Positions 1-64,000 of a stretch of DNA of 64,000 nucleotides are shown piece by piece. The position numbers and the translations under genes were made by a program. Position 1 is the first letter of the stretch. Every line of letters starts with the position of its first letter. Below the pieces are notes generated by a model. It was not told where the DNA came from. It saw only the letters and a program-made list of their open reading frames with translations, and made no database searches. This DNA is from Verrucomicrobiales bacterium. Its GTDB lineage: Bacteria > Verrucomicrobiota > Verrucomicrobiia > Limisphaerales > JAYPEY01. The stretch spans positions 7,982 to 71,981 of the forward strand of contig JAYPFK010000035.1 of the NCBI GenBank assembly GCA_038126235.1. Reading direction: 5' to 3'.

Positions 1-7
1 CACGCGC

Positions 8-1435
8 GTGTTCGCCTTCCTTTTCAGCCTGGCGCTTGCCGCCGTCCAATCCCAAGCAGCCGATCGGCCGAACATCCTGGTGATTGTCTCTGACGACCAG
101 GGCTACCGGGACACCGGGGCCTTCGGTTCGCCGGACATCATCACGCCGAACCTGGACCGCCTTGCGGCCGAGGGCGCGCGGTTGACGAGCTTCTATGTGA
201 CCTGGCCGGCCTGCACGCCTTCGCGGGGCAGCCTGCTGACGGGGCGTTATCCCCAGCGCAACGGGACCTATGACATGTATCGCAACGAGGCTCCCGACTA
301 CGACTACCTCTACAAGCCCGGCGAGTACCGCTACACCTTCGAGCGCGTCGGCGGGATGGACACCCGGGAAATCCTGCTGCCGAAGGCGTTGAAGGCGGGG
401 GGCTACATCAGCGGGATTTACGGCAAATGGGACCTCGGCATCCACAAGCGCTTCCTGCCGCAGGCCCGCGGCTTTGACGACTTCTACGGTTTCGTGAACA
501 CCGGCATCGACTACTACACGCACGAGCGATACGGCATGCATTCGATGTATCGGAACAACTCGCGCACGGAGGAGGACAAGGGGACCTACTGCACCTACCT
601 GTTCGAGCGGAAGGCCCTGACCTTCCTGGACCGGCATCACGAGCGGCCGTTCTTCCTCTACGTGCCGTTCAACGCCCCGCACGGCGCCTCGAACCTCGAC
701 CGGGAGATCCGCAACGGCGGGGCCCAGGCGCCCGACAAGTACAAGTCCATGTATCCGGCGCCGAAGAAGCCGACGCATTCCAAGCGGACGATCAAGGGCA
801 AGGAGTGGTTGGTGCCGAACGCCGACCTTCGCAAGGTCCGTTACCAGGCCGCGGTCACGGGGATGGACGATTCCATCGGCAAGATTCTGGATCGATTGGA
901 GAAACACGGTCACGCCGAGGACACGATCGTGGTCTTTTTCTCGGACAACGGCGGCAGCGGCGCGGCGGACAACTGGCCGCTGAAGGGACACAAGGGGCAG
1001 ATGTGGGAAGGCGGCATCCGCGTGCCGTGCATCGTGCGTTGGCCGGGCGAGGTTCCGGCGGGGACGGTCACCGACGAGTTCCTGACCTCGCTGGAGATCT
1101 TCCCGACCCTGTGCAAGGCGGCGGGCGTTTCGTTGCCGAAGGGCGTGGTCTACGACGGCTTCGACATGCTGCCCGTGCTGCAGGGGAAGATGAAATCCCC
1201 GCGCAAGGAGATGTTCTGGCAGCGTCGAATAGACAAGGGGGCGCGGGTCGGAAACTGGAAGTGGGTGGATTCCACGCGCGGCGGGGGGCTGTATGACCTG
1301 TCGGTCGATATCGGGGAGAAGAAGGACCTCTCGAAGGAGAAGCCGGAAATTCTGAAGATGGTGAAGGCGCGCTTCGCGAACTGGGTGAGGGAGATGGAAG
1401 AGGCGGAGCCTCGGGGGCCGTTCCGGGATTACTGA
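8..1435 (+). CDS. Sulfatase (S1/arylsulfatase family); true start may lie just before the window
   Basis: PNILVIVSDDQG, CTPSRGSLLTGR formylglycine motif, GKWDLG, SDNGG, WEGGIRVP; signal-peptide-like N-terminus. Confidence 0.93.
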   Translation: MFAFLFSLALAAVQSQAADRPNILVIVSDDQGYRDTGAFGSPDIITPNLDRLAAEGARLTSFYVTWPACTPSRGSLLTGRYPQRNGTYDMYRNEAPDYDYLYKPGEYRYTFERVGGMDTREILLPKALKAGGYISGIYGKWDLGIHKRFLPQARGFDDFYGFVNTGIDYYTHERYGMHSMYRNNSRTEEDKGTYCTYLFERKALTFLDRHHERPFFLYVPFNAPHGASNLDREIRNGGAQAPDKYKSMYPAPKKPTHSKRTIKGKEWLVPNADLRKVRYQAAVTGMDDSIGKILDRLEKHGHAEDTIVVFFSDNGGSGAADNWPLKGHKGQMWEGGIRVPCIVRWPGEVPAGTVTDEFLTSLEIFPTLCKAAGVSLPKGVVYDGFDMLPVLQGKMKSPRKEMFWQRRIDKGARVGNWKWVDSTRGGGLYDLSVDIGEKKDLSKEKPEILKMVKARFANWVREMEEAEPRGPFRDY

Positions 1436-2256
1436 CCCGCGTCCTTCTCACCGGACACGCCGCCGCCGGCCTTGGGCTTGGCGTCAGCGGCGTTTTCCTC
1501 CAGCACCAGCGCGCGGAACTCCCAGCCCTTGTTGGGGGCGAGGTTGCCGTTGTAGTCGGAGGTTTCTCCCAAGGGCTGGCCGTTGGAATCAAAGAGGTCG
1601 AACTCCACCTTCACGTTGAAATACTGGACGGGATCGTGATTGGTCACCACGCCCACCACGTAGACCAGACCGCCCTCCTGCGCGCGTTGGATGTTGCTGC
1701 TGAGAAGTTCCAAGCCGCTGCCCTTGCCGACGCTTCCACCGCCGCCGCCCCCGCCTCCCTTCTTCACCAATGCGACGGTCACAAGCACGGCGATGCCCAC
1801 GAGGACGACCGCTCCGACGCCGATGAGCGCAAACATGGTCCCCTTGGATTTGCCGCGTTTGCTGGGAATGCGGGCCTTGTAGAGCCGCTGTTGGGGCGGC
1901 GCTCCGGGAACGGGCGGGGATGGACGGTGGGCTGTCGGCGCGTTGTGGGCGGGTTGCGGCGCGTGGGCCGGCGCGGGCGTCGGGGCCGGGGCTCCCGCTG
2001 CGGCCAGGACCGTCTGGCTTCCGCAATGCGGACACGCGATGGTCGAACCGGCGGCGGCGGTAGGAAAGGAGATGCGACCGTGGCAGCTGGAACAGGCCCC
2101 CTTGATCGTGTCGCTCGGCGGCGCGGAGGGATCGGTCAGGGGGGTGGGTTTGCTGCAGTGTGGGCAGGCGATGGTGCTGCCCATGGCGCCCGAGGGAAAC
2201 TTGATGCGCCCGTGGCAGTGGACGCATGCGCCTTTGATATAATCGTCGTCGCTCAT
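1429..2256 (-). CDS. Membrane-anchored protein: two Zn-ribbon repeats, Pro-rich linker, TM helix, C-terminal FxLYD-like domain
   Basis: Twice IKGACxxCHGRIxFP...STIACPHC; hydrophobic helix FALIGVGAVVLVGIAVLVTVALV; VVGVVTN...VEFDLFDSNGQPLG...LAPNKGWEF. Confidence 0.75.
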   Translation of the reverse strand: MSDDDYIKGACVHCHGRIKFPSGAMGSTIACPHCSKPTPLTDPSAPPSDTIKGACSSCHGRISFPTAAAGSTIACPHCGSQTVLAAAGAPAPTPAPAHAPQPAHNAPTAHRPSPPVPGAPPQQRLYKARIPSKRGKSKGTMFALIGVGAVVLVGIAVLVTVALVKKGGGGGGGGSVGKGSGLELLSSNIQRAQEGGLVYVVGVVTNHDPVQYFNVKVEFDLFDSNGQPLGETSDYNGNLAPNKGWEFRALVLEENAADAKPKAGGGVSGEKDAGQ

Positions 2257-2438
2257 GCGGAATTTGCGTTCTTAGCGCTGCCGCGCGCCATACCGGGGTC
2301 GGGGAATGCCGAGGGCGGGCGGGTTTTCGGAAGGAGGTTTTGTCTCAAGAACCGCCGCGTCCAGCAAACCCTTTTTATGGAAGCCTTCGCGGGAAGGCTC
2401 CCCCCGTCGGTAGCAGGAGCAGCGAAGGAGCCGGACGC

Positions 2439-3422
2439 TCACTCGACGAGACGCCCACGATAGAACCGCCGATTGCGGCCGACGGAGCTCGTGTCCAGGT
2501 GTTCGATCACGCCATCCGAGGCGCTGGCGGTCTTGAGTTCCGTCCAGGAGGTCAAGTCCTCCGACGTCTCGATGGCGTAGGCGGTGTTCCCGAGGCCGGT
2601 CAGGCGCAGTAGGGTTTCCCCGCTCTTCAGGCATTCGAGGATGGTCAGGCTCGGCGTCGGATCCGGCGGAGCCGCCGCCGTGATCGTGTAGTTGTCAAAC
2701 GCCATGAAATTGTCCCCCGGAAGATCCGGATCGAGGTAGGCCCAGACAGCGTCGATGTCGCCAAGGTTGAGCGGGGCTCCGGTCGTGGTGATGGGCTGCG
2801 CTTCCAGCAGGACGGCCGAATCGAGTCGGGCGGACCACAGGTTGTTTGCGAAGTCCATCACGATCTCCAAGGTATAGATGGTGTCCCGGAGAAAGGAGTA
2901 GGGGGTGGCGCGGAAGCCGACTTGATCGTCGAGGATGTAACAGATCTCGGTGGTGTTGTTGTTGAAGGCCACGGTGAACAGCCGGTTGCCCTGCGTGTTG
3001 TAGGCGCTCCAGCGAAAGTCGTCGCGTTTGTCGTTGGTGGAGTCGGAGATTTCCATGTCAACGGTGAAGGTGACGATGGGACGTCCCTCGGCGACGGGGG
3101 CGTAGTTCACCGGCCTCCACAGCGAGGTGGCCAACTCCCCTTCGTTCAACGGTTCGAAAGTCCCCAGGTAGCCTTGGACGCCTTCGCCGGGGAACCTCCC
3201 CGGGAGCAGTCCATTCCCGCCCGTGCCTTCCGCGACCCAGCCATTCTGCCCGGCAAGTTCGAAGCCCTCGTCGTAATCCTCCGCGGCTTCAAACGCCGTT
3301 GAGTAGACCGTGACCGAATCCTGCGCGGCGGCGAACCGGGTTCCCGACAACGTCAGCAATGCGATCGCCGCGAGTTGCGCGACAACGCGGAAGCGGATGA
3401 GGATGGCGGTTCGGGATTTCAT
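2439..3422 (-). CDS. Secreted hypothetical protein (lectin/LamG-like core) with a PVC-type C-terminal domain
   Basis: Signal peptide ending AAAQ; C-terminus YAIETSEDLTSW...RRFYRGRLVE, of the kind I recognise in Verrucomicrobia secreted proteins. Confidence 0.7.
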   Translation of the reverse strand: MKSRTAILIRFRVVAQLAAIALLTLSGTRFAAAQDSVTVYSTAFEAAEDYDEGFELAGQNGWVAEGTGGNGLLPGRFPGEGVQGYLGTFEPLNEGELATSLWRPVNYAPVAEGRPIVTFTVDMEISDSTNDKRDDFRWSAYNTQGNRLFTVAFNNNTTEICYILDDQVGFRATPYSFLRDTIYTLEIVMDFANNLWSARLDSAVLLEAQPITTTGAPLNLGDIDAVWAYLDPDLPGDNFMAFDNYTITAAAPPDPTPSLTILECLKSGETLLRLTGLGNTAYAIETSEDLTSWTELKTASASDGVIEHLDTSSVGRNRRFYRGRLVE

Positions 3423-3444
3423 GGTTCAGGCGAGGGCTCCGGCC

Positions 3445-6042
3445 CTATTTGCGCGAGGGGCGGGGGCTTGAACCCGGGGTGGGGTTGGAAGAAGGGCGGG
3501 AGGGAGCCGCGGCCGGCCGCGAAGGGGACACCGATGGCCGCGAAGGGACCGTGAGTTTTTGCGGGGAGCTGAAAGGGGTGGCGGGGCGGCCTACCGGCGT
3601 GCGGGAAGGCGTGGGCACAGACCGGAATGTGGATTGGGGCGCGATGCGGGTCGGGGCCGGGGCGGGGCGGCTGAACGTGGGGTTCAATGGACTCGGTCGG
3701 GACGGCGCTTGTGAGGAGAAACTGCCGGAATGTCCGGAGACGCTCGGCACAGTCAGTCGCTGTGACGGCGTCGTCGTTCGCGGAGCGCTGTAGTGGTTGA
3801 AGTTCGGCGTCGGCCGGTTCTGGATCGCGGAGCGGGGATTCTGAAAGCCTGTGATGGGCCTGGAAACGGACGAGGACGGTTGCGAGACGGTCGGGGCTGG
3901 CTGGCTGGACGGCGAAGGCGTGCGGCGGACAACGGTCCGGGATGGAGTCTGATAGCTGGGCGAAGGCGTCGGGCGACGTGTCACTGTGGAATTCACCCTG
4001 AGCCCCGTGGAACCTGTCGGTTGAGGGCGGCCGGAGGTCAGCGGAGCTGCTCCCAACGGGGAGCGCGGGCTTGAACCGGGGGCGCGGACGATGGAAACAG
4101 GCTTCGGGGCGGCTGGTTTGACCGGGGTCGAAGTGACGGGGCTGGGCGGGGTGAGAGCCTTGGCTCCCAGGGCCGGCGGCTTCGGCGTGGAGGTGACCGG
4201 TTTCGGCGGGGTGAGCCCGCCGACCGCGATGCGTGGGGCGGTTGGGGTTGATGTCACCGGCCGCGGCGCGGCGACCGAGCGAGGCGCCGGGCTGGAAGCG
4301 GATGGCCTGGACGTGACGGGCTTGGGGGCCGTCAGACCTCCGACGCTGGCGCGCGGCGTACTCGGGGTTGAAGTCACGGGCTTCGGGGGGCTCGTCCTGG
4401 AGAGGACGGAGGGCGCGAAGGAAGCGGCAGCCCTTGGTTGCGCAGCTCCTTTGCGGGAAGGCGTGGATGCTGACGTTCGGCCCATGGATTGGGGGCGTTG
4501 GTCTGGAATCGCGGACTTTCGGGCCGGCTCGCCGAAGGACTTCGCGATTGCGGGAGTCGTCCGCGAAGGCCCGATCGTTGTGCGGGCCCCGGACGGTGAA
4601 GGCGCTGCGGAGCCGGCCGACGGGGCTCGTCTGGGTTCGGCCTGGGCGCGACTGGTGACTTTGGAGCCCGGGGCCGAGGCGGCCGAGCGTCGGAGACCGC
4701 CGCGATAGATCGCGAGGTCGTCGCCGTTTCGCACGACGCGATCCGGGCGAATCACGGAGCGGCCGCCGGCCGGTTGATCGACGACGCGCACGCGCCGGAT
4801 CTCCTCCCGGCTCAGTCGGGCGACCTCATCCCGGGGGACACCGCGGTTGACGACTGTCCGGCTGCGGTCATGGTGGTGCTCGTTGATCACCCGGGTCCGG
4901 GAATGGACGGAGCGCGCGTGGTTTCGGGCCACGAAATGTTGGCGAGGGTGATGCGAATGGAAATGTCTCAGGGGGACGTAGCAGTAGTCCGAGTAACTGA
5001 GGCCCCAGTCGAAGTGAACGGCGACAAGCGAGTCGTGCCAGACGAATCCGAAACCGCTGCGGTAGCGGGCCGCGGGAGGCAGCGGCGCCCAGCCGCAATA
5101 GTCGGAGGAGCGACGCCAGCTGACCCACGCTGGACCCCAGGTTCCACCCGGTGTCCAAACCCAGCCGTAATGGGAGTGGCGATGCCAGCGGCCGTAGTGG
5201 AATGGCGCCCATCCCCAGGAGTAATCCGACTGCCAATACCAGCCGTTGTCGGTATAGAGCCAGCGGCCGCGATCTCCGTAGGGCCGCCAACCCGTGTTCA
5301 CCACCGCGACTGAAGGTTGCCAGCACAGGCCGTAGGGGGCGATATCGACCCAGGTTCCGTAGGGGGCAAGCACGGGTTGGAAGTAGGCGACGGGTTGCTC
5401 GACCTCGTAGACCACGGTCTGAGGTTGCGCTTGTTCCACCACCACGATCTGCTGAGGCTGCTCGACCACCACGGGGGTGGGTTGCGCGACCTGTGGTTGA
5501 ACGGCCGCATTCGGGGTTTCCACGACGACGGCGGGAGATTCAGGAGCCCCCGTCGGAGCCGCTCCTGCAATGACCTGATCGTTGGATCCCTCGCTTTCCG
5601 AGGGTTTGTCCGATTTCTGGATCAAGGCGTTGATGACATTCTCCGAAACGCCGATGTCGGCGAGGAAGACGAGTTCGTCTGCGGTGGGATTGAAGGCGGT
5701 CCTGGAGCCAGCGATGTAGTTGAGGAGGACCTCCTCGCCGACCTGGGCCTGCGCCAGTTTGGCGAGTTCAGCGACAGCCGGGGACAGTTCGGGAGCGGAA
5801 ACGGGCATTTCAATCGGCGCCGCCGGGGCCGGGATCACCACGGACTCCGGGGCGTTCGGAGCCGCCGGGGCCTCGGCGACGGGGGCGGCAGTCGCGGCTT
5901 GCGCGGCAACCGGCTGCGAGAACTGGTGAATCCGGTAGGGATGGCTGGTGGAAACGGTCTCGCGGTAGTAGCAGGCGGTCGCGAGCGAGAGGAGAGCGAC
6001 GGCGGCGCCGATCCTGGTTCCTTGGCTGAGGCTTTTTTTCAT
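3445..6042 (-). CDS. DUF6600-like lipoprotein with a long Pro/Ser/Thr-rich tail
   Basis: Lipobox-like LSLATAC; LAPYGTWV...GWRPY...GRW..TDNGWYWQSDYSWGWAPFHYGRW...WGPAWVSWR...GWAPLPP; repeated PKPVTSTP units. Confidence 0.8.
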   Translation of the reverse strand: MKKSLSQGTRIGAAVALLSLATACYYRETVSTSHPYRIHQFSQPVAAQAATAAPVAEAPAAPNAPESVVIPAPAAPIEMPVSAPELSPAVAELAKLAQAQVGEEVLLNYIAGSRTAFNPTADELVFLADIGVSENVINALIQKSDKPSESEGSNDQVIAGAAPTGAPESPAVVVETPNAAVQPQVAQPTPVVVEQPQQIVVVEQAQPQTVVYEVEQPVAYFQPVLAPYGTWVDIAPYGLCWQPSVAVVNTGWRPYGDRGRWLYTDNGWYWQSDYSWGWAPFHYGRWHRHSHYGWVWTPGGTWGPAWVSWRRSSDYCGWAPLPPAARYRSGFGFVWHDSLVAVHFDWGLSYSDYCYVPLRHFHSHHPRQHFVARNHARSVHSRTRVINEHHHDRSRTVVNRGVPRDEVARLSREEIRRVRVVDQPAGGRSVIRPDRVVRNGDDLAIYRGGLRRSAASAPGSKVTSRAQAEPRRAPSAGSAAPSPSGARTTIGPSRTTPAIAKSFGEPARKSAIPDQRPQSMGRTSASTPSRKGAAQPRAAASFAPSVLSRTSPPKPVTSTPSTPRASVGGLTAPKPVTSRPSASSPAPRSVAAPRPVTSTPTAPRIAVGGLTPPKPVTSTPKPPALGAKALTPPSPVTSTPVKPAAPKPVSIVRAPGSSPRSPLGAAPLTSGRPQPTGSTGLRVNSTVTRRPTPSPSYQTPSRTVVRRTPSPSSQPAPTVSQPSSSVSRPITGFQNPRSAIQNRPTPNFNHYSAPRTTTPSQRLTVPSVSGHSGSFSSQAPSRPSPLNPTFSRPAPAPTRIAPQSTFRSVPTPSRTPVGRPATPFSSPQKLTVPSRPSVSPSRPAAAPSRPSSNPTPGSSPRPSRK

Positions 6043-6301
6043 GGCTTGTCTCCGGTTTCAGGCGGCGCCGTGGCGCCTGGTGCTTGTCTCTATGAAGTCC
6101 CGACTTGAGACATCCGGACGCTATTCAAGGCGTATGGGAAAATTAGGCACATTTTTGTGTTCCATTAATCGATTGAATCGATGGTTGGCGCCGAAGACGG
6201 ACGATTCACGCCGTAAATCGAGAAAAAGGGGTTGGAAAACGGGCCGCTCTTGCGGAAACTTCCCGGTCCCCAAGAAAACACGATCTGCAGAAAACGAATA
6301 C

Positions 6302-7432
6302 ATGAACGCGACCGAAACACCGGTGGAAATCAGCGACCCGATCAACCAGAAGATCCTGGAAGTGTCGGAGGACCAGATTCAGGGCTTTCAACGCGACCCC
6401 TTGGGCGAGATCTCTCGCCTTTCGGGCGTGGAACTCGACACGGTCATTGAGCGCATCCAGGCAATGCTGCGGGCGGGGACGATCCGCCGGGTGCGACAGA
6501 CCCTGCTCGCGACGAATCTCGCCGAAGGCGCGCTCGTGGCCTGGGAAGTTCCGCAGGAGAAACTCGACGCGTCTTTCAACACCTTGTTTGAGGACGACCC
6601 GTTTTCCGGCCACGTCGTCACCCGCTCCACGGACGCCGCTTCGCCGGGATCGACCTACAAGCTCTGGACGACGCTGAAGGTGCCGCAGGGGTATGCGATG
6701 GAGAAACACGCCGAGTGGTGGCGGAAGAAGATCGGGGCCAAGCATTTCCGGTTGATGCCGGCGAAGCGGCTGTTTGCCTTGGGCGTCGGCCACATGCGGC
6801 GGCGCGGCATGCCGCCGGGAAGCCGGGCCGATGAACCCGCGGAGGCCGTCGAGGTTTCGATCGCCACCCTGACCGACGCGGAATGGCGCATCCTGACAGC
6901 CTTGAAGCGCGAATTTGAGCCGGAGGAACTGAAGGCGAATCTCTGGGACGCGCGGGCGGAAGAGGCCGGCGTGCCGCTGGAGGAATTCTGCACGGTCGCC
7001 GAGGATCTGAACAAGCGGAAGGTCATCGGCCGCTTCTCGACCTTTCTGGAACACGTCAAACGTCTGGCCACTGGCGAGCGCGTCACCAAGTTCAACGCCC
7101 TGTTCCACTGGGCTGTGCCTGCGGGGCGTGAGATTGAGGCGGGCGCCGAGGTGGGGCGACATCACATCATGACCCACGCCTATTGGCGCGAGGGGGGAGA
7201 GGAATTCCGCAACGTCAACATCATGGGCGTGATCCATGGCACCAGCAAGGAGACCGTGCTGGAGCACAAGGCGGCCATCGACGCGCACCTGGAGGAGATG
7301 GGGATGCCGGTCAGTTACACAAACGTATTTTGGGGAGGACGCAGCGAGATCAAGCCCTCCGAGATCTCCCCGCTGGCCTACGTGGACTGGTGCAAGGCGA
7401 ATGGCATCGATCCTGAGTCGATGCGCGCTTGA
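6302..7432 (+). CDS. Lrp/AsnC-fold protein resembling fused siroheme decarboxylase AhbA/AhbB (NirDL/GH)
   Basis: Two tandem HTH + AsnC-like halves (GTIRRV.../KVIGRFS), NALFHWAVP, THAYWRE; ATG at 6302 preferred over the 6041 extension. Confidence 0.7.
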   Translation: MNATETPVEISDPINQKILEVSEDQIQGFQRDPLGEISRLSGVELDTVIERIQAMLRAGTIRRVRQTLLATNLAEGALVAWEVPQEKLDASFNTLFEDDPFSGHVVTRSTDAASPGSTYKLWTTLKVPQGYAMEKHAEWWRKKIGAKHFRLMPAKRLFALGVGHMRRRGMPPGSRADEPAEAVEVSIATLTDAEWRILTALKREFEPEELKANLWDARAEEAGVPLEEFCTVAEDLNKRKVIGRFSTFLEHVKRLATGERVTKFNALFHWAVPAGREIEAGAEVGRHHIMTHAYWREGGEEFRNVNIMGVIHGTSKETVLEHKAAIDAHLEEMGMPVSYTNVFWGGRSEIKPSEISPLAYVDWCKANGIDPESMRA

Positions 7433-10400
7433 TGAAGTTTTCGGAGCCCATAGCCATCGTAGGGCTGGGCGGTATTTTTCCCGGTTCTCCCACGTTGGAG
7501 GACTACTGGGAAAATGTCGCCCAAGGGGTGGACGCCGCGCGCGAGGTTCCTGACGGGCGATGGACGGTCGCGGCGAAGGATGCCCATGACCCGACGCCCG
7601 GCGCGCCGGACAAGGTCTACTCCACGCGAGGGTGTTTCATTGAGGGATTTGAGTTGGATGTCGACGGTCTGGCGTTGGATGTGGATTTCATCCGCTCGCT
7701 CGACCCCATGTTCCACCTGTTGCTCCACTCCGGCCGGCAGGCTTGGACCGGCGCGGAAATGGGGGAGATCGATCGATCCAAGGTCGGCGTGATCCTCGGC
7801 AACATCGCCCTGCCGACGGACTCTTCCTCGGCGTTGAATGATGAGGTCCTGGCTCCGGTTTTTGAGGAGAGGTTGTTTCCTGCCGGTCGTATCAGCGGAC
7901 ATGAGGAGGCTCAGGCTGATTTGGCAAAGGCGAGCGGGAGCTTCCTTCCGTCGGCTCCTGCAGGCGGGATTGAACCGCTGAACCGCTGGGTCGCCGGCCT
8001 GCCCGGCAATGTCCTGGCCAAGGCTTTGAATCTCGGCGGCGGCGCCTACACGTTGGACGCCGCCTGCGCCTCCTCGCTTTACGCGGTCAAGTTGGCCTGT
8101 GACGAACTGCTCGCGGGTCGCGCCGACGCCATGCTCACCGGAGGCCTGTCCCGGCCGGACTGCCAATACACCCAGATGGGCTTCGCCCAGTTGACCGCGC
8201 TTTCCCGGACCGGCCGCTGCTCGCCCTTCGATTCGAAAGGCGACGGCCTCGTGGTCGGTGAAGGCTCGGGGATCGTGGTCCTGAAGCGGTTGGCCGATGC
8301 CCTGGCGGCCGGCGACGAAATCCACGCGGTGATCAAGGGCATCGGGCTTTCCAACGATATCGAGGGCAACCTCCTGGCTCCCGCATCGGAGGGGCAGCTT
8401 CGCGCCATGCGCGCGGCCTACGCCGAGGCCGGCTGGACGCCGGACATGGTGGACCTGGTCGAGTGCCATGCCACCGGCACTCCGATCGGCGACGCCGTGG
8501 AGTTCAACAGCCTGAAGGAACTCTGGGGCGACCGGCGGATCGAGGGACGGAAGTGCGCGCTCGGCGCGGCCAAGGCGAATGTCGGGCACCTGCTCACCGG
8601 CGCCGGCGCGGCGGGATTGATCCGCGCGTTGTTGGCGATGAAGAACCGGACGCTGCCGCCAATCGCGAACTTCGAGCAGGCCGGGGAAAAAATCGACCTG
8701 GAGAACAGCCCTTTTGCTGCCTTGTCGGAAGCCTGTGACTGGGACCCGCGCGACGAGCAAACCCCGCGCCGCGCCGCGATCAGCGCCTTCGGTTTCGGCG
8801 GCATTAACGCCCACGTCCTCATCGAGGAATGGACCGGCGCGAGATCGAAGGCAAAGCGCAAGGCTCCAAACAAGCGCACGAAGTCCAAGTCAGGCGACAC
8901 GCAATCCGCAACACGCCCCCCCATCGCCATCGTCGGCATGGACGCGTGCTTCGGCCCTTGGACGGATCTGCGGCAGTTCCAGGAGCGCGTTTTCGGCGGC
9001 GGACCGGAGGTGGAACCGACGTTCAAGCGCGACTGGTTCGGCGTGGACGGCGGCGAATGGCTCAAGGCGCGCGGAACGGGAGCGGAGCGTTTCAGGGGGT
9101 ACTACCTCGACGACCTCAAGATCCCGCTGAACCGCTATCGCATTCCGCCCAAGGAACTGGAGGAGATGCTGCCGCAGCAGTTGCTGATGTTGCAGGTTGC
9201 GGCGGGAGCGCTGAAGGACGCGGCTTGGGAAAAGGCGGACGGCCTCAGGACCGGAGCCTTCATCGGCATCGAGTTGGACATGGAGACGAACCGTTTCCAC
9301 TTCCGCTGGTCCTTGCTGAACCGCGCCCGGGAATGGGCCAAGGCTCAGGGGCTTTCGCTGTCCGATGATGAACTGGCCCAATGGACGGGCGCGCTGCGCG
9401 AAAGCTCCGGACCGGCCCTGAACGCCAATCGCACCATGGGAGCCTTGGGCGGCATCGTTGCCAGCCGGTTGGCGCGCGAGTTCAAGATCGGCGGGCCGTG
9501 TCACACGATTTCGAGTGAAGAGTCGTCCGGCATGCGGGCGTTGGAGGCGGCCGTTCGCGCGTTGCAGCAGGGCGAACTGGACCATGCCCTGGTCGGCGCG
9601 GTGGACCTTTCCGGCGATGTGCGCGCGGTTCTGGCGACGAACGCGAACGGCGAGTCGATTCCGGGAGAGGGCGCGGCGGCGTTGGTCTTGAAGCGGCTCG
9701 ATGACGCCGTTCGCGACGGCGACCGGGTCTATTCCGTCATCCGTGGATTGGGCGCGGCCTCGGGCGGGGGAGAGGACCGCCTCGCGCCGACCGCTGGAGC
9801 CTGCGAGTCCGCCTTGCGCCGGGGCTACGAAGACGCCGGCGTTGATCCTGCCTCGGTCGAGTACCTGGAGACACATGGCGGCGCACATTCGAAGGAGATC
9901 GAAGCGGAAGCGACAGGGGTGAAGTCCTTCTTCGGCGGGGGCGAACGCGAACGCTCGTTGAAACTGGGAGCCGTCGAACCGCAGATCGGCCGCGCCGGGG
10001 CAGCATCGGCGTTGGCGTCCGTCGTGAAGGCCAGCTTGGCGGTCTATCAGGAAATGCTGCCGGCCACGCCTTCGACTGGCGGAATCGGATCGGCCTTGGC
10101 GTCGGGGGATCGTCGTTTTCGCAGCCCGGAGAAGCCGCAAAGCTGGCTGCGGGATCGGATCGAGGGTCCTCGCCGCGCGGGAGTGACGACCTTCGGCGTG
10201 GGCGGAACCTGTGCGCATGTCGTGCTGGAGGCGTTGGAAGGACAGACTTCCGAGCGGGTTGAATTGGAACGTCGGCAGCCGCTCGGCTCTCGCGGTGAAG
10301 CCTTGTTCGTGGTCCGCGGGGATGACGCTGAAGGCTTGAGGGAGGGGCTGAATGACTTGCGCACGGTTGCGGCGCAACGTGATGGACTGGGGATTGAGGC

Positions 10401-13400
10401 GCTAGCGCGGGAGTGGTTTTCCGGGGGCAAGCATTCAAGAGGCGCGCAGGCTGTGGCGATTGTGGCGGATGAGTCGGTCGATCTGGCCGGCCTTTGCGAG
10501 AGCGCGACAAAGCTCATCGATGGCGCGGCCGGCAATGGCAGCGGCGCGTGGCCCGCTTCGGCGGACAGGATTTTCCATTCGCGCGAACCGCTCGGCGTCG
10601 AAGGCAAGGTCGCTTTCATCTATCCCGGTTCCGGCAATCACTACCTGGACATGGGGCGCGAGATCGGCGCGCAATGGCCAGAGCTCTTGCGGCGGCAGGA
10701 CGCCGAGAACGAACGCCTCGCCAGCCAGGTCGTCTCCGAGATGTTCTGGAACGACGCCACGATGGCGGAAATCGCCGCCGATCATCACGCCATGATCTTC
10801 GGGCAGGTCGCGCACGGGACGATGGTCAGCGACCTGGTCCAGGCCTGTGGCGTGAAGCCGGACGAAGTGATCGGCTACAGCCTCGGGGAATCCGCCGGCC
10901 TCTTCTCCACCCGCGCCTGGTCGGCGCGCGACGAGATGTATCGGCGCATGGTTGAGGGCGACCTGTTCACCAGGCAACTCGCCGGGCCGTGTGATTCCGT
11001 CCGCAAGGTCTGGACGCTCAAGAAGGGCGAATCCGTCGATTGGAAGATGGGTGTGATCGACCGCAACGCCGAGGAAACCCGCGAGGCCTTGAAAGGGCGC
11101 GAGCGCGTCTACCTCTTGATCGTCAACACGCCGAATGAATGCATTGTCGGCGGACAACGCGGCGCGGTGGACGCCCTGATCGAGGAGTTGGGCTGCAACC
11201 TGTTTCTGATCGAGGGCGTGACGACCGTGCATTGCGAGGTCGCCGAGCCGGTCGCCAAGGCCTACCGCGACCTGCACGTGTTCGAAACGAACGCCCCGGA
11301 AGGCGTGCGCTATTACAGCGGCAACCAGGGCGGCGATTACGAGCTGACCTCGGCCGCCGCGGCGGATTCGATCATCGGCAATGCGCTCCACGGCGTGGAT
11401 TATCCCAAGACGATCGAGACGGCCTACGCGAACGGCGCGCGCATCTTCATCGAGATGGGCCCGGGCGCGACCTGCTGCCGCATGATCGACCAGATCCTGG
11501 GCGACCGTCCGCATGTGGCGCGCTCGGTCTCCGTTCCCGGGAAGGACTCGGTGGGGGTGGGCTTGCGCGTTCTGGGGCGTTTGATTGCCGAGGGTGTTGA
11601 AGTGGATCTGGGGTTTCTCTACGGAGGGGAAAGCCTGGCTGTCGGTCATCGGGTTTCAGACGGCTCGGACGACGTTCCGAGCGTGGTGGTTCCCTTGGGA
11701 GGCAAGGCTTTCAATCCGCCCGGGCCGGAGAAGTTCGCCGGCGGCGCGAATCCCGGACAAAGAGGAACTCGGACGGTCCAGGAGCCGGCGTTGGCGGTGG
11801 CTGCAACGGTCGCTCCGGTTTCAACTCCCGCCCCGGCCCCGGTCGTGGCCGCGGCGCAGGGAGGCACGGTGACTGGAGACAACGCCGCGTTGATCGAGGA
11901 ATGGACGGCCGCGGAAGCGGCGCGGGTCGAGGCGCATGAGGCCTACCTGCGCTTTTCGCAGAACCTGTTCCAGACGATGGCGGCCGGCGTGGAGCGGGAG
12001 AACCGGTTGCTGGCCGCCATGGAAGGAGCGGGGGTGGCGGAGCCGGCCACAAGGAGCTTCCAGGAGCCGCCTTCGCCCGCGGAGCCGGGCTTCGTCGCGC
12101 CAAGGGAGGCGTATGAGGAATACCCGGACGAGGTTCCCCGTTCGCTGAATTTCGCGCAGTGCATGGAGTTTGCCATCGGGAAGATCGGCAAGGTCCTTGG
12201 GAAGAAGTTCCTGGAAGTGGATCAGCATCCGACGCGCGTGCGACTGCCCGACGATCCCCTGATGCTCGCGCATCGCGTGCTCGACATTGAGGGCGAGCCG
12301 TTGTCGATGACCTCGGGGCGGGTCGTCACCGAGCACGACATACAAGCCGGAGCCTGGTATCTCGACGCTGGTCGCATCCCGACCTGCATTGCGGTCGAGG
12401 CAGGGCAGGCGGACCTGTTCTTGTCGGGCTTCCTGGGAATCGATTTCCAGACGAAGGGCAGGGCGGTCTATCGCCTGCTTGACGCGGTGGTGACCTTTCA
12501 TCGAGGTCTGCCGGTCGAGGGCGACACCATCCGCTACGACATCTACATCGATCATTTCTTCCGGCAGGGCGACACTTGGTTGTTCCGCTTCGGCTTCGAC
12601 GGCACGGTCAACGGCGAGAAACTGCTGACCATGCGCGATGGCTGCGCGGGCTTCTTCACGCAGGAGGAACTGGACGCAGGCAAGGGCATCATCCACACGA
12701 AGCTTGACCTGCGGCCGATGCCCGGGAAGTTGCCGGAAGGGTGGTCGCCGTTCGTGCCGTGGAACGGGATTGAAGCGTATTCCGACGAACAGTTGAACGC
12801 GCTGCGGCGCGGCGATCTGGCGGGTTGTTTCGGGGAGGCGTTCGCGGGTTTGAACCTGACCGATCCGTTGACGCTTCCGGACGGTCGCATGCGACTGGTG
12901 CATCGTATCACGGAACTCGATCCGACCGGCGGACGCTTCGGAATCGGGCGCATCACCGGCGAGGCGGACATCCATCCCGACGACTGGTTCCTGACCTGCC
13001 ACTTCTGCGACGACATGGTGATGCCGGGTACGCTGATGTTCGAATGCTGCCTGCACACCCTGCGCGTGTTCCTGCTGCGGTTGGGGTGGGTTTTCGAGAA
13101 GGCGACCGTGGCTCCCGAGCCGGTCACTGAGGTGAAGAGCCAGCTCAAGTGCCGTGGCCAGGTGATTCAGTCGACGAAGAAGGTCACCTACGTGATCTCG
13201 ATCAAGGAGCTGGGCTATCGCCCCGAGCCGTATGCGGTCGTGGACGCCCTGATGTATTCCGACGACAAGGCCACGGTCGAGATCTCCAACATGTCGATCC
13301 GTTTCACCGGCGCGACGCGGGAGAGTATTCAGGCGACCTGGGATGGGCGTAGCAGCCGACGTGAGGAGGCTCATTCCAGTTCCGCCGAAGAGGGGCAGAG

Positions 13401-14517
13401 CCTCCTCACGTCGGCTGCTACGGGCGGGATGGCAAAAGCCCCCATCTTCGATTTCGACAGCATCCGGGCGTTTGCCATCGGCAATCCCTCGGAGGCCTTT
13501 GGCGAGCGCTACAAGGTCTTCGACAATGAACGCCGGATCGCTCGCCTGCCGGGGCCGCCCTATCAGTTCCTTGACCGGGTTGTAGAAATTTCGAACTGCG
13601 AGCAGTGGAAACTGGATTCCGGCGGCGTGATCGAGGCGCAGTACGACGTGCCGGCCGATGAATGGTATTTCGCGGAAAACCGGCAGGGGGACATGCCGTT
13701 CTCGGTATTGCTGGAAATCGCGCTGCAACCCTGCGGTTGGTTGGCGGCCTATTTGGGCTCTGCCTTGACCAGCGAGACCGACCTGCGCTTCCGCAATCTC
13801 GGCGGCTCGGCGATCCAGCACATGCCGGTCACGCCGGACATGGGCGTCCTGGCCATCGACATCACCATCACGCGCGTCTCCAACGCGGGCGGCATGGTCA
13901 TCCAGAACTTCGACATGCGGGTGCGTTCCTCGCGCGGCGTGGTCTACGAGGGCGACACCTATTTCGGGTTCTTCTCGGCGGCGGCCCTGGCGAACCAGAT
14001 CGGCATCCGCGAGGCCGTTCCCTACATGCCGACGGACGACGAACTGGCCGACGGCCGCGCCTTCCCGTATCCGACCGAGGCCCCGTATCCCGGCGAGATG
14101 CTGCGGATGATCGACGAAGTCTCATGCTTCGCGCCGACCGGCGGCCCGCAGGGGTTGGGGTTCATCCGAGGGAAGATGTCGGTGAAGCCGGAGGCGTGGT
14201 TCTTCAAGGCGCACTTCTATCAGGACCCGGTGATCCCCGGCTCGCTGGGTTTGGAGTCCTTCCTGCAACTGCTGAAGGTCGTCGCCGTCGAACGCTGGGG
14301 CTGGAGCGAGGGCCAACGCCTCGAAACCATCGCCTGCGGCGAAAAGCACGAATGGGTCTATCGAGGCCAGATCATCCCCACCGACCACGAAGTCACCGTC
14401 GAGGCTGTGATCATCTCTTTCGACGACGAGAAGAAGCTCCTCAAGGCCGACGGCTTCCTTCACGTGGACGGTCGGACGATATACGGCATGAAGGACTTCT
14501 CGCTGCGGGTGGTTTGA
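7432..14517 (+). CDS. PUFA-synthase-like iterative type I PKS/FAS subunit (PfaBC/Pfa3 type): KS - CLF - AT - FabA-like DH domains
   Basis: KS residues DAACASS, ECHATGT, NVGHLLT; second KS lacks the Cys (SSEESSG); AT GYSLGE; DH motifs TCHFCDDMVMPGTL and AHFYQDPVIPGSLG; no ACP, KR or ER; TGATG overlap with the upstream gene. Confidence 0.9.
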   Translation: MKFSEPIAIVGLGGIFPGSPTLEDYWENVAQGVDAAREVPDGRWTVAAKDAHDPTPGAPDKVYSTRGCFIEGFELDVDGLALDVDFIRSLDPMFHLLLHSGRQAWTGAEMGEIDRSKVGVILGNIALPTDSSSALNDEVLAPVFEERLFPAGRISGHEEAQADLAKASGSFLPSAPAGGIEPLNRWVAGLPGNVLAKALNLGGGAYTLDAACASSLYAVKLACDELLAGRADAMLTGGLSRPDCQYTQMGFAQLTALSRTGRCSPFDSKGDGLVVGEGSGIVVLKRLADALAAGDEIHAVIKGIGLSNDIEGNLLAPASEGQLRAMRAAYAEAGWTPDMVDLVECHATGTPIGDAVEFNSLKELWGDRRIEGRKCALGAAKANVGHLLTGAGAAGLIRALLAMKNRTLPPIANFEQAGEKIDLENSPFAALSEACDWDPRDEQTPRRAAISAFGFGGINAHVLIEEWTGARSKAKRKAPNKRTKSKSGDTQSATRPPIAIVGMDACFGPWTDLRQFQERVFGGGPEVEPTFKRDWFGVDGGEWLKARGTGAERFRGYYLDDLKIPLNRYRIPPKELEEMLPQQLLMLQVAAGALKDAAWEKADGLRTGAFIGIELDMETNRFHFRWSLLNRAREWAKAQGLSLSDDELAQWTGALRESSGPALNANRTMGALGGIVASRLAREFKIGGPCHTISSEESSGMRALEAAVRALQQGELDHALVGAVDLSGDVRAVLATNANGESIPGEGAAALVLKRLDDAVRDGDRVYSVIRGLGAASGGGEDRLAPTAGACESALRRGYEDAGVDPASVEYLETHGGAHSKEIEAEATGVKSFFGGGERERSLKLGAVEPQIGRAGAASALASVVKASLAVYQEMLPATPSTGGIGSALASGDRRFRSPEKPQSWLRDRIEGPRRAGVTTFGVGGTCAHVVLEALEGQTSERVELERRQPLGSRGEALFVVRGDDAEGLREGLNDLRTVAAQRDGLGIEALAREWFSGGKHSRGAQAVAIVADESVDLAGLCESATKLIDGAAGNGSGAWPASADRIFHSREPLGVEGKVAFIYPGSGNHYLDMGREIGAQWPELLRRQDAENERLASQVVSEMFWNDATMAEIAADHHAMIFGQVAHGTMVSDLVQACGVKPDEVIGYSLGESAGLFSTRAWSARDEMYRRMVEGDLFTRQLAGPCDSVRKVWTLKKGESVDWKMGVIDRNAEETREALKGRERVYLLIVNTPNECIVGGQRGAVDALIEELGCNLFLIEGVTTVHCEVAEPVAKAYRDLHVFETNAPEGVRYYSGNQGGDYELTSAAAADSIIGNALHGVDYPKTIETAYANGARIFIEMGPGATCCRMIDQILGDRPHVARSVSVPGKDSVGVGLRVLGRLIAEGVEVDLGFLYGGESLAVGHRVSDGSDDVPSVVVPLGGKAFNPPGPEKFAGGANPGQRGTRTVQEPALAVAATVAPVSTPAPAPVVAAAQGGTVTGDNAALIEEWTAAEAARVEAHEAYLRFSQNLFQTMAAGVERENRLLAAMEGAGVAEPATRSFQEPPSPAEPGFVAPREAYEEYPDEVPRSLNFAQCMEFAIGKIGKVLGKKFLEVDQHPTRVRLPDDPLMLAHRVLDIEGEPLSMTSGRVVTEHDIQAGAWYLDAGRIPTCIAVEAGQADLFLSGFLGIDFQTKGRAVYRLLDAVVTFHRGLPVEGDTIRYDIYIDHFFRQGDTWLFRFGFDGTVNGEKLLTMRDGCAGFFTQEELDAGKGIIHTKLDLRPMPGKLPEGWSPFVPWNGIEAYSDEQLNALRRGDLAGCFGEAFAGLNLTDPLTLPDGRMRLVHRITELDPTGGRFGIGRITGEADIHPDDWFLTCHFCDDMVMPGTLMFECCLHTLRVFLLRLGWVFEKATVAPEPVTEVKSQLKCRGQVIQSTKKVTYVISIKELGYRPEPYAVVDALMYSDDKATVEISNMSIRFTGATRESIQATWDGRSSRREEAHSSSAEEGQSLLTSAATGGMAKAPIFDFDSIRAFAIGNPSEAFGERYKVFDNERRIARLPGPPYQFLDRVVEISNCEQWKLDSGGVIEAQYDVPADEWYFAENRQGDMPFSVLLEIALQPCGWLAAYLGSALTSETDLRFRNLGGSAIQHMPVTPDMGVLAIDITITRVSNAGGMVIQNFDMRVRSSRGVVYEGDTYFGFFSAAALANQIGIREAVPYMPTDDELADGRAFPYPTEAPYPGEMLRMIDEVSCFAPTGGPQGLGFIRGKMSVKPEAWFFKAHFYQDPVIPGSLGLESFLQLLKVVAVERWGWSEGQRLETIACGEKHEWVYRGQIIPTDHEVTVEAVIISFDDEKKLLKADGFLHVDGRTIYGMKDFSLRVV
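7888..7962. repeat. Degenerate 75-bp palindromic repeat (25-25-25), in frame within the KS domain
   Basis: Arms cgtatcagcggacatgaggaggctc / gagcttccttccgtcggctcctgca match the 13348 copy at 22/25 and 19/25; same 25-nt spacer. Confidence 0.75.
13348..13422. repeat. 75-bp palindromic repeat with perfect 25-bp inverted arms, in frame in the DH-region linker
   Basis: cgtagcagccgacgtgaggaggctc (13348-13372) and gagcctcctcacgtcggctgctacg (13398-13422); encodes RSSRREEAHSSSAEEGQSLLTSAAT. Confidence 0.92.
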
Positions 14518-14632
14518 AGGGGCGGGCGGTTGCGCTTGGCCCTTCCGCCAGCTGCCGGCTTAATCCTGTGGTCGGCGTTTCATTGTGCGTCGCCAGGTTC
14601 ATTTCCCGCTCTGCTTTCACCCCTTCGGGGTT

Positions 14633-14803
14633 TTGAAATGGGCTCGACGGAGTCTCTCCCCACCGACTCTTGGATACGCTTTCGTTGTCTTCAGGGCATC
14701 TGGTTTCACTTCGGAGGACGACCGCCTTAGCGACCATCAGCGTTTGCTGTAACCGGATGGTTCGTAATGTCGGTGGGGAGAGACTCCGTCGAGCCCACTT
14801 CAA
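14633..14803. repeat. Inverted REP pair / MITE-like element
   Basis: 35-bp arms 14633-14667 and 14769-14803 are reverse complements at 34/35 positions. Confidence 0.88.
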
Positions 14804-14897
14804 CGTCTCGGAGGGTCTGGGAGAGTCGAGCGGGCGCGATTGTCTGTCACGAACGCCGGTTGCCTGCCGAACCTGTCTGGCATACCTTCTGCCCATC

Positions 14898-15086
14898 ATG
14901 CGGCGCGCATTACTCGCCTTTCTGGACGACGTCTGCCTGATCTCCCTGGACCACGACCTGAATCCGTTGCCGGGCGCGGCCGAGGATTCCGGAATCGGCG
15001 GAATCGTTGCCTTGAGTTTCGGGACAATGCCGGTTCCCACCGATTGGATCGAGGGCAGGGAATCGCTGTCGGAATGGCGGGGGTGA
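14898..15086 (+). pseudogene. Probable internally deleted remnant: cyclic-phosphate-processing receiver fragment joined to an ADP-ribosylglycohydrolase C-terminus
   Basis: CLISLDHDLNP is followed directly by IGGIVALS..VPTDWIEGRESL; only 62 codons. Confidence 0.5.
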
Positions 15087-15142
15087 TTCGGAGCCGCAAT
15101 CCCATGGCAAAACCACTACGAAAAGGGGCATTCAGGGGCGGT

Positions 15143-15190
15143 GAACTATACATGTAATAATCACGTACGGGATTTTTACATGTCAGGTTC
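15143..15190. promoter_or_regulatory. 48-bp AT-rich imperfect palindrome (possible operator or hairpin)
   Basis: GAACtatACATGTAAtAATCaCGTACGgGATTtTTACATGTcagGTTC. Confidence 0.45.
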
Positions 15191-15259
15191 GATTTGTCGG
15201 GCGTTCGTTCCAAGGGCGTGGTTGGCGCGGGATCTTCTCCGGTATTGACGCCGAAGGTC

Positions 15260-15757
15260 CTATTCCTGCGACGGTGTGAACCGGGATTTCTCCCAGCGCC
15301 AGACGAGGCCGTCTTCGGGATCGATGACTTCGCCGATGTGTTTGAAATCGCACTTGGCGAGAACCTGGGTGGAGGCGTTGATTTCGGGCAGGGTGTGGGC
15401 CCCGACATGCGTGACCCTGCTGTCGGCAAAGGCGAATGCCGTCAACGCGGCGGCCGCTTCGGTGGCGTAGCCCCGGCCTTGGCGGTCCGGGTTCACGCCG
15501 TAGGCGATTTCGGCCACGCCGCGCGCGGGCGGACCTTTGAAGCCGCATTGACCGACGGGGTTGCCGCTTTCCTTCTCAATCATGGTGAAGCCATGGATCC
15601 ACGGATCGGCTGCAGTGGCGTTTTCAACCTGCGCCAGCCAGGCGGGGGACAACTCGGCCTTCACTTCCGGTGGCATGGTTGCGATGGAGGCTCGGAGCTC
15701 GTCGGGGGATTGGAGGACGAGATTGAGGCGCGCGGTTTCGATGGCGGGTATTGGCAT
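15260..15757 (-). CDS. GNAT N-acetyltransferase (RimJ/RimL-like)
   Basis: IETARLNL, VGQCGFKGPP, EIAYGVNPDRQGRGYATEA, NASTQVLAKCDF. Confidence 0.9.
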   Translation of the reverse strand: MPIPAIETARLNLVLQSPDELRASIATMPPEVKAELSPAWLAQVENATAADPWIHGFTMIEKESGNPVGQCGFKGPPARGVAEIAYGVNPDRQGRGYATEAAAALTAFAFADSRVTHVGAHTLPEINASTQVLAKCDFKHIGEVIDPEDGLVWRWEKSRFTPSQE

Positions 15758-15783
15758 TTAAAATGAGGGACGGCAGTCGCGGC

Positions 15784-17133
15784 TCAGGGGCGGCGCATCT
15801 CGCGCGCGAGCTTGTCCCGGAGCGTCGTCATTTTCCGAAACTGCTTCGTGTTCGCCTGCGACAGATCGTTCTCCTCGTTGGGGTCGACCTCGAGATCGAA
15901 GAGGAATTCGCCGGAGCTGGGCGTCTGGACGTATTTCCATCTGCCGGAGCGGACGGCGGACCAGGGTTTGCGTTCGAGTTCGGCGTGGGCGCCGAGTTCC
16001 CAGAAGAGGGTGCGGTCCCTCCATTGGGCCTTGTCGAACAACACGGGGCCCAGGTCGCGGCCGTCGAGTCTGGCGTCGTCGGCCTCGATGCCGGCCAGCT
16101 TGCAGAGGGTGGGAAAGAGATCGAGGGAGGTCTGGAGGGAATCGCTTTCCGAACGGGCGGCGATCCTGCCGGGCCAACGGATGATGCAGGGGACCCGGAG
16201 GCCGCCTTCGAACAGCGTGGCCTTGTCGCCGCGCAGGGGGACGTTGCTGCCGCCGTAGGTCGGATCGCCGCCGTGGTCGGTGAGGAAGATGACGAGGGTG
16301 TCGCGTTCGAGGTCGAGGCGTTTCAAGGCTCCGAGGACGCGGCCGACTCCGTCGTCGAGCGATACGGTCATGGCGGCGAATTCACGGCGGATTTTGTCGG
16401 GGATGAAGGAGACGCGTTTGATCGCGTCGGCCTTGGGCTGCATGAGGTTGACCGGGGCCCGGTCCTTGGGGCTGTAGCCTTTGCCGAAGTGGGGGGCGTT
16501 GTAGGCGAGGTAGAGGAAGAAGGGCTGGTCCGCGGCCTTGCGTTCCGTGAGATGGGCGACGGCTTCGTCGGAGATGATGTCCGTGGCGTATCCGTCTTCG
16601 GGAACGCGCCGTTCCTGGTGATACCAGTCGGGAATCGCGCCGTAGGTCATGGTGAAGAAATCGATGCAGCCGCCGGTATGGCCGATGAACTTGTCGAATC
16701 CGTGGCGTGTGGGCAGCAGCGACGTGTTTCCGTGGCCGAGGTGCCATTTGCCGATGAGCGCGGTGTGGTAGCCGGCTTCCTTGAGCTTCGTGGCAATAGT
16801 CGTCTCGCCGGGCTGGATGCCTGTTTGCTTGTGCTCGTCGGCCATGAACATGAGGGCGCTGAGCAACTGGTGCCTGGAGCGGCTGGGGTTGCGACCGGTG
16901 AGCAGTCCGAAGCGGGAGGGGGTGCAGATGGCGGAGGCGGAATACCACTGGTTGAACTTCATGCCCTCTGCGGCGAGGCGGTCGATGTTCGGGGTGGGGA
17001 TCTCGCTGCCGTAGCAACCGACATCGTGGCTCCCCTGGTCGTCGGTGAAGATGAGCAGGATGTTGGGCGGGGGCGTTGCCGCGGTGGCATTCAGGGCGGC
17101 GAGAGCGAGGGCGAGGAATGTGGTAAGGCGCAT
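15784..17133 (-). CDS. Sulfatase (S1 family)
   Basis: PNILLIFTDDQG, CTPSRFGLLTGR, GKWHLG, FEGGLRVP; signal peptide from ATG 17133. Confidence 0.93.
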   Translation of the reverse strand: MRLTTFLALALAALNATAATPPPNILLIFTDDQGSHDVGCYGSEIPTPNIDRLAAEGMKFNQWYSASAICTPSRFGLLTGRNPSRSRHQLLSALMFMADEHKQTGIQPGETTIATKLKEAGYHTALIGKWHLGHGNTSLLPTRHGFDKFIGHTGGCIDFFTMTYGAIPDWYHQERRVPEDGYATDIISDEAVAHLTERKAADQPFFLYLAYNAPHFGKGYSPKDRAPVNLMQPKADAIKRVSFIPDKIRREFAAMTVSLDDGVGRVLGALKRLDLERDTLVIFLTDHGGDPTYGGSNVPLRGDKATLFEGGLRVPCIIRWPGRIAARSESDSLQTSLDLFPTLCKLAGIEADDARLDGRDLGPVLFDKAQWRDRTLFWELGAHAELERKPWSAVRSGRWKYVQTPSSGEFLFDLEVDPNEENDLSQANTKQFRKMTTLRDKLAREMRRP

Positions 17134-17205
17134 GGCGGTGCGGCGACGGGAAGGCAAACGTCCAACCTCCGACTTTGAACGCTCAACTTTCAACGGAGGA
17201 GTCGG

Positions 17206-18351
17206 TCAGGGGGCGAAGTAGGTGTAGGGCTCCTTGTCGTCGCCGATCTGCAGTTGGACCTTGCGGTCTGCAAAGCTGAGGACCTTGACGGGGATCTTCC
17301 CGGTGGAAGTGGTCAGTTTCTGGGTTTCGCCGGTCTTGATGTAGTAGCTCTTGCTCTCATCCGTCTTGACCATGACCATGTTGCCGCTGGAGGCGCCGAT
17401 GCTGAAGAGCTTCTCGATTTCGGCGCGTTCCTTCGCGCGGGCTTCGGCGGCGGCGCGCGCCTCGGCTTCCGCCTTGAGCTTGGCGAGCGCGGCCTCCCTG
17501 TCGGCCTTCGCCTTGGCTTCGGCGGCGGCCCGGGCGTCGGCGGCGGCCTTGGCCTTGGCCATGGCTTCCTCGCGCTCCTTGGCCTCGGCTTCCGCCTTGG
17601 CCTTGGCGGCTGCGGCCTGCTCCTCGGTCATTTCCGGCTCCGTGGAAGCAGAGCCTTCCTCGGGGGATTCTCCCGTTTTTTCTCCGGGAGCGGCGTCCCC
17701 GGAATCCGCTGAGCCGCCTTCTTCGCCTCCGGCTTTGGCGACCTTCTGGATTTCGGGCGGCGGGGCGGGTTTGGGCCAGAACATCATGCCGAGCACAACG
17801 ACGATCGCGACCATGAGTCCGGAAAGGATGAGGATCTTGGGTTCCGGCAGCTTGCGTTTGCCGGCGGGTTTGCCGGCCTTCGCTCCTTCGCCGCTGTCGT
17901 CTTCAGCAGTCTCAGGTTCCGGCTCCGGCTGGGATTTCAGTTCGGAAGCCCGGAAATGCATCGTCTCCGTGGATGGCGGCCGGCCGTCGGGGGCATTTTC
18001 GGTGGGCGGTTGGATGGGAGGAGACAGGGGCGGTGCCTGCTCGACCGTGGGGGGCGCAGGAGGGGGAGCCTCCTCCACGGAATCGGCGGGCTCCAGAGCG
18101 AGCTCCCCCTCCGGAGCCGACGCGGGTTCCGGGGCCGGGGGCGGCGTGAATTCTTCGACCGGCGCGGGTTCAGGTTCCGGAGCTGAAGGTGTGGGGGCAT
18201 CGACCTCCATGGAGGAATCAGGCTCCTTGGGGATCTTGACCGGCTGCATGCAGTCGAAGTTGGGGCAGGTGATCTCGCCCCAGCGGAGCATGTCGGAATC
18301 GAACGGGACGGGCTTGCCGCAGCTTGGGCAGGGAATCTGGTAATGTTGCAT
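17206..18351 (-). CDS. Membrane protein: N-terminal Zn ribbon, Pro/Glu-rich linker, TM helix, TolA-like Ala/Lys helix
   Basis: CPSC...CPNFDC; ILILSGLMVAIVVVLGMMFW; AKAKAEAEAK repeats. Confidence 0.7.
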   Translation of the reverse strand: MQHYQIPCPSCGKPVPFDSDMLRWGEITCPNFDCMQPVKIPKEPDSSMEVDAPTPSAPEPEPAPVEEFTPPPAPEPASAPEGELALEPADSVEEAPPPAPPTVEQAPPLSPPIQPPTENAPDGRPPSTETMHFRASELKSQPEPEPETAEDDSGEGAKAGKPAGKRKLPEPKILILSGLMVAIVVVLGMMFWPKPAPPPEIQKVAKAGGEEGGSADSGDAAPGEKTGESPEEGSASTEPEMTEEQAAAAKAKAEAEAKEREEAMAKAKAAADARAAAEAKAKADREAALAKLKAEAEARAAAEARAKERAEIEKLFSIGASSGNMVMVKTDESKSYYIKTGETQKLTTSTGKIPVKVLSFADRKVQLQIGDDKEPYTYFAP

Positions 18352-18481
18352 GGCGCTTTCGGAGTGTTGGCGACTCTGTCGGATGTCTACCGGAGAGGGG
18401 CCGCAAATTCAAGGACGCAGGCGTCAATGTATGAGGCCAACGCTTGAATCGTGTTAACCCTCCCGGTACGCGAAGGAGGTC

Positions 18482-18558
18482 GGTCGGGGGGGGGTGTCCC
18501 CGATGAGCCGCCTCTGGGGCATGTTCACGCCGGCTCACTCTGGACAGTTCGCTCCACC
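18482..18558. repeat. Degenerate inverted REP pair (GGTRGGGCGAACTGTCCTCAGTGAGCCG family)
   Basis: Right arm cggctcactctggacagttcgctccacc resembles the copies at 24205, 50080 and 57367. Confidence 0.65.
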
Positions 18559-18627
18559 TTTTGCGACGATTTGGACTTCCCGCGAAGGGCGGCGTTGACC
18601 CGGTCCGTTAGACTTGCCGAATCGCTC

Positions 18628-19926
18628 ATGGAAACTGTGGAACAGGCCGACGGGCTCACCGTCATCTTTTACTATCGTAAGCCGGGAACATACGCGCTGA
18701 ATGCGCTGGCCGGCGCGTTGCAGAAAGAGCCGGCCACGGCGCGCGTCGAGGTGAGGTTTCCGGGGACGCTCCGGGAATTGGCGGAGGAGGTCGCCTCGGC
18801 GGCGCGGAACTCGCGAACCGCGCTGGTGGGCTGGTCTTTCTATTCACCTCAGTTCGGGAAGATTGTCGAGGAACTGGCTCGCGCGCGGGCCGCGGAGGAG
18901 GACGCGAACGTTCTGCACGTTGCCGGGGGCGTGCACGCGACCGCGGAGCCGGAGCAGACCTTGGACGCGGGGTTCGATTTTGTTGTCTGTGGGGAGGGCG
19001 AACGGACGATGGTCGAACTGGCCCGTCGTTTGGCCACTGGAGCCGATTGGAGCGACATCGCGGGGCTGGCTTTTCGGCGTGGCGGCCGGGTGGCGAGGAA
19101 TCCCCGGGCGCCGTTGCTCGATCTGGATGTCTATCCGCCCTTTCCCTCGTCCGGCAAGATGGGGCCGATCGAGATCACGCGGGGCTGCGTCTACAGTTGC
19201 CGGTTCTGCCAGACGCCGTTCGTTTCGAAGGCGCGGTTCCGACATCGCTCGGTGGAGAACATCTGCGAGCATGCTCGCACGCTGAAGCGCGTCGGTTCGC
19301 GGTATTATCGCTTCATCACGCCGACGTCGCTGTCCTATGGTTCGAAGGACGAGAGCGTGAATCTCGACGCGATTGAGGCGTTGCTGGCCGCGCTGCGTGA
19401 AACCGTCGGGTCCGAGGGAAAGCTCTTTTACGGCACGTTTCCCTCCGAGATCCGGCCGGAACATGTTTCGGCGAAGGCGCTGCGCCTGCTGAAACGGTTT
19501 GTGGACAACGACAATCTGATCATCGGCGGCCAGTCGGGATCGCAGCGGGTCCTGGACGCGGCGGGGCGGGGGCATTCGGTGGAAGCCATTGAGCGGGCGG
19601 TGAGGCTGTGCGTGGCAGAGGGGTTTGAACCGAACGTCGATTTCTTGTTTGGCATGCCGGGCGAGGAGTTGGAGGACGCTGAGAAGTCGGTCCGCCTGGC
19701 GCGTCGGTTGACGGAACTGGGCGCTCGAGTGCACTCGCATTCGTTCATGCCATTGCCGGGGACGCCTTTCATGAACAAGCCGGCGGCGACGATTGATGAA
19801 TCGGTGCGCGTGGAACTGGAACGGCTTTCCTCCGAGGGGAAGGCCTACGGCCAGTGGAAGCGACAGATCAAGGTTGCGGATGAATTGGAGGCTCGGCGGA
19901 AGGATAAACAGGCGCGCGCCGGTTGA
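18628..19926 (+). CDS. B12-binding domain / radical SAM protein (TIGR04013-like)
   Basis: AGGVHATAEP, GEGE, IEITRGCVYSCRFCQTP (CxxxCxxC), FPSEIRPE, HSFMPLPGTP. Confidence 0.88.
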   Translation: METVEQADGLTVIFYYRKPGTYALNALAGALQKEPATARVEVRFPGTLRELAEEVASAARNSRTALVGWSFYSPQFGKIVEELARARAAEEDANVLHVAGGVHATAEPEQTLDAGFDFVVCGEGERTMVELARRLATGADWSDIAGLAFRRGGRVARNPRAPLLDLDVYPPFPSSGKMGPIEITRGCVYSCRFCQTPFVSKARFRHRSVENICEHARTLKRVGSRYYRFITPTSLSYGSKDESVNLDAIEALLAALRETVGSEGKLFYGTFPSEIRPEHVSAKALRLLKRFVDNDNLIIGGQSGSQRVLDAAGRGHSVEAIERAVRLCVAEGFEPNVDFLFGMPGEELEDAEKSVRLARRLTELGARVHSHSFMPLPGTPFMNKPAATIDESVRVELERLSSEGKAYGQWKRQIKVADELEARRKDKQARAG

Positions 19927-19943
19927 GCGCGGAGGCGCGAACT

Positions 19944-20906
19944 TCAAAAGAACTCCGCCAGGAACTCCGGAATCCGCTCCTCCAGCCAGTAGCGCGCCGA
20001 CCAGGGCCATTTTCCGTGGATGAAGCCCACATGGCCGCCCTGGTCGCTGAGTTCCATGCGTGTCGTGTCCGAGAGTTCGGTCTCGGTCGGAATGACATGC
20101 GGCTTCATGAACGGGTCGTCCTTCGCATGAAGGACCAGAGCGGGGCGGCGGATGGCGGGGAGGAACTGCCGCGCGCTGCTGGTCACGTAGTAATCGCGCG
20201 CGTCCTTGAATCCGTGCAGCGGGGCCGTGACCGCCTCGTCGAATTCCCAGAAGGTCTTCAGTCCGGCCAGTTCCTTTTCGTCGACCGGCATGGAATGGCC
20301 GTTTGAGCCGATCTTGTCGCGAACCGAGCCGTTGAGCTTGTCGATGAGGTGCTTCTCGTAGATCCGGCTGAAGCCCTCGTGAATGCTGTCCGCCACCGAT
20401 TGGAGATCGAAGGGCACGGAGACGGCGACGGCCGCCGCAAGGGGATTGGAGTCGCCGGTTTCGCCCAGCCACTTGAGGAGCGCGTTGCCGCCGAGGGAGT
20501 AGCCGACCGCGGCGACGGGAGTTTCAGGGTGGCGACGGTTGACCTCATTGACGACGAATGCCATGTCGCCGGTGTCGCCTGAATGGTAGAAACGGTCCTT
20601 GCGGTTGGGTTCGCCGGAGCAGCTTCGGAAGTGGACGAACAATCCCCGCCAGCCGCGCGCGTGGATCTCTTTCAGCATGCCCCGCGCGTAAGGGGAATCG
20701 ACGGAGCCCATCAACCCGTGAAAGACGACCACAATCGGCCCCGAGTCTCGGGCGGTCCAGTCGAGGTCGAGGAAGTCGCCATCCGGAAGTTCCAGCCTTT
20801 CGCGGGAGAGGGTGAGCCGGACGCGGCGCCGACCCAATGTGGGCCAGAGCGTCTGGGCGTGGCGGTTGCGAAGCCACCAGGCGGGTTGGAAGGGAGGTGT
20901 CGCCAT
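19944..20906 (-). CDS. YheT-like alpha/beta hydrolase
   Basis: NRHAQTL, LPDGDFLDLDW, HGLMGS, GYSLGGN nucleophile elbow, AKDDPF, GGHVGF. Confidence 0.9.
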   Translation of the reverse strand: MATPPFQPAWWLRNRHAQTLWPTLGRRRVRLTLSRERLELPDGDFLDLDWTARDSGPIVVVFHGLMGSVDSPYARGMLKEIHARGWRGLFVHFRSCSGEPNRKDRFYHSGDTGDMAFVVNEVNRRHPETPVAAVGYSLGGNALLKWLGETGDSNPLAAAVAVSVPFDLQSVADSIHEGFSRIYEKHLIDKLNGSVRDKIGSNGHSMPVDEKELAGLKTFWEFDEAVTAPLHGFKDARDYYVTSSARQFLPAIRRPALVLHAKDDPFMKPHVIPTETELSDTTRMELSDQGGHVGFIHGKWPWSARYWLEERIPEFLAEFF

Positions 20907-21143
20907 CGGTCGGGGCTGGAGGAGGTTCTTGTCGGGACGCGCGGGCGATTTGGCAAGCGGCAATCAGCGGGGAGTGGAAAAGATAAAGACGAGCGACCAG
21001 CGCCGAACCAAAGTCCGCGCGCGCAGCGCGCAATTCCTGCTATGAAGTTGAGAGTTTGATGTCGGGTGTTTGCCGTTCGCCTTCCGCCCTGCGCCCCCGC
21101 CTCAGTCTGAGTCTCCGCTTCGTTCAAAACCCCCAAAAACCTG

Positions 21144-21173
21144 TTGACCCTCATCACGGGCGATTGCTAGCTT
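21144..21173 (+). promoter_or_regulatory. Putative sigma70 promoter of the ilv leader
   Basis: TTGACC - 18 bp - TGcTAGCTT (extended -10); ATG lies 8 nt downstream, so the leader is probably leaderless. Confidence 0.55.
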
Positions 21174-21181
21174 CCCCGGCC

Positions 21182-21235
21182 ATGTTTCGAGCGGACAACG
21201 TCCTTGGTCTGGTAAGTGTCGTCAGCGGTGGCTGA
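21182..21235 (+). CDS. ilv attenuator leader peptide MFRADNVLGLVSVVSGG
   Basis: 6 Val/Leu codons within 8 positions; directly upstream of a terminator and ilvN. Confidence 0.8.
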   Translation: MFRADNVLGLVSVVSGG

Positions 21236-21271
21236 CGCGGTCCGGGGCATTGTCCATCCGCGCGCAGGTCG

Positions 21272-21308
21272 CCCGCCGTTCCGATCGGAACGCGGGTTTT
21301 TGATTTTC
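21272..21308 (+). terminator. Attenuator terminator of the ilv leader
   Basis: CCCGC(C)GTTCC-GATC-GGAACGCGGG followed by TTTTTGATTTT. Confidence 0.85.
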
Positions 21309-21382
21309 GCGGGGGGAGCCTCGGGGCAACCACGGTCGGGATCCGCCGGAATGCAACGACAACATCCGGCCCCACACAACAC

Positions 21383-21862
21383 ATGCGACATACCATCTCA
21401 GTTCTGGTTGAAAACAAGTTCGGCGCGCTGACGCGCATTGCCGGGCTGTTCAGCGGTCGTGGTTTCAACATCGACACGCTCAACGTCGCCCCCACCCAGA
21501 ACGGCGACCTTTCCCACATGACGATCGTCACCCGCGGCGACGACAAGACCGTGGATCAGATCGTCAAGCAGCTCAACAAGCTGGTGGATGTCCTCGAGGT
21601 TCGCGATTTCCGCGAGGGGGAATACATCGACCGCGAATTGGTGTTGGTGAAGGTGAAGGTCTCGGCCAAAACGCGGGCGGATGTGATCTCCATCACCGAC
21701 ATCTTCCGCGCGAAGATTGTGGACGTGCAGTCCGACAGCCTGACCATCGAGGCGACCGGCGGCGAGAGCAAGGTCCGCCGCTTCGTGGAGCTGATGGAGC
21801 CCTTCGGCGTCTTGGATCTCACGCGCACGGGCCAGATTGCCCTGCCGCGAAACCGGGCGTGA
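21383..21862 (+). CDS. ilvN: Acetolactate synthase small (regulatory) subunit
   Basis: [53 protein letters not shown]. Confidence 0.96.
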
Positions 21863-21918
21863 CGCTTCGCTTTTCCAATTCTCTCAACTCTCAACTCAAG
21901 AAACCAAAGAACATACAA

Positions 21919-22944
21919 ATGGCTGCAAAAGTCTACACCGACAAGGACGCCGATCTCGGCGTGTTGAAAGGAAAAACCCTCGCTGTCCTGGGCTTCGGCT
22001 CGCAGGGGCACGCCCACGCGCTCAACCTCAAGGACAGCGGCTGCAAGGTCATCATCGGCCTCTACAAGGGCAGCAAGTCCGCCGAGGTCGCCAAGCAGAA
22101 GGGCTTCAAGGTCTATGAAACCGGCGAGGCCGTGAAGAAGGCCGACGTGATCATGGTCGCGCTGCCGGACACCAAGCAGGCTTCCGTCTACAAGGAGTCC
22201 ATCGAGCCGAATCTGTGCAAGGGCAAGACGCTGCTCTTCTCCCACGGCTTTTCCATCCACTTCAAGACCGTCGTTCCGCCGGAGGACGTGGACGTGATCA
22301 TGGTCGCGCCGAAGGGGCCGGGCCACATCGTCCGGCGCCAGTACGTGGAGGGCAAGGGCGTCCCCTCGCTGATCGCGGTCTACCAGAACAAGAGCCGGAA
22401 GGCCAAGAAGGTCGCCTTGGCCTGGGCCAAGGGCATCGGCGGCACCCGCGCCGGCGTTCTGCAGACGGACTTCAAGGAAGAGACCGAGACCGATCTCTTC
22501 GGCGAGCAGACCGTGCTTTGCGGCGGCGTCAGCGCGCTGATCACCGCCGGCTACGAGACCTTGTGCGAGGCGGGCTATCAGCCTGAGATGGCCTACTTCG
22601 AATGCCTTCACGAGCTGAAACTGATCGTCGACCTGATCAACGAGTCCGGCATCAGCGGGATGCGCTTCTCGATCTCCGAGACCGCGAAGTGGGGCGATGT
22701 GAGTGTCGGACCCAAGATCGTCGATGCCGGCGTGAAAAAGCGCATGGGCAAAGCCCTGAAGGACATCCAGACCGGCAAGTTTGCCCGCGAGTGGGTGAAG
22801 GAGTACGAGGGCGGCTACAAGACCTACAACAAGCTCCTCAACGACGGCGCCAAGCACAACATCGAGAAGGTCGGCGCGCGCCTGCGCGGCATGATGCCCT
22901 GGATGCAGCAGCGCTCGGTCAAGGGCGTCCAGGCCGCCTACTGA
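21919..22944 (+). CDS. ilvC: Ketol-acid reductoisomerase
   Basis: [57 protein letters not shown]. Confidence 0.98.
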
Positions 22945-22965
22945 GCCGGACAGCTTGAAATTGCG

Positions 22966-23005
22966 GCGGAGTTGCGGTTGTCGTTTGGACCGCAACTCCG
23001 CTTTT
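22966..23005 (+). terminator. Intrinsic terminator after ilvC
   Basis: GCGGAGTTGCGGT ... ACCGCAACTCCGC (13-bp stem) followed by TTTT. Confidence 0.8.
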
Positions 23006-23045
23006 GCGTTGGTGTTTCCGAACGGAAGCGCTAAATCCTCCCACA

Positions 23046-24131
23046 GTGAATCGCATCGGAAAGACATTGGCCTACGGCGGCCTCGCCGCGGCGCTCTTCT
23101 GGACCGCGCTGGTCCTGGGCGCGCCCAAGGAGCCGCCCGCTCCGACGATTCCCTCGCTCCCACCCCCTCCCGCCCTGACGCTCCCGGAAGCGGAGGGCAG
23201 GGCCGCATCCACCGAGCCAAAGGAGGAGAAGCCCAAGGCGCCGTCGGCTCCGGGCGCGACGCGCGGGGAGGCGCTTCCAGGGGAATTGGCGCCGGAAGAG
23301 ACTCCGGAAACGGGCGGGAGTGCGCCGATGAACGACCGTTACAAGGTGATCCTGATTCGGAATCCCTTTGGACTGAATCCACCCAAGCCGCCGGAGCCGC
23401 CGCCGCCGCCGCCGCCGCCCGAGCCGGATCTCGACATCTATCTCACCGGCATCTCCACCCTGCTGGGAAAACAACGCGCGTTCCTGAAGACGGACGATCC
23501 CAAGGAAAAGGACAAGGCCAAGAAGTTCCGCTACTACTCGCTGAAGGTCGGCGAGGCGAAGGATGATCTGGAAATCGTGTCCATCGACATCGATGCGGGC
23601 GATGTGACCATCAAGTTCAAGGGGGAGACGAAGGAGTTGAACCTGAAGGAGAACGGGATTCAGCCTGTCGCGGCGGCCCCAGCCGCGGCCGCAGGGAAAC
23701 CCGGCCAACCCGGAGCGGCCGGACGCAAGCTTCCTCCCGGGATGAACACAACGGCAGCGCGGACGGCGACGAGGGTGACGCCCTCGGTCACGCGGGTCAC
23801 GCCGCAGGCGGGGGCTGCGACCGTGAACCCCTCCAGCACGGCCAACCGTAATGTTTACAATCGATCCGCCAGCCGTCCGCCGGCAATCAACGTTCCGGCA
23901 AGGTCCACAAGCTCGGGGGCTTCGGGAGTAAGGCAGTTGCAGGATGGCAAATACTCCGTCCAGTTGCCAACGCGGCCGACGCGCAGCAGTTCGGGTCCTT
24001 TGCTGCCTCCGCCTCCGAAGGTGGATCCCGTCGAGCAGAAGATCCTGATCGAGTTGAACCGCGAGGTGAACCAGCTCGGTCGCGAGCAGCAGGACCTCGT
24101 CATGCCGCCCCTTCCGCCGACGGGGAACTGA
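23046..24131 (+). CDS. Hypothetical exported Pro-rich protein (loosely like GspC/PilP accessory proteins)
   Basis: N-terminal hydrophobic helix; RNPFGL, IYLTGIS, LKVGE..DDLEIVSID; GTG start at 23046. Confidence 0.65.
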   Translation: MNRIGKTLAYGGLAAALFWTALVLGAPKEPPAPTIPSLPPPPALTLPEAEGRAASTEPKEEKPKAPSAPGATRGEALPGELAPEETPETGGSAPMNDRYKVILIRNPFGLNPPKPPEPPPPPPPPEPDLDIYLTGISTLLGKQRAFLKTDDPKEKDKAKKFRYYSLKVGEAKDDLEIVSIDIDAGDVTIKFKGETKELNLKENGIQPVAAAPAAAAGKPGQPGAAGRKLPPGMNTTAARTATRVTPSVTRVTPQAGAATVNPSSTANRNVYNRSASRPPAINVPARSTSSGASGVRQLQDGKYSVQLPTRPTRSSSGPLLPPPPKVDPVEQKILIELNREVNQLGREQQDLVMPPLPPTGN

Positions 24132-24158
24132 AGGCTTTTGGTGGGCATTTGCCATGCT

Positions 24159-24232
24159 GGTGGGGCGCCTTGTCCTCAAGGAGCCAAAGTTAGCATGTTC
24201 CGCTCGGCTCACTGAGGACAGTTCGCCCTACC
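24159..24232. repeat. Inverted REP pair
   Basis: ggtggggcgccttgtcctcaaggagcc ... cggctcactgaggacagttcgccctacc. Confidence 0.75.
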
Positions 24233-24353
24233 CTTGAGGCAAGCTCAGCGACTCATGCGCAAGCCTTGGCCCACCCGAGGCGGCGCTTGCCTTGGATTCG
24301 GCGCCTACGTAAGGTCCGGTTATTCCCTGAAACCGTCAGCCTCGAACCCCGCC

Positions 24354-27300
24354 ATGAATAATGCATCCCTCGGCCGTTCCGCGTTTCTTGCGCTCGTGAT
24401 CGGATCAGCCTCTGCCGTCGTCGCCGCTCCGGCGTCCGTCAAGGTTGGGCCCGCCATCGATCCGAAGTACCACCCGCCGAAGGTTACCGTGCCCCACGGT
24501 TTCGTGGTGGAACTGGTTGCCGGTCCGCCCTTGGTGCAACACCCGACCATGGCCGGATTTGACGACGAGGGGCGCCTGATTGTCTCCGAGACGGCCGGAC
24601 TGAATCTCAACAACCGCGACCTCGATGAACAGACCCCGAACTTCGTGACCCGGCTGGAGGATGTGGATGGCGACGGCTTCTTCGACAAGTCCACCAGGTT
24701 CGCCGACAAGATGACCTTCCCGCAGGGTGGGCTCTGGCTGGATGGGGCCGTGTATGTCTGCTCGCCTCCGGGACTGTGGCGGTTGGAGGACACGGATGGC
24801 GACGGCGTCGCCGACAAGCGGGAGCAGATCGCAACTGGTTTTGCCTATACGGGCAACGCGGCGGACGTCCATGGGCCCTTCCTCCATCCGAACGGGCGGC
24901 TCTACTGGTGTCATGGCCGCAAGGGCCACGAGGTTTACCAGCGCGACGGCAAGACCCTCGTCTCCAAGAACAAGGGCGCCCGGATCTGGTCTTGCAAGCC
25001 GGACGGCAGCGACCTCCAGGTCCATGCGGGCGGCGGCATGGACAATCCCACCGAACTGACCATCACGCCCGAAGGAGACATCCTCGGCTCTGTGAACCTG
25101 TTCTACGGCCGGCCGCGCGGGGACACCCTGGTCCATTGGATCTACGGCGGCGCGTATCCCCGGCACGACCAGGCGGCGGTGGTGGCGGAGTTCAAACGCA
25201 CGGGAGATCTGCTGACGGAGGTCGTGAACTTCGGCCACGTCGCGGTGTCCGGGTTGACGCGGTATGCGTCAGGCGGGTTCGGAAAGGAGTTTCGCGACAA
25301 TGTATTTGTCACTTTCTTCAACACCCACAAGGTGACGCGGACCATCCTGGAACGCAGCGGCTCGTCCTGGTCGGGCTCCCGGACGGAGGAGTTCTTTGAG
25401 GCCCACAGTGACGACTTTCATTGCACGGACGTGTTGGAGGACGCGGATGGCAGCCTGCTGGTCATCGACACCGGCGGCTGGTTCCGCATCGGCTGCCCGA
25501 CCTCGCAGATTGCCAAGCCGGAACTGCTGGGCGGCATCTTCCGGATTCGCAAGGCGGGAGCCAAGCCGGCAAAGGATCCGCGCGGAAGGGGCGTGGACTG
25601 GAAGAATTCCCCGGCCGGCGGTATTGCCACGTTGCTGGACGATCCGAGGTTTGCCGTCCGTGACCGGGCCATGCGCGAACTGGCGGCGCGTCGCGGCGAC
25701 GATGTGGAAAGCGCGCTGAACCAGGTCCTGGCCAAGGGCTCTCCGGTCGCCCGCCGCAACGCGGTCTGGGTCAACACTCGCCGTGGTTCGGCGGCCCCGA
25801 TACGCGCGGCGTTGAAGGACAAGGACGCCGGTGTCCGGCAGGCGGCTAGCCATGCCGCGGGCATCCTTGGCGGCAAGGGAATGGTCGCGCCGTTGATGGC
25901 GATCGTGCGTCACGACGCGCCCCAGACGCAGCGTGAGGCCGCCGCAGCCCTGGGCAGAATCGGAGACGCCCGCGGTGTCACGGCGCTGCTTGACCTGCTG
26001 AGCCGGGACGGAATCGACCGGAACCTTGAGCACGCTGCGATCTACGCACTGATCCAGATCGGCGATCGCGAGGGGACCTTGGACGGTTTTCATGCCGGGA
26101 ACGAACGTCTGCAGCGGCGGACCCTGATCGCCTTGGATCAGATGGATGGCGGCGAACTGGCTGCGGGGATGGTTCTCTCGTTGTTGGAATCGAAGAACGA
26201 AGACCTGCGGGCTGCGGCCGTCGGGATCGCCGGAAAGCGGACTGATTGGGCAGGCGAGATCGCGGGATTGGTGGATGGTTGGGTTTCTTCCGGAAAGCTG
26301 GATGAGGCGCGGACGGGAATCGTCGAGGAATTGCTGCCCGGCCTGCTGGCCGAGCCGGCGGCGCGCGGCCTGGTCGGGCGCATGTTGACCGGAGGCGCGG
26401 GGCGGTCTCTGGCGTTGGATGTGCTGGCGGCGAGCGTGGGAGCCGGGCTCGACAAGAGCTGGGAGAAGCCGCTCGGGGAGGCTCTGGCCGCGAAGGACGA
26501 CAAACTGGCGGCGCGAGCGGTAGCGGCCGCGGCGGCCTTGAAGGCCAAGACCTTCGATCCCGCCTTGGCGGCGTTGGGCGCGGATGAATCGCGCGCCCCG
26601 TTGCTGCGGGTCAAGGCCCTTGCGGGGATGTCCAGCAGGGCCGGGCGATTGGACAATTCCGCCTTTGATCTCCTGGTGACGCAGTTGTCCCCGAAGAATC
26701 CGGCGACCGCCCGCGGCGAGGCGGCCAGGATGTTCGCCAACGCGCGCCTGACCACCCCCCAGTTGTTGAGGCTTTGTGATGCGGTCGGATTGGCCGGGCC
26801 GCTGGAACTTCCGCTTCTGCTGGAGGCCTTCTACAAGAGCCGCGATGCGGGCGTCGGCGCGCGGTTTGTTGAGGCCCTCCAATTATCGCCGGGAGTGGGC
26901 AATGTCCCGCCCTCGGAGATCAAGCGGATGTTGACGCGTTATCCAGTGGATGTGCAGGCCAAGGCGGGGCCCCTGCTTGAACAACTGATGGCGCAACGGG
27001 CGGAGCAGGCGGAAAAACTGGCCGAGTTGGAGGCTGCCCTGCTGCCGGGCGACGTCGCGCGCGGCGAGAAGGTCTTTCACGCGGAGAAGACGCTCTGCGC
27101 GGTCTGTCACCGGGTGGGCGACAAGGGCGGGCGCGTGGGGCCGGACCTGACCCGGATCGGGCGCATCCGGACGAATAGGGACCTGCTGGAGGCGGTGGTC
27201 TACCCCAGTTCCAGCATTGCGCGCGACTTCGAGTCCTACTCGGTGGATACGACCGACGGGGAATCCCAGGTGGGCGTCATCCTGCGGGAGTCCGAGAGTG

Positions 27301-27464
27301 AACTGCAGATCGCCGTGGCCTCGGGGCAGCCGGTCAAGATTGCCCGGAAATCCATCGCCGCCGTGCGTCCCAATCCGCTCTCCCTGATGCCGCAGGGCCT
27401 CGACCAGGCCATGTCGAAGCAGGAGCTCAGCGACCTGATCGCCTTCCTGAAGAGCCGGCAGTGA
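24354..27464 (+). CDS. PVC-type membrane-bound dehydrogenase-like protein with beta-propeller, HEAT repeats and C-terminal c-type heme
   Basis: LEDTDGDGVAD repeats, HEAT repeats, CAVCH heme motif, GPDLTRIG, SLMPQGL..DLIAFL. Confidence 0.9.
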   Translation: MNNASLGRSAFLALVIGSASAVVAAPASVKVGPAIDPKYHPPKVTVPHGFVVELVAGPPLVQHPTMAGFDDEGRLIVSETAGLNLNNRDLDEQTPNFVTRLEDVDGDGFFDKSTRFADKMTFPQGGLWLDGAVYVCSPPGLWRLEDTDGDGVADKREQIATGFAYTGNAADVHGPFLHPNGRLYWCHGRKGHEVYQRDGKTLVSKNKGARIWSCKPDGSDLQVHAGGGMDNPTELTITPEGDILGSVNLFYGRPRGDTLVHWIYGGAYPRHDQAAVVAEFKRTGDLLTEVVNFGHVAVSGLTRYASGGFGKEFRDNVFVTFFNTHKVTRTILERSGSSWSGSRTEEFFEAHSDDFHCTDVLEDADGSLLVIDTGGWFRIGCPTSQIAKPELLGGIFRIRKAGAKPAKDPRGRGVDWKNSPAGGIATLLDDPRFAVRDRAMRELAARRGDDVESALNQVLAKGSPVARRNAVWVNTRRGSAAPIRAALKDKDAGVRQAASHAAGILGGKGMVAPLMAIVRHDAPQTQREAAAALGRIGDARGVTALLDLLSRDGIDRNLEHAAIYALIQIGDREGTLDGFHAGNERLQRRTLIALDQMDGGELAAGMVLSLLESKNEDLRAAAVGIAGKRTDWAGEIAGLVDGWVSSGKLDEARTGIVEELLPGLLAEPAARGLVGRMLTGGAGRSLALDVLAASVGAGLDKSWEKPLGEALAAKDDKLAARAVAAAAALKAKTFDPALAALGADESRAPLLRVKALAGMSSRAGRLDNSAFDLLVTQLSPKNPATARGEAARMFANARLTTPQLLRLCDAVGLAGPLELPLLLEAFYKSRDAGVGARFVEALQLSPGVGNVPPSEIKRMLTRYPVDVQAKAGPLLEQLMAQRAEQAEKLAELEAALLPGDVARGEKVFHAEKTLCAVCHRVGDKGGRVGPDLTRIGRIRTNRDLLEAVVYPSSSIARDFESYSVDTTDGESQVGVILRESESELQIAVASGQPVKIARKSIAAVRPNPLSLMPQGLDQAMSKQELSDLIAFLKSRQ

Positions 27465-27535
27465 AGGACAACCACAGAAGACATCCGCTTACGCAAATTG
27501 CTACGGTGAGACCACGCAGAATACACAGAAAGAAG

Positions 27536-28456
27536 ATGGGAGTGAGCTGGTTTGCAAAACGGGGGGTGTCGGCGCTCTCTTGCGCCGTGTTGGTTGGCGT
27601 TGGCCCCCTGTCAGCGGCGGACGAGTTGCTTTGGGTGGCGAAGCCGTTGACCAGGCCGGCGGAGTTCACCAAGGGGATCGAAGGCCCGGCCTGCGATCGC
27701 GAGGGCAACGTGTTTGCCGTGAACTATGGGAAGCAGCAGACCATCGGGCGGGTGACGCCGGATGGAAAAGGGGAAGTGTTCGCAACCCTGGCTGGGGACA
27801 GCGTGGGCAACGGCATTCGCTTCGACCGCAAGGGCGTCATGTTCGTCGCGGACTACGTCGGTCACAACGTGTTGCGGATCGATCCCAAGACCCGCGCGGT
27901 GACAGTGTTTGCCCACGAGGCGAGGATGAGTCAGCCAAACGACCTCACGCTCGCGCCGGATGGGACGCTCTACGCCAGCGATCCGAACTGGAAGGAAGGG
28001 ACGGGGCAGATCTGGCGGATCGACAGGAAGGGTGGGGTGAGGCGGGTGGCCGCGGGCATGGGCACGACCAACGGCATCGAGGTCAGTCCCGACGGGAAGT
28101 TGCTCTACGTCAATGAAAGCAAGCAGCGGAAGGTCTGGGTGTTTGACATCCGGTTGGACGGTTCATTGGCCGGGAAGCGGCTGTTCAAGGAATTCCCCGA
28201 TCACGGTTTTGACGGCATGCGTTGTGACGTGAATGGCAACCTCTACATCACACGTTACGGCAAGGGGACCGTGGTCAAAGTCTCGCCGCGAGGTTGGATT
28301 CTGCGCGAGATTCACGTGCTCGGAGCCAGGCCCAGCAACATCTGCTTTGGCGGCCACGACGGCCGCACAGCCTACGTGACGGAGGTGGAAAACACCCGTT
28401 TGGTCAGCTTCCGCGTGGACAAGCCGGGGTTGGCCTGGAAGCGGTGGAGGGAGTGA
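27536..28456 (+). CDS. SMP-30/gluconolactonase family protein
   Basis: EGPACD, PNDLT, NGIEVSPDGK.LYVNES, DGMRCDVNGNLY, PSNICFGG. Confidence 0.9.
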   Translation: MGVSWFAKRGVSALSCAVLVGVGPLSAADELLWVAKPLTRPAEFTKGIEGPACDREGNVFAVNYGKQQTIGRVTPDGKGEVFATLAGDSVGNGIRFDRKGVMFVADYVGHNVLRIDPKTRAVTVFAHEARMSQPNDLTLAPDGTLYASDPNWKEGTGQIWRIDRKGGVRRVAAGMGTTNGIEVSPDGKLLYVNESKQRKVWVFDIRLDGSLAGKRLFKEFPDHGFDGMRCDVNGNLYITRYGKGTVVKVSPRGWILREIHVLGARPSNICFGGHDGRTAYVTEVENTRLVSFRVDKPGLAWKRWRE

Positions 28457-28467
28457 TTCATTGGAAT

Positions 28468-28653
28468 TGTAGCGGCGGTCTTTGACCGTTGTCTCTCCCT
28501 TGGGAAGAATGGCAGCCGATAACAGCCGGGGTGACGAGGCTCAGTTCCAGACGGGAGCCAGGAGTTTGAGCCTTCTTACGTCGGCTGCTACGAGGGATTG
28601 AAGCAGACTCGGCAAGTCGATCGGAAACGCGACGGTCACAGACCGACGCTACA
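28468..28653. repeat. Nested REP pairs between convergent genes: outer GTAG-type pair (28468-28491 / 28630-28653) around a 75-bp element (28518-28592)
   Basis: tgtagcggcggtctttgaccgttg / cgacggtcacagaccgacgctaca; inner right arm gagccttcttacgtcggctgctacg matches the PKS element. Confidence 0.8.
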
Positions 28654-29281
28654 GCTTCTTCACCCGCAGGTTTCGGAACTTCACCGTGTCTCCCTTCCCG
28701 TGGTGCTGGATGCCGAAATAGCCTTTCAAGGACTGTGAGTCCTTGATGTCCGTGATCAGTTTTCCGTTGATCCATGTCCGGATGCGCGGCCCTTCACATT
28801 GGACGCGAATCTGGTTCCAGTCCTCGTACTTGAAGACGCCTTTCATCTTCCGCTCAAACTCCGCCTTTTGGTCCGGCTTCGGATAAAGCCAGCCGCCGAG
28901 ACCGATGCCGTAGACGCCGCCGGTTTGCGTGGGGCGGCGGGCGTCGATCTCGCATTGGTAGCCCTTGGGTTTGCCTGTCTCGCCGACGCAGCGGAAGGCC
29001 AATCCGGAGTTGAAGGAGCCTTCCGCTCCCGCCGGCAGTCTTACCTCCGCTTCGATGATGAAGTCGGCCATCGTCACATCGCTGACGACCCAGACGTTCT
29101 TCTTCGAGAGGAGGCGCAGTTCGCCATCCTTGGCCACGAAGCTGACGACTTCGGCGCGGGGCGTCCAGCCACGGGTGGTCTTTCCGTCGAAGAGCGGCGT
29201 CCACTCGCTGGGCGTTTCGGCGGCTTGAAGGGAGGCGGCGAAGACGAGGACGCTGAAGAAAATGAGGGGACGGAGGTGCAT
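28649..29281 (-). CDS. DUF1080 (3-keto-disaccharide hydrolase-like) protein
   Basis: WTPLFDGKT..GW, NSGL, GYQCEID, WNQIRV, GYFGIQHHG, VKFRNLRVK. Confidence 0.9.
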   Translation of the reverse strand: MHLRPLIFFSVLVFAASLQAAETPSEWTPLFDGKTTRGWTPRAEVVSFVAKDGELRLLSKKNVWVVSDVTMADFIIEAEVRLPAGAEGSFNSGLAFRCVGETGKPKGYQCEIDARRPTQTGGVYGIGLGGWLYPKPDQKAEFERKMKGVFKYEDWNQIRVQCEGPRIRTWINGKLITDIKDSQSLKGYFGIQHHGKGDTVKFRNLRVKKL

Positions 29282-29425
29282 GAGGGGAAGCTGGGCGGCG
29301 TCTGAAAGAGGCTCAAGGAAATTGTCGCTGGCGGCTCGGGGAGCCGGTCGGGATTTCTCCTTCACGAACGATCACGGCGTGGATAGCTTTGGCGCGATCG
29401 GACCATTCGGTCCCTTGCAGCTTCT

Positions 29426-29520
29426 GGAGAGTGATGAGTGCCTGGTGGCCTCCGCGGTCTTCAAAACCGTTGATCCGGCGTCAAGTCGGAAGGTGTGTTC
29501 GATTCGCACCCTCTCCGCCA
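29426..29520 (+). tRNA. selC: tRNA-Sec (anticodon UCA)
   Basis: Long D stem with UGGU loop; anticodon arm GCGGT-CTTCAAA-ACCGT; long variable arm TCCGGC/GTCGGA; T loop TTCGATT; G discriminator and encoded CCA; selA and selB are in the window. Confidence 0.93.
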
Positions 29521-29527
29521 TCCTCAA

Positions 29528-30130
29528 TCAATCGGCGGTCCAGTCCCGCTTGCCGAAGTGGTCCAGCGCGATGCTGTCGAGGGTGAAGCCGCTGAGATCT
29601 TCGCCGATGCGCTTTCGCAGTTCCGCGCGGAAGCGTTCCCGCTCCGTTTCGATGAACTGAAAGTCCGCCGCTTGGACGGCCGTTTTGAGACTGTCGGAGA
29701 AGCGGGGGAGAAACAGGGACTCGAGAAACTCGGGATCCGCGGCCTTTTTCGCGCCAATGTCGTCGGCCACTTTCAGAATGTCGTCCGGCGACGGATCGAT
29801 CCGCAGCAGAAAAGCAGCGACAACCTCCACCTGGATTCCGTCTCGCGTCGTGAGGGAACCGGCGTCGCGGAACTCTACCGTCAGACGCTTCAGGGTGAGG
29901 TCGATCGTTTCAAGCCGATGGATGAGCGGATAGCAGAGCAAACCGGCGAAAGCGACTCGCGTTCCGCCGACTCCGTTTCGGATCAATGCCTGGCCTTGCT
30001 TTGGGCGGACGTAGAACCGGGAGAGCAGGAAGAAGAACACGGCGAAGACAAGGAGCATGATCCCCGCGCCAACACCGACGATCTCGCCGGCGAATCCCAG
30101 AGGCGAAGACATGAAATCCTGCATTTCCAT
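29528..30130 (-). CDS. SPFH/flotillin-like (YqiK N-terminal type) membrane protein
   Basis: TM helix, then QALIRNGVGG, PLIHRLETIDLT, RFSDSLKTA, LSGFTLDSIALD; no flotillin coiled coil. Confidence 0.75.
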   Translation of the reverse strand: MEMQDFMSSPLGFAGEIVGVGAGIMLLVFAVFFFLLSRFYVRPKQGQALIRNGVGGTRVAFAGLLCYPLIHRLETIDLTLKRLTVEFRDAGSLTTRDGIQVEVVAAFLLRIDPSPDDILKVADDIGAKKAADPEFLESLFLPRFSDSLKTAVQAADFQFIETERERFRAELRKRIGEDLSGFTLDSIALDHFGKRDWTAD

Positions 30131-30161
30131 GCGTCCAACCTCACCCGTTCTTCGCGGAGCG

Positions 30162-30201
30162 AAAAGAAAAAAGGGCTCCACGCCGAAGCGCGGAGCCCTT
30201 T
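30162..30201 (-). terminator. Intrinsic terminator after the Gfo/Idh/MocA gene
   Basis: AAAGGGCTCC...GGAGCCCTTT stem with an A-run on + (U-tract on -). Confidence 0.8.
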
Positions 30202-30219
30202 CGGGAATCGTAAAACCGA

Positions 30220-31584
30220 TCAGGAGAGCGGCAGGGTGCCGTAGGTGATCGGGTCGAGGACAGTGCCTTCGCCGGTCGTGATCTTGCGGGTCTTCTCATC
30301 GAAGAGGCAGGCCACGTTCAGGCGCTCGGACATTTCCGCGAGGGAGATGACGGTCTGCGTGCGGATGGCGAGCTCGATGCCGGCGTTGGGCTCGCGGTTC
30401 TCGCGGATCGCGTCGAGGAAGTCCTTCTCGTGCACCTGGACATCCTCGCCCGGGGTGAGGTTGGTGAACTCCTCGGGGTCGAGTTCGTCGGCGAAGGGGC
30501 GCTCGGGGATCAGGTTGACGCGGTTGCCGCCGAATTCGAGGCGGGCGTGGTGGCCGCGCATGACGCTGTCCAGGCCGAACTCGCTGACGCTGGAGCTGGT
30601 GACGAGCAGGACGAGGCCGCTGGGGAATTCAGCGAGGATCTGTGTGCTGTCGGTGCAGTCGCGGTCGAGCGAGATCTTGCGGGTGCCGGTGCAGACGACG
30701 CGGCTTGGGAACTCCGGGTTGCCGGAGGCGATCATCAGCGGGTGCAGACGGTGCGGGGCGAGGTCGCCCAGCAGGCCGGCGCAGTAGGGGAGGTATTTGC
30801 GCCAGCGGAAGAAGTGGTCGGCGTTGAAGGGAGTCTTGCGGTTGACCGGCCCCATCCAGCGCTTCCAGTCGAGATTGTCCGGGCGGGCGTCCTCGTCGAT
30901 CTTGTAGTTCCATTCGCCGCCCTTGGCCGCCGCGTTGCGCATGTAGGAGTCCTGGCCGAGGACGAGCGGGCCGATGGCTCCCTTGCGGGCAAGTTCGCCG
31001 GCCTTGTGCCACTTGGCGTCGGACGCGGCCTGTGAGCCGACCTGCAGCTTTTTGCCGGTCTTCTTGACGGCGTCGTAAACGCGGAAGGCCTCGTCGAGGT
31101 AACGGGTCATCGGCTTCTCGCAGTAGACGTGCTTGCCGGTTTCCAGGGCGTCGATGGAACACTGGGCGTGCCAGTGATCGACGGTCGCGACGACGACGGC
31201 GTCAATGTCCTTGCGTTCGAGAAGTTTCCGGTAGTCGACGTAGGTGTCGACCTTGTTGCCCTGGGCGTTCTCGGCGTTGCCCTGATGCAGGTCGCGGCGC
31301 TTTTCCCAGAGGTCGCAGACGGCGACGGAAAGGGTGTTGTTGTCCTTGTGCTGGCTGGTGAAGCCGCGCACGTGGCGGCCACCCTGACCGCCCACGCCGA
31401 TGTGGCCGAGGACGATTCGGTTGTTCGCGCCGGTGACGTTCGCGGACGGAGCCTGGCTCTGGCCGTAGACCGGGGTCTTGAATGGGTTGAGAGCGGCGGC
31501 CGCAGCTGCGGCGCCCGCAGTCTTGCGGATGAATTTCCGGCGGTTTTCGCCTCCGGCCAACGGGGATTTTTTGTCTTGGTCCAT
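30220..31584 (-). CDS. Tat-exported Gfo/Idh/MocA oxidoreductase
   Basis: NRRKFI Tat motif; GHIGVGGQG; DIDAVVVATVDHWH; GKHVYCEKP. Confidence 0.92.
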   Translation of the reverse strand: MDQDKKSPLAGGENRRKFIRKTAGAAAAAAALNPFKTPVYGQSQAPSANVTGANNRIVLGHIGVGGQGGRHVRGFTSQHKDNNTLSVAVCDLWEKRRDLHQGNAENAQGNKVDTYVDYRKLLERKDIDAVVVATVDHWHAQCSIDALETGKHVYCEKPMTRYLDEAFRVYDAVKKTGKKLQVGSQAASDAKWHKAGELARKGAIGPLVLGQDSYMRNAAAKGGEWNYKIDEDARPDNLDWKRWMGPVNRKTPFNADHFFRWRKYLPYCAGLLGDLAPHRLHPLMIASGNPEFPSRVVCTGTRKISLDRDCTDSTQILAEFPSGLVLLVTSSSVSEFGLDSVMRGHHARLEFGGNRVNLIPERPFADELDPEEFTNLTPGEDVQVHEKDFLDAIRENREPNAGIELAIRTQTVISLAEMSERLNVACLFDEKTRKITTGEGTVLDPITYGTLPLS

Positions 31585-32091
31585 AATAAATCTACGATGG
31601 TTCAGGTTCGTCTGAGAAGTTCGCGAGGTTAACGCGTCGTTGGACGCGGTCAATTCAGAATGATTCACGAAAACGGTTTTGCGCTCAGCGTTTATTGGCG
31701 ATCGGTCTGCCGCTTTGGCGGGGTAGGAGAACCTGGGACGTTTCGTCAAGCAGCGGGATGGGGTTCGTTCCCCCTCCCGGAAGCGTTGGTTGGATTCGAG
31801 GGGCTTGGGAATGCGGCGCCACCGTAGGTCAGCGATTCGACCCGTCCCTGGCTTGCCTCAGGACTTAGCGGCTCGTTGGCAGCGTTCCAGATTTACCGGC
31901 TCCTCATGAACTCTCACGCCGGCAAATCGTTTCGGCTTGGCGCTATGACGAGGACAGGCTTGAAGCGCTGTCCAATGTGAATGCGCGTAGCCTCCGTTGG
32001 TTACAGGTGCGCGTCATCTTGGCTCAGATTATCTCCCTTGCGCAGAATGGGATTAAGGGTTAGTTGTGGTGACAAATTGACGCAAGAATTC

Positions 32092-33363
32092 ATGACGGAA
32101 ACCCAGAATAAGCCAAAATCAAGTTTCCTGGACAAGGTATTGGGACGGATCGACCGTCTGGACGCGGATGGATTACAGACTGTGGTGCAGCGACTGGCGC
32201 GGGAGCGGGAGTTCCTGGAGACCCTGTTCAACACGATCGAGGACGGCGTTTTGGTCGTGGATACGAAGCGTCGGATCAGCTATTTCAATCACGCGGTGAC
32301 CGAAATCCTGGGGCTGCGGCCGGATCGCGATGAAGGCGAGCCCATCAAGCGGTTTCTCCCGGATCTGGATTGGTCGGCTTTCGCGAAGTTGCGGGATGCC
32401 GGGGAGAAGTTGTTGCGCCTGGAGATGGAGGTGTCCTATCCCCACGCCCGGTTCATCCATCTTTATGCGGCTCCGCTCGATGCGGCGGCCGGGGTCGCCT
32501 CCGGTTGGGCCTTGATCCTGCATGATGCGACCGAGGCCCGGAAAAAGACCTTCGAGGCGATTGAGAGCGACCGGATCCAGACCTTGACCCTGTTGGCGGC
32601 GAGCGTGGCGCACGAAATCGGGAACCCGCTCAACGCCCTGCACATTCATCTGCAGTTGATGGAGCGGGAGGTCGCCAAATTGAGGGGGCGGTCCGCCGGC
32701 ACGACCGTGGATGTCGGGGAGGCCGGCTCCGCCGCCGAGCCAATTCCCGCGGGCGGTTTTTCGGATGTCGTGGATAAACTGGAGCGGTATCTGAACGTGG
32801 CGAAGGGGGAGATCGCCCGGCTTGACTACATCGTCACGCAGTTCCTGCAGGCGTTGCGTCCCACCAAGCCGGACCTCAAGCCGACCTCCCTGAACCAGGT
32901 TGCCGAGGAGGTCATCGAGTTGTTGGGGCCGGAGATCGAGAACCGCGGGATCACGACCCATCTGAAACTGCGACGTCGCCTGCCCGACGCCAATCTGGAT
33001 TCCGAACAAATCAAGCAGGTTCTGGTCAATCTGGTGAAGAATGCGATCCAGGCCATGACCAGCGGCGGCGAGCTCAGCCTGCAGACCGGCGTGGCCAAGG
33101 ACGGCGTCTGGATCACCGTGTCCGACACCGGAGGCGGCATCGACGACGAGAAGATCAAGCGGATTTTTGACCCCTATTACACGACGAAGAAGGAAGGCAG
33201 CGGGCTCGGGCTTATGATCGTGAACCGGATTGTGCGCGACCACAACGGGCTGATCGACGTGAGCAGTCACACCGGACGCGGCTCGACTTTCCGCATCTGG
33301 ATTCCGTTCCGTGAACCGCTGCCCCGCATGATCGCCGTCGAGACCGCCGCGCCCTCCGACTGA
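32092..33363 (+). CDS. PAS-domain sensor histidine kinase (NtrB/AtoS-like)
   Basis: VAHEIGNPLN H-box, QVLVNLVKNA, SDTGGGI, FDPYYTTK..GSGLGL. Confidence 0.94.
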   Translation: MTETQNKPKSSFLDKVLGRIDRLDADGLQTVVQRLAREREFLETLFNTIEDGVLVVDTKRRISYFNHAVTEILGLRPDRDEGEPIKRFLPDLDWSAFAKLRDAGEKLLRLEMEVSYPHARFIHLYAAPLDAAAGVASGWALILHDATEARKKTFEAIESDRIQTLTLLAASVAHEIGNPLNALHIHLQLMEREVAKLRGRSAGTTVDVGEAGSAAEPIPAGGFSDVVDKLERYLNVAKGEIARLDYIVTQFLQALRPTKPDLKPTSLNQVAEEVIELLGPEIENRGITTHLKLRRRLPDANLDSEQIKQVLVNLVKNAIQAMTSGGELSLQTGVAKDGVWITVSDTGGGIDDEKIKRIFDPYYTTKKEGSGLGLMIVNRIVRDHNGLIDVSSHTGRGSTFRIWIPFREPLPRMIAVETAAPSD

Positions 33364-33434
33364 TCCGCTGCCGCAAACGGATCCGGAATCGCCGGTTGCA
33401 ATTCACGAATCACAAATCACCAACAACGAACTCC

Positions 33435-34811
33435 ATGCAGACCGCCACCATCCTGATAGCCGACGATGAGAAACCCACGCGCGACGGACTGCGCGCCGCG
33501 TTGGAGGACCGCTACGATGTTTATGTGGCCGAGGACGCCGGGGCCGCGTTGACCCTGCTGGACTCGGAGCGTTTCGATGTGCTCCTCACCGATCTGCGCA
33601 TGCCCGGCGACGACGGCATGAAGCTGATCTCCCGGGCCAAGGCCCTGAGTCATCCGCCGATCTGCATCCTGATGACGGCCTACGGCTCGGAGGAGGTCGC
33701 GGTCGAGGCCATGAAGAAGGGGGCCGATGACTACATCGCCAAGGGGCGGCTGCAGATCGACGAGCTGGAATTGCGGATTGCGCGCGCGTTGAAACGTCGT
33801 TCGCTGGAGAGTGAGAATGAGAAGCTGCACAAGCAGTTGGACAAGAAATTCGGCATGGAGAGCATTGTCGGCGAATCGCCGGCGATGGAGGAGGTCTTCG
33901 ATATCGTGCAGCAGGTGGCTCCGACGAAGGCGACGACGCTGATTCTCGGCGAGAGCGGCACGGGCAAGGAGATGATCGCCAAGGCCATCCACCAGCTCAG
34001 CCCGCGCAAGCACAAGGCCCTGGTGACCGTGCACCCGGCGGGCCTGACCGCGACCCTGCTGGAGAGTGAATTGTTCGGGCATGAAAAGGGGGCCTTCACC
34101 GGAGCCCACGAACGTCGCATCGGCCGCATCGAACAGGCGGAAGGCGGAACCTTGTTCCTCGACGAGATTGGGGAGATCGACGCCTCGACCCAGATCAAGC
34201 TGTTGCGCTTCCTGGGCGAACGAACCTTCGAGCGGGTCGGCTCGAACAAGACCGTTTCGGCGGATGTGCGGTTGGTGGCGGCAACGAACAAGGACCTGGC
34301 CCAGATGGTCAAGGACGGCGATTTCCGGGAGGATCTCTACTTTCGTCTCAAGGTGGTCGAGATCCGGCTGCCGAAACTAAAGGACCGGGGCAGTGATATA
34401 GCCCTGCTGGCCCAGGCATTCCTGCGCGAGTTCGCCGAGGAGAACGGCAAGCCGGTGGCGGAGTTCAAGCCGGAGGCACTGGAGGCGCTGCTGGCCTACC
34501 ATTGGCCGGGCAATGTCCGTGAACTGCGGACGGCGATCGAGCACGCCGTGGTTTTCTGTCGCGGGAATGCGGTCAGTATGCGAGACCTCCCGGCGAATGT
34601 CCGCGAGGCGGCGGGCGACCTGAGCATCGGAGGCGGCGACCAGCCCCTGCTGGACCAGGATCGCCTGACTGTGAAGCAGGCCGAAAAACAACTGATTGTG
34701 AAGGCATTGAAGGAAAACGATGGAAACCGCACCAAGGCGGCCAGGTCCCTCGGGATCAGCCGCCGCACCCTGCACCGCAAGCTGCACGAGTATCACTTGG
34801 AAGGGTTTTGA
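33435..34811 (+). CDS. Sigma54-dependent Fis-family response regulator
   Basis: Receiver (ADDE, TDLRMP), GESGTGKE, ESELFGHEKGAFTGA, WPGNVREL, Fis HTH. Confidence 0.96.
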   Translation: MQTATILIADDEKPTRDGLRAALEDRYDVYVAEDAGAALTLLDSERFDVLLTDLRMPGDDGMKLISRAKALSHPPICILMTAYGSEEVAVEAMKKGADDYIAKGRLQIDELELRIARALKRRSLESENEKLHKQLDKKFGMESIVGESPAMEEVFDIVQQVAPTKATTLILGESGTGKEMIAKAIHQLSPRKHKALVTVHPAGLTATLLESELFGHEKGAFTGAHERRIGRIEQAEGGTLFLDEIGEIDASTQIKLLRFLGERTFERVGSNKTVSADVRLVAATNKDLAQMVKDGDFREDLYFRLKVVEIRLPKLKDRGSDIALLAQAFLREFAEENGKPVAEFKPEALEALLAYHWPGNVRELRTAIEHAVVFCRGNAVSMRDLPANVREAAGDLSIGGGDQPLLDQDRLTVKQAEKQLIVKALKENDGNRTKAARSLGISRRTLHRKLHEYHLEGF

Positions 34812-34979
34812 GGTTGGGGAGATTCGTGACTCGCAATGGGTGACTGGTGATTTGTGATGGGAAACCGGTGATCAGTCATCAGAGAGCTGAAACTTGAGAT
34901 TTGAAATCGGCGCGAACCAGTCGCCAGCCGTGAGTTGCCAGTCACGAATCACAAATCACCATTTCTTAATCACCATCAC

Positions 34980-36794
34980 ATGACCCGACTACAGGAATGG
35001 ATTCACGCGCTGGAGGAGGGCGGCGGCCGGCGGTTGGTTCGCGGCGTCGCCGCCGCGTTGGTGTTTGTCGGGATCACCCTGCTGGCGCATCTGCGGGAAT
35101 TTCAGAACTTCTCCTCTCCGGAGGCGATGGACACGGCCCAGCTCGCGCGGAACATGGCCGAAGGTCGGGGATTCACGACCTATCTGACACGACCGTTCAG
35201 CCTGTATCTGTTGCGGGAGCATTCGGGCGGCGAGGCTTATCCGCTGGACGGGGCGCTGCCTGACATATCCAACGCGCCCCTCTATCCGTGGGCGTTGGCG
35301 CAGGTCTTCAAACTGGCCAAGCCTGATACTCGGATTCCGACCTTGGCGGAGTTTGACAAGGACAACCCGGCGTCGCTCTGGAAGTACGAGGCGGAGGTCG
35401 TGATCGCGGTTTTCAACCAGGTCCTGTTTTTCGTTTCGCTGGTCCTGTTGTTCCTGCTGGGCCTGCGGTTGTTTGATCCTCTGGTCGCATGGGTGTCGGT
35501 CGCGTCGCTGGCGGGAGCGGACTTGTTCTGGGAATTCAGCCTTTCAGGGCTTCCGACGCTGATGCTCATGGCGCTCACGCTGGCGTTGGCTCATTGCCTC
35601 CTGGCGGCGGAGCGGGGCGCCAATGAGAGGGAATGGGGCTTCGGACGGATCGCGGCGTTGACGTTCATGGCCGGCGCGCTCCTCGGGGCGCTGGCGTTGA
35701 CGCGCTACGGCTTCGCCATCCTGATCCTGCCGGCGTTGGTGTTCGTGGGCGTCTCGTTCAACGAGCGTCGGGCGGCGTTGTGCTTCATGGTTGTGATCGG
35801 GTTTGCCGCCGTGGTCTCGCCGTGGATCAAGCGCAACGTGGATGTCTGCGGGCTGCCATTGGGGGCGGCGGGCTTCGCGTTGCACCACGATTCTGTCCGG
35901 TTTCCCGGCGACCGTTTGGCGCGCACGTTGACCCCGCGCGATCTCGATTCGCCGCGCGACCTGGACAAGGTTGGCGTGGGCGACCACTGGGCGAAATTCT
36001 GGAAGAATGTCGGCCCCACGATTCAGGACGAGTTGCCGAAGTTCGGCGGCAGCTGGATCAGCGCGTTCTTCCTCGTGGGGCTGTTGTTGCCGTTCAGGAA
36101 TCCCGGCATCGCGCGGTTGCGGCTGTTCGTCGTGTCGGGGTTCGGCTGCCTGGTCCTGCTGCAGATCCTCACCCGGTCGCAACCCGCGGCGGAGGCGGGC
36201 CCTGTCCATGCGGATAATCTGATCGTCGCCTTTGCGCCGCTGGTGTTTCTGTTTGGCGCGGCGATGTTCTCGGTCGCGCTCGATCAGGCGGCCGAGGCGT
36301 TCTCGCCCAAACGCGGCGTCCTGACCGGCGTCTTTTGCCTGCTGGTTTCTCTGCCGTTGATTCTCACCCTGCTGTCGCCTCGCAAGGTTCCGCTGGTCTA
36401 CCCGCCGTATCATCCTCCGCTTATCCACGAGGCCTCCGGGTGGTTTGAGTCCGACGAGCTCGTCATGAGCGACATGCCCGGGGCGGTGGCCTGGTACGGA
36501 GCCCGCCCCTGCCTCTGGCTCACCTGGGACTTGGGTGATGATTTCGTCGAGTTGCACCGGCAGAAGCCCATCAAGGGGCTCTACCTGACCTCGCTGACAA
36601 TGGACCGCAAACTGGTCTCCGAACTTTGGGAGGGGGAGGAAATTGTCTGGGGGCGTTTTGCGGCGAACAGCGTGGTCAAGGGCGAGATGCCTGACGGCTT
36701 CCCGCTGCCGCATGCCTTTGGCGAGTGGTTTCCGTTCCAGCTTCTCATGGCCGACCGGCCGCGTTGGGAACGGGCGGCGGAAGAGCGGAAATAG
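34980..36794 (+). CDS. Multi-TM glycosyltransferase (GT-C, ArnT/PMT-like)
   Basis: AMDTAQLARN..EGRGF, APLYP, many TM helices, PWIKRN, VMSDMP.AVAWY. Confidence 0.7.
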   Translation: MTRLQEWIHALEEGGGRRLVRGVAAALVFVGITLLAHLREFQNFSSPEAMDTAQLARNMAEGRGFTTYLTRPFSLYLLREHSGGEAYPLDGALPDISNAPLYPWALAQVFKLAKPDTRIPTLAEFDKDNPASLWKYEAEVVIAVFNQVLFFVSLVLLFLLGLRLFDPLVAWVSVASLAGADLFWEFSLSGLPTLMLMALTLALAHCLLAAERGANEREWGFGRIAALTFMAGALLGALALTRYGFAILILPALVFVGVSFNERRAALCFMVVIGFAAVVSPWIKRNVDVCGLPLGAAGFALHHDSVRFPGDRLARTLTPRDLDSPRDLDKVGVGDHWAKFWKNVGPTIQDELPKFGGSWISAFFLVGLLLPFRNPGIARLRLFVVSGFGCLVLLQILTRSQPAAEAGPVHADNLIVAFAPLVFLFGAAMFSVALDQAAEAFSPKRGVLTGVFCLLVSLPLILTLLSPRKVPLVYPPYHPPLIHEASGWFESDELVMSDMPGAVAWYGARPCLWLTWDLGDDFVELHRQKPIKGLYLTSLTMDRKLVSELWEGEEIVWGRFAANSVVKGEMPDGFPLPHAFGEWFPFQLLMADRPRWERAAEERK

Positions 36795-36886
36795 AAGCGC
36801 GGGATGGGGCCTATGACCCCGTTCCTCGTTTTCTCCGGTTCCAATTCACGTGACACTGCGTCATTGAACGGCTAAACCATCCCACC

Positions 36887-37912
36887 ATGAAGAAGAAGCC
36901 ACACACCCCCTGTCCCGACTGCGGCGACGCCGTTTCCCGCCGGAGTTTTCTCAAGTCCGCCACGACCGCCGCGGCTGCGACCGCGGTCCTGCCCTTTGGA
37001 GCCGTGACTTTTCCCGTTGCCGCCAAGGAGGCCAAGGCGAAGTCCCCGAAGGCCGAGACGCTGGTCAAGAGCCTCTATGACAGCCTGGACGAAAAGCAGC
37101 GCGGCGAGCTTTGTTTCGGTTTCGATCATCCGCTGAGGTCCAAGGTGGACAACAACTGGCACATCCTGAAGAAGCATCGGATCGCGGGTTCCTTCAACAA
37201 GGACCAACAGGCCCTGATCCGGGAGATCTTCCTGAACATCCACAGTGAGGAGTATCGCGGCGCGGTGATGAAGCAGGTGGAGCATGACAACGGCAAGGGC
37301 GGCTTCGGCAGCTGTTCCGTGGCGTTGTTCGGGAAGCCCGGCACAGGGAAGTTCGAATTCGTCTTCACCGGTCGTCACGTCACCCGGCGCTGCGACGGCG
37401 ACTCCCTGGAAGGCGCAGCCTTCGGCGGGCCGATCTTCTACGGCCACGCGGCGCGCTCCTTCAACGAGGATCCGGACCACAAGGACAATGTCTACTGGTA
37501 TCAGTCGAAGCGGGTGAACGAGGTCTTTCAGATGATGAACGGGAAGCAGCGCAAGCAGGCGTTGCTCGGGGATTCCCGCGGCGAACATGGCAACAAGACC
37601 GTGGAACTGAGCGGGAAGGTCGACGGCCTCGCCGGCATCCCGATGTCCGAACTGACCGCCGATCAGAAGGACCTCGCCCGGAAGGCTCTCGGGGATCTGC
37701 TGATGCCTTTCCGCGAGGTCGACCGGAAGGAGTCCATGAAGCTGATCGAGAAGAGCGGCTTCGACCGTCTCCACCTTTCCTTCTACAAGAATGAGGATGT
37801 CGGCAACGACGGCGTCTGGGACGTGTTCCAGGTCGAGGGGCCGAACATGGTCTGGTATTTCCGCGGCGATCCCCACATCCACGCCTGGCTGCACATCCGG
37901 GACGAGGCATAG
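36887..37912 (+). CDS. Tat-exported DUF3500-like protein
   Basis: SRRSFLK Tat motif; LYDSLDEKQR, GRHVT.R, FGGPIFYGH, RGDPHIHAW. Confidence 0.8.
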   Translation: MKKKPHTPCPDCGDAVSRRSFLKSATTAAAATAVLPFGAVTFPVAAKEAKAKSPKAETLVKSLYDSLDEKQRGELCFGFDHPLRSKVDNNWHILKKHRIAGSFNKDQQALIREIFLNIHSEEYRGAVMKQVEHDNGKGGFGSCSVALFGKPGTGKFEFVFTGRHVTRRCDGDSLEGAAFGGPIFYGHAARSFNEDPDHKDNVYWYQSKRVNEVFQMMNGKQRKQALLGDSRGEHGNKTVELSGKVDGLAGIPMSELTADQKDLARKALGDLLMPFREVDRKESMKLIEKSGFDRLHLSFYKNEDVGNDGVWDVFQVEGPNMVWYFRGDPHIHAWLHIRDEA

Positions 37913-38146
37913 AACAGCGGTCGAAGCCGCGCTTCGATCGGGAGCGTTCAGATCGGGCCTGTCATCGGAACTGCGCCGGCTCGAGCGCGCAGGTCATCCA
38001 GGAAAACTGCCCAGGCGCGGTTGGGGACTCAAGAGCCTCCGGAATCGCGGGTGTTAAACCTTGGGAGATTCGGGATCCGCGGATCCGCCCGATGGCCGAA
38101 CAAACAGTTGACAGTTGGCCTCCGATCCCGTTCTCTCCGTGGCTTC

Positions 38147-38197
38147 ATGACTCAGGACTTGAGACGACAATTTAATCGTTCTCGCCGACGCGGCTGA
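38147..38197 (+). CDS. Putative arg-operon leader peptide MTQDLRRQFNRSRRRG
   Basis: 6 of 16 codons are Arg (AGA CGA CGT CGC CGA CGC); perfect TTGACA at 38108; 70 nt upstream of argJ. Confidence 0.65.
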   Translation: MTQDLRRQFNRSRRRG

Positions 38198-38225
38198 TTC
38201 GGGAGCCGCGTTCGTCCTCTTTTCC
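38186..38225 (+). promoter_or_regulatory. Hairpin overlapping the arg leader stop codon, followed by a pyrimidine tract (putative attenuator)
   Basis: ACGCGGCT-gattcggg-AGCCGCGT, then TCGTCCTCTTTTCC. Confidence 0.55.
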
Positions 38226-38267
38226 GGTCAACGTCATCCCTCCTTTTTGACTCAAATTCCTTTTGAG

Positions 38268-39559
<1,292 letters not shown>

Positions 39560-39563
<4 letters not shown>

Positions 39564-40438
39564 TGGAGAAGCTGATTTCCAAGGCGTCCGTGTTGCTGGA
39601 GGCTCTGGCCTACATCCAGCGGTTCCGCAGCAGGACCTTTGTCGTCAAGTATGGCGGCAGCTTCATGGATTCGCCGGACCCCGAGGTGCGGACGGGCGTC
39701 GCGCGGGATGTGGTGTTCCTGGAGGCGGTCGGAATCGATCCAGTGGTCGTTCACGGCGGGGGCAAGGCCATCTCCAGGGCGATGGAGGCGAGCGGTCTAC
39801 AGGCGAAGTTCATCGAGGGGATGCGCGTGACGGACGAGGAGATCGTCTCGGTGGTGGACGACACGCTTTCACGGAAGATCAATCCGGAGATTGTCGAGAC
39901 CATCAACAATCTGGGAGGGCGGGCCCAGGGGTTTTCGGGGACGGAGATCTTCACGTGCGAGAAGTTCGAGCCGGTGGGCAAGGACGGGAAACCGAACGAC
40001 ATCGGATTTGTGGGGCAGGTGACCGGGGTGAACACGGAGCCGCTGCTGGAGTGCATCGCGAACCACGTGACGCCGGTGATCAGTCCGACCGCGCTGGGGC
40101 CGGACGGCAAGGTCTACAACTGCAACGCCGACATTGCGGCGGCGCAGGCGGCGATCGCCCTCAAGGCCAAGCGCCTGGTCTTCATGAGCGATGTGCCGGG
40201 GCTCATGCGGGATCCGGAGAATCCCGAGACCGTGATCCCGCACCTGCGGACGATCGAGGTCAAGGGACTGAAGGATTCAGGCATCATCGCGAAGGGGATG
40301 ATCCCCAAGGTGGACAGCGCCGTGGAGGCGATTCACTCCGGTGTGACCAAGGTGTCTTTTGTCGATGGGCGGGTGAACCACTCGGTGTTGCTGGAAATCT
40401 TCACCGACGAGGGCGTCGGAACGGAGGTGGTGCTGTGA
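39560..40438 (+). CDS. argB: Acetylglutamate kinase
   Basis: VVKYGGS, VVVHGGGK, GMRVTD, NCNAD, GMIPKV. Confidence 0.97.
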
Positions 40439-40475
40439 AGAGCGTTCCGCGGATTGAAACGCTGTAATTCGAGCC

Positions 40476-41741
40476 ATGGGCGAAACGGACAACAGACTTT
40501 CGGCCGGGGGGATCCGGGATCTCTTCAAGCAGCATGTCGCGCCGACGTATGGGCGGTTCGATCTCGTGTTGGAGCGGGGCGAGGGACGCCACGTCTGGGA
40601 CGTGGACGGAAAACGGTATCTCGACCTGGGCTCCGGAATCGCGGTCTGCTCGCTGGGGCACGCGAATCCCGAGATCGCCGACGCCATCTCGGCGCAGGCG
40701 CGGAAACTGGTCCACGTCTCCAACCTTTATCACTACGAGACGCAGGCGCGTCTGGCGGAGCGGTTGGCCGCGGCTGTCGGCCCAGGCAAGGTGTTCTTCT
40801 GCAACAGCGGCGCGGAGGCCAACGAGGCGCTTTACAAGCTGGCCCGGAAGTTTGGCCACGAGGAAGGTCGGTTCGAGATCATCACGGCGGCCAATTCCTT
40901 CCACGGCCGGACGCTGGCAGGCATTGCCGCGACGGGGCAGGACAAGGTGAAGGTCGGCTTCGAACCTGCCGTGCCAGGATTCAAACAGGTTCCCTACAAC
41001 GACCTGGCCGCGGTTGAGTCGGCGATTTCTCCCGCAACGGTCGCGGTGTTGATCGAGGGGGTGCAGGGCGAGGGCGGCATCACGCCGGCGACGCCCGAAT
41101 ACCTGCTTGGCCTGCGGAAACTGTGCGACGAGCGAAACTTGCTGCTGCTCTGGGACGGCGTGCAGTGCGGGCATTTCCGGACGGGGAGGTTTCAGAGTTT
41201 TCAACGGATTCTCGACGCCGTCGAAGGCGGCGAGGACTTCCTGCCGGATGGCATCTCGATGGCGAAGTCGCTGGGCGGCGGCTTTCCCATGGGCGCGGTC
41301 TGGATCCGCGGACCGCACGCCGACGTGCTGGGACCCGGCACGCACGGAACCACCTTTGGCGGGACGCCCCTGGCCTGCGCGGTGGGACACACGATCCTGG
41401 ATGTGGTGGAACGCGACGGTCTGGCGGACCGGGCGCGGGAGCTGGGAGCCCTTTTGAAATCGGAGCTGGAGCGGATGGCGGCGAGGTTCGCCGGCGCTAT
41501 CAAGGCGGTGCGAGGACTCGGCCTGATGGTGGGCTTCGAGTTCGCGGAGGACGCCGGGGGATTTGCGCACGGTTCGCCGAAGTCGATCCAGTTCGTGAAC
41601 CGGCTGCACGAGGCGGGGTTGTTGACCATTCCTTCCGGCGCGGCCGTGGTGCGGTTGCTGCCGCCGTTGAATCTTGCGGAAGAAGAGGCCCGGGAAGGGC
41701 TGTCCATCATCGAATCGGAACTGGAGAAGCTTTTGTCATGA
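40476..41741 (+). CDS. argD: Acetylornithine aminotransferase
   Basis: FFCNSGAEANE, SFHGRT, VQGEGG, DGVQCG, MAKSLGGG, HGTTFGG. Confidence 0.94.
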   Translation: MGETDNRLSAGGIRDLFKQHVAPTYGRFDLVLERGEGRHVWDVDGKRYLDLGSGIAVCSLGHANPEIADAISAQARKLVHVSNLYHYETQARLAERLAAAVGPGKVFFCNSGAEANEALYKLARKFGHEEGRFEIITAANSFHGRTLAGIAATGQDKVKVGFEPAVPGFKQVPYNDLAAVESAISPATVAVLIEGVQGEGGITPATPEYLLGLRKLCDERNLLLLWDGVQCGHFRTGRFQSFQRILDAVEGGEDFLPDGISMAKSLGGGFPMGAVWIRGPHADVLGPGTHGTTFGGTPLACAVGHTILDVVERDGLADRARELGALLKSELERMAARFAGAIKAVRGLGLMVGFEFAEDAGGFAHGSPKSIQFVNRLHEAGLLTIPSGAAVVRLLPPLNLAEEEAREGLSIIESELEKLLS

Positions 41742-42634
41742 AACACCTGCTGAGCATTGAGACGATGGATTCCGCGGACATGCGGGCGATCCTCACCCTG
41801 GCCGCCAAGCTGAAAGCGGAGCGTGGCGCGCACGCGGAGCAGCCGTTGGCCGGCCAGACCTGGGCCATGATTTTCAGCAAGTCCTCCACGCGGACGCGCG
41901 TCTCCTTCGAGGTCGGCATCCGCGAACTCGGCGGCAGCGTCATCTTCATGGGCGCGCGCGACATGCAGCTCGGCCGCGGCGAGCCGATCAAGGACACCGC
42001 CCGGGTGCTGGGCCGCATGACCCACGGCGCTGTGATCCGGACCTACGACCAGGCCGATGTGGAGGACTTCGCCGCGTATTCCGGGATTCCGACCATCAAT
42101 GCGCTGACCGATTTCTGCCACCCCTGCCAGATCCTGACGGACGTCTTCACCTTTGAGGAACAACGCGGCTCGATCGAGGGCAAGGTCGTGACCTTCGTCG
42201 GCGACGGGGCTTGCAACGTCTCCTCGGCTTGGGTCTTCGCGGCGAAGAAACTGGGCTTCGAGCTGCGCATTGCGGCGCCGAAGAAGTACCAACCCGACGC
42301 TGCCTTGCTGGAGAGGGCCGGCGGAAAGGTGACCTGCCACGAGGACATCAACGAGGCGGCCGAGGGCTCCGATCTGCTCTATACCGACGTGTGGGTCTCG
42401 ATGGGGCATGAGGACGAGTCCGCCCGGCGCATCGAGGAACTTACCGGATACCAGATCAACCAGGAACTGGTCGCGCGAGCGAACGAAGGGGCGCTGGTCA
42501 TGCACTGCCTGCCCGCCTACCGGGGCAAGGAGATCTCCGAGGAGACACTGGAGGCCCACGCGGACACGATCTTCACCGAGGCTGAGAACCGCCTGCACGC
42601 GCAGAAGGCGATTTTGCAATGGATCGTTTCCTGA
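41738..42634 (+). CDS. argF: Ornithine carbamoyltransferase
   Basis: SSTRTRVSFE, HPCQ, YTDVWVSMG, MHCLPAYRG, AENRLH; ATG at 41738. Confidence 0.97.
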   Translation: MKHLLSIETMDSADMRAILTLAAKLKAERGAHAEQPLAGQTWAMIFSKSSTRTRVSFEVGIRELGGSVIFMGARDMQLGRGEPIKDTARVLGRMTHGAVIRTYDQADVEDFAAYSGIPTINALTDFCHPCQILTDVFTFEEQRGSIEGKVVTFVGDGACNVSSAWVFAAKKLGFELRIAAPKKYQPDAALLERAGGKVTCHEDINEAAEGSDLLYTDVWVSMGHEDESARRIEELTGYQINQELVARANEGALVMHCLPAYRGKEISEETLEAHADTIFTEAENRLHAQKAILQWIVS

Positions 42635-42656
42635 TCGCTGATACCCTCTCCCGATC

Positions 42657-43895
42657 ATGTCTACCGAAACCGCAGAGAATCCGACCCAGTCCAAGCCCCA
42701 GCGCATCAACCTGCGTCGTCCCGACGTCATGGAGAAGGTGCAGGCGCAGGTGGAGTCGCATTATCGCAGCCCGCTGATCGACCGGATCCGCGCCAATGGC
42801 GACATCCTGTCGGCGGACGGCGCGCTGACCGTGAAGCTGGCGAAGGAGTTCGGCTTCTGTTACGGCGTCGAGCGCGCCATCGACCTGGCCTATGCCGCGC
42901 GAAAGGTCTATCCGGAGCGGCCGCTCTACATCCTCGGCGAGATCATCCACAACCCTGAGGTGAACGACCAGATCCGCGCCATGGGCATCAAGGCCCTTTC
43001 CGGCAACCAGAAGGACGCGGACACCGACGAGTTGAAGGAGGGCGACATCGTCATCATTCCCGCGTTCGGCACGGAGGTGGAGACCCGGAAGAAGCTCCAG
43101 GAGAAGGGCTGCCAGTTTGTCGACACCACCTGCGGCGATGTGATGAGCGTCTGGAAGCGGGTCCGGCAATACGCCCGGGATACCGTGACCAGCATCATTC
43201 ATGGCAAGTCCTACCACGAGGAGACCAAGGCCACGAGTTCCCAGGCCACGGCAACAAACGGCCATTACCTGGTCGTGCTCACGCTGGAAGACGTTGATTA
43301 CGTCTGCAGCTACATCGTGAACGGCGGCGACAAGGCCGAGTTCCTGAAGAAGTTCGAGGGCTCCTACTCGCCGGGGTTCGATCCGGATGAGCACTTGAAG
43401 GCCGTCGGCGTCGCCAACCAGACCACCATGTTGCGCGGGGAGACGGAAGAGGTGCAGCGGCGCATCAAGCAGGCGATCCAGACGCGCTATGGCGCGGAGA
43501 ATCTGGACGAGCATTTCCGCTTCTTCGACACGATCTGCGGCGCGACCCAGGAGCGCCAGGACGCCCTGCAGAAAATGCTGCAGGAGCCCCTGGACATCCT
43601 TCTGGTCATCGGCGGCTACAATTCCTCGAACACCTCGCACCTGGCCGAAATGGGCGAGGAGAAGCTGCCGACCTATTTTATCAAGAACGCGGCGGAAATG
43701 GCTTCCAGCGATCTGATCCGGCATTTCGACTTGCACTCCCACGCGGAAACCGAGACGCGGGACTGGCTGCCGTCGGGCGCCATCACGGTCGGCGTCACGG
43801 CGGGCGCGTCCTGCCCGAACAACCTGATCGAGGACGTCATCCGGCGGCTCTTCGATCTCAAGGGGGTCTCCGTGCAGGAACTGCTGCCGGTCTGA
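42657..43895 (+). CDS. ispH: 4-hydroxy-3-methylbut-2-enyl diphosphate reductase
   Basis: FGFCYGVERA, EIIHNP, DTTCGDV, DTICGATQERQ, GGYNSSNT, TAGASCP. Confidence 0.96.
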   Translation: MSTETAENPTQSKPQRINLRRPDVMEKVQAQVESHYRSPLIDRIRANGDILSADGALTVKLAKEFGFCYGVERAIDLAYAARKVYPERPLYILGEIIHNPEVNDQIRAMGIKALSGNQKDADTDELKEGDIVIIPAFGTEVETRKKLQEKGCQFVDTTCGDVMSVWKRVRQYARDTVTSIIHGKSYHEETKATSSQATATNGHYLVVLTLEDVDYVCSYIVNGGDKAEFLKKFEGSYSPGFDPDEHLKAVGVANQTTMLRGETEEVQRRIKQAIQTRYGAENLDEHFRFFDTICGATQERQDALQKMLQEPLDILLVIGGYNSSNTSHLAEMGEEKLPTYFIKNAAEMASSDLIRHFDLHSHAETETRDWLPSGAITVGVTAGASCPNNLIEDVIRRLFDLKGVSVQELLPV

Positions 43896-43900
43896 GCGGC

Positions 43901-45082
43901 ATGGCCCGCACGCGTCAGGAATTGGAGCAACTGGAGAGGGAGTTTCTGGCTCCCTACGCGCAGTTTTCCGCGGACACCCGCGGCCGCGCCCACGAGGAAA
44001 GCGGTTCGGACTGGCGGACGCACTTCCAGCACGACCGGGACCGCGTGATCCATTCGCGCGCTTTCCGCCGCCTTGAATACAAGACGCAGGTTTTTCTCAA
44101 CGGCACGGGCGATCATCTCAGGACGCGGCTGACCCACACCATGGAGGTGGCGGGGATTTCCCGGAACGTTGCGCGGGCTCTCCGGCTGAACGAGGATCTC
44201 ACCGAGACCATCGCCCTGGCCCATGATCTGGGGCATCCGCCGTTCGGTCACAAGGGCGAGGACGCCTTGAACCAGCTCATGCGTCGCCACGGCGGCTTCG
44301 AGCACAACCGGCACAGCCTCCGCATCGTCGAGGAACTGGAACGAAAATACCCCGGCTTCAACGGACTCAACCTGACCTGGGAGACACGGGAAGGATTGGT
44401 TAAGCACTACACCAGCTACGATCATCCAAGCCGCCGAAAGGGTTTTGACGCGAAGTCGTCCTCGCTGGAGGCCCAGGTCGCCAACCTTTCCGATGAGATC
44501 GCCTATTACAGCCACGACCTGGATGACGGGCTGGAATCCGGCCTGCTGACGGAGAAGGACCTGAGAAAGCACGTCGGCATCTGGGGCAAGGCGCATCGGT
44601 CCGTGATGCGCGAGCATGGCCGGTTGCCCGACGAAAGCCGTCGCTACTTCATCATCCGGTGCATCATCGACATGCAGGTGAAGGACGTGGTGCGCAGCGC
44701 GGAGGAGCGCATCCTGGCGTCCGGGGTCGCCTCCGCGGACGACGTGCGGTTACAGCCGAAGGGGCTGGTCGATTACAGTCCCGGACGAAGGAGCGAGAAC
44801 CTGGAATTGCGCGACTACCTCTACAAAAACCTCTACTACAATCCCGTCGTGCACGAACCCAACATGCGCGCGGTGAAGCTGTTGGAGGAACTGTTCAAGT
44901 TTTTCGTCAAACATCCGGACCGGATCGGGGAGCCCTTCAAGAGCCGGGAGTCGAAAGACGGCGTGCATCGGGCGGTCTGCGATTACATCGCCGGAATGAC
45001 GGACCGCTACGTTCTCAAGGCGCATGAGAGCTTCGTGCTGGGGCGGGAGAAGGCGGGGGAGGATCTTTTCGTCGGTTATTGA
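43901..45082 (+). CDS. dgt: Deoxyguanosinetriphosphate triphosphohydrolase
   Basis: DRDRVIHSRAFRRLEYKTQV, RTRLTH, AHDLGHPPFGH, DYIAGMTD. Confidence 0.94.
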   Translation: MARTRQELEQLEREFLAPYAQFSADTRGRAHEESGSDWRTHFQHDRDRVIHSRAFRRLEYKTQVFLNGTGDHLRTRLTHTMEVAGISRNVARALRLNEDLTETIALAHDLGHPPFGHKGEDALNQLMRRHGGFEHNRHSLRIVEELERKYPGFNGLNLTWETREGLVKHYTSYDHPSRRKGFDAKSSSLEAQVANLSDEIAYYSHDLDDGLESGLLTEKDLRKHVGIWGKAHRSVMREHGRLPDESRRYFIIRCIIDMQVKDVVRSAEERILASGVASADDVRLQPKGLVDYSPGRRSENLELRDYLYKNLYYNPVVHEPNMRAVKLLEELFKFFVKHPDRIGEPFKSRESKDGVHRAVCDYIAGMTDRYVLKAHESFVLGREKAGEDLFVGY

Positions 45083-45290
45083 GGGTGACGATCGGGGAGA
45101 CTGCCGCGCGTGGGCGACAGTGATTGGCATTCAGATTCAATCACCGATTACAGATCACTGAATACTGATCGCCGACGACTGTCCCACCCGGGGCAATTCC
45201 CGGCCTAATTTGTAATTTGTCCTTTGCAGGCGCCGGGCGTAGTCTGCCGCGAGTTGTCTGAGACCAACAATCCCAACAGGAGAAACACCC

Positions 45291-45833
45291 ATGAGCATCA
45301 TCGACGATTTGAACAAGACCCGACGCCAGGCCCTGCGTGAGGCGAAGAAGAACGCCAAGAAGCTCCAGCGCAACCTGAGCAAGCAGGCCAAGAAGGCGTT
45401 CAAGAAGGGGAAGAAGACGGGCGGCGAGGTCGCCAAGGAGGTCACCGTGAAGACCGAGGCTTTTGTGAAGGTCCTCACCCGCGAAACTGAAAGCCTCTTG
45501 AACAAGGCTTTCGGAGCCATCGAAAAGGTGGCCCATACGGTCGTCGAAAAGACCGAGGAGGGAGCCGAGGAATCCCGCAAGGCCAAGGCGGCGGCGGACA
45601 AGAAGAAGGCCCCCGCAAAGAAAAAGGCGCCGAGGAGGAAGAAAGCCCCCGCCAAGGCGAAGGCAGCGCCCAAGAAGGCGGCTTCGGCAAAGGCCCCGGC
45701 GAAAAAGGCGGCCGCGAAGAAAACGGCCCCCGGGAAGGCGGTGGCGAAGAAGGCCGCCCCCAGGAAGGCCGCTTCGGGAAAGAAGGCTCCGGTTCGTCGC
45801 GTGACCGCGAAGAAGGCCGCTCCCAAGGGATAA
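45291..45833 (+). CDS. Histone H1-like basic protein (helical N-terminus plus AKKA-repeat tail)
   Basis: Repeated KKAPAKK units; preceded by ACAGGAGA Shine-Dalgarno. Confidence 0.8.
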   Translation: MSIIDDLNKTRRQALREAKKNAKKLQRNLSKQAKKAFKKGKKTGGEVAKEVTVKTEAFVKVLTRETESLLNKAFGAIEKVAHTVVEKTEEGAEESRKAKAAADKKKAPAKKKAPRRKKAPAKAKAAPKKAASAKAPAKKAAAKKTAPGKAVAKKAAPRKAASGKKAPVRRVTAKKAAPKG

Positions 45834-45981
45834 TCGGCTTTCGGCCCGGGCGCGTCCCTGGCGTGAGAGTTCCGCGCGCGACGGTTGAATATCTTGACCG
45901 CCGCGCGCGTTCTTTTTGCGGCGCTCACAGCGGATAGAATTTTCTGGCGTTCCCGCCTTCTCCGCCTAGGCTCCGCGTCCT

Positions 45982-47037
45982 ATGAAATTCAAGCCCACGA
46001 TGAAATTCAGTTTTCTACCCGCTCGTGCCGCGTCTCTGATAGCCGGCTTTCTCCTTGGCTCCGCGCTGTCCGGCCAAGCCGCCTCTGCGTTGAGGGACGG
46101 CCTCTACGTCGAATTTGAGACCACGAAGGGCGTCATCCGCGCCGAACTCTATTTTGAGAAGACCCCGTTGACGGTCTGCAATTTCGTGGGACTCGCCGAG
46201 GGCAAGATGAAGACCTCGGTCCGTCAGGGGCAGCGCTACTACGACGGGTTGGTGTTTCACCGGGTCATTCCTGATTTCATGATCCAGGGCGGTTGCCCGG
46301 AAGGCACGGGCCGCGGCGGCCCGGGATATCGTTTCGCGGATGAAACCCGCCCGGACCTGAAGCACGACGGCCCCGGCGTCCTCTCGATGGCGAACGCGGG
46401 ACCGGGGACGAACGGCAGCCAGTTTTTCATCACGCACAAGGACACCCCTTGGCTCGACGGCAAGCACACGGTGTTTGGCAAGGTGGTCGGCAAGGCGGAC
46501 CAGGATGTCGTGAACAAGATCGTCAAGGGCGACTCGATCAAGAGCGTGAAGGTTCTCCGTGTCGGAGCCAAGGCCAAGGCCTTCAAGGCGGACCAGGCCG
46601 CCTTTGACGCCCTGCAAAAGGAGGCCGCGGGAGCGGCGGCGAAGAAGGCCGAAATGAAGGCGAAGGCGGGCAGCGACTTCCTCGCCGCCAACAAGCAGAA
46701 GGAGGGTTGGACGGAGACCAAGAGCGGCCTGCAATACAAGTGGCTCAAGCAGACCGACGGTCCCAAGCCTTCGGCGTCGACGGTCGTCACCGTCCATTAC
46801 CGCGGCACGTTGATCGACGGCAGCGAGTTCGACAGTTCTTACAAGCGGAACCAGACGATCCAGTTTCCCTTGAACCGCGTTATCCCGGGATGGACGGAGG
46901 GAGTGCAGTTGATGTCCAAGGGATCGAAGATCCAGTTGGCGATTCCCTACAATCTCGCCTACGGCCCCGCCGGGCGTCCGCCCGTCATCCCGCAGTACGC
47001 GACCCTGTTGTTCGATATCGAGCTGATTGATTTTTGA
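45982..47037 (+). CDS. Exported dual PPIase: cyclophilin plus FKBP domain
   Basis: [40 protein letters not shown]; then [28 protein letters not shown]; alternative start at 46000. Confidence 0.95.
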
Positions 47038-47062
47038 GACGTCGGCTTCTGATGGAATCTCC

Positions 47063-47091
47063 AAGGGACCGCCACGTGGCGGTCCCTTTTT
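47063..47091 (+). terminator. Intrinsic terminator after the PPIase gene
   Basis: AAGGGACCGCCA-CG-TGGCGGTCCCTT followed by TTT. Confidence 0.85.
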
Positions 47092-47155
47092 CGTTGCCCG
47101 ACGATCAAGGGCCGCCGCGCGAAGCGCCATGGACTGCGGGCGTGCGGCGTTGCGG

Positions 47156-48649
47156 TCAGTCCTTCTTATCAGCGGCTTGTCGTCGCATGTGCGGATTGAA
47201 CGCCCAACCTGCCAGGATGCCGGCGTAGATCACGACGATCAGGAAGTTCGTGCCTAACCGGGTGTAAGCGTTGGCGGTTTCGTGCGGGATCCGGTGCCCA
47301 AACCAGGGCTGCCAGCGCCAGTTGAGCATGACCAGGGTAAACACCGCCATGCTCCCAAAACAGGTCATGAGCGCGGTGAAGCAGTTCCGCGGATTCCTCA
47401 GGCAGGCGCGGGCGCTGAGCCAGACCGCCAAGGCGGAAAACGCAACCGTAATGGCGAGTCCCGTCCAATCCCCCGCCTGCCAGGACAGGATGTAGAGCCA
47501 CGCGCCTCCGCCGATGACGCCGCCGCCGAAACTACCGTAGATACCCGACTTCGTCAGTTCGCCGGGGGCCTTGCCGATCGAGGCCATGGGCGCGATATAC
47601 GTTCCGTCTTCCTGTTGGATCTGAATCTGGCGGCGGTTGCACCAGGCAACCAGGAAGACCAGGCCGCACACGTAGCCGCATATGACCGCGATCAGGATTC
47701 CGGCGAAGATGGGAGGGTGGTTTCGCGCCAGATCGCGACCGAAGAAGATCAACGCGAGCAGCGCGATTGTGAACAACACGGCCATTCCGACGGCCTGCCA
47801 GGCCACACGAATCATGAACTCCCGTTCGCGGGAAGACCGGGCCGCCTTGATGCCGGCGTGGGCGCCGAACCATGCCCCGGCGATCCCGATGACGGGCCCC
47901 AGAATGGCGCCGCCGATTCCGGTGGAGGCAGCGACGGCTTTGGCGGCGTGGGTTCCTTTCGCCGCGGTGGCGGCGACGCCGGCCACGGCGGCCTGTGGGA
48001 CCAGGTTGGGCAGAGCTGCCAACACCGCGACGGTGAAGGCCTTGCCCGGCCGGCTGGAGGTCAACGTGGTCTCCACCAGTGAAGCCACGCGTTCGCGAAG
48101 CAGTTTGCGCCCCCGGGAAAGACGTTGTTTGACCGCGTCCTGCGACAGGTCGAGAGCCTCGGCGACGCGTTCGACCGATTGTTCCTCTCGATAGAAGAGC
48201 ACCAGCGGTTCCCGGTAGTTCTCCGGGATCTCCTCCAATGATTGCCAGACCAGTTCCGCTTCTTCGCTGGAGACCGCGCGTTCGCTGGGGGAGGGCAGGG
48301 GATCGACATTGTCCTCCAGTTGGTCCGAGGGAATCGCTCCTTCGGTCGCCGCGCGGCGTTCGCGGCGGCGGGCGTTGGCTATCAGGTTGCGCGCGATGCC
48401 GCAAAGCCAGGACTTGAACTTCTCGCGTTCGCGAAGATCCGCCAGTCGGTTCCAGGCCGTGATGAAGGTCTCCTGCGCGAGGTCCTCGCTGCGGGACAGA
48501 TCGCCGTTGGAACTGTAGGCCAGGGAGCAGATCAACCCCTGGTAACGGCCGACCAGGATGCCGTAGGCGTCGCGGTCGCCGGAGCGGCTCTGTTCGAGCA
48601 GTTGGAGGTCGCTCGATTCCGACAGGGGGCTTGGGGCCATGGTGTTCAT
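47156..48649 (-). CDS. ECF sigma factor with a C-terminal multi-TM extension
   Basis: Sigma2 (SEDLAQETFITAW, FKSWLCGIARN), sigma4 (YREPLVLFY..VKQRLSRGR), then about six hydrophobic helices. Confidence 0.88.
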   Translation of the reverse strand: MNTMAPSPLSESSDLQLLEQSRSGDRDAYGILVGRYQGLICSLAYSSNGDLSRSEDLAQETFITAWNRLADLREREKFKSWLCGIARNLIANARRRERRAATEGAIPSDQLEDNVDPLPSPSERAVSSEEAELVWQSLEEIPENYREPLVLFYREEQSVERVAEALDLSQDAVKQRLSRGRKLLRERVASLVETTLTSSRPGKAFTVAVLAALPNLVPQAAVAGVAATAAKGTHAAKAVAASTGIGGAILGPVIGIAGAWFGAHAGIKAARSSREREFMIRVAWQAVGMAVLFTIALLALIFFGRDLARNHPPIFAGILIAVICGYVCGLVFLVAWCNRRQIQIQQEDGTYIAPMASIGKAPGELTKSGIYGSFGGGVIGGGAWLYILSWQAGDWTGLAITVAFSALAVWLSARACLRNPRNCFTALMTCFGSMAVFTLVMLNWRWQPWFGHRIPHETANAYTRLGTNFLIVVIYAGILAGWAFNPHMRRQAADKKD

Positions 48650-48886
48650 CGTTGCCCATCAGGTGGCGGGATGCGACGAAAAGGTGACAAACATTTTTCC
48701 CAATGCGGAATGGGAATTCGGAATGCGAAATAATCAAGGAGCGGCGACATTCCTGTCGCCGTGGCCCCGGAGGGGGACAGAAAAGCGCACTTTGGGCAGG
48801 GAGGCGTCGGGGGTCTTTTGGGGCTGGAGACATGTCGCCCCTCCTTGGCCCATCCGGCGAGAACCCGCCCGGCAATCTCACATGCG

Positions 48887-49996
48887 TCAAGGAGCCGCTC
48901 GCGCTGAGGCTCCTTGGGGCCGAGGCAGGTTGGCAAATCCGGGGGATGCCGCGTGGCGCGTTCCCCGGTCGTCCTTTTCGACAATCAGGGCCTCGGTTCC
49001 CGGCCGGCGGGCGATCAGTTCCAATCCCTTTTTGGCCCCCAGCACGCTGATTGCGGTGGCGAGGCTGTCGGTCGAGGTGGCGTTGGTGGAAACGATCGTG
49101 ACCCCGATGCGTTTGCGGAGTCCGAGGCCGCTCTTCGGATCGACGATGTGCGAGTAGCGGACGCCGTCGATGAGGACGTATTGTTCGGTGTCGCCGGAGG
49201 TGGAGACAGCGGCGTTTTTCAGGAGCAGGGCCTCGGTGAGATCGTCGCCGGTTGCGTCGATGGAGGCGACTCCCACCTTCCAGCCGGATTTTCCCGGGGG
49301 CGAATCGCCGACGCGGATATCGCCGGAGGCCGCGACCAGGGCGCGGTTGATTCCATGCTCGCGCAGGGTCTTCAATGCCTGGTCGGCGGCGTAGCCCTTG
49401 GCGATTCCGCCGAGGTCGATGAACATGTTTGAGGCCAGCAGAGTGACCGTCCCGGCGTCTGGCTCCAGCTGGAGTTTCTCGTATCCCACCGCCGGTCGAA
49501 CCTGCGCGAGGCGCTCGGGATCGGGGAGGGAACGTTGACGGCGGGCGCGGCGCCAGTAACGGATCAGGGGCCCGATCGTGACGTCGAACGCCGCGTCCGT
49601 GTCTTCAGACAGGCGGCGCGAAATCTGCAGGATATTCAACAGATCCGGACTGACCTTGACCGGTTCTCCGACCGGTTTGCGGACGAGGCGGCGGATCTCG
49701 CTGTCCTCGTGGTAGTCGGACATGATCCCGTTCAGTTCCTCGACACGGGCGAACGCAGCCAACGCGGCGCGGTTCGCGGTCGCCTGATCGGGCGCGTAGA
49801 GGGAAAGGGTGAAAAGGGTCCCCATCTCAGGGCGGGTGGCCTCGAAGAGTTGGAGTGTTTGGGGCTCGGGCGTTGTGCGGCAGCCGGCCGCGAGTAGGAG
49901 GGACGTCAGGACGACAGCAAGATGGGCTTTGGAGACAAGACAGGGCACGCGGAGATCATGCGGCGGGCGTCCTTTGGCGGGAATGATTTTCTGCAT
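48887..49996 (-). CDS. apbE: FAD:protein FMN transferase (lipoprotein); start codon uncertain
   Basis: MGT, AFDVTIGPL, DLGGIAKGYAAD, AVSTSGD, SHIVDPKSG, DSLATA; LAAGC lipobox. Confidence 0.92.
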   Translation of the reverse strand: MQKIIPAKGRPPHDLRVPCLVSKAHLAVVLTSLLLAAGCRTTPEPQTLQLFEATRPEMGTLFTLSLYAPDQATANRAALAAFARVEELNGIMSDYHEDSEIRRLVRKPVGEPVKVSPDLLNILQISRRLSEDTDAAFDVTIGPLIRYWRRARRQRSLPDPERLAQVRPAVGYEKLQLEPDAGTVTLLASNMFIDLGGIAKGYAADQALKTLREHGINRALVAASGDIRVGDSPPGKSGWKVGVASIDATGDDLTEALLLKNAAVSTSGDTEQYVLIDGVRYSHIVDPKSGLGLRKRIGVTIVSTNATSTDSLATAISVLGAKKGLELIARRPGTEALIVEKDDRGTRHAASPGFANLPRPQGASARAAP

Positions 49997-50032
49997 GGAG
50001 CGGCGGACTCGAGCCCCGGTCATTTCGTGAAA

Positions 50033-50106
50033 GGTAGGGCGAACTGCCCTCAGTGAGCCGGGTTGGAGATTCCCGCGTAGGCTCACTGAGGACAGTCCGG
50101 CCTGCC
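50033..50106. repeat. Inverted REP pair
   Basis: ggtagggcgaactgccctcagtgagccg ... ggctcactgaggacagtccggcctgcc. Confidence 0.8.
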
Positions 50107-50171
50107 AAGGACGGTTTGTCATTCTCTCCGCGATGCTTGCGCTAAGGGGCGGGAAGGCGCAGGCTTTAAGC

Positions 50172-51293
50172 ATGTTTGCAAAGAGGCTTGAAGGGCGGAT
50201 TTGGATGGTCGTGGCGGTCTTGCTTCTCTTGACGTGCGGTTGGGCGGGCGCCGCAGAGAGCGCAACGCGACGCCTCCTTTACTGCGCGGTTCCCGGCGTG
50301 CGGAATTACCTCGAATACGGGGGGCATGGGTTGGTTGTTTACGACATCGACGCGGGATATCGGTTCGTCAAGCGCATCCCCATCGGCGGCTTGGACGAGA
50401 AGGGGAGGCCGATCAACGTCAAGGGCGTCTGCGCCAGCGCGGTCACGGACCGGATCTACATTTCCACCTTGAGCACGATGATGTGCCTGGATCTCCGCAC
50501 GGAGGAGTTGCTCTGGGAGAAACCCTACGACGGGGGTTGCGATCGGATGGCGATCGCGCCGGACGGCAGCCACATCTACCTGCCGTCATTGGAGAAACAC
50601 CATTGGCATGTTGTGGACGCGAAGGATGGGGCGGTGATCAAGCGGATCGACATCCACGCCGGCGCGCACAACACGATTTACGGACTGGGCGGAAAACACG
50701 CCTACCTCGCCGGATTGAAGTCGCCGTTGCTGAGGGTGACGGACACGGCGACGCATTCGATCGTGAAGGAGGTGGGTCCATTCTCGAACAGCATCCGTCC
50801 CTTCACGGTGAACCGGGCGGAGACGCTGGCCTACGTGAACGTGAATGAACTGCTGGGGTTCGAGATCGGGGACCTGAAGTCCGGCAAGATGCTGCATCGG
50901 GTGGAGGTGGAAGGCTTTGAGCCGGGGCCGGTCAAGCGGCATGGCTGCCCGAGCCACGGCGTCGGTCTAACGCCTGATGAATCCGAGGTCTGGGTGACGG
51001 ACGCAAGAAACCGCCGCATGCACATCTTCGACAACACGGCCATGCCTCCGAGGCAGATCGGGAGCGTGTTCCTGCGCGACGAGCCCGGTTGGATCACCTT
51101 CCGACTGGATGGCAAGCACGCCTGGCCTTCAACCGGCGACATCGTGGACGTGAAGACCCGGAAGATCGTTGGAGGCCTGACGGACGAAACGGGTCGTAGC
51201 GTCATGGGCGAGAAGGTGGTCGAGATTCACTGGCGTGGGGATGATGTCGTGCGGACGGGGGATCAGTTTGGTCTGGGGAGGAGGGAGGAATGA
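50172..51293 (+). CDS. Secreted YncE/YVTN-like beta-propeller protein
   Basis: Signal peptide; repeated blades (DRMAIAPDG, HGVGLTPDE, WITFRLDGK). Confidence 0.75.
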   Translation: MFAKRLEGRIWMVVAVLLLLTCGWAGAAESATRRLLYCAVPGVRNYLEYGGHGLVVYDIDAGYRFVKRIPIGGLDEKGRPINVKGVCASAVTDRIYISTLSTMMCLDLRTEELLWEKPYDGGCDRMAIAPDGSHIYLPSLEKHHWHVVDAKDGAVIKRIDIHAGAHNTIYGLGGKHAYLAGLKSPLLRVTDTATHSIVKEVGPFSNSIRPFTVNRAETLAYVNVNELLGFEIGDLKSGKMLHRVEVEGFEPGPVKRHGCPSHGVGLTPDESEVWVTDARNRRMHIFDNTAMPPRQIGSVFLRDEPGWITFRLDGKHAWPSTGDIVDVKTRKIVGGLTDETGRSVMGEKVVEIHWRGDDVVRTGDQFGLGRREE

Positions 51294-51494
51294 ATTCCCG
51301 CGAACCCAAAGCCAATTCGGAGCACCTCGGAGGGATGAGCTCCCGCGAGTCCCAAACCAAGTCGGAACACCCCGGAGGGACGAGCTCCCGCGAATCCCAC
51401 TTGAATGCATTGGGTTCAGGAATGGGACTTCCGGAGCTCGTCCCTTCCGGAGTTCTAACGGGCGTTGGCAAGGGGCTCCCGGAGTTCGTCCCTT
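51284..51494. repeat. REP cluster upstream of the RAYT (3 direct copies at a 45-bp period, 2 inverted copies)
   Basis: Consensus GGAGGGAYGAGCTCCCGCGARTCCCA at 51284, 51329, 51374; inverted at about 51423 and 51471. Confidence 0.88.
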
Positions 51495-51515
51495 CAATTT
51501 GAGGAAAGCGTTCTT

Positions 51516-52007
51516 ATGTCCGGCCGTAAGTCACTCCCACACCTGCCTGCACGCGAGGAGGCCAATCGTTCAGTCATCCAATACCTGACGGTTTGCGTAA
51601 AGAACCGCCGCAAGCTGCTCGACCAGGTCGACGTCGCTGCTGTCCTGATCGATTCGTGGAAGTCAGCTAACCATTGGCTGGTGGGACGTTATGTGATCAT
51701 GCCGGATCATTTGCATCTGTTCTGCGCGCCGGCGGTTCAGCCTGTTGCGCCATTGGCGAATTGGGTGCGCTTTTGGAAATCGGCGAGCACGCGCAATTGG
51801 CCAAAGGGCGATGCCAAGCCCATCTGGCAGAAGGATTTCTTTGACCGGCAGTTGCGGCATGGCGAGAGTTACGGTCAGAAATGGCGTTATCTGGTGGAGA
51901 ACCCGGTGAAAGCCGGGTTGGTTAAGAACTGGGAAGAGTGGCCCTATCAAGGGGAACTGAATGAGTTGCAGTGGCATGAACCGGCGGATTCAAAACGTGA
52001 GGGATGA
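51516..52007 (+). mobile_element. REP-associated tyrosine transposase (RAYT, Y1 HUH family)
   Basis: YVIMPDHLHLF (HUH), WQKDFFDRQLR, YLVENPVKAGLV..WEEWPY; REP arrays on both sides. Confidence 0.9.
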
Positions 52008-52035
52008 CCTTCAGAGAATCGCTGCCACATCAAGA

Positions 52036-52256
52036 CCCCTCGGAGGGATGAGCTCCTGCGAATCCCATTTTTATGTTCAAGCGTATTGAAGTGGGGCTCG
52101 CGGGAGCTTGTCCCTCCGGGGTGTTGGCATTGAAATGGGGCTCGCGGGAGCTTGTCCCTCCGGGGTGTTGGCATTGAAATGGGGCTCCCGGGAGCTCGTC
52201 CCTCCGGGGTGTTGGCGTTGGAATGGGACTCCCGGAGCTCGTCCCTCCGGGGTGTG
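52036..52256. repeat. REP cluster downstream of the RAYT: one copy plus four tandem ~44-bp inverted units
   Basis: Units attgaaRtggggctcgcgggagcttgtccctccggggtgttggc at 52085, 52129, 52173, 52217. Confidence 0.92.
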
Positions 52257-52261
52257 ATGAC

Positions 52262-53674
52262 ATGAATAGAAGACAATTCATCAAGGGCTTCGCGGCTGGC
52301 CTCTCGCTGGCTCCGGCGATTCTTCGCGCGCAATCGGTTGACGCCTTTTCTCTGCGCGACAGGTACGGAGGTTGCCCGGCGATTCGCTTCGAGCCCTCCG
52401 GGTTCTTCCGGTTGGAGAAGCGCGAGCGTTGGTGGTTCGTGACGCCGGAGGGGAATGCCTTCCTCTCCCTGGGCATGAATCACGTCCATCCCGGCTGGTT
52501 GAACCAGGTCTACAACGCGGAGCATTGGCGGAAGGCGTTCGGAGCGGAACGTTACAATGACGCGAAGTGGAAGGAGGGGGTGCGCGCGAAGGTCGCCGCC
52601 GACCTGGCGGCCTTTGGCTACAACACGTTGGGCGTCCATAACAACCATGCGGCGTTGCGTCCGAAGATCGACACGGCGTGGATCAAGCCCGTGGTCTTCG
52701 CGAACACGCATCACTGGCTGGAGCCGGACCAGATGGAATTTCCCGATGTGTTCTCCGCGGAGTTCGAGCGCCATTGCGACGACCTCGCGCGGAAGGAGTG
52801 CGCGCCGTTGAAGGGCGATCCATGGCTGCTGGGCTACGCGATGACGGATTGTCCGATTCTCACGGAGATCGATGCGGCGGCGCGCCCGACACACGTCTAC
52901 GGATCCGCGCGCGGGGCGACCGCGACCTGGCCGCGCGCCCTGCGCAATCTGCCCGCCTCGGCGCCGGGCAAGCGGGCCTACGTGGATTTCATGCGCACGC
53001 GCCACAGCAGTTGGATCCTGCATTTCAACGAGGTCTACGAGACGAACTTCGAATCGTGGGAGGATCTGCTAAAGGCGGAGAACTGGAGGCCCGGCGTTGA
53101 TCCGAACAATGCGAAGGAGATTCAGGACAACCGCGCCTTTCTCGCGAAGGTGGTGGATCAATATTACTCGGTGACAGCCGCCGCCCTGCGGAGGCACGAT
53201 CCGAACCATCTTGTCTTCGGTGACAAGCTGAACGCGAACACGGACAGCGGCGATTTGGTCGTGCCCATCACGGCAAAGCACACGGACCTGGTATTCTACC
53301 AGATGTACGGCCGCTGGCGGGAGCAAAGGCCGGTCCTGGCCCGCTGGTCAAAGTTGACGGACAAGCCGTTCTTCAATGGCGACGGCGCGTTTCATGCGCC
53401 GCACGCGAACATGCCCAACCCGCACGGGCCGCATGCCGTCGACCAGGAACATCGCGCGGAGATGACGCGGGAGTTTTGCGAACGGATGTTCGCGCGGGAG
53501 GATTTTGTGGGCTGGAGCGTCTGCGGTTGGGTGGAGACCTGGAAGACCATGCCGCGAAAGGAATTCAAGCAACACGGCGGCATTCAGGACCCGTTCGGGG
53601 AGAATTACGAACCGCTGAGGGAGACGCTCAATGGTTTTTCCGGGCGGATGTATCGGGCTGCGGCAAGGCGCTAG
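52262..53674 (+). CDS. Tat-exported glycoside-hydrolase-like protein (beta-agarase/GH50-like TIM barrel)
   Basis: MNRRQFI Tat motif; GFFRLEK..RWWFVTPEGNAF, FPDVFS.EF, DPWLLGY, RRHDPNHLVFG. Confidence 0.65.
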   Translation: MNRRQFIKGFAAGLSLAPAILRAQSVDAFSLRDRYGGCPAIRFEPSGFFRLEKRERWWFVTPEGNAFLSLGMNHVHPGWLNQVYNAEHWRKAFGAERYNDAKWKEGVRAKVAADLAAFGYNTLGVHNNHAALRPKIDTAWIKPVVFANTHHWLEPDQMEFPDVFSAEFERHCDDLARKECAPLKGDPWLLGYAMTDCPILTEIDAAARPTHVYGSARGATATWPRALRNLPASAPGKRAYVDFMRTRHSSWILHFNEVYETNFESWEDLLKAENWRPGVDPNNAKEIQDNRAFLAKVVDQYYSVTAAALRRHDPNHLVFGDKLNANTDSGDLVVPITAKHTDLVFYQMYGRWREQRPVLARWSKLTDKPFFNGDGAFHAPHANMPNPHGPHAVDQEHRAEMTREFCERMFAREDFVGWSVCGWVETWKTMPRKEFKQHGGIQDPFGENYEPLRETLNGFSGRMYRAAARR

Positions 53675-53713
53675 GTCTGATCTGTCCGATAGGGCTGGTC
53701 CGACAGGTGGCCG

Positions 53714-54703
53714 CTATCTCGCCACTGGCGTCAGCACGATGTTCCGATAGCGCACTGAAGTGTGGTCCCCCTGCAGGAAGATGGGACCCGGTCGGGTCAC
53801 GTCCCCCTGGAGCGCGCCGCCGGTGGGGCCTTCGACCGGCTGATTGTCGATGACCTTCTGGCCGTTCAGGACGACGGTCACGTGGCGGTCCACCAGGGTG
53901 ATGTCGTAGGTGTTCCATTCGCCGCCCTTCTTGCCGGCGTTCTTCGAAGGCGCTATGCGGCCGTAAATGGCTCCGACTCCGTTGTTGCCCTTCATGCTGC
54001 TGTCGCGATCGACGACCTGCGCCTCGTACATGCCCCGCAGGTAGATGCCACTGTTGCGCTGGGCGCCGATGTTGAATTCGATGTGCAGCTTGAAGTCCTC
54101 GAACTCGCGTTCGGTCCGGAGGTTGGCGTATTCGCCATAGGCGCTGAAATCGGTTTTTGGGGTCTCGTTGACAAGTTCGCCGTTCTTGGCGGACCAGCCC
54201 ATCTTCTTGTGAGGCCGCCACGGTTTCCAGCCCGTGAGGTCACGGCCGTTGAAGAGCTGGATCGGCTTGCCGAAGCGGACTTTGGAAAGTTCGGGACGCG
54301 GAGGCAGGGGTGGCAGGCGTTTGCCGGTGAAGGAAGCCTCGGAGGTCTGGCGGCTTTCGATCTTCCGGTGCGCGCCGTAAAGGGAGCCGTCAAGGACGCG
54401 CACAGCGACGGTTTCGGTTACGATCATTGGGCCCTTCTTCCCCGCGCGCCGCTTGCGCAAGGGAAAGACGATTTCGTCCTTGTTGACGCTCCATTCGCTG
54501 ATGCTACGCACGCCGCCCACGGCCCACATGACGCGGATCGGGGCATCCTTGTTGGCCGGATTGAGGCTCAACCAGCCCGCTTCGTCGGTAGGCAAGGTCA
54601 AGGCCCAGTCGCCGACGAGGCTTTTCGGGATGCTGTCAGCGGCGTTCGCGGAAAGGGCAGTCAAGACAACGGACAAGAACGACGGAAGAAGCGATTTGAG
54701 CAT
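53714..54703 (-). CDS. DUF1080 domain protein
   Basis: LFNGRDLTGW, NSGIYLRGMYEAQV, GEWNTYDIT, GPIFLQGDH..VRYRNI. Confidence 0.9.
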   Translation of the reverse strand: MLKSLLPSFLSVVLTALSANAADSIPKSLVGDWALTLPTDEAGWLSLNPANKDAPIRVMWAVGGVRSISEWSVNKDEIVFPLRKRRAGKKGPMIVTETVAVRVLDGSLYGAHRKIESRQTSEASFTGKRLPPLPPRPELSKVRFGKPIQLFNGRDLTGWKPWRPHKKMGWSAKNGELVNETPKTDFSAYGEYANLRTEREFEDFKLHIEFNIGAQRNSGIYLRGMYEAQVVDRDSSMKGNNGVGAIYGRIAPSKNAGKKGGEWNTYDITLVDRHVTVVLNGQKVIDNQPVEGPTGGALQGDVTRPGPIFLQGDHTSVRYRNIVLTPVAR

Positions 54704-55051
54704 GGGCGGAGCGTAGGGCGAAGGGTATGCGATGGTAAACGTGAAATCGCGCGCGAACCTGCCGGATCGGGATCGCATCAAGTCAAGGCAGTGTGGCGCG
54801 GCCCCTTTTGATAGTTCCGCGTTTACGCGGTTTTGGCTTTCGGCGTTTCCCTGCGCCGCGACCGCCTGAAGGCGGAACTCCAAACCAACATGCGCGGAGC
54901 CATTCGGCCGGCGTGCGAATTCGGAGACGACTTTGGAATGGCCTCCGTCTCCGCCGCCCGCCACACTCCGCAGAAACCCAACCAACAACCTTTCGCGACA
55001 GCCGCCTCTCTTAACTCACTTCCTCTCTCAACCCTCAGCCATCCCAACGCC

Positions 55052-55840
55052 ATGCAATGCCACGAAATTGATTACGAACTGTTCGGTGACGACATCCAGA
55101 TTGTGGAGATCGAGCTCGATCCGGGCGAAACGGTCATCGCTGAGGCGGGCGCGATGAACTACATGGAGGACGGCATCGCTTTCGAGGCCAAGATGGGCGA
55201 CGGCTCCGATCCGAATCAGGGTTTCTTCGGGAAGATGCTGCAGGTGGGCAAGCGCGTGTTCACGGGCGAGTCGCTTTTCATGACGCATTTCACCAACCAG
55301 GGCCAGGGCAAGAAGCGCGTGGCTTTCGCCGCGCCCTATCCCGGCAAGATCATGCCGGTTGATCTGGCCCAGTGCGGCGGGGAATTGCTCTGCCAGAAGG
55401 ACGCCTTCCTCTGCGCCGCCCTGGGGACTCAGGTGGGCATCGCGTTCCAGAAGCGGCTGGGAGCCGGTTTCTTCGGTGGGGAGGGTTTCATTCTTCAGCG
55501 GTTGCGCGGCGACGGGAAGGCTTTCGTTCACGCTGGGGGGACGCTGATCATGAAGCAGTTACAGGGCGAGACCCTGCGGGTGGACACGGGTTGCCTGGTC
55601 AGCTTCACCAGCGGCATCGACTACGACATCGAACGCGCCGGAAACCTAAAGTCGATGTTCTTCGGCGGGGAAGGGATGTTCCTCGCGACGCTCCGGGGGC
55701 ACGGGACCGTGATCCTCCAGAGCATGCCGTTCTCCCGGATGGCGGATCGGATTCTGGCGCACGCTCCGTCGGCGGGAGGTTCGCGCAAGGGCGAGGGCTC
55801 CGTGCTCGGCGGTCTGGGAGACCTGCTGGACGGGGACTGA
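55052..55840 (+). CDS. TIGR00266 / AIM24 family protein
   Basis: [48 protein letters not shown]. Confidence 0.92.
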
Positions 55841-55845
55841 CGCGA

Positions 55846-57258
55846 TCAATCGTAGCGGCCGAACCGGAAGGGCTTGATCTCCGGTTCGTCGCGGGCGTCA
55901 AGCATGATGCGCTCAAGCTTCCGGACGAGGTCGGGTTTCTGCTTGGCGACGTCAGTGGTCTCGTTGCGGTCGGTCCTGAGATTGTAGAGTTCCAGCGGCG
56001 CGTCGGGGTTCTTCTTGAGGTCGCGCTTGACCGCCTTCCAGTCTCCCATGCGCACGGCGAGTTGGCCGCCGTATCCGGCGAAGTCCCAGAAGAGGTAATC
56101 GTGCTTCTTCTGTTTCTGACCCAGCAGTTCCGGGAGGAAGCTGACGCCGTCCGTCCCGGAATCAGGCCTCGTTCCGGCGACCTCGGCGAGGGTGGCCATG
56201 GCGTCGTAGTGGGCGGAGATGTGGTCGCTGATCGCGCCGGGCTTGATGCGGCCGGGCCAGCGCGCGAGCAACGGTTCCCGGATGCCGCCTTCGTAGACCG
56301 AGCCCTTGAGCCCGTTCAAGCCGCCGACGCTATCGAAGAACTCGAAATCCACCTGCTCCTTCAGGAAGGTGGTTCCATTGTCGGAGGTGAAGAGGACGAG
56401 GGTGTTTTCATCGAGGTTCAGTTCCTTGAGCAGGGCCATCAGGCGGCCGACCTGCTTGTCCATGAAGGTGATCATGGCGGCGTAGGCGGCGCGCGGCGTG
56501 GGATGGGGGAGGTAGCTCTTCCCTTTGTAGGGAGTCTCCTTCCAGTGGCCCTGGTATTGCTTCAATTCTTCCTCGGGAACCTGCAGGGCGAGGTGGGGTA
56601 TCACCGTGGGGTAATACACGAAGAAGGGGCCGTCCTTATGCTTGCGGACGAACTTCAGCATCTCGTCGGCGATGGATTGCGGGCCGTAGGTCTCGCCGGT
56701 CAGGCCGCGCGTGTTGCCCTTGAGCGGACGTTTCTCACGGTCGTCGACCAGGTAGTTGGGAAAGAGATTGTGGGCGTGTCGTTGGCAGTTGTAGCCGTAG
56801 AAGCGGTCGAAGCCCTGGTTGAGCGGATCACCGGAGGAGCCGGGTTCGCCCAGACCCCATTTGCCGAAGGCTCCGGTCGCGTAGCCTGCGCGCTTCAGAA
56901 TCTCGGCGATTGTCACATCCTGGTCGCGCAAGGGCAGTTGGCCGCGGTAGCTGTCCCAGGTCCCTACTTCGAAGTTGCTGCGGACGTAGGCATGGCCGCC
57001 GTGGCGGCCGGTCATCAGGGAACAACGCGCCGAGGCGCAGACGGGGGAACTGGTGTAGTGCTGCGTGAAGCGCATGCCTTCCGCGGCGAATTGGTCGAGG
57101 TTCGGCGTCTTGATCTTCCTCTGGCCGTAGCTGCCCAGTTCCGCGTAGCCGAGATCATCGGCCATGATGAAGACGATGTTCGGCTTCCTGGCTGCCGAGG
57201 CGGAAAGGGCGAAGACCGTGGCGCAGAACAACGCGAGGATGGAGCGGATTCGTGTCAT
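55846..57258 (-). CDS. Arylsulfatase (S1 family)
   Basis: PNIVFIMADDLG, CASARCSLMTGR, GKWGLG, SDNG, YEGGIR. Confidence 0.92.
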   Translation of the reverse strand: MTRIRSILALFCATVFALSASAARKPNIVFIMADDLGYAELGSYGQRKIKTPNLDQFAAEGMRFTQHYTSSPVCASARCSLMTGRHGGHAYVRSNFEVGTWDSYRGQLPLRDQDVTIAEILKRAGYATGAFGKWGLGEPGSSGDPLNQGFDRFYGYNCQRHAHNLFPNYLVDDREKRPLKGNTRGLTGETYGPQSIADEMLKFVRKHKDGPFFVYYPTVIPHLALQVPEEELKQYQGHWKETPYKGKSYLPHPTPRAAYAAMITFMDKQVGRLMALLKELNLDENTLVLFTSDNGTTFLKEQVDFEFFDSVGGLNGLKGSVYEGGIREPLLARWPGRIKPGAISDHISAHYDAMATLAEVAGTRPDSGTDGVSFLPELLGQKQKKHDYLFWDFAGYGGQLAVRMGDWKAVKRDLKKNPDAPLELYNLRTDRNETTDVAKQKPDLVRKLERIMLDARDEPEIKPFRFGRYD

Positions 57259-57319
57259 GGCGGGATCAAAGCAGGAACCGACCGGAATCGCAACCAGGTG
57301 TGAGCGATGTCAGGGAGAA

Positions 57320-57394
57320 GGTGGGGCGAACAGTCCTCAGTGAGGCGACGTGAGCATTTCGAAGCCCGGCTCGCTGAGGACAGTTCGACCCTCC
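57320..57394. repeat. Inverted REP pair
   Basis: ggtggggcgaacagtcctcagtgaggcg ... cggctcgctgaggacagttcgaccctcc. Confidence 0.8.
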
Positions 57395-57449
57395 TTGGAG
57401 CCAAAGAACCGCTTGAAATGAACGTTCAGAAGCGCAGGCTGACGACATC

Positions 57450-58133
57450 ATGAAAATCACCTACTTGAGCCATTCCTGTTTCCTGGTCGAGACCTCAAAG
57501 GCCAGGTTGATCGTCGATCCCTTTCTTTCGGGCAATCCCAAGGCCCGGACTTCCGCGGACGAGATCGAATGCGATTATATCGTTGTGACGCACGGGCACT
57601 CGGATCATGTAGGCGACGCGATCGGCATCGCCAAGCGGACCGGGGCGACGATCGTGGCGACCTTTGAATGTGCGATGTGGTGCGCGGCGCAGGGCGTCAA
57701 GGTCCACCCGATGCACATCGGCGGCGCGCATGAATTCCCTTTCGGCCGGATCAAGTGGACGATTGCGCACCATGGCTCGGGTTATCAGGACGGCGACCGG
57801 ATGCTCTACATGGGCAATCCCGCGGGCGTCGTGATCGGCGCGGACGGCCGCACGGTCTACCATGCGGGCGATACCGGACTCTTCATGGACATGCAGTTGA
57901 TCGGCCAGATGAACCGCCTCGACGTCGCGCTGCTTCCCATCGGAGACAATTTCACGATGGGCATCGACGACGCGGTCAAGGCCGCCGAGTTTCTCCGGCC
58001 CAAGCTTGCCGTGCCGATGCACTACGGCACCTTCGACCTCATCGACGTGGATCCCGGGGAGTTCGCGACCAAGGCCGCTGCGGCGGGTATCGAGGCCAAG
58101 GCGTTGGAGATCGGGGAGTCGTTGGAGATTTGA
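57450..58133 (+). CDS. Metallo-beta-lactamase-fold hydrolase (UPF0173/YtkL-like)
   Basis: THGHSDH, YHAGDT, LPIGDNFTMG, PMHYGTF. Confidence 0.93.
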   Translation: MKITYLSHSCFLVETSKARLIVDPFLSGNPKARTSADEIECDYIVVTHGHSDHVGDAIGIAKRTGATIVATFECAMWCAAQGVKVHPMHIGGAHEFPFGRIKWTIAHHGSGYQDGDRMLYMGNPAGVVIGADGRTVYHAGDTGLFMDMQLIGQMNRLDVALLPIGDNFTMGIDDAVKAAEFLRPKLAVPMHYGTFDLIDVDPGEFATKAAAAGIEAKALEIGESLEI

Positions 58134-58187
58134 CGAAGGGAACCAATCTGTTTGCCGCGCCCGGCCTCATGTGGGAAAACGACGCGC

Positions 58188-59042
58188 ATGAAACCGGTCT
58201 GGATTAGTCTGTTGGCGCTCGTTGTTGCGGGGGGAGCGGGGTGCGCCTCCGGCGGCGCGTCGAGGGGGCCGTCCGGAAGATCGGGCGTGAGCGGGAGGAC
58301 CGCCGGAGGCGATGACGCGCGGTTTGCCGAGATTCTGGCCGCGATTGAGGCGCAGAACCGGGAGATCGCGGAATTGCGCGCTTCGCTTGCCAACCAGGAC
58401 GAGCGCGTGCGCGCCGACGTGGACAAGATCAACGATTCCCTCGACTCGCACCTGGAACTGCTGGACCTGCTCTACCGGCAGATGGGGCAGACGGCGCCCG
58501 CTTTGACAAAGCCGTCCCCCGAGCCCTCAACCAAGGCGTCGATCTTCGGCTCGGCAGCCATCGACCTGACGCGCGGGGAGCCGCTTGTGCTCAAGCGGAT
58601 GAAGGTCTGGTTGCTGCGCGAAGAGACGGCGGGGATCTGGCGCGGGCTGTCCTCGCCTCGCACGCTCTACAATACCCCGATTCAGAACGCGGACACGATT
58701 CTCAGCGCGCTGGAGTTCACGCGCGATGTCGAGACTCCTCGGGGCGATCCCCTGAACGAGGTCCGCAGCGCCGACGCTTTGAATTCGCATCTGCGGAAGT
58801 TTGAGGAATCGCTGACGGCGAACGTGGTTTTGCCATCGGTTTCAACCCGGGAGAATGGGAAGTATTTCTTCAGCGACGCGCCGGCGGGGGATTATCAGCT
58901 CTACGCGAGGATTTCACCCGAGACGTATTCGGTCTGCTGGTTGATCCCGGTGCGGGTCGAAGTGGGAGCGGCCCAGGAGGTCAACCTCGACGCGAAGAAC
59001 GCCAAGGTCTTCCTGAATGATCTGCAGCTTGGCGGGAATTGA
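58188..59042 (+). CDS. Hypothetical lipoprotein with a coiled coil
   Basis: MKPVWISLLALVVAGGAGC lipoprotein-like signal; heptad region; C-terminal GKYFFSDAPAGDYQL. Confidence 0.65.
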   Translation: MKPVWISLLALVVAGGAGCASGGASRGPSGRSGVSGRTAGGDDARFAEILAAIEAQNREIAELRASLANQDERVRADVDKINDSLDSHLELLDLLYRQMGQTAPALTKPSPEPSTKASIFGSAAIDLTRGEPLVLKRMKVWLLREETAGIWRGLSSPRTLYNTPIQNADTILSALEFTRDVETPRGDPLNEVRSADALNSHLRKFEESLTANVVLPSVSTRENGKYFFSDAPAGDYQLYARISPETYSVCWLIPVRVEVGAAQEVNLDAKNAKVFLNDLQLGGN

Positions 59043-59200
59043 AAGCGCGGGAAGTCGGCCAAGGAGCGGCGACATTCTCGTCACCGTGGCGCCGCAGGGA
59101 CCAGAGAGGGGCGCTCGGCATGGGGCGCGGCAGGGTGATGTATTTCAAGCCTGAAGGGCCGGGCTGTGCTATCCAGCCTCGTTGGGGCATCAGACGTCAT

Positions 59201-59878
59201 CTACCTTCCGTCCGACTCCGCCTGCTTGAGCGACTTTGCTTGTTCCTCCAGCCATTTGCGCGTCGCTTGCACCCCGGGCGCGAATCCCTTCGGACCCCGG
59301 TCGGCCTTGACGGCGATTTTTCCTTCCTTGTCCACGACGTAGATGCGGTCGGGGCCCGCGGAGTAGGCCCGGTTAACGGCGTCGTCCATGCTGTCCACGA
59401 TGGCGGGAATGTCGATCTTCAGGAGGGTGCAGGCCGTCTTGGCGACGTATTCGCGGTCGGCGTAGTCTGTGTGGTTCTTGATGTTGATGCCCTGGCGAAC
59501 GTTGGCCTGGCTGACGCGGCCGTCGGAGGCGTGCGCCTCCTTGATGTAGATCATCAGGAATTCGACCGAGTCCTTGTGACGCCGGTACAACTCATTCAGG
59601 GAGCCAACCTGACTCCGAAAGGGCGGTCAGGTGTAGCTTCCGAAGACGAGCACGACCGGCCGCTTGCCCTTGAATGAGGAAAGCTGGACTTCGCGTTTGC
59701 CGTCGGCGGACTTCAGTTTGAATTCGGGGGCGGGGTCTCCGACTTTGAGCCGGTCCGGCGCGGAGTTCGGACGGGCGCGGTTGGGACGCTGACGGCCGCC
59801 GGGACGCGGTTGCGCCACGGCGGCGACGGCGAAAGTGAAAACGAGGGCGGCGAGGGCGAGGCGACGGACGTGTTTCAT
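59201..59878 (-). CDS. Deiodinase-like (thioredoxin-fold) selenoprotein; in-frame UGA at 59627-59629 read as Sec
   Basis: ORFs 59627-59878 and 59201-59590 are in one frame; joined they read VLVFGSYT-U-PPF...IYIKEAHASDG...AYSAGPDRIY; SECIS-like hairpin; next to selB. Confidence 0.9.
59595..59626 (-). promoter_or_regulatory. Bacterial SECIS-like hairpin
   Basis: UGA-CCGCCCUUUC-GGAGUCA-GGU-UGGCUCC: 7-bp stem, G-containing loop 17 nt after the UGA. Confidence 0.7.
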
Positions 59879-60016
59879 GGCGGCGCGGGCTGGGCTTGGT
59901 TGGGGGAATGGACGCGGCGAAGCGGCGGGCGGTTACAATGGTGGCTGTTTCGAGCGCGGCACGGACTTCATCGCCCGATTACGGCTGCTATTCCGGCGCG
60001 TAAACCGGACATCCGG

Positions 60017-60155
60017 TAGGGCGGCGTTGCATCGCCGCCCATTTTGAAGCCCCGAAGGCGGCGCCAGAACTACTGTCCCGCGCGCGGAGAATTTGGTGGA
60101 TACTGCCGTCCCTTCAGGACTTCGATTTGGGCCGCGACGCAACGCGGCCCCACCG
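60017..60155. repeat. Cluster of degenerate REP-like inverted repeats between selB and the selenoprotein gene
   Basis: gtagggcggcgttgcatcgccgccc ... gggccgcgacgcaacgcggccccacc, enclosing agccccgaaggcggc ... gccgtcccttcaggact. Confidence 0.55.
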
Positions 60156-60179
60156 GACGGGAATCGATGTCGTCCGCTC

Positions 60180-62123
60180 TCAAATCTCCTTGCCGGTGAG
60201 GGCGCGTTTGTCGCCGTCGCGTTTGGTGACGCCTTCGCGGTCGAACTTTTCCAGGACGGGCATGACGATGCGGCGGCTGGCTCCGACGGCCTGCCGGAGT
60301 TCGCTGACGGTCGCCGGGCCGTTGCGCTTGATCCAGTCCACAATCCCGGTCGTCATGCCTTGGTAGACGGATTTAAGGATGACGATATCGGCGCACAGTT
60401 CGACGACTTCGCCGGTGTTGAGGAGGAATTTCATGACCTCCTGGGATTCGGCGTCCGGGGCGAGTTCCTTGCGTCCGGGCGGTTCAGTGGGCTTGGCGTT
60501 CAGCCCGGCTCGAATCTTGGCGGCGGCCGCCTTGAGGCGATCGGGCAGGGCGGGTGTGTGGGTCTTGCGCGCCAGGACGGTTCCCCGCTTTTCAAATTCC
60601 GATTCGCAGAGGTCGCCGAGAAGGAGGTCGACCGCGTCAGGCGAACCGAGTTGCTCGATGAGAGCGGCGCGGGATTCGGTCAGGGGGAGTCCGGGAAGCT
60701 CCGGGTGGGCGGCGTGGAAGGCGTTGATCAGGTCCGCGAGAGTTGCGCCGGCGGCGCGCCAGGCATCCTGATCGGCGACGATGCCCTCGCGCTCGACGAG
60801 TTTCCCCTCCGCGATCAACTCGCCCAAGGCTTGGCGGACGGCGTTCGGGCCGAAACGCGATTGGTGAAGGACCCGCTCCGCCTTGGCGGCGGTGTCACGG
60901 CTCAGTTGGCTGGCGGTCCAGACGCGAAGGTCATCCGGTTCCCCGGCGCGGGCTTCCAGCAGGGAGCGCTGGGCCTGGCTGCGGAAACGTCTGCGATTGG
61001 CGCGTTCATCGAGTATCCGGCCGCCGGCAAGGGTCGCCTGCTCAGACCAGTCGCGGACGATGAAGCGGTCCCCGGCGGCGGCGAAAACCGGGCGTTCAAA
61101 GCGCAGTTCGGCGATGTCCGATTCGCCGGGCAGCAGTTCCTTGCGGTCGAGCAAGAGGACGCGCGCGGGGTGGTTGCCGCTGCCCATGTGGACGCGGACG
61201 CGGGTGTTGTTCTTGAGTGGGCGGTTGACGCTGTACTGGCCGCTGTCGAGCCGCGGTGAGCGCTCGATCCAGACATCGAGGGCGTCGGAGGTTTCGCCGG
61301 CGTCGGGCAGGGTGACAATGTCGCCGCGTTGCACGCCCTCGGCGCCGTGGGAAGTGTCATGTCCGAGGTCGGGAAGATTGACCGCCGTGCGTGTGCCGGG
61401 GCCCACGGATTCCACGTCCGCGTTGTGCGCCTGGATGCTGCGCAGCCGGCTGGTCGCGCCGGAGGGTTGCAGGGCGACGGTCTGGCCCTTGGTCAAGGTC
61501 CCGCCGGTGAGCGTGCCGGTGACGACGGTGCCGATGCCCCTCAAGGTAAAAACCCGATCGACCGGCAGGCGCGGGCGTCCGATGTCGGCCGGCGGCGGCG
61601 TGTCGGCGAGCACATCAAGCAGCGCCTGTTTGAGTTCGGGGATGCCGACGCCGGTCGTGACGGAGGTTCCGATGATGGGGGCTTCGGCGAAGGGGGTTCC
61701 GGCGAGTTCCTCGCGGACCATCTCGACCGCGAGTTCCGCGTCCGCGTCGGGCAGGTCGATCTTGGTCAAGGCCACCACGGCCTTCGTCACGCCGAGATAG
61801 GCGAGGATCTGCGCGTGTTCCTCGGTCTGGGGCATCCAGGAGTCGTCCGCCGCGACGACGATCAACGCCAGGTCGATGGAGCCGACGCCGGCGACCATGT
61901 TCTTCACGAAGTCTTCATGGCCCGGCACGTCGATGATGCCGAGTCGGTATTGCTTGTCCCCGGAATCGAGGTCCAGGGAGGCGAAGCCCAGATCGATGGT
62001 GATGCCGCGCTCCTTCTCCTCGGGCAGGCGGTCAGGATCGATCTGGGTCAGGGCCTTGATCAGCGAACTCTTGCCGTGGTCGACATGGCCGGCGGTGGCG
62101 AGGATGTAGTTGGCGGCGCTCAA
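60180..62123 (-). CDS. selB: Selenocysteine-specific elongation factor
   Basis: [33 protein letters not shown]-terminal winged-helix region; overlaps the selA stop. Confidence 0.96.
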
Positions 62124-63493
62124 AGCTTTTCAATCAAGAGGTCCTTCAGCGCCTCGACGAGCACGCGGTCGTGGTGAGGGAAGACAGTGCGGAGGTCGAG
62201 GTGGAAGGCGCCGGCGCCAATGGAACCTACAATGGGAAGGCGCGACCTGCGCAGCTTCGCGGCCAGGGCGGTCGGTGTCATGGTTTCGGGTTTGATCTGG
62301 ATCGCGACCGACGGAACGGCCGAACGGGGCAGGGTTCCGCCGCCAATACGGGATTCGCCTTCGCCGATCCGGACCTTCAGGGGCAGGCCTTCCAGTTTCT
62401 TCGCGATCTTCCGGGCGCGGGTTTTCAGTTCGACCAGGTCTGTGGACAGCATCTCCAACGTGGGAATGCCGGGGGCGGCGGCTTTCTTTCCAGTTGAAGC
62501 GGCGAGGTAGGTTTCCGCGGCGGCCTGCATGGCGGCGAGGATCAGCTTGTCGCAGCGCAGGGCGCGGAAGAACGGGTTCTTCTTGAGCGCGGCGACGTGA
62601 CGTCGTCTGCCGGCGATGATGCCGGCCTGGGGGCCTCCCATGAGCTTGTCGCCGCTGAAGCAGACAAGATCGACGCCGCGCTTCAGGACCTCGGCCGGGG
62701 TGGGTTCATGCTCCACGCCGGCGAACTGCGCGGTGTCGATCAGGGCTCCGCTGCCGAGGTCCTCGACGAAGGGGACGCGCTTCTTCCGGGCGAGCGCGGC
62801 GAGTTCCTCGGTCGAGGGTGAATCGACGAAGCCGTCCATGAAGAAGTTGCTGCGGTGGACCTTGAGCAGGAGCCCGGTGTCCTTCCCGATGGCGCGTTCG
62901 TAGTCGCGCGAGGAGGTCTTGTTGGTCGCGCCAACCTCGCGGAGCGTCGCGCCGCTGGATTCCAGGATGTCGGGGATGCGGAAGCCGCCGCCGATCTGGA
63001 CCAGTTCGCCGCGCGAGATGACGACCTCCTTCCTGGCTTCGGTGAAATGTCGGAGAATGAGAACCAGGGAGGCGGCGCAGTTGTTGACGATCGTCGCGGC
63101 TTCGGCGTTGCAGAGCTGGGCGAGGCATTGTTCCAGGTAGCCGCCGCGCGCGCCGCGCCTGCCGGACTCCAGGTCGAATTCCAGGTTGCTGTAGCCGGAG
63201 CCGATCAAGGTCAGTTCCTCAGCAGCATTGGCGGGCAGCGGGGAGCGGCCGAGGTTGGTGTGGACGATCACGCCGGTCGCATTGATCACCGGTTGGATGC
63301 GGGATTGGCGAAGGGAGGCGAGGGCGTTGCGGACGCGGTCCAGGACCGCGTCGAATCCTGGGATGTCGCCGGACCTGCGGATGTCGGCCAGGAGGTCACG
63401 GACGGTCGCGACGATCAGGGGGCGGGGGAGGTTGGTTTCGCCCAGCGATTGCAGGACCTTCTCGACCGAGGGAATGTCGCGGAGCTTGGGCAT
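62120..63493 (-). CDS. selA: L-seryl-tRNA(Sec) selenium transferase
   Basis: VINATGVIVHTNLGRSP, YSNLEFDL, SRGELVQIGGGFRIPD, EDLGSG, FSGDKLMGGPQAG (PLP lysine). Confidence 0.97.
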   Translation of the reverse strand: MPKLRDIPSVEKVLQSLGETNLPRPLIVATVRDLLADIRRSGDIPGFDAVLDRVRNALASLRQSRIQPVINATGVIVHTNLGRSPLPANAAEELTLIGSGYSNLEFDLESGRRGARGGYLEQCLAQLCNAEAATIVNNCAASLVLILRHFTEARKEVVISRGELVQIGGGFRIPDILESSGATLREVGATNKTSSRDYERAIGKDTGLLLKVHRSNFFMDGFVDSPSTEELAALARKKRVPFVEDLGSGALIDTAQFAGVEHEPTPAEVLKRGVDLVCFSGDKLMGGPQAGIIAGRRRHVAALKKNPFFRALRCDKLILAAMQAAAETYLAASTGKKAAAPGIPTLEMLSTDLVELKTRARKIAKKLEGLPLKVRIGEGESRIGGGTLPRSAVPSVAIQIKPETMTPTALAAKLRRSRLPIVGSIGAGAFHLDLRTVFPHHDRVLVEALKDLLIEKL

Positions 63494-63502
63494 GGTGTCT
63501 TC

Positions 63503-64000
63503 CTACTGGACGTGCATTTTCTCGTCCTCCTCCTCGCACTCGTCCTCGTCCTCGATTTCACCGTCTTCCCCCAACTCCCCGTCGCCTCCGTCTCCGGTCC
63601 GATACTCTCCCTCATCATCCTTGAGCAGCCCGGTCTCATCGAACGTCCCCACCAATTTGGTCAGTATCGAGTAAACGCGAACCAACAACACCTTCCCTTT
63701 CTCGATTTGCCCGCTTGCGACAACCTTCTTTGCGACCAAGGCGTCAAGGCAGGCGGCACATTCGGTGATCGAACCGCGCGCGTCGTCGAAGAACTTGGCC
63801 CTCTGCTGTCGGCGGCGTTTGCCGTTGCCTTCGGCTGTGTTCAGGAGGGCGGAAAGGCTGGCGCGGTCGAGTTGGTCGCAGATTTCCCCGATTCGGACTC
63901 CTTTCTTTGGGGCGATATTCGCAAGAAGGTCGGCGGTCCAACCCACGAACTGTAATTCGAGCTGATAAACGTCGAGTTTCTCGTGGTCGAATTGGGGGCG
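63503..64000 (-). CDS. Four-helix-bundle protein (23S rRNA IVP/bAvd-like), 5' end outside the window
   Basis: Frame open to the window end: FDHEKLDVYQ...DQLDRASLSALLNTAEGNG...FFDDARGSITECAACLD; acidic tail from GAGGAC-type repeats. Confidence 0.88.
   Translation of the reverse strand, partial: RPQFDHEKLDVYQLELQFVGWTADLLANIAPKKGVRIGEICDQLDRASLSALLNTAEGNGKRRRQQRAKFFDDARGSITECAACLDALVAKKVVASGQIEKGKVLLVRVYSILTKLVGTFDETGLLKDDEGEYRTGDGGDGELGEDGEIEDEDECEEEDEKMHVQ

Follow-up and report, generated by a model that had tools for sequence, protein, structure and literature searches.

A conserved Arg-codon leader ORF with a stop-spanning hairpin upstream of argJBDF: a candidate ribosome-mediated arginine attenuator in Limisphaerales

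How is arginine synthesis adjusted to need in bacteria in which no ArgR repressor is found? Textbook control of arginine biosynthesis is exerted by ArgR or, in some Firmicutes, by T-boxes, and to our knowledge textbooks list no leader-peptide attenuator for this pathway. The question is raised here by the argJBDF operon (38268..42634, + strand) of a Verrucomicrobiales bacterium assigned to the order Limisphaerales (hereafter, the order). The operon lies in a stretch of 64,000 nucleotides, which we call the window. Its four genes, argJ (38268-39563), argB (39560-40438), argD (40476-41741) and argF (41738-42634), are all on the + strand and were identified by NCBIfam matches above curated cut-offs; argJ overlaps argB, and argD overlaps argF, by 4 nt. 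An ispH gene (42657-43895) begins 22 nt past argF on the same strand, followed after 5 nt by a dGTPase gene (43901-45082, + strand), and the earliest terminator-like site past a gene end on this strand is at 45188. The closest relatives of ArgJ among the matches listed share 45-64% identity, and their titles include Verrucomicrobiia, Limisphaerales and Pedosphaera. The genome comprises 7.4 Mb in 105 contigs and is 97% complete. The stretch was found in 4 DNA sequencing runs, all belonging to one estuary study, and in no RNA run.

A sequence-only reading of this DNA had proposed that a short Arg-rich ORF and a hairpin upstream of argJ form an arginine attenuator, and had suggested searching the genome for argR. 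Using PF01316, ArgR was found neither in this genome nor in any of the 41 genomes of the order that were searched, 30 of which are at least 90% complete, under conditions in which the controls responded. PF02863, with which this genome alone was searched, gave 0 matches in it. Known RNA regulators were also sought: when the window was compared with Rfam 15, no family reached its gathering score except tRNA-Sec, and the matches within 38050-38350 were at chance level only (E 0.12-3.3); a T-box or other curated leader family was not matched. An Arg-codon leader before argJ would thus offer a testable answer to how arginine synthesis is controlled where no ArgR was found among the searched genomes of the order.

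The leader occupies part of a 355-nt spacer between the upstream gene, which ends at 37912, and the argJ ATG at 38268; all of its features are on the + strand. The first that can be read from the sequence is a TTGACA (38108..38113), a -35-like box. At a distance of 17 nt it is followed by TTCTCT (38131..38136), a putative weak -10 element that we assign by its spacing and by its position in a T-rich element. The leader ORF, MTQDLRRQFNRSRRRG (38147..38197), is unannotated and consists of 16 codons, beginning with an ATG at 38147, plus a TGA stop codon (38195-38197). Arginine is specified by AGA at 38162, CGA at 38165, CGT at 38177, CGC at 38183, CGA at 38186 and CGC at 38189, that is, at codon positions 6, 7, 11, 13, 14 and 15. 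Several of these codons are seldom used: in 2259 long ORFs of this genome, AGA accounts for 1.7%, CGA for 7.9% and CGT for 10.8% of Arg codons, and codons of this rare type make up 4 of the 6 in the leader ORF.

The end of the ORF is built into a hairpin of nine pairs with an 8-nt loop (38187..38212), which is identified both by folding (-17.4 kcal/mol) and by the pairing of seven sequences. An 8-bp core, ACGCGGCT (38188-38195) with AGCCGCGT (38204-38211), extends to the full nine pairs, 38187-38195 with 38204-38212. The terminal Arg-Gly codons constitute the 5′ arm, which closes with the T of the stop codon; the remaining bases of that codon fall in the loop. Between the hairpin and argJ runs a pyrimidine-rich, G-poor tract (38213..38267) of 18 C, 22 T, 7 G and 8 A; in this genome of 63.7% G+C, only 0.05% of 55-nt windows are as pyrimidine-rich and G-poor. 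As to its role, the tract might act as a poor U-tract, as a site of pausing, or as a place for Rho to load. Within it lies a candidate segment 3 (38230..38240) that, according to constrained folding, would pair with the loop and 3′ arm (38201-38212) once the 5′ arm is masked. Folding also gives a small hairpin of six pairs with a 5-nt loop (38251..38267), which adjoins the argJ start codon. Nearly all of this anatomy had been picked out by the sequence-only reading: the perfect TTGACA at 38108, the 16-codon ORF with six Arg codons that include the uncommon AGA and two CGA, an 8-bp stem whose 5′ arm is the final Arg-Gly-stop codons, the C/U-rich and G-poor tract up to the argJ ATG, and a -10 box described as weak. 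Each of these is present in the DNA, the -10 box as a putative element.

Taken alone, the hairpin is unremarkable for GC-rich sequence. Its -17.4 kcal/mol compares with -13.5 +/- 2.7 kcal/mol for shuffled sequences, 16 of 200 of which fold equally well, and the fold of the whole leader differs from that of shuffles by a z of only -1.19. The significance of the element therefore rests on comparison with relatives. Each of the genus's five species (G000-G004) keeps the leader mini-gene, 70-72 nt upstream of argJ, as would be expected if the conserved Arg-rich uORF that had been proposed as a check were real. The genus alignment has 8 variable columns in the 16 sense codons. Six of them are at third positions, where every change is synonymous, and the other two belong to one codon, in which Leu is replaced by a seventh Arg. 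The stop of the leader ORF is retained across the genus, as TGA or TAA. From the uORF start to argJ, the sequence is far better conserved in the genus than the DNA just upstream, and the upstream neighbor itself varies, being a tRNA gene in three species and a protein gene here. Sequence blocks within the tract 38213-38267 are nearly invariant in the genus, and the hairpin at 38251-38267 is also kept, without informative variation. The substitution pattern indicates that the leader ORF evolves as coding sequence and is preserved in relatives.

The mini-gene also extends beyond the genus. In a second family, a 16-codon homologue with the same stem precedes argJ and starts with GTG (L006, L034). 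Across the seven sequences, from the genus and this family, 93.7% of cells in the hairpin alignment are paired, compared with 30-46% when the partner is slid by 1-3 columns. At one stem position this genome has C-G, three species have A-U, and one has G-U. The covariation that had been anticipated for the hairpin was thus borne out in part: one doubly changed, compensated pair was found, but no others, and 42 of 500 column shuffles reach the observed score. The power of this comparison is low because few sequences of the genus could be added; a metagenome scan yielded one further contig of the genus only, whose upstream part spans 67 nt. Of 151 genomes sampled from the order, 5 are matched by a covariance model that was trained on the seven sequences; they fall in two genera, and each has a single match, at a leader site just before argJ. 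The model reaches only these two genera, and the leaders of other lineages are analogous and unalignable. Within this genome, blastn found no second copy of the leader, and argC, argG and argH have no Arg leader; argC sits after rpsI and a terminator.

What would a ribosome need to enter such a small gene? Across the order, the distance from TTGACA to the start codon, whether that of a uORF or of argJ itself, is 35-42 nt at 33 argJ loci, and a T-rich element occupies -18 to -9 relative to the start codon in 30 distinct promoter regions. In keeping with the weak -10, a sigma-70 consensus scan of the leader called no promoter. A 17-nt spacer would leave the uORF with a 5′ UTR of a few bases at most, and the uORF is therefore probably leaderless or nearly so, a conclusion drawn from sequence spacing. 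A 5′ UTR this short would explain why no Shine-Dalgarno sequence is seen before the uORF.

The fixed distance from promoter to start codon allowed uORFs to be defined by position alone, as the first ATG or GTG 34-44 nt downstream of TTGAC[AG], which avoids choosing them by content. We applied this definition to 127 argJ loci that have at least 120 nt of upstream sequence and no argC directly upstream; the loci were drawn from 30 genomes of the order, 80 species-representative contigs, and 80 metagenome contigs. TTGAC[AG] occurs within 300 nt upstream at 50 of the 127. Ten of these 50 run straight into argJ, 23 open a short uORF, which starts 35-42 nt past the box, and 17 have no start codon there. 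Dropping six rows that represent close kin (L002, L003, L005, L034, L039, L061) left 17 non-redundant uORFs. Their last five codons are biased, with Arg at 32 of 85 codons in the uORF frame versus 14 of 170 in the other two frames of the same nucleotides (Fisher p=5e-8), and the excess is also seen over whole uORFs (53 of 293 versus 54 of 586; p=3e-4). At least two of the last five codons specify Arg in 10 of the 17, giving the tails RRRG, NRRS, RRRF, FRRE, RARS, SRRLQ, RRRTRR, RTRRI, RRRRR and VRVRF.

These Arg-type uORFs share more than their codons. When a 40-nt window is centered on the stop codon, its stability ranks in the top 6.5% of local windows for 7 of the 10, versus 2 of the 7 others, and in most of them the stop codon is in or at a loop that is followed by a U/C-rich tail. 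The spacers between hairpin and argJ are pyrimidine-rich in other lineages too. At least 8 more lineages of the order carry analogous uORFs, which have 2-5 Arg among their five final codons and end in a hairpin or next to one, and the same architecture on unrelated peptide sequences is found in at least 10 lineages. The Arg leader nonetheless precedes a minority of argJ loci in the order. In many lineages argJ follows rpsI-argC, where a terminator separates rpsI from argC, or itself begins about 40 nt after TTGACA.

Scans that ignored the promoter were less informative. Selecting Arg-tailed short ORFs by content alone gave 19 of 119 argJ loci, compared with 11.4 +/- 3.0 in dinucleotide shuffles (maximum 20) and 12 on the reverse strand, and this bare enrichment is why the promoter-anchored test replaced it. 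A strict criterion that asked for a perfect-stem hairpin was satisfied at 9 of 119 loci and misses bulged stems. In this genome as a whole there are 466 promoter-anchored short ORFs, 13 of which have at least 3 Arg in their last five codons; the argJ leader is the sole one of the 13 that lies outside every open frame of at least 150 codons.

The sequence-only reading had also pointed to a parallel ilv leader in the same window as a sign that this genome uses attenuators. No such leader is in the window, where 0 of 44 ORF translations match ilv families and no convincing short ORF rich in Ile, Leu or Val is present, but the broader point survives. On another contig (C2), outside the window, ilvB is preceded by a 24-codon frame with 10 Val codons and by a hairpin with a clean T-run, and the frame starts 40 nt after a TTGACC box. 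Judging from these features, this genome uses classical attenuation at ilvB.

The argJBDF leader is a real, conserved and unannotated Arg-codon leader ORF with a stop-spanning hairpin. How might it act? Its conservation, the frame-specific excess of Arg codons, and the failure to find ArgR all support the interpretation that had been offered from the sequence, and we consider it probable that the leader is a ribosome-mediated arginine attenuator. Transcription would start a few bases 5′ of the ATG at 38147, and the 16-codon leader would be translated as a leaderless or near-leaderless mini-gene whose terminal Arg-Arg-Arg-Gly-stop codons form the 5′ arm of the hairpin, with the U/C-rich tract next. 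When charged tRNA-Arg is plentiful, the ribosome would reach the stop codon and leave, the hairpin would form, and the pyrimidine tract is where most transcripts would stop, short of argJ. Under scarcity of charged tRNA-Arg, a ribosome dwelling on the terminal Arg codons would hold the 5′ arm and keep the hairpin from forming. The 3′ arm might then pair with a downstream segment, and RNA polymerase would continue into argJ.

We are less confident of the read-out, taken to be hairpin-dependent termination or pausing, than of the sensor itself. A loose terminator scan does pick up the hairpin, but the tail that follows has only 3 T in the first 8 bases after the stem, with C interspersed, whereas the ilvB attenuator has a clean T-run. 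A survey of 587 hairpins after long ORFs, most of which lack a T-tail, was a noisy guide to what terminator tails look like. Folding revealed no classical 3:4 terminator downstream of the leader hairpin. What folding does offer, once the 5′ arm is masked, is a 2:3 helix of 38201-38212 with 38230-38240, which lies downstream of the T-rich tail and encloses the pyrimidine tract. The same 2:3 geometry, with a loop of about 15 nt, is seen in the genus and in L008, L019, L045, L119 and L162. Compared with composition-preserving shuffles, an equally good duplex arises in a fraction of 0.06 here, which makes the pairing no more than suggestive; elsewhere the fraction is 0.013 and 0.047 at best and reaches 0.66.

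The geometry also limits how the ribosome could be read. A ribosome stalled at Arg codon 6, 7 or 11 would be too distant, on the upstream side, to reach over the hairpin. If that hairpin is the only one, a ribosome that lags would promote termination, the opposite of what a biosynthetic operon needs. Moreover, a ribosome at the stop codon covers the hairpin too, so discrimination must come from dwell time or from a few nucleotides of reach.

Could the same arginine sensor be read by Rho instead? After normal termination of uORF translation, the single-stranded tract would load Rho, which would stop transcription early in argJ; a ribosome stalled at the Arg codons would free the G-rich 3′ arm, whose downstream pairing would hide the tract from Rho. 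We regard this as unlikely but worth serious consideration. The composition of the tract is suitable, with 18 C to 7 G in 55 nt and few windows like it in the genome, a rho gene is present (675 bits, above the family cut-off), and the U-tract is poor for an intrinsic terminator. The 2:3 helix would enclose the tract in the genus and in the five other, unrelated lineages named above, but this pairing is not significant against shuffles in most lineages. The naked spacer is also short, 55 nt here and 34-51 nt in L019, L045, L076 and L119, and Rho usually needs a longer naked tract than these. Further, argJ has no visible Shine-Dalgarno sequence, and the U-rich tract may simply serve translation initiation. 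There is precedent for a link between an Arg-codon leader and Rho: in the available part of the report on the Salmonella speF leader, translation of orf34 counteracts Rho (PMC6386406).

The lack of a visible Shine-Dalgarno sequence before argJ, which is shared by other leader-bearing loci, could also be taken to mean that the leader controls translation. Here the uORF, its hairpin and the small hairpin at the argJ ATG would set initiation at argJ through refolding or re-initiation. In line with this, the 6-bp hairpin (38251-38267) ends at the argJ start codon, and published Arg-codon leaders, as far as the available portions of the reports go, exert their effect through translation or mRNA stability (S. 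aureus rbfL, PMC13009471; speF orf34, PMC6386406). We nevertheless think such control improbable. The stop codon of the uORF is 70 nt from the argJ start, and 34-77 nt from it in other Arg-type leaders, a distance too great for direct occlusion. Under simple coupling or re-initiation, argJ would be translated less in arginine shortage, the wrong direction, and other lineages show no hairpin at the argJ start.

It is just as doubtful that arginine is not sensed at all, whether because the ORF merely arises from a structured, GC-rich 5′ UTR whose CGN-rich stems spell Arg in one frame, or because an unidentified protein or ligand recognizes the leader. Neither the hairpin by itself nor the whole leader, after all, exceeds the range of shuffles, and Arg-tailed short ORFs are common by chance in this GC-rich DNA (the 13 of 466 above). 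However, the Arg excess is specific to the uORF frame over the same nucleotides (p=5e-8). Variation falls at third positions, a TGA or TAA stop is retained, and three of the Arg codons (6, 7 and 11) are outside the stem. The uORF start also lies at a fixed distance from TTGACA, equal to that of argJ in leader-less lineages, and the leader matches no Rfam family. Finally, nascent-peptide arrest on free arginine, of the fungal arginine attenuator peptide or TnaC type, in which abundant arginine would arrest the ribosome as it finishes the uORF and thus shut the operon, would fit an Arg cluster directly before the stop codon, the site of arrest-peptide action, and a 2:3 helix that with the T-run at 38241-38248 could be a terminator in this species, but it is very improbable given that only the terminal arginines are conserved between lineages, making a ligand pocket unlikely, and that other lineages lack a T-run behind segment 3.

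If the leader is a ribosome-mediated attenuator, as we favor, a broader and more tentative possibility is that the order governs arginine synthesis by a minimal attenuator that arose or diversified repeatedly. Such a device would consist of a leaderless mini-gene with 2-5 Arg codons before a loop-embedded stop codon, where ribosome dwell would flip a 1:2 versus 2:3 switch that exposes or buries the pyrimidine tract, perhaps to Rho. For annotation, the argJ leader points to a class of mini-genes that gene callers overlook and leave unannotated.

How does the leader compare with what has been described? In the full-text literature that we searched, we found no leader-peptide attenuator for an arginine biosynthetic operon and none for Verrucomicrobia, although an older description may exist. 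In its available part, a 2005 comparative survey gives, for arginine, nothing but T-boxes (PMC1262725). The nearest relatives in principle are two leaders of other pathways. According to the accessible part of its description, Salmonella speF orf34 responds to low arginine by ribosome pausing at two consecutive Arg codons, which switches RNA folds, and its translation interferes with Rho-dependent termination; unlike the argJ leader, it serves ornithine decarboxylase and polyamine synthesis, has 34 codons and a conserved peptide domain, and involves RNase G decay (PMC6386406). The two leaders are not expected to be related in sequence. In S. aureus, rbfL is a small uORF with rare AGA/AGG codons at which the ribosome pauses when arginine is limiting. 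It differs from the argJ leader in that it occludes the ribosome-binding site of a biofilm regulator and in that shortage lowers expression, and neither arg genes nor a termination hairpin figure in the available part of that report (PMC13009471). Modeling in E. coli, as far as the portion available goes, concerns tandem CGG codons inside argA, not a leader (PMC10325894).

The compact layout of the argJ leader would make it a simple system in which to ask how ribosome dwell time alone becomes a transcriptional decision. In fungi, the arginine attenuator peptide encoded by the arg-2/CPA1 uORF is a conserved peptide that responds to free arginine by arresting the ribosome on the stop codon. Like the argJ leader, it is a uORF on an arginine-biosynthesis gene; unlike it, it is eukaryotic and not based on Arg codons. 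The closer comparison is with the classical leader-peptide transcription attenuators, trpL, hisL, leuL, thrL, pheL and ilvL/ivbL. As in these, a short ORF rich in codons for the end product stands before a biosynthetic operon. In the 1:2 hairpin of the trp leader, the regulatory codons are in the 5′ arm and the stop codon is in the loop, and the argJ leader resembles this layout, its codons forming the 5′ arm and its stop lying in the loop. Unlike the classical attenuators, it is keyed to Arg, has neither a clear 3:4 terminator nor a clean U-tract, and probably has a leaderless or near-leaderless uORF. What it would have in common with them is its logic, since this tiny ORF, if translated as we propose, most likely lets the ribosome report arginine shortage.

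In many lineages of the order, argJ itself begins 40–42 nt after a TTGACA box, with a T-rich element between the two (L021, L050, L120, L121, L142, L149, L175 and L180, among other argJ loci collected from relatives). This spacing suggests that argJ mRNAs are leaderless in these lineages and that promoters of this type in the order depart from the canonical −10 element.

Other layouts occur upstream of arg genes in relatives. At argJ locus L029, from genome G010, a uORF of 12 codons with the N-terminus M-R-R-R-R-R occupies positions −43 to −4 relative to argJ, and its stop codon lies one base ahead of where argJ starts; the usual spacing from a TTGACA box is not kept. In more distant Verrucomicrobiota, eight Chthoniobacterales-type loci (L079, L082, L085, L086, L087, L092, L093 and L098) share a pair of motifs within the ∼50 nt before argC, the first containing TTGCAAT and the second ending immediately before the GTG start. 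This pair could be the operator of some regulator.

Within the window, a 15-nt stretch (38067–38081) that precedes the −35 box by ∼40 nt corresponds in sequence to part of the leader hairpin, namely its loop and 3′ arm as they occur in the sister species, and a perfect 14-nt palindrome (38073–38086) overlaps it. The stretch may be the remnant of a partial duplication; in the sister species, no counterpart was seen in the DNA preceding the promoter. Downstream of argF lie ispH and a dGTP triphosphohydrolase gene (42657–45082), ispH starting within 22 nt of argF and the dGTP triphosphohydrolase gene within 5 nt of ispH. Since no gene end is followed by a terminator-like site until 45188, both genes may share a transcript with the arg genes and come under the same leader. 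The window also carries a selenocysteine toolkit, consisting of tRNA-Sec (29425–29517; Rfam, 62.6 bits), selB (60180–62123, minus strand) and selA (62120–63493, minus strand).

On C2, another contig of the same genome, three GC-rich segments occupy the ∼80 nt before argG (C2:132249–133454, minus strand), immediately 3′ of the stop codon of the preceding gene. Segment 2 can pair with either segment 1 or segment 3, and ATTTTC follows the hairpin formed by segments 2 and 3. The segments look like a terminator and a competing upstream helix; these ∼80 nt contain no Arg-rich ORF.

The sequence-only reading had placed a parallel ilv leader in the same window as the arg genes. Outside the window, on C2, a Val-rich ORF is located ∼158–233 nt upstream of the ilvB match (C2:170466–172235, minus strand), and this ORF is probably the source of that claim. 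A TTGACC box is present 40 nt before its start, and between the ORF and ilvB lies a GC hairpin whose T-run is clean. With 10 Val among its 24 codons, the ilvB leader is of the classical type.
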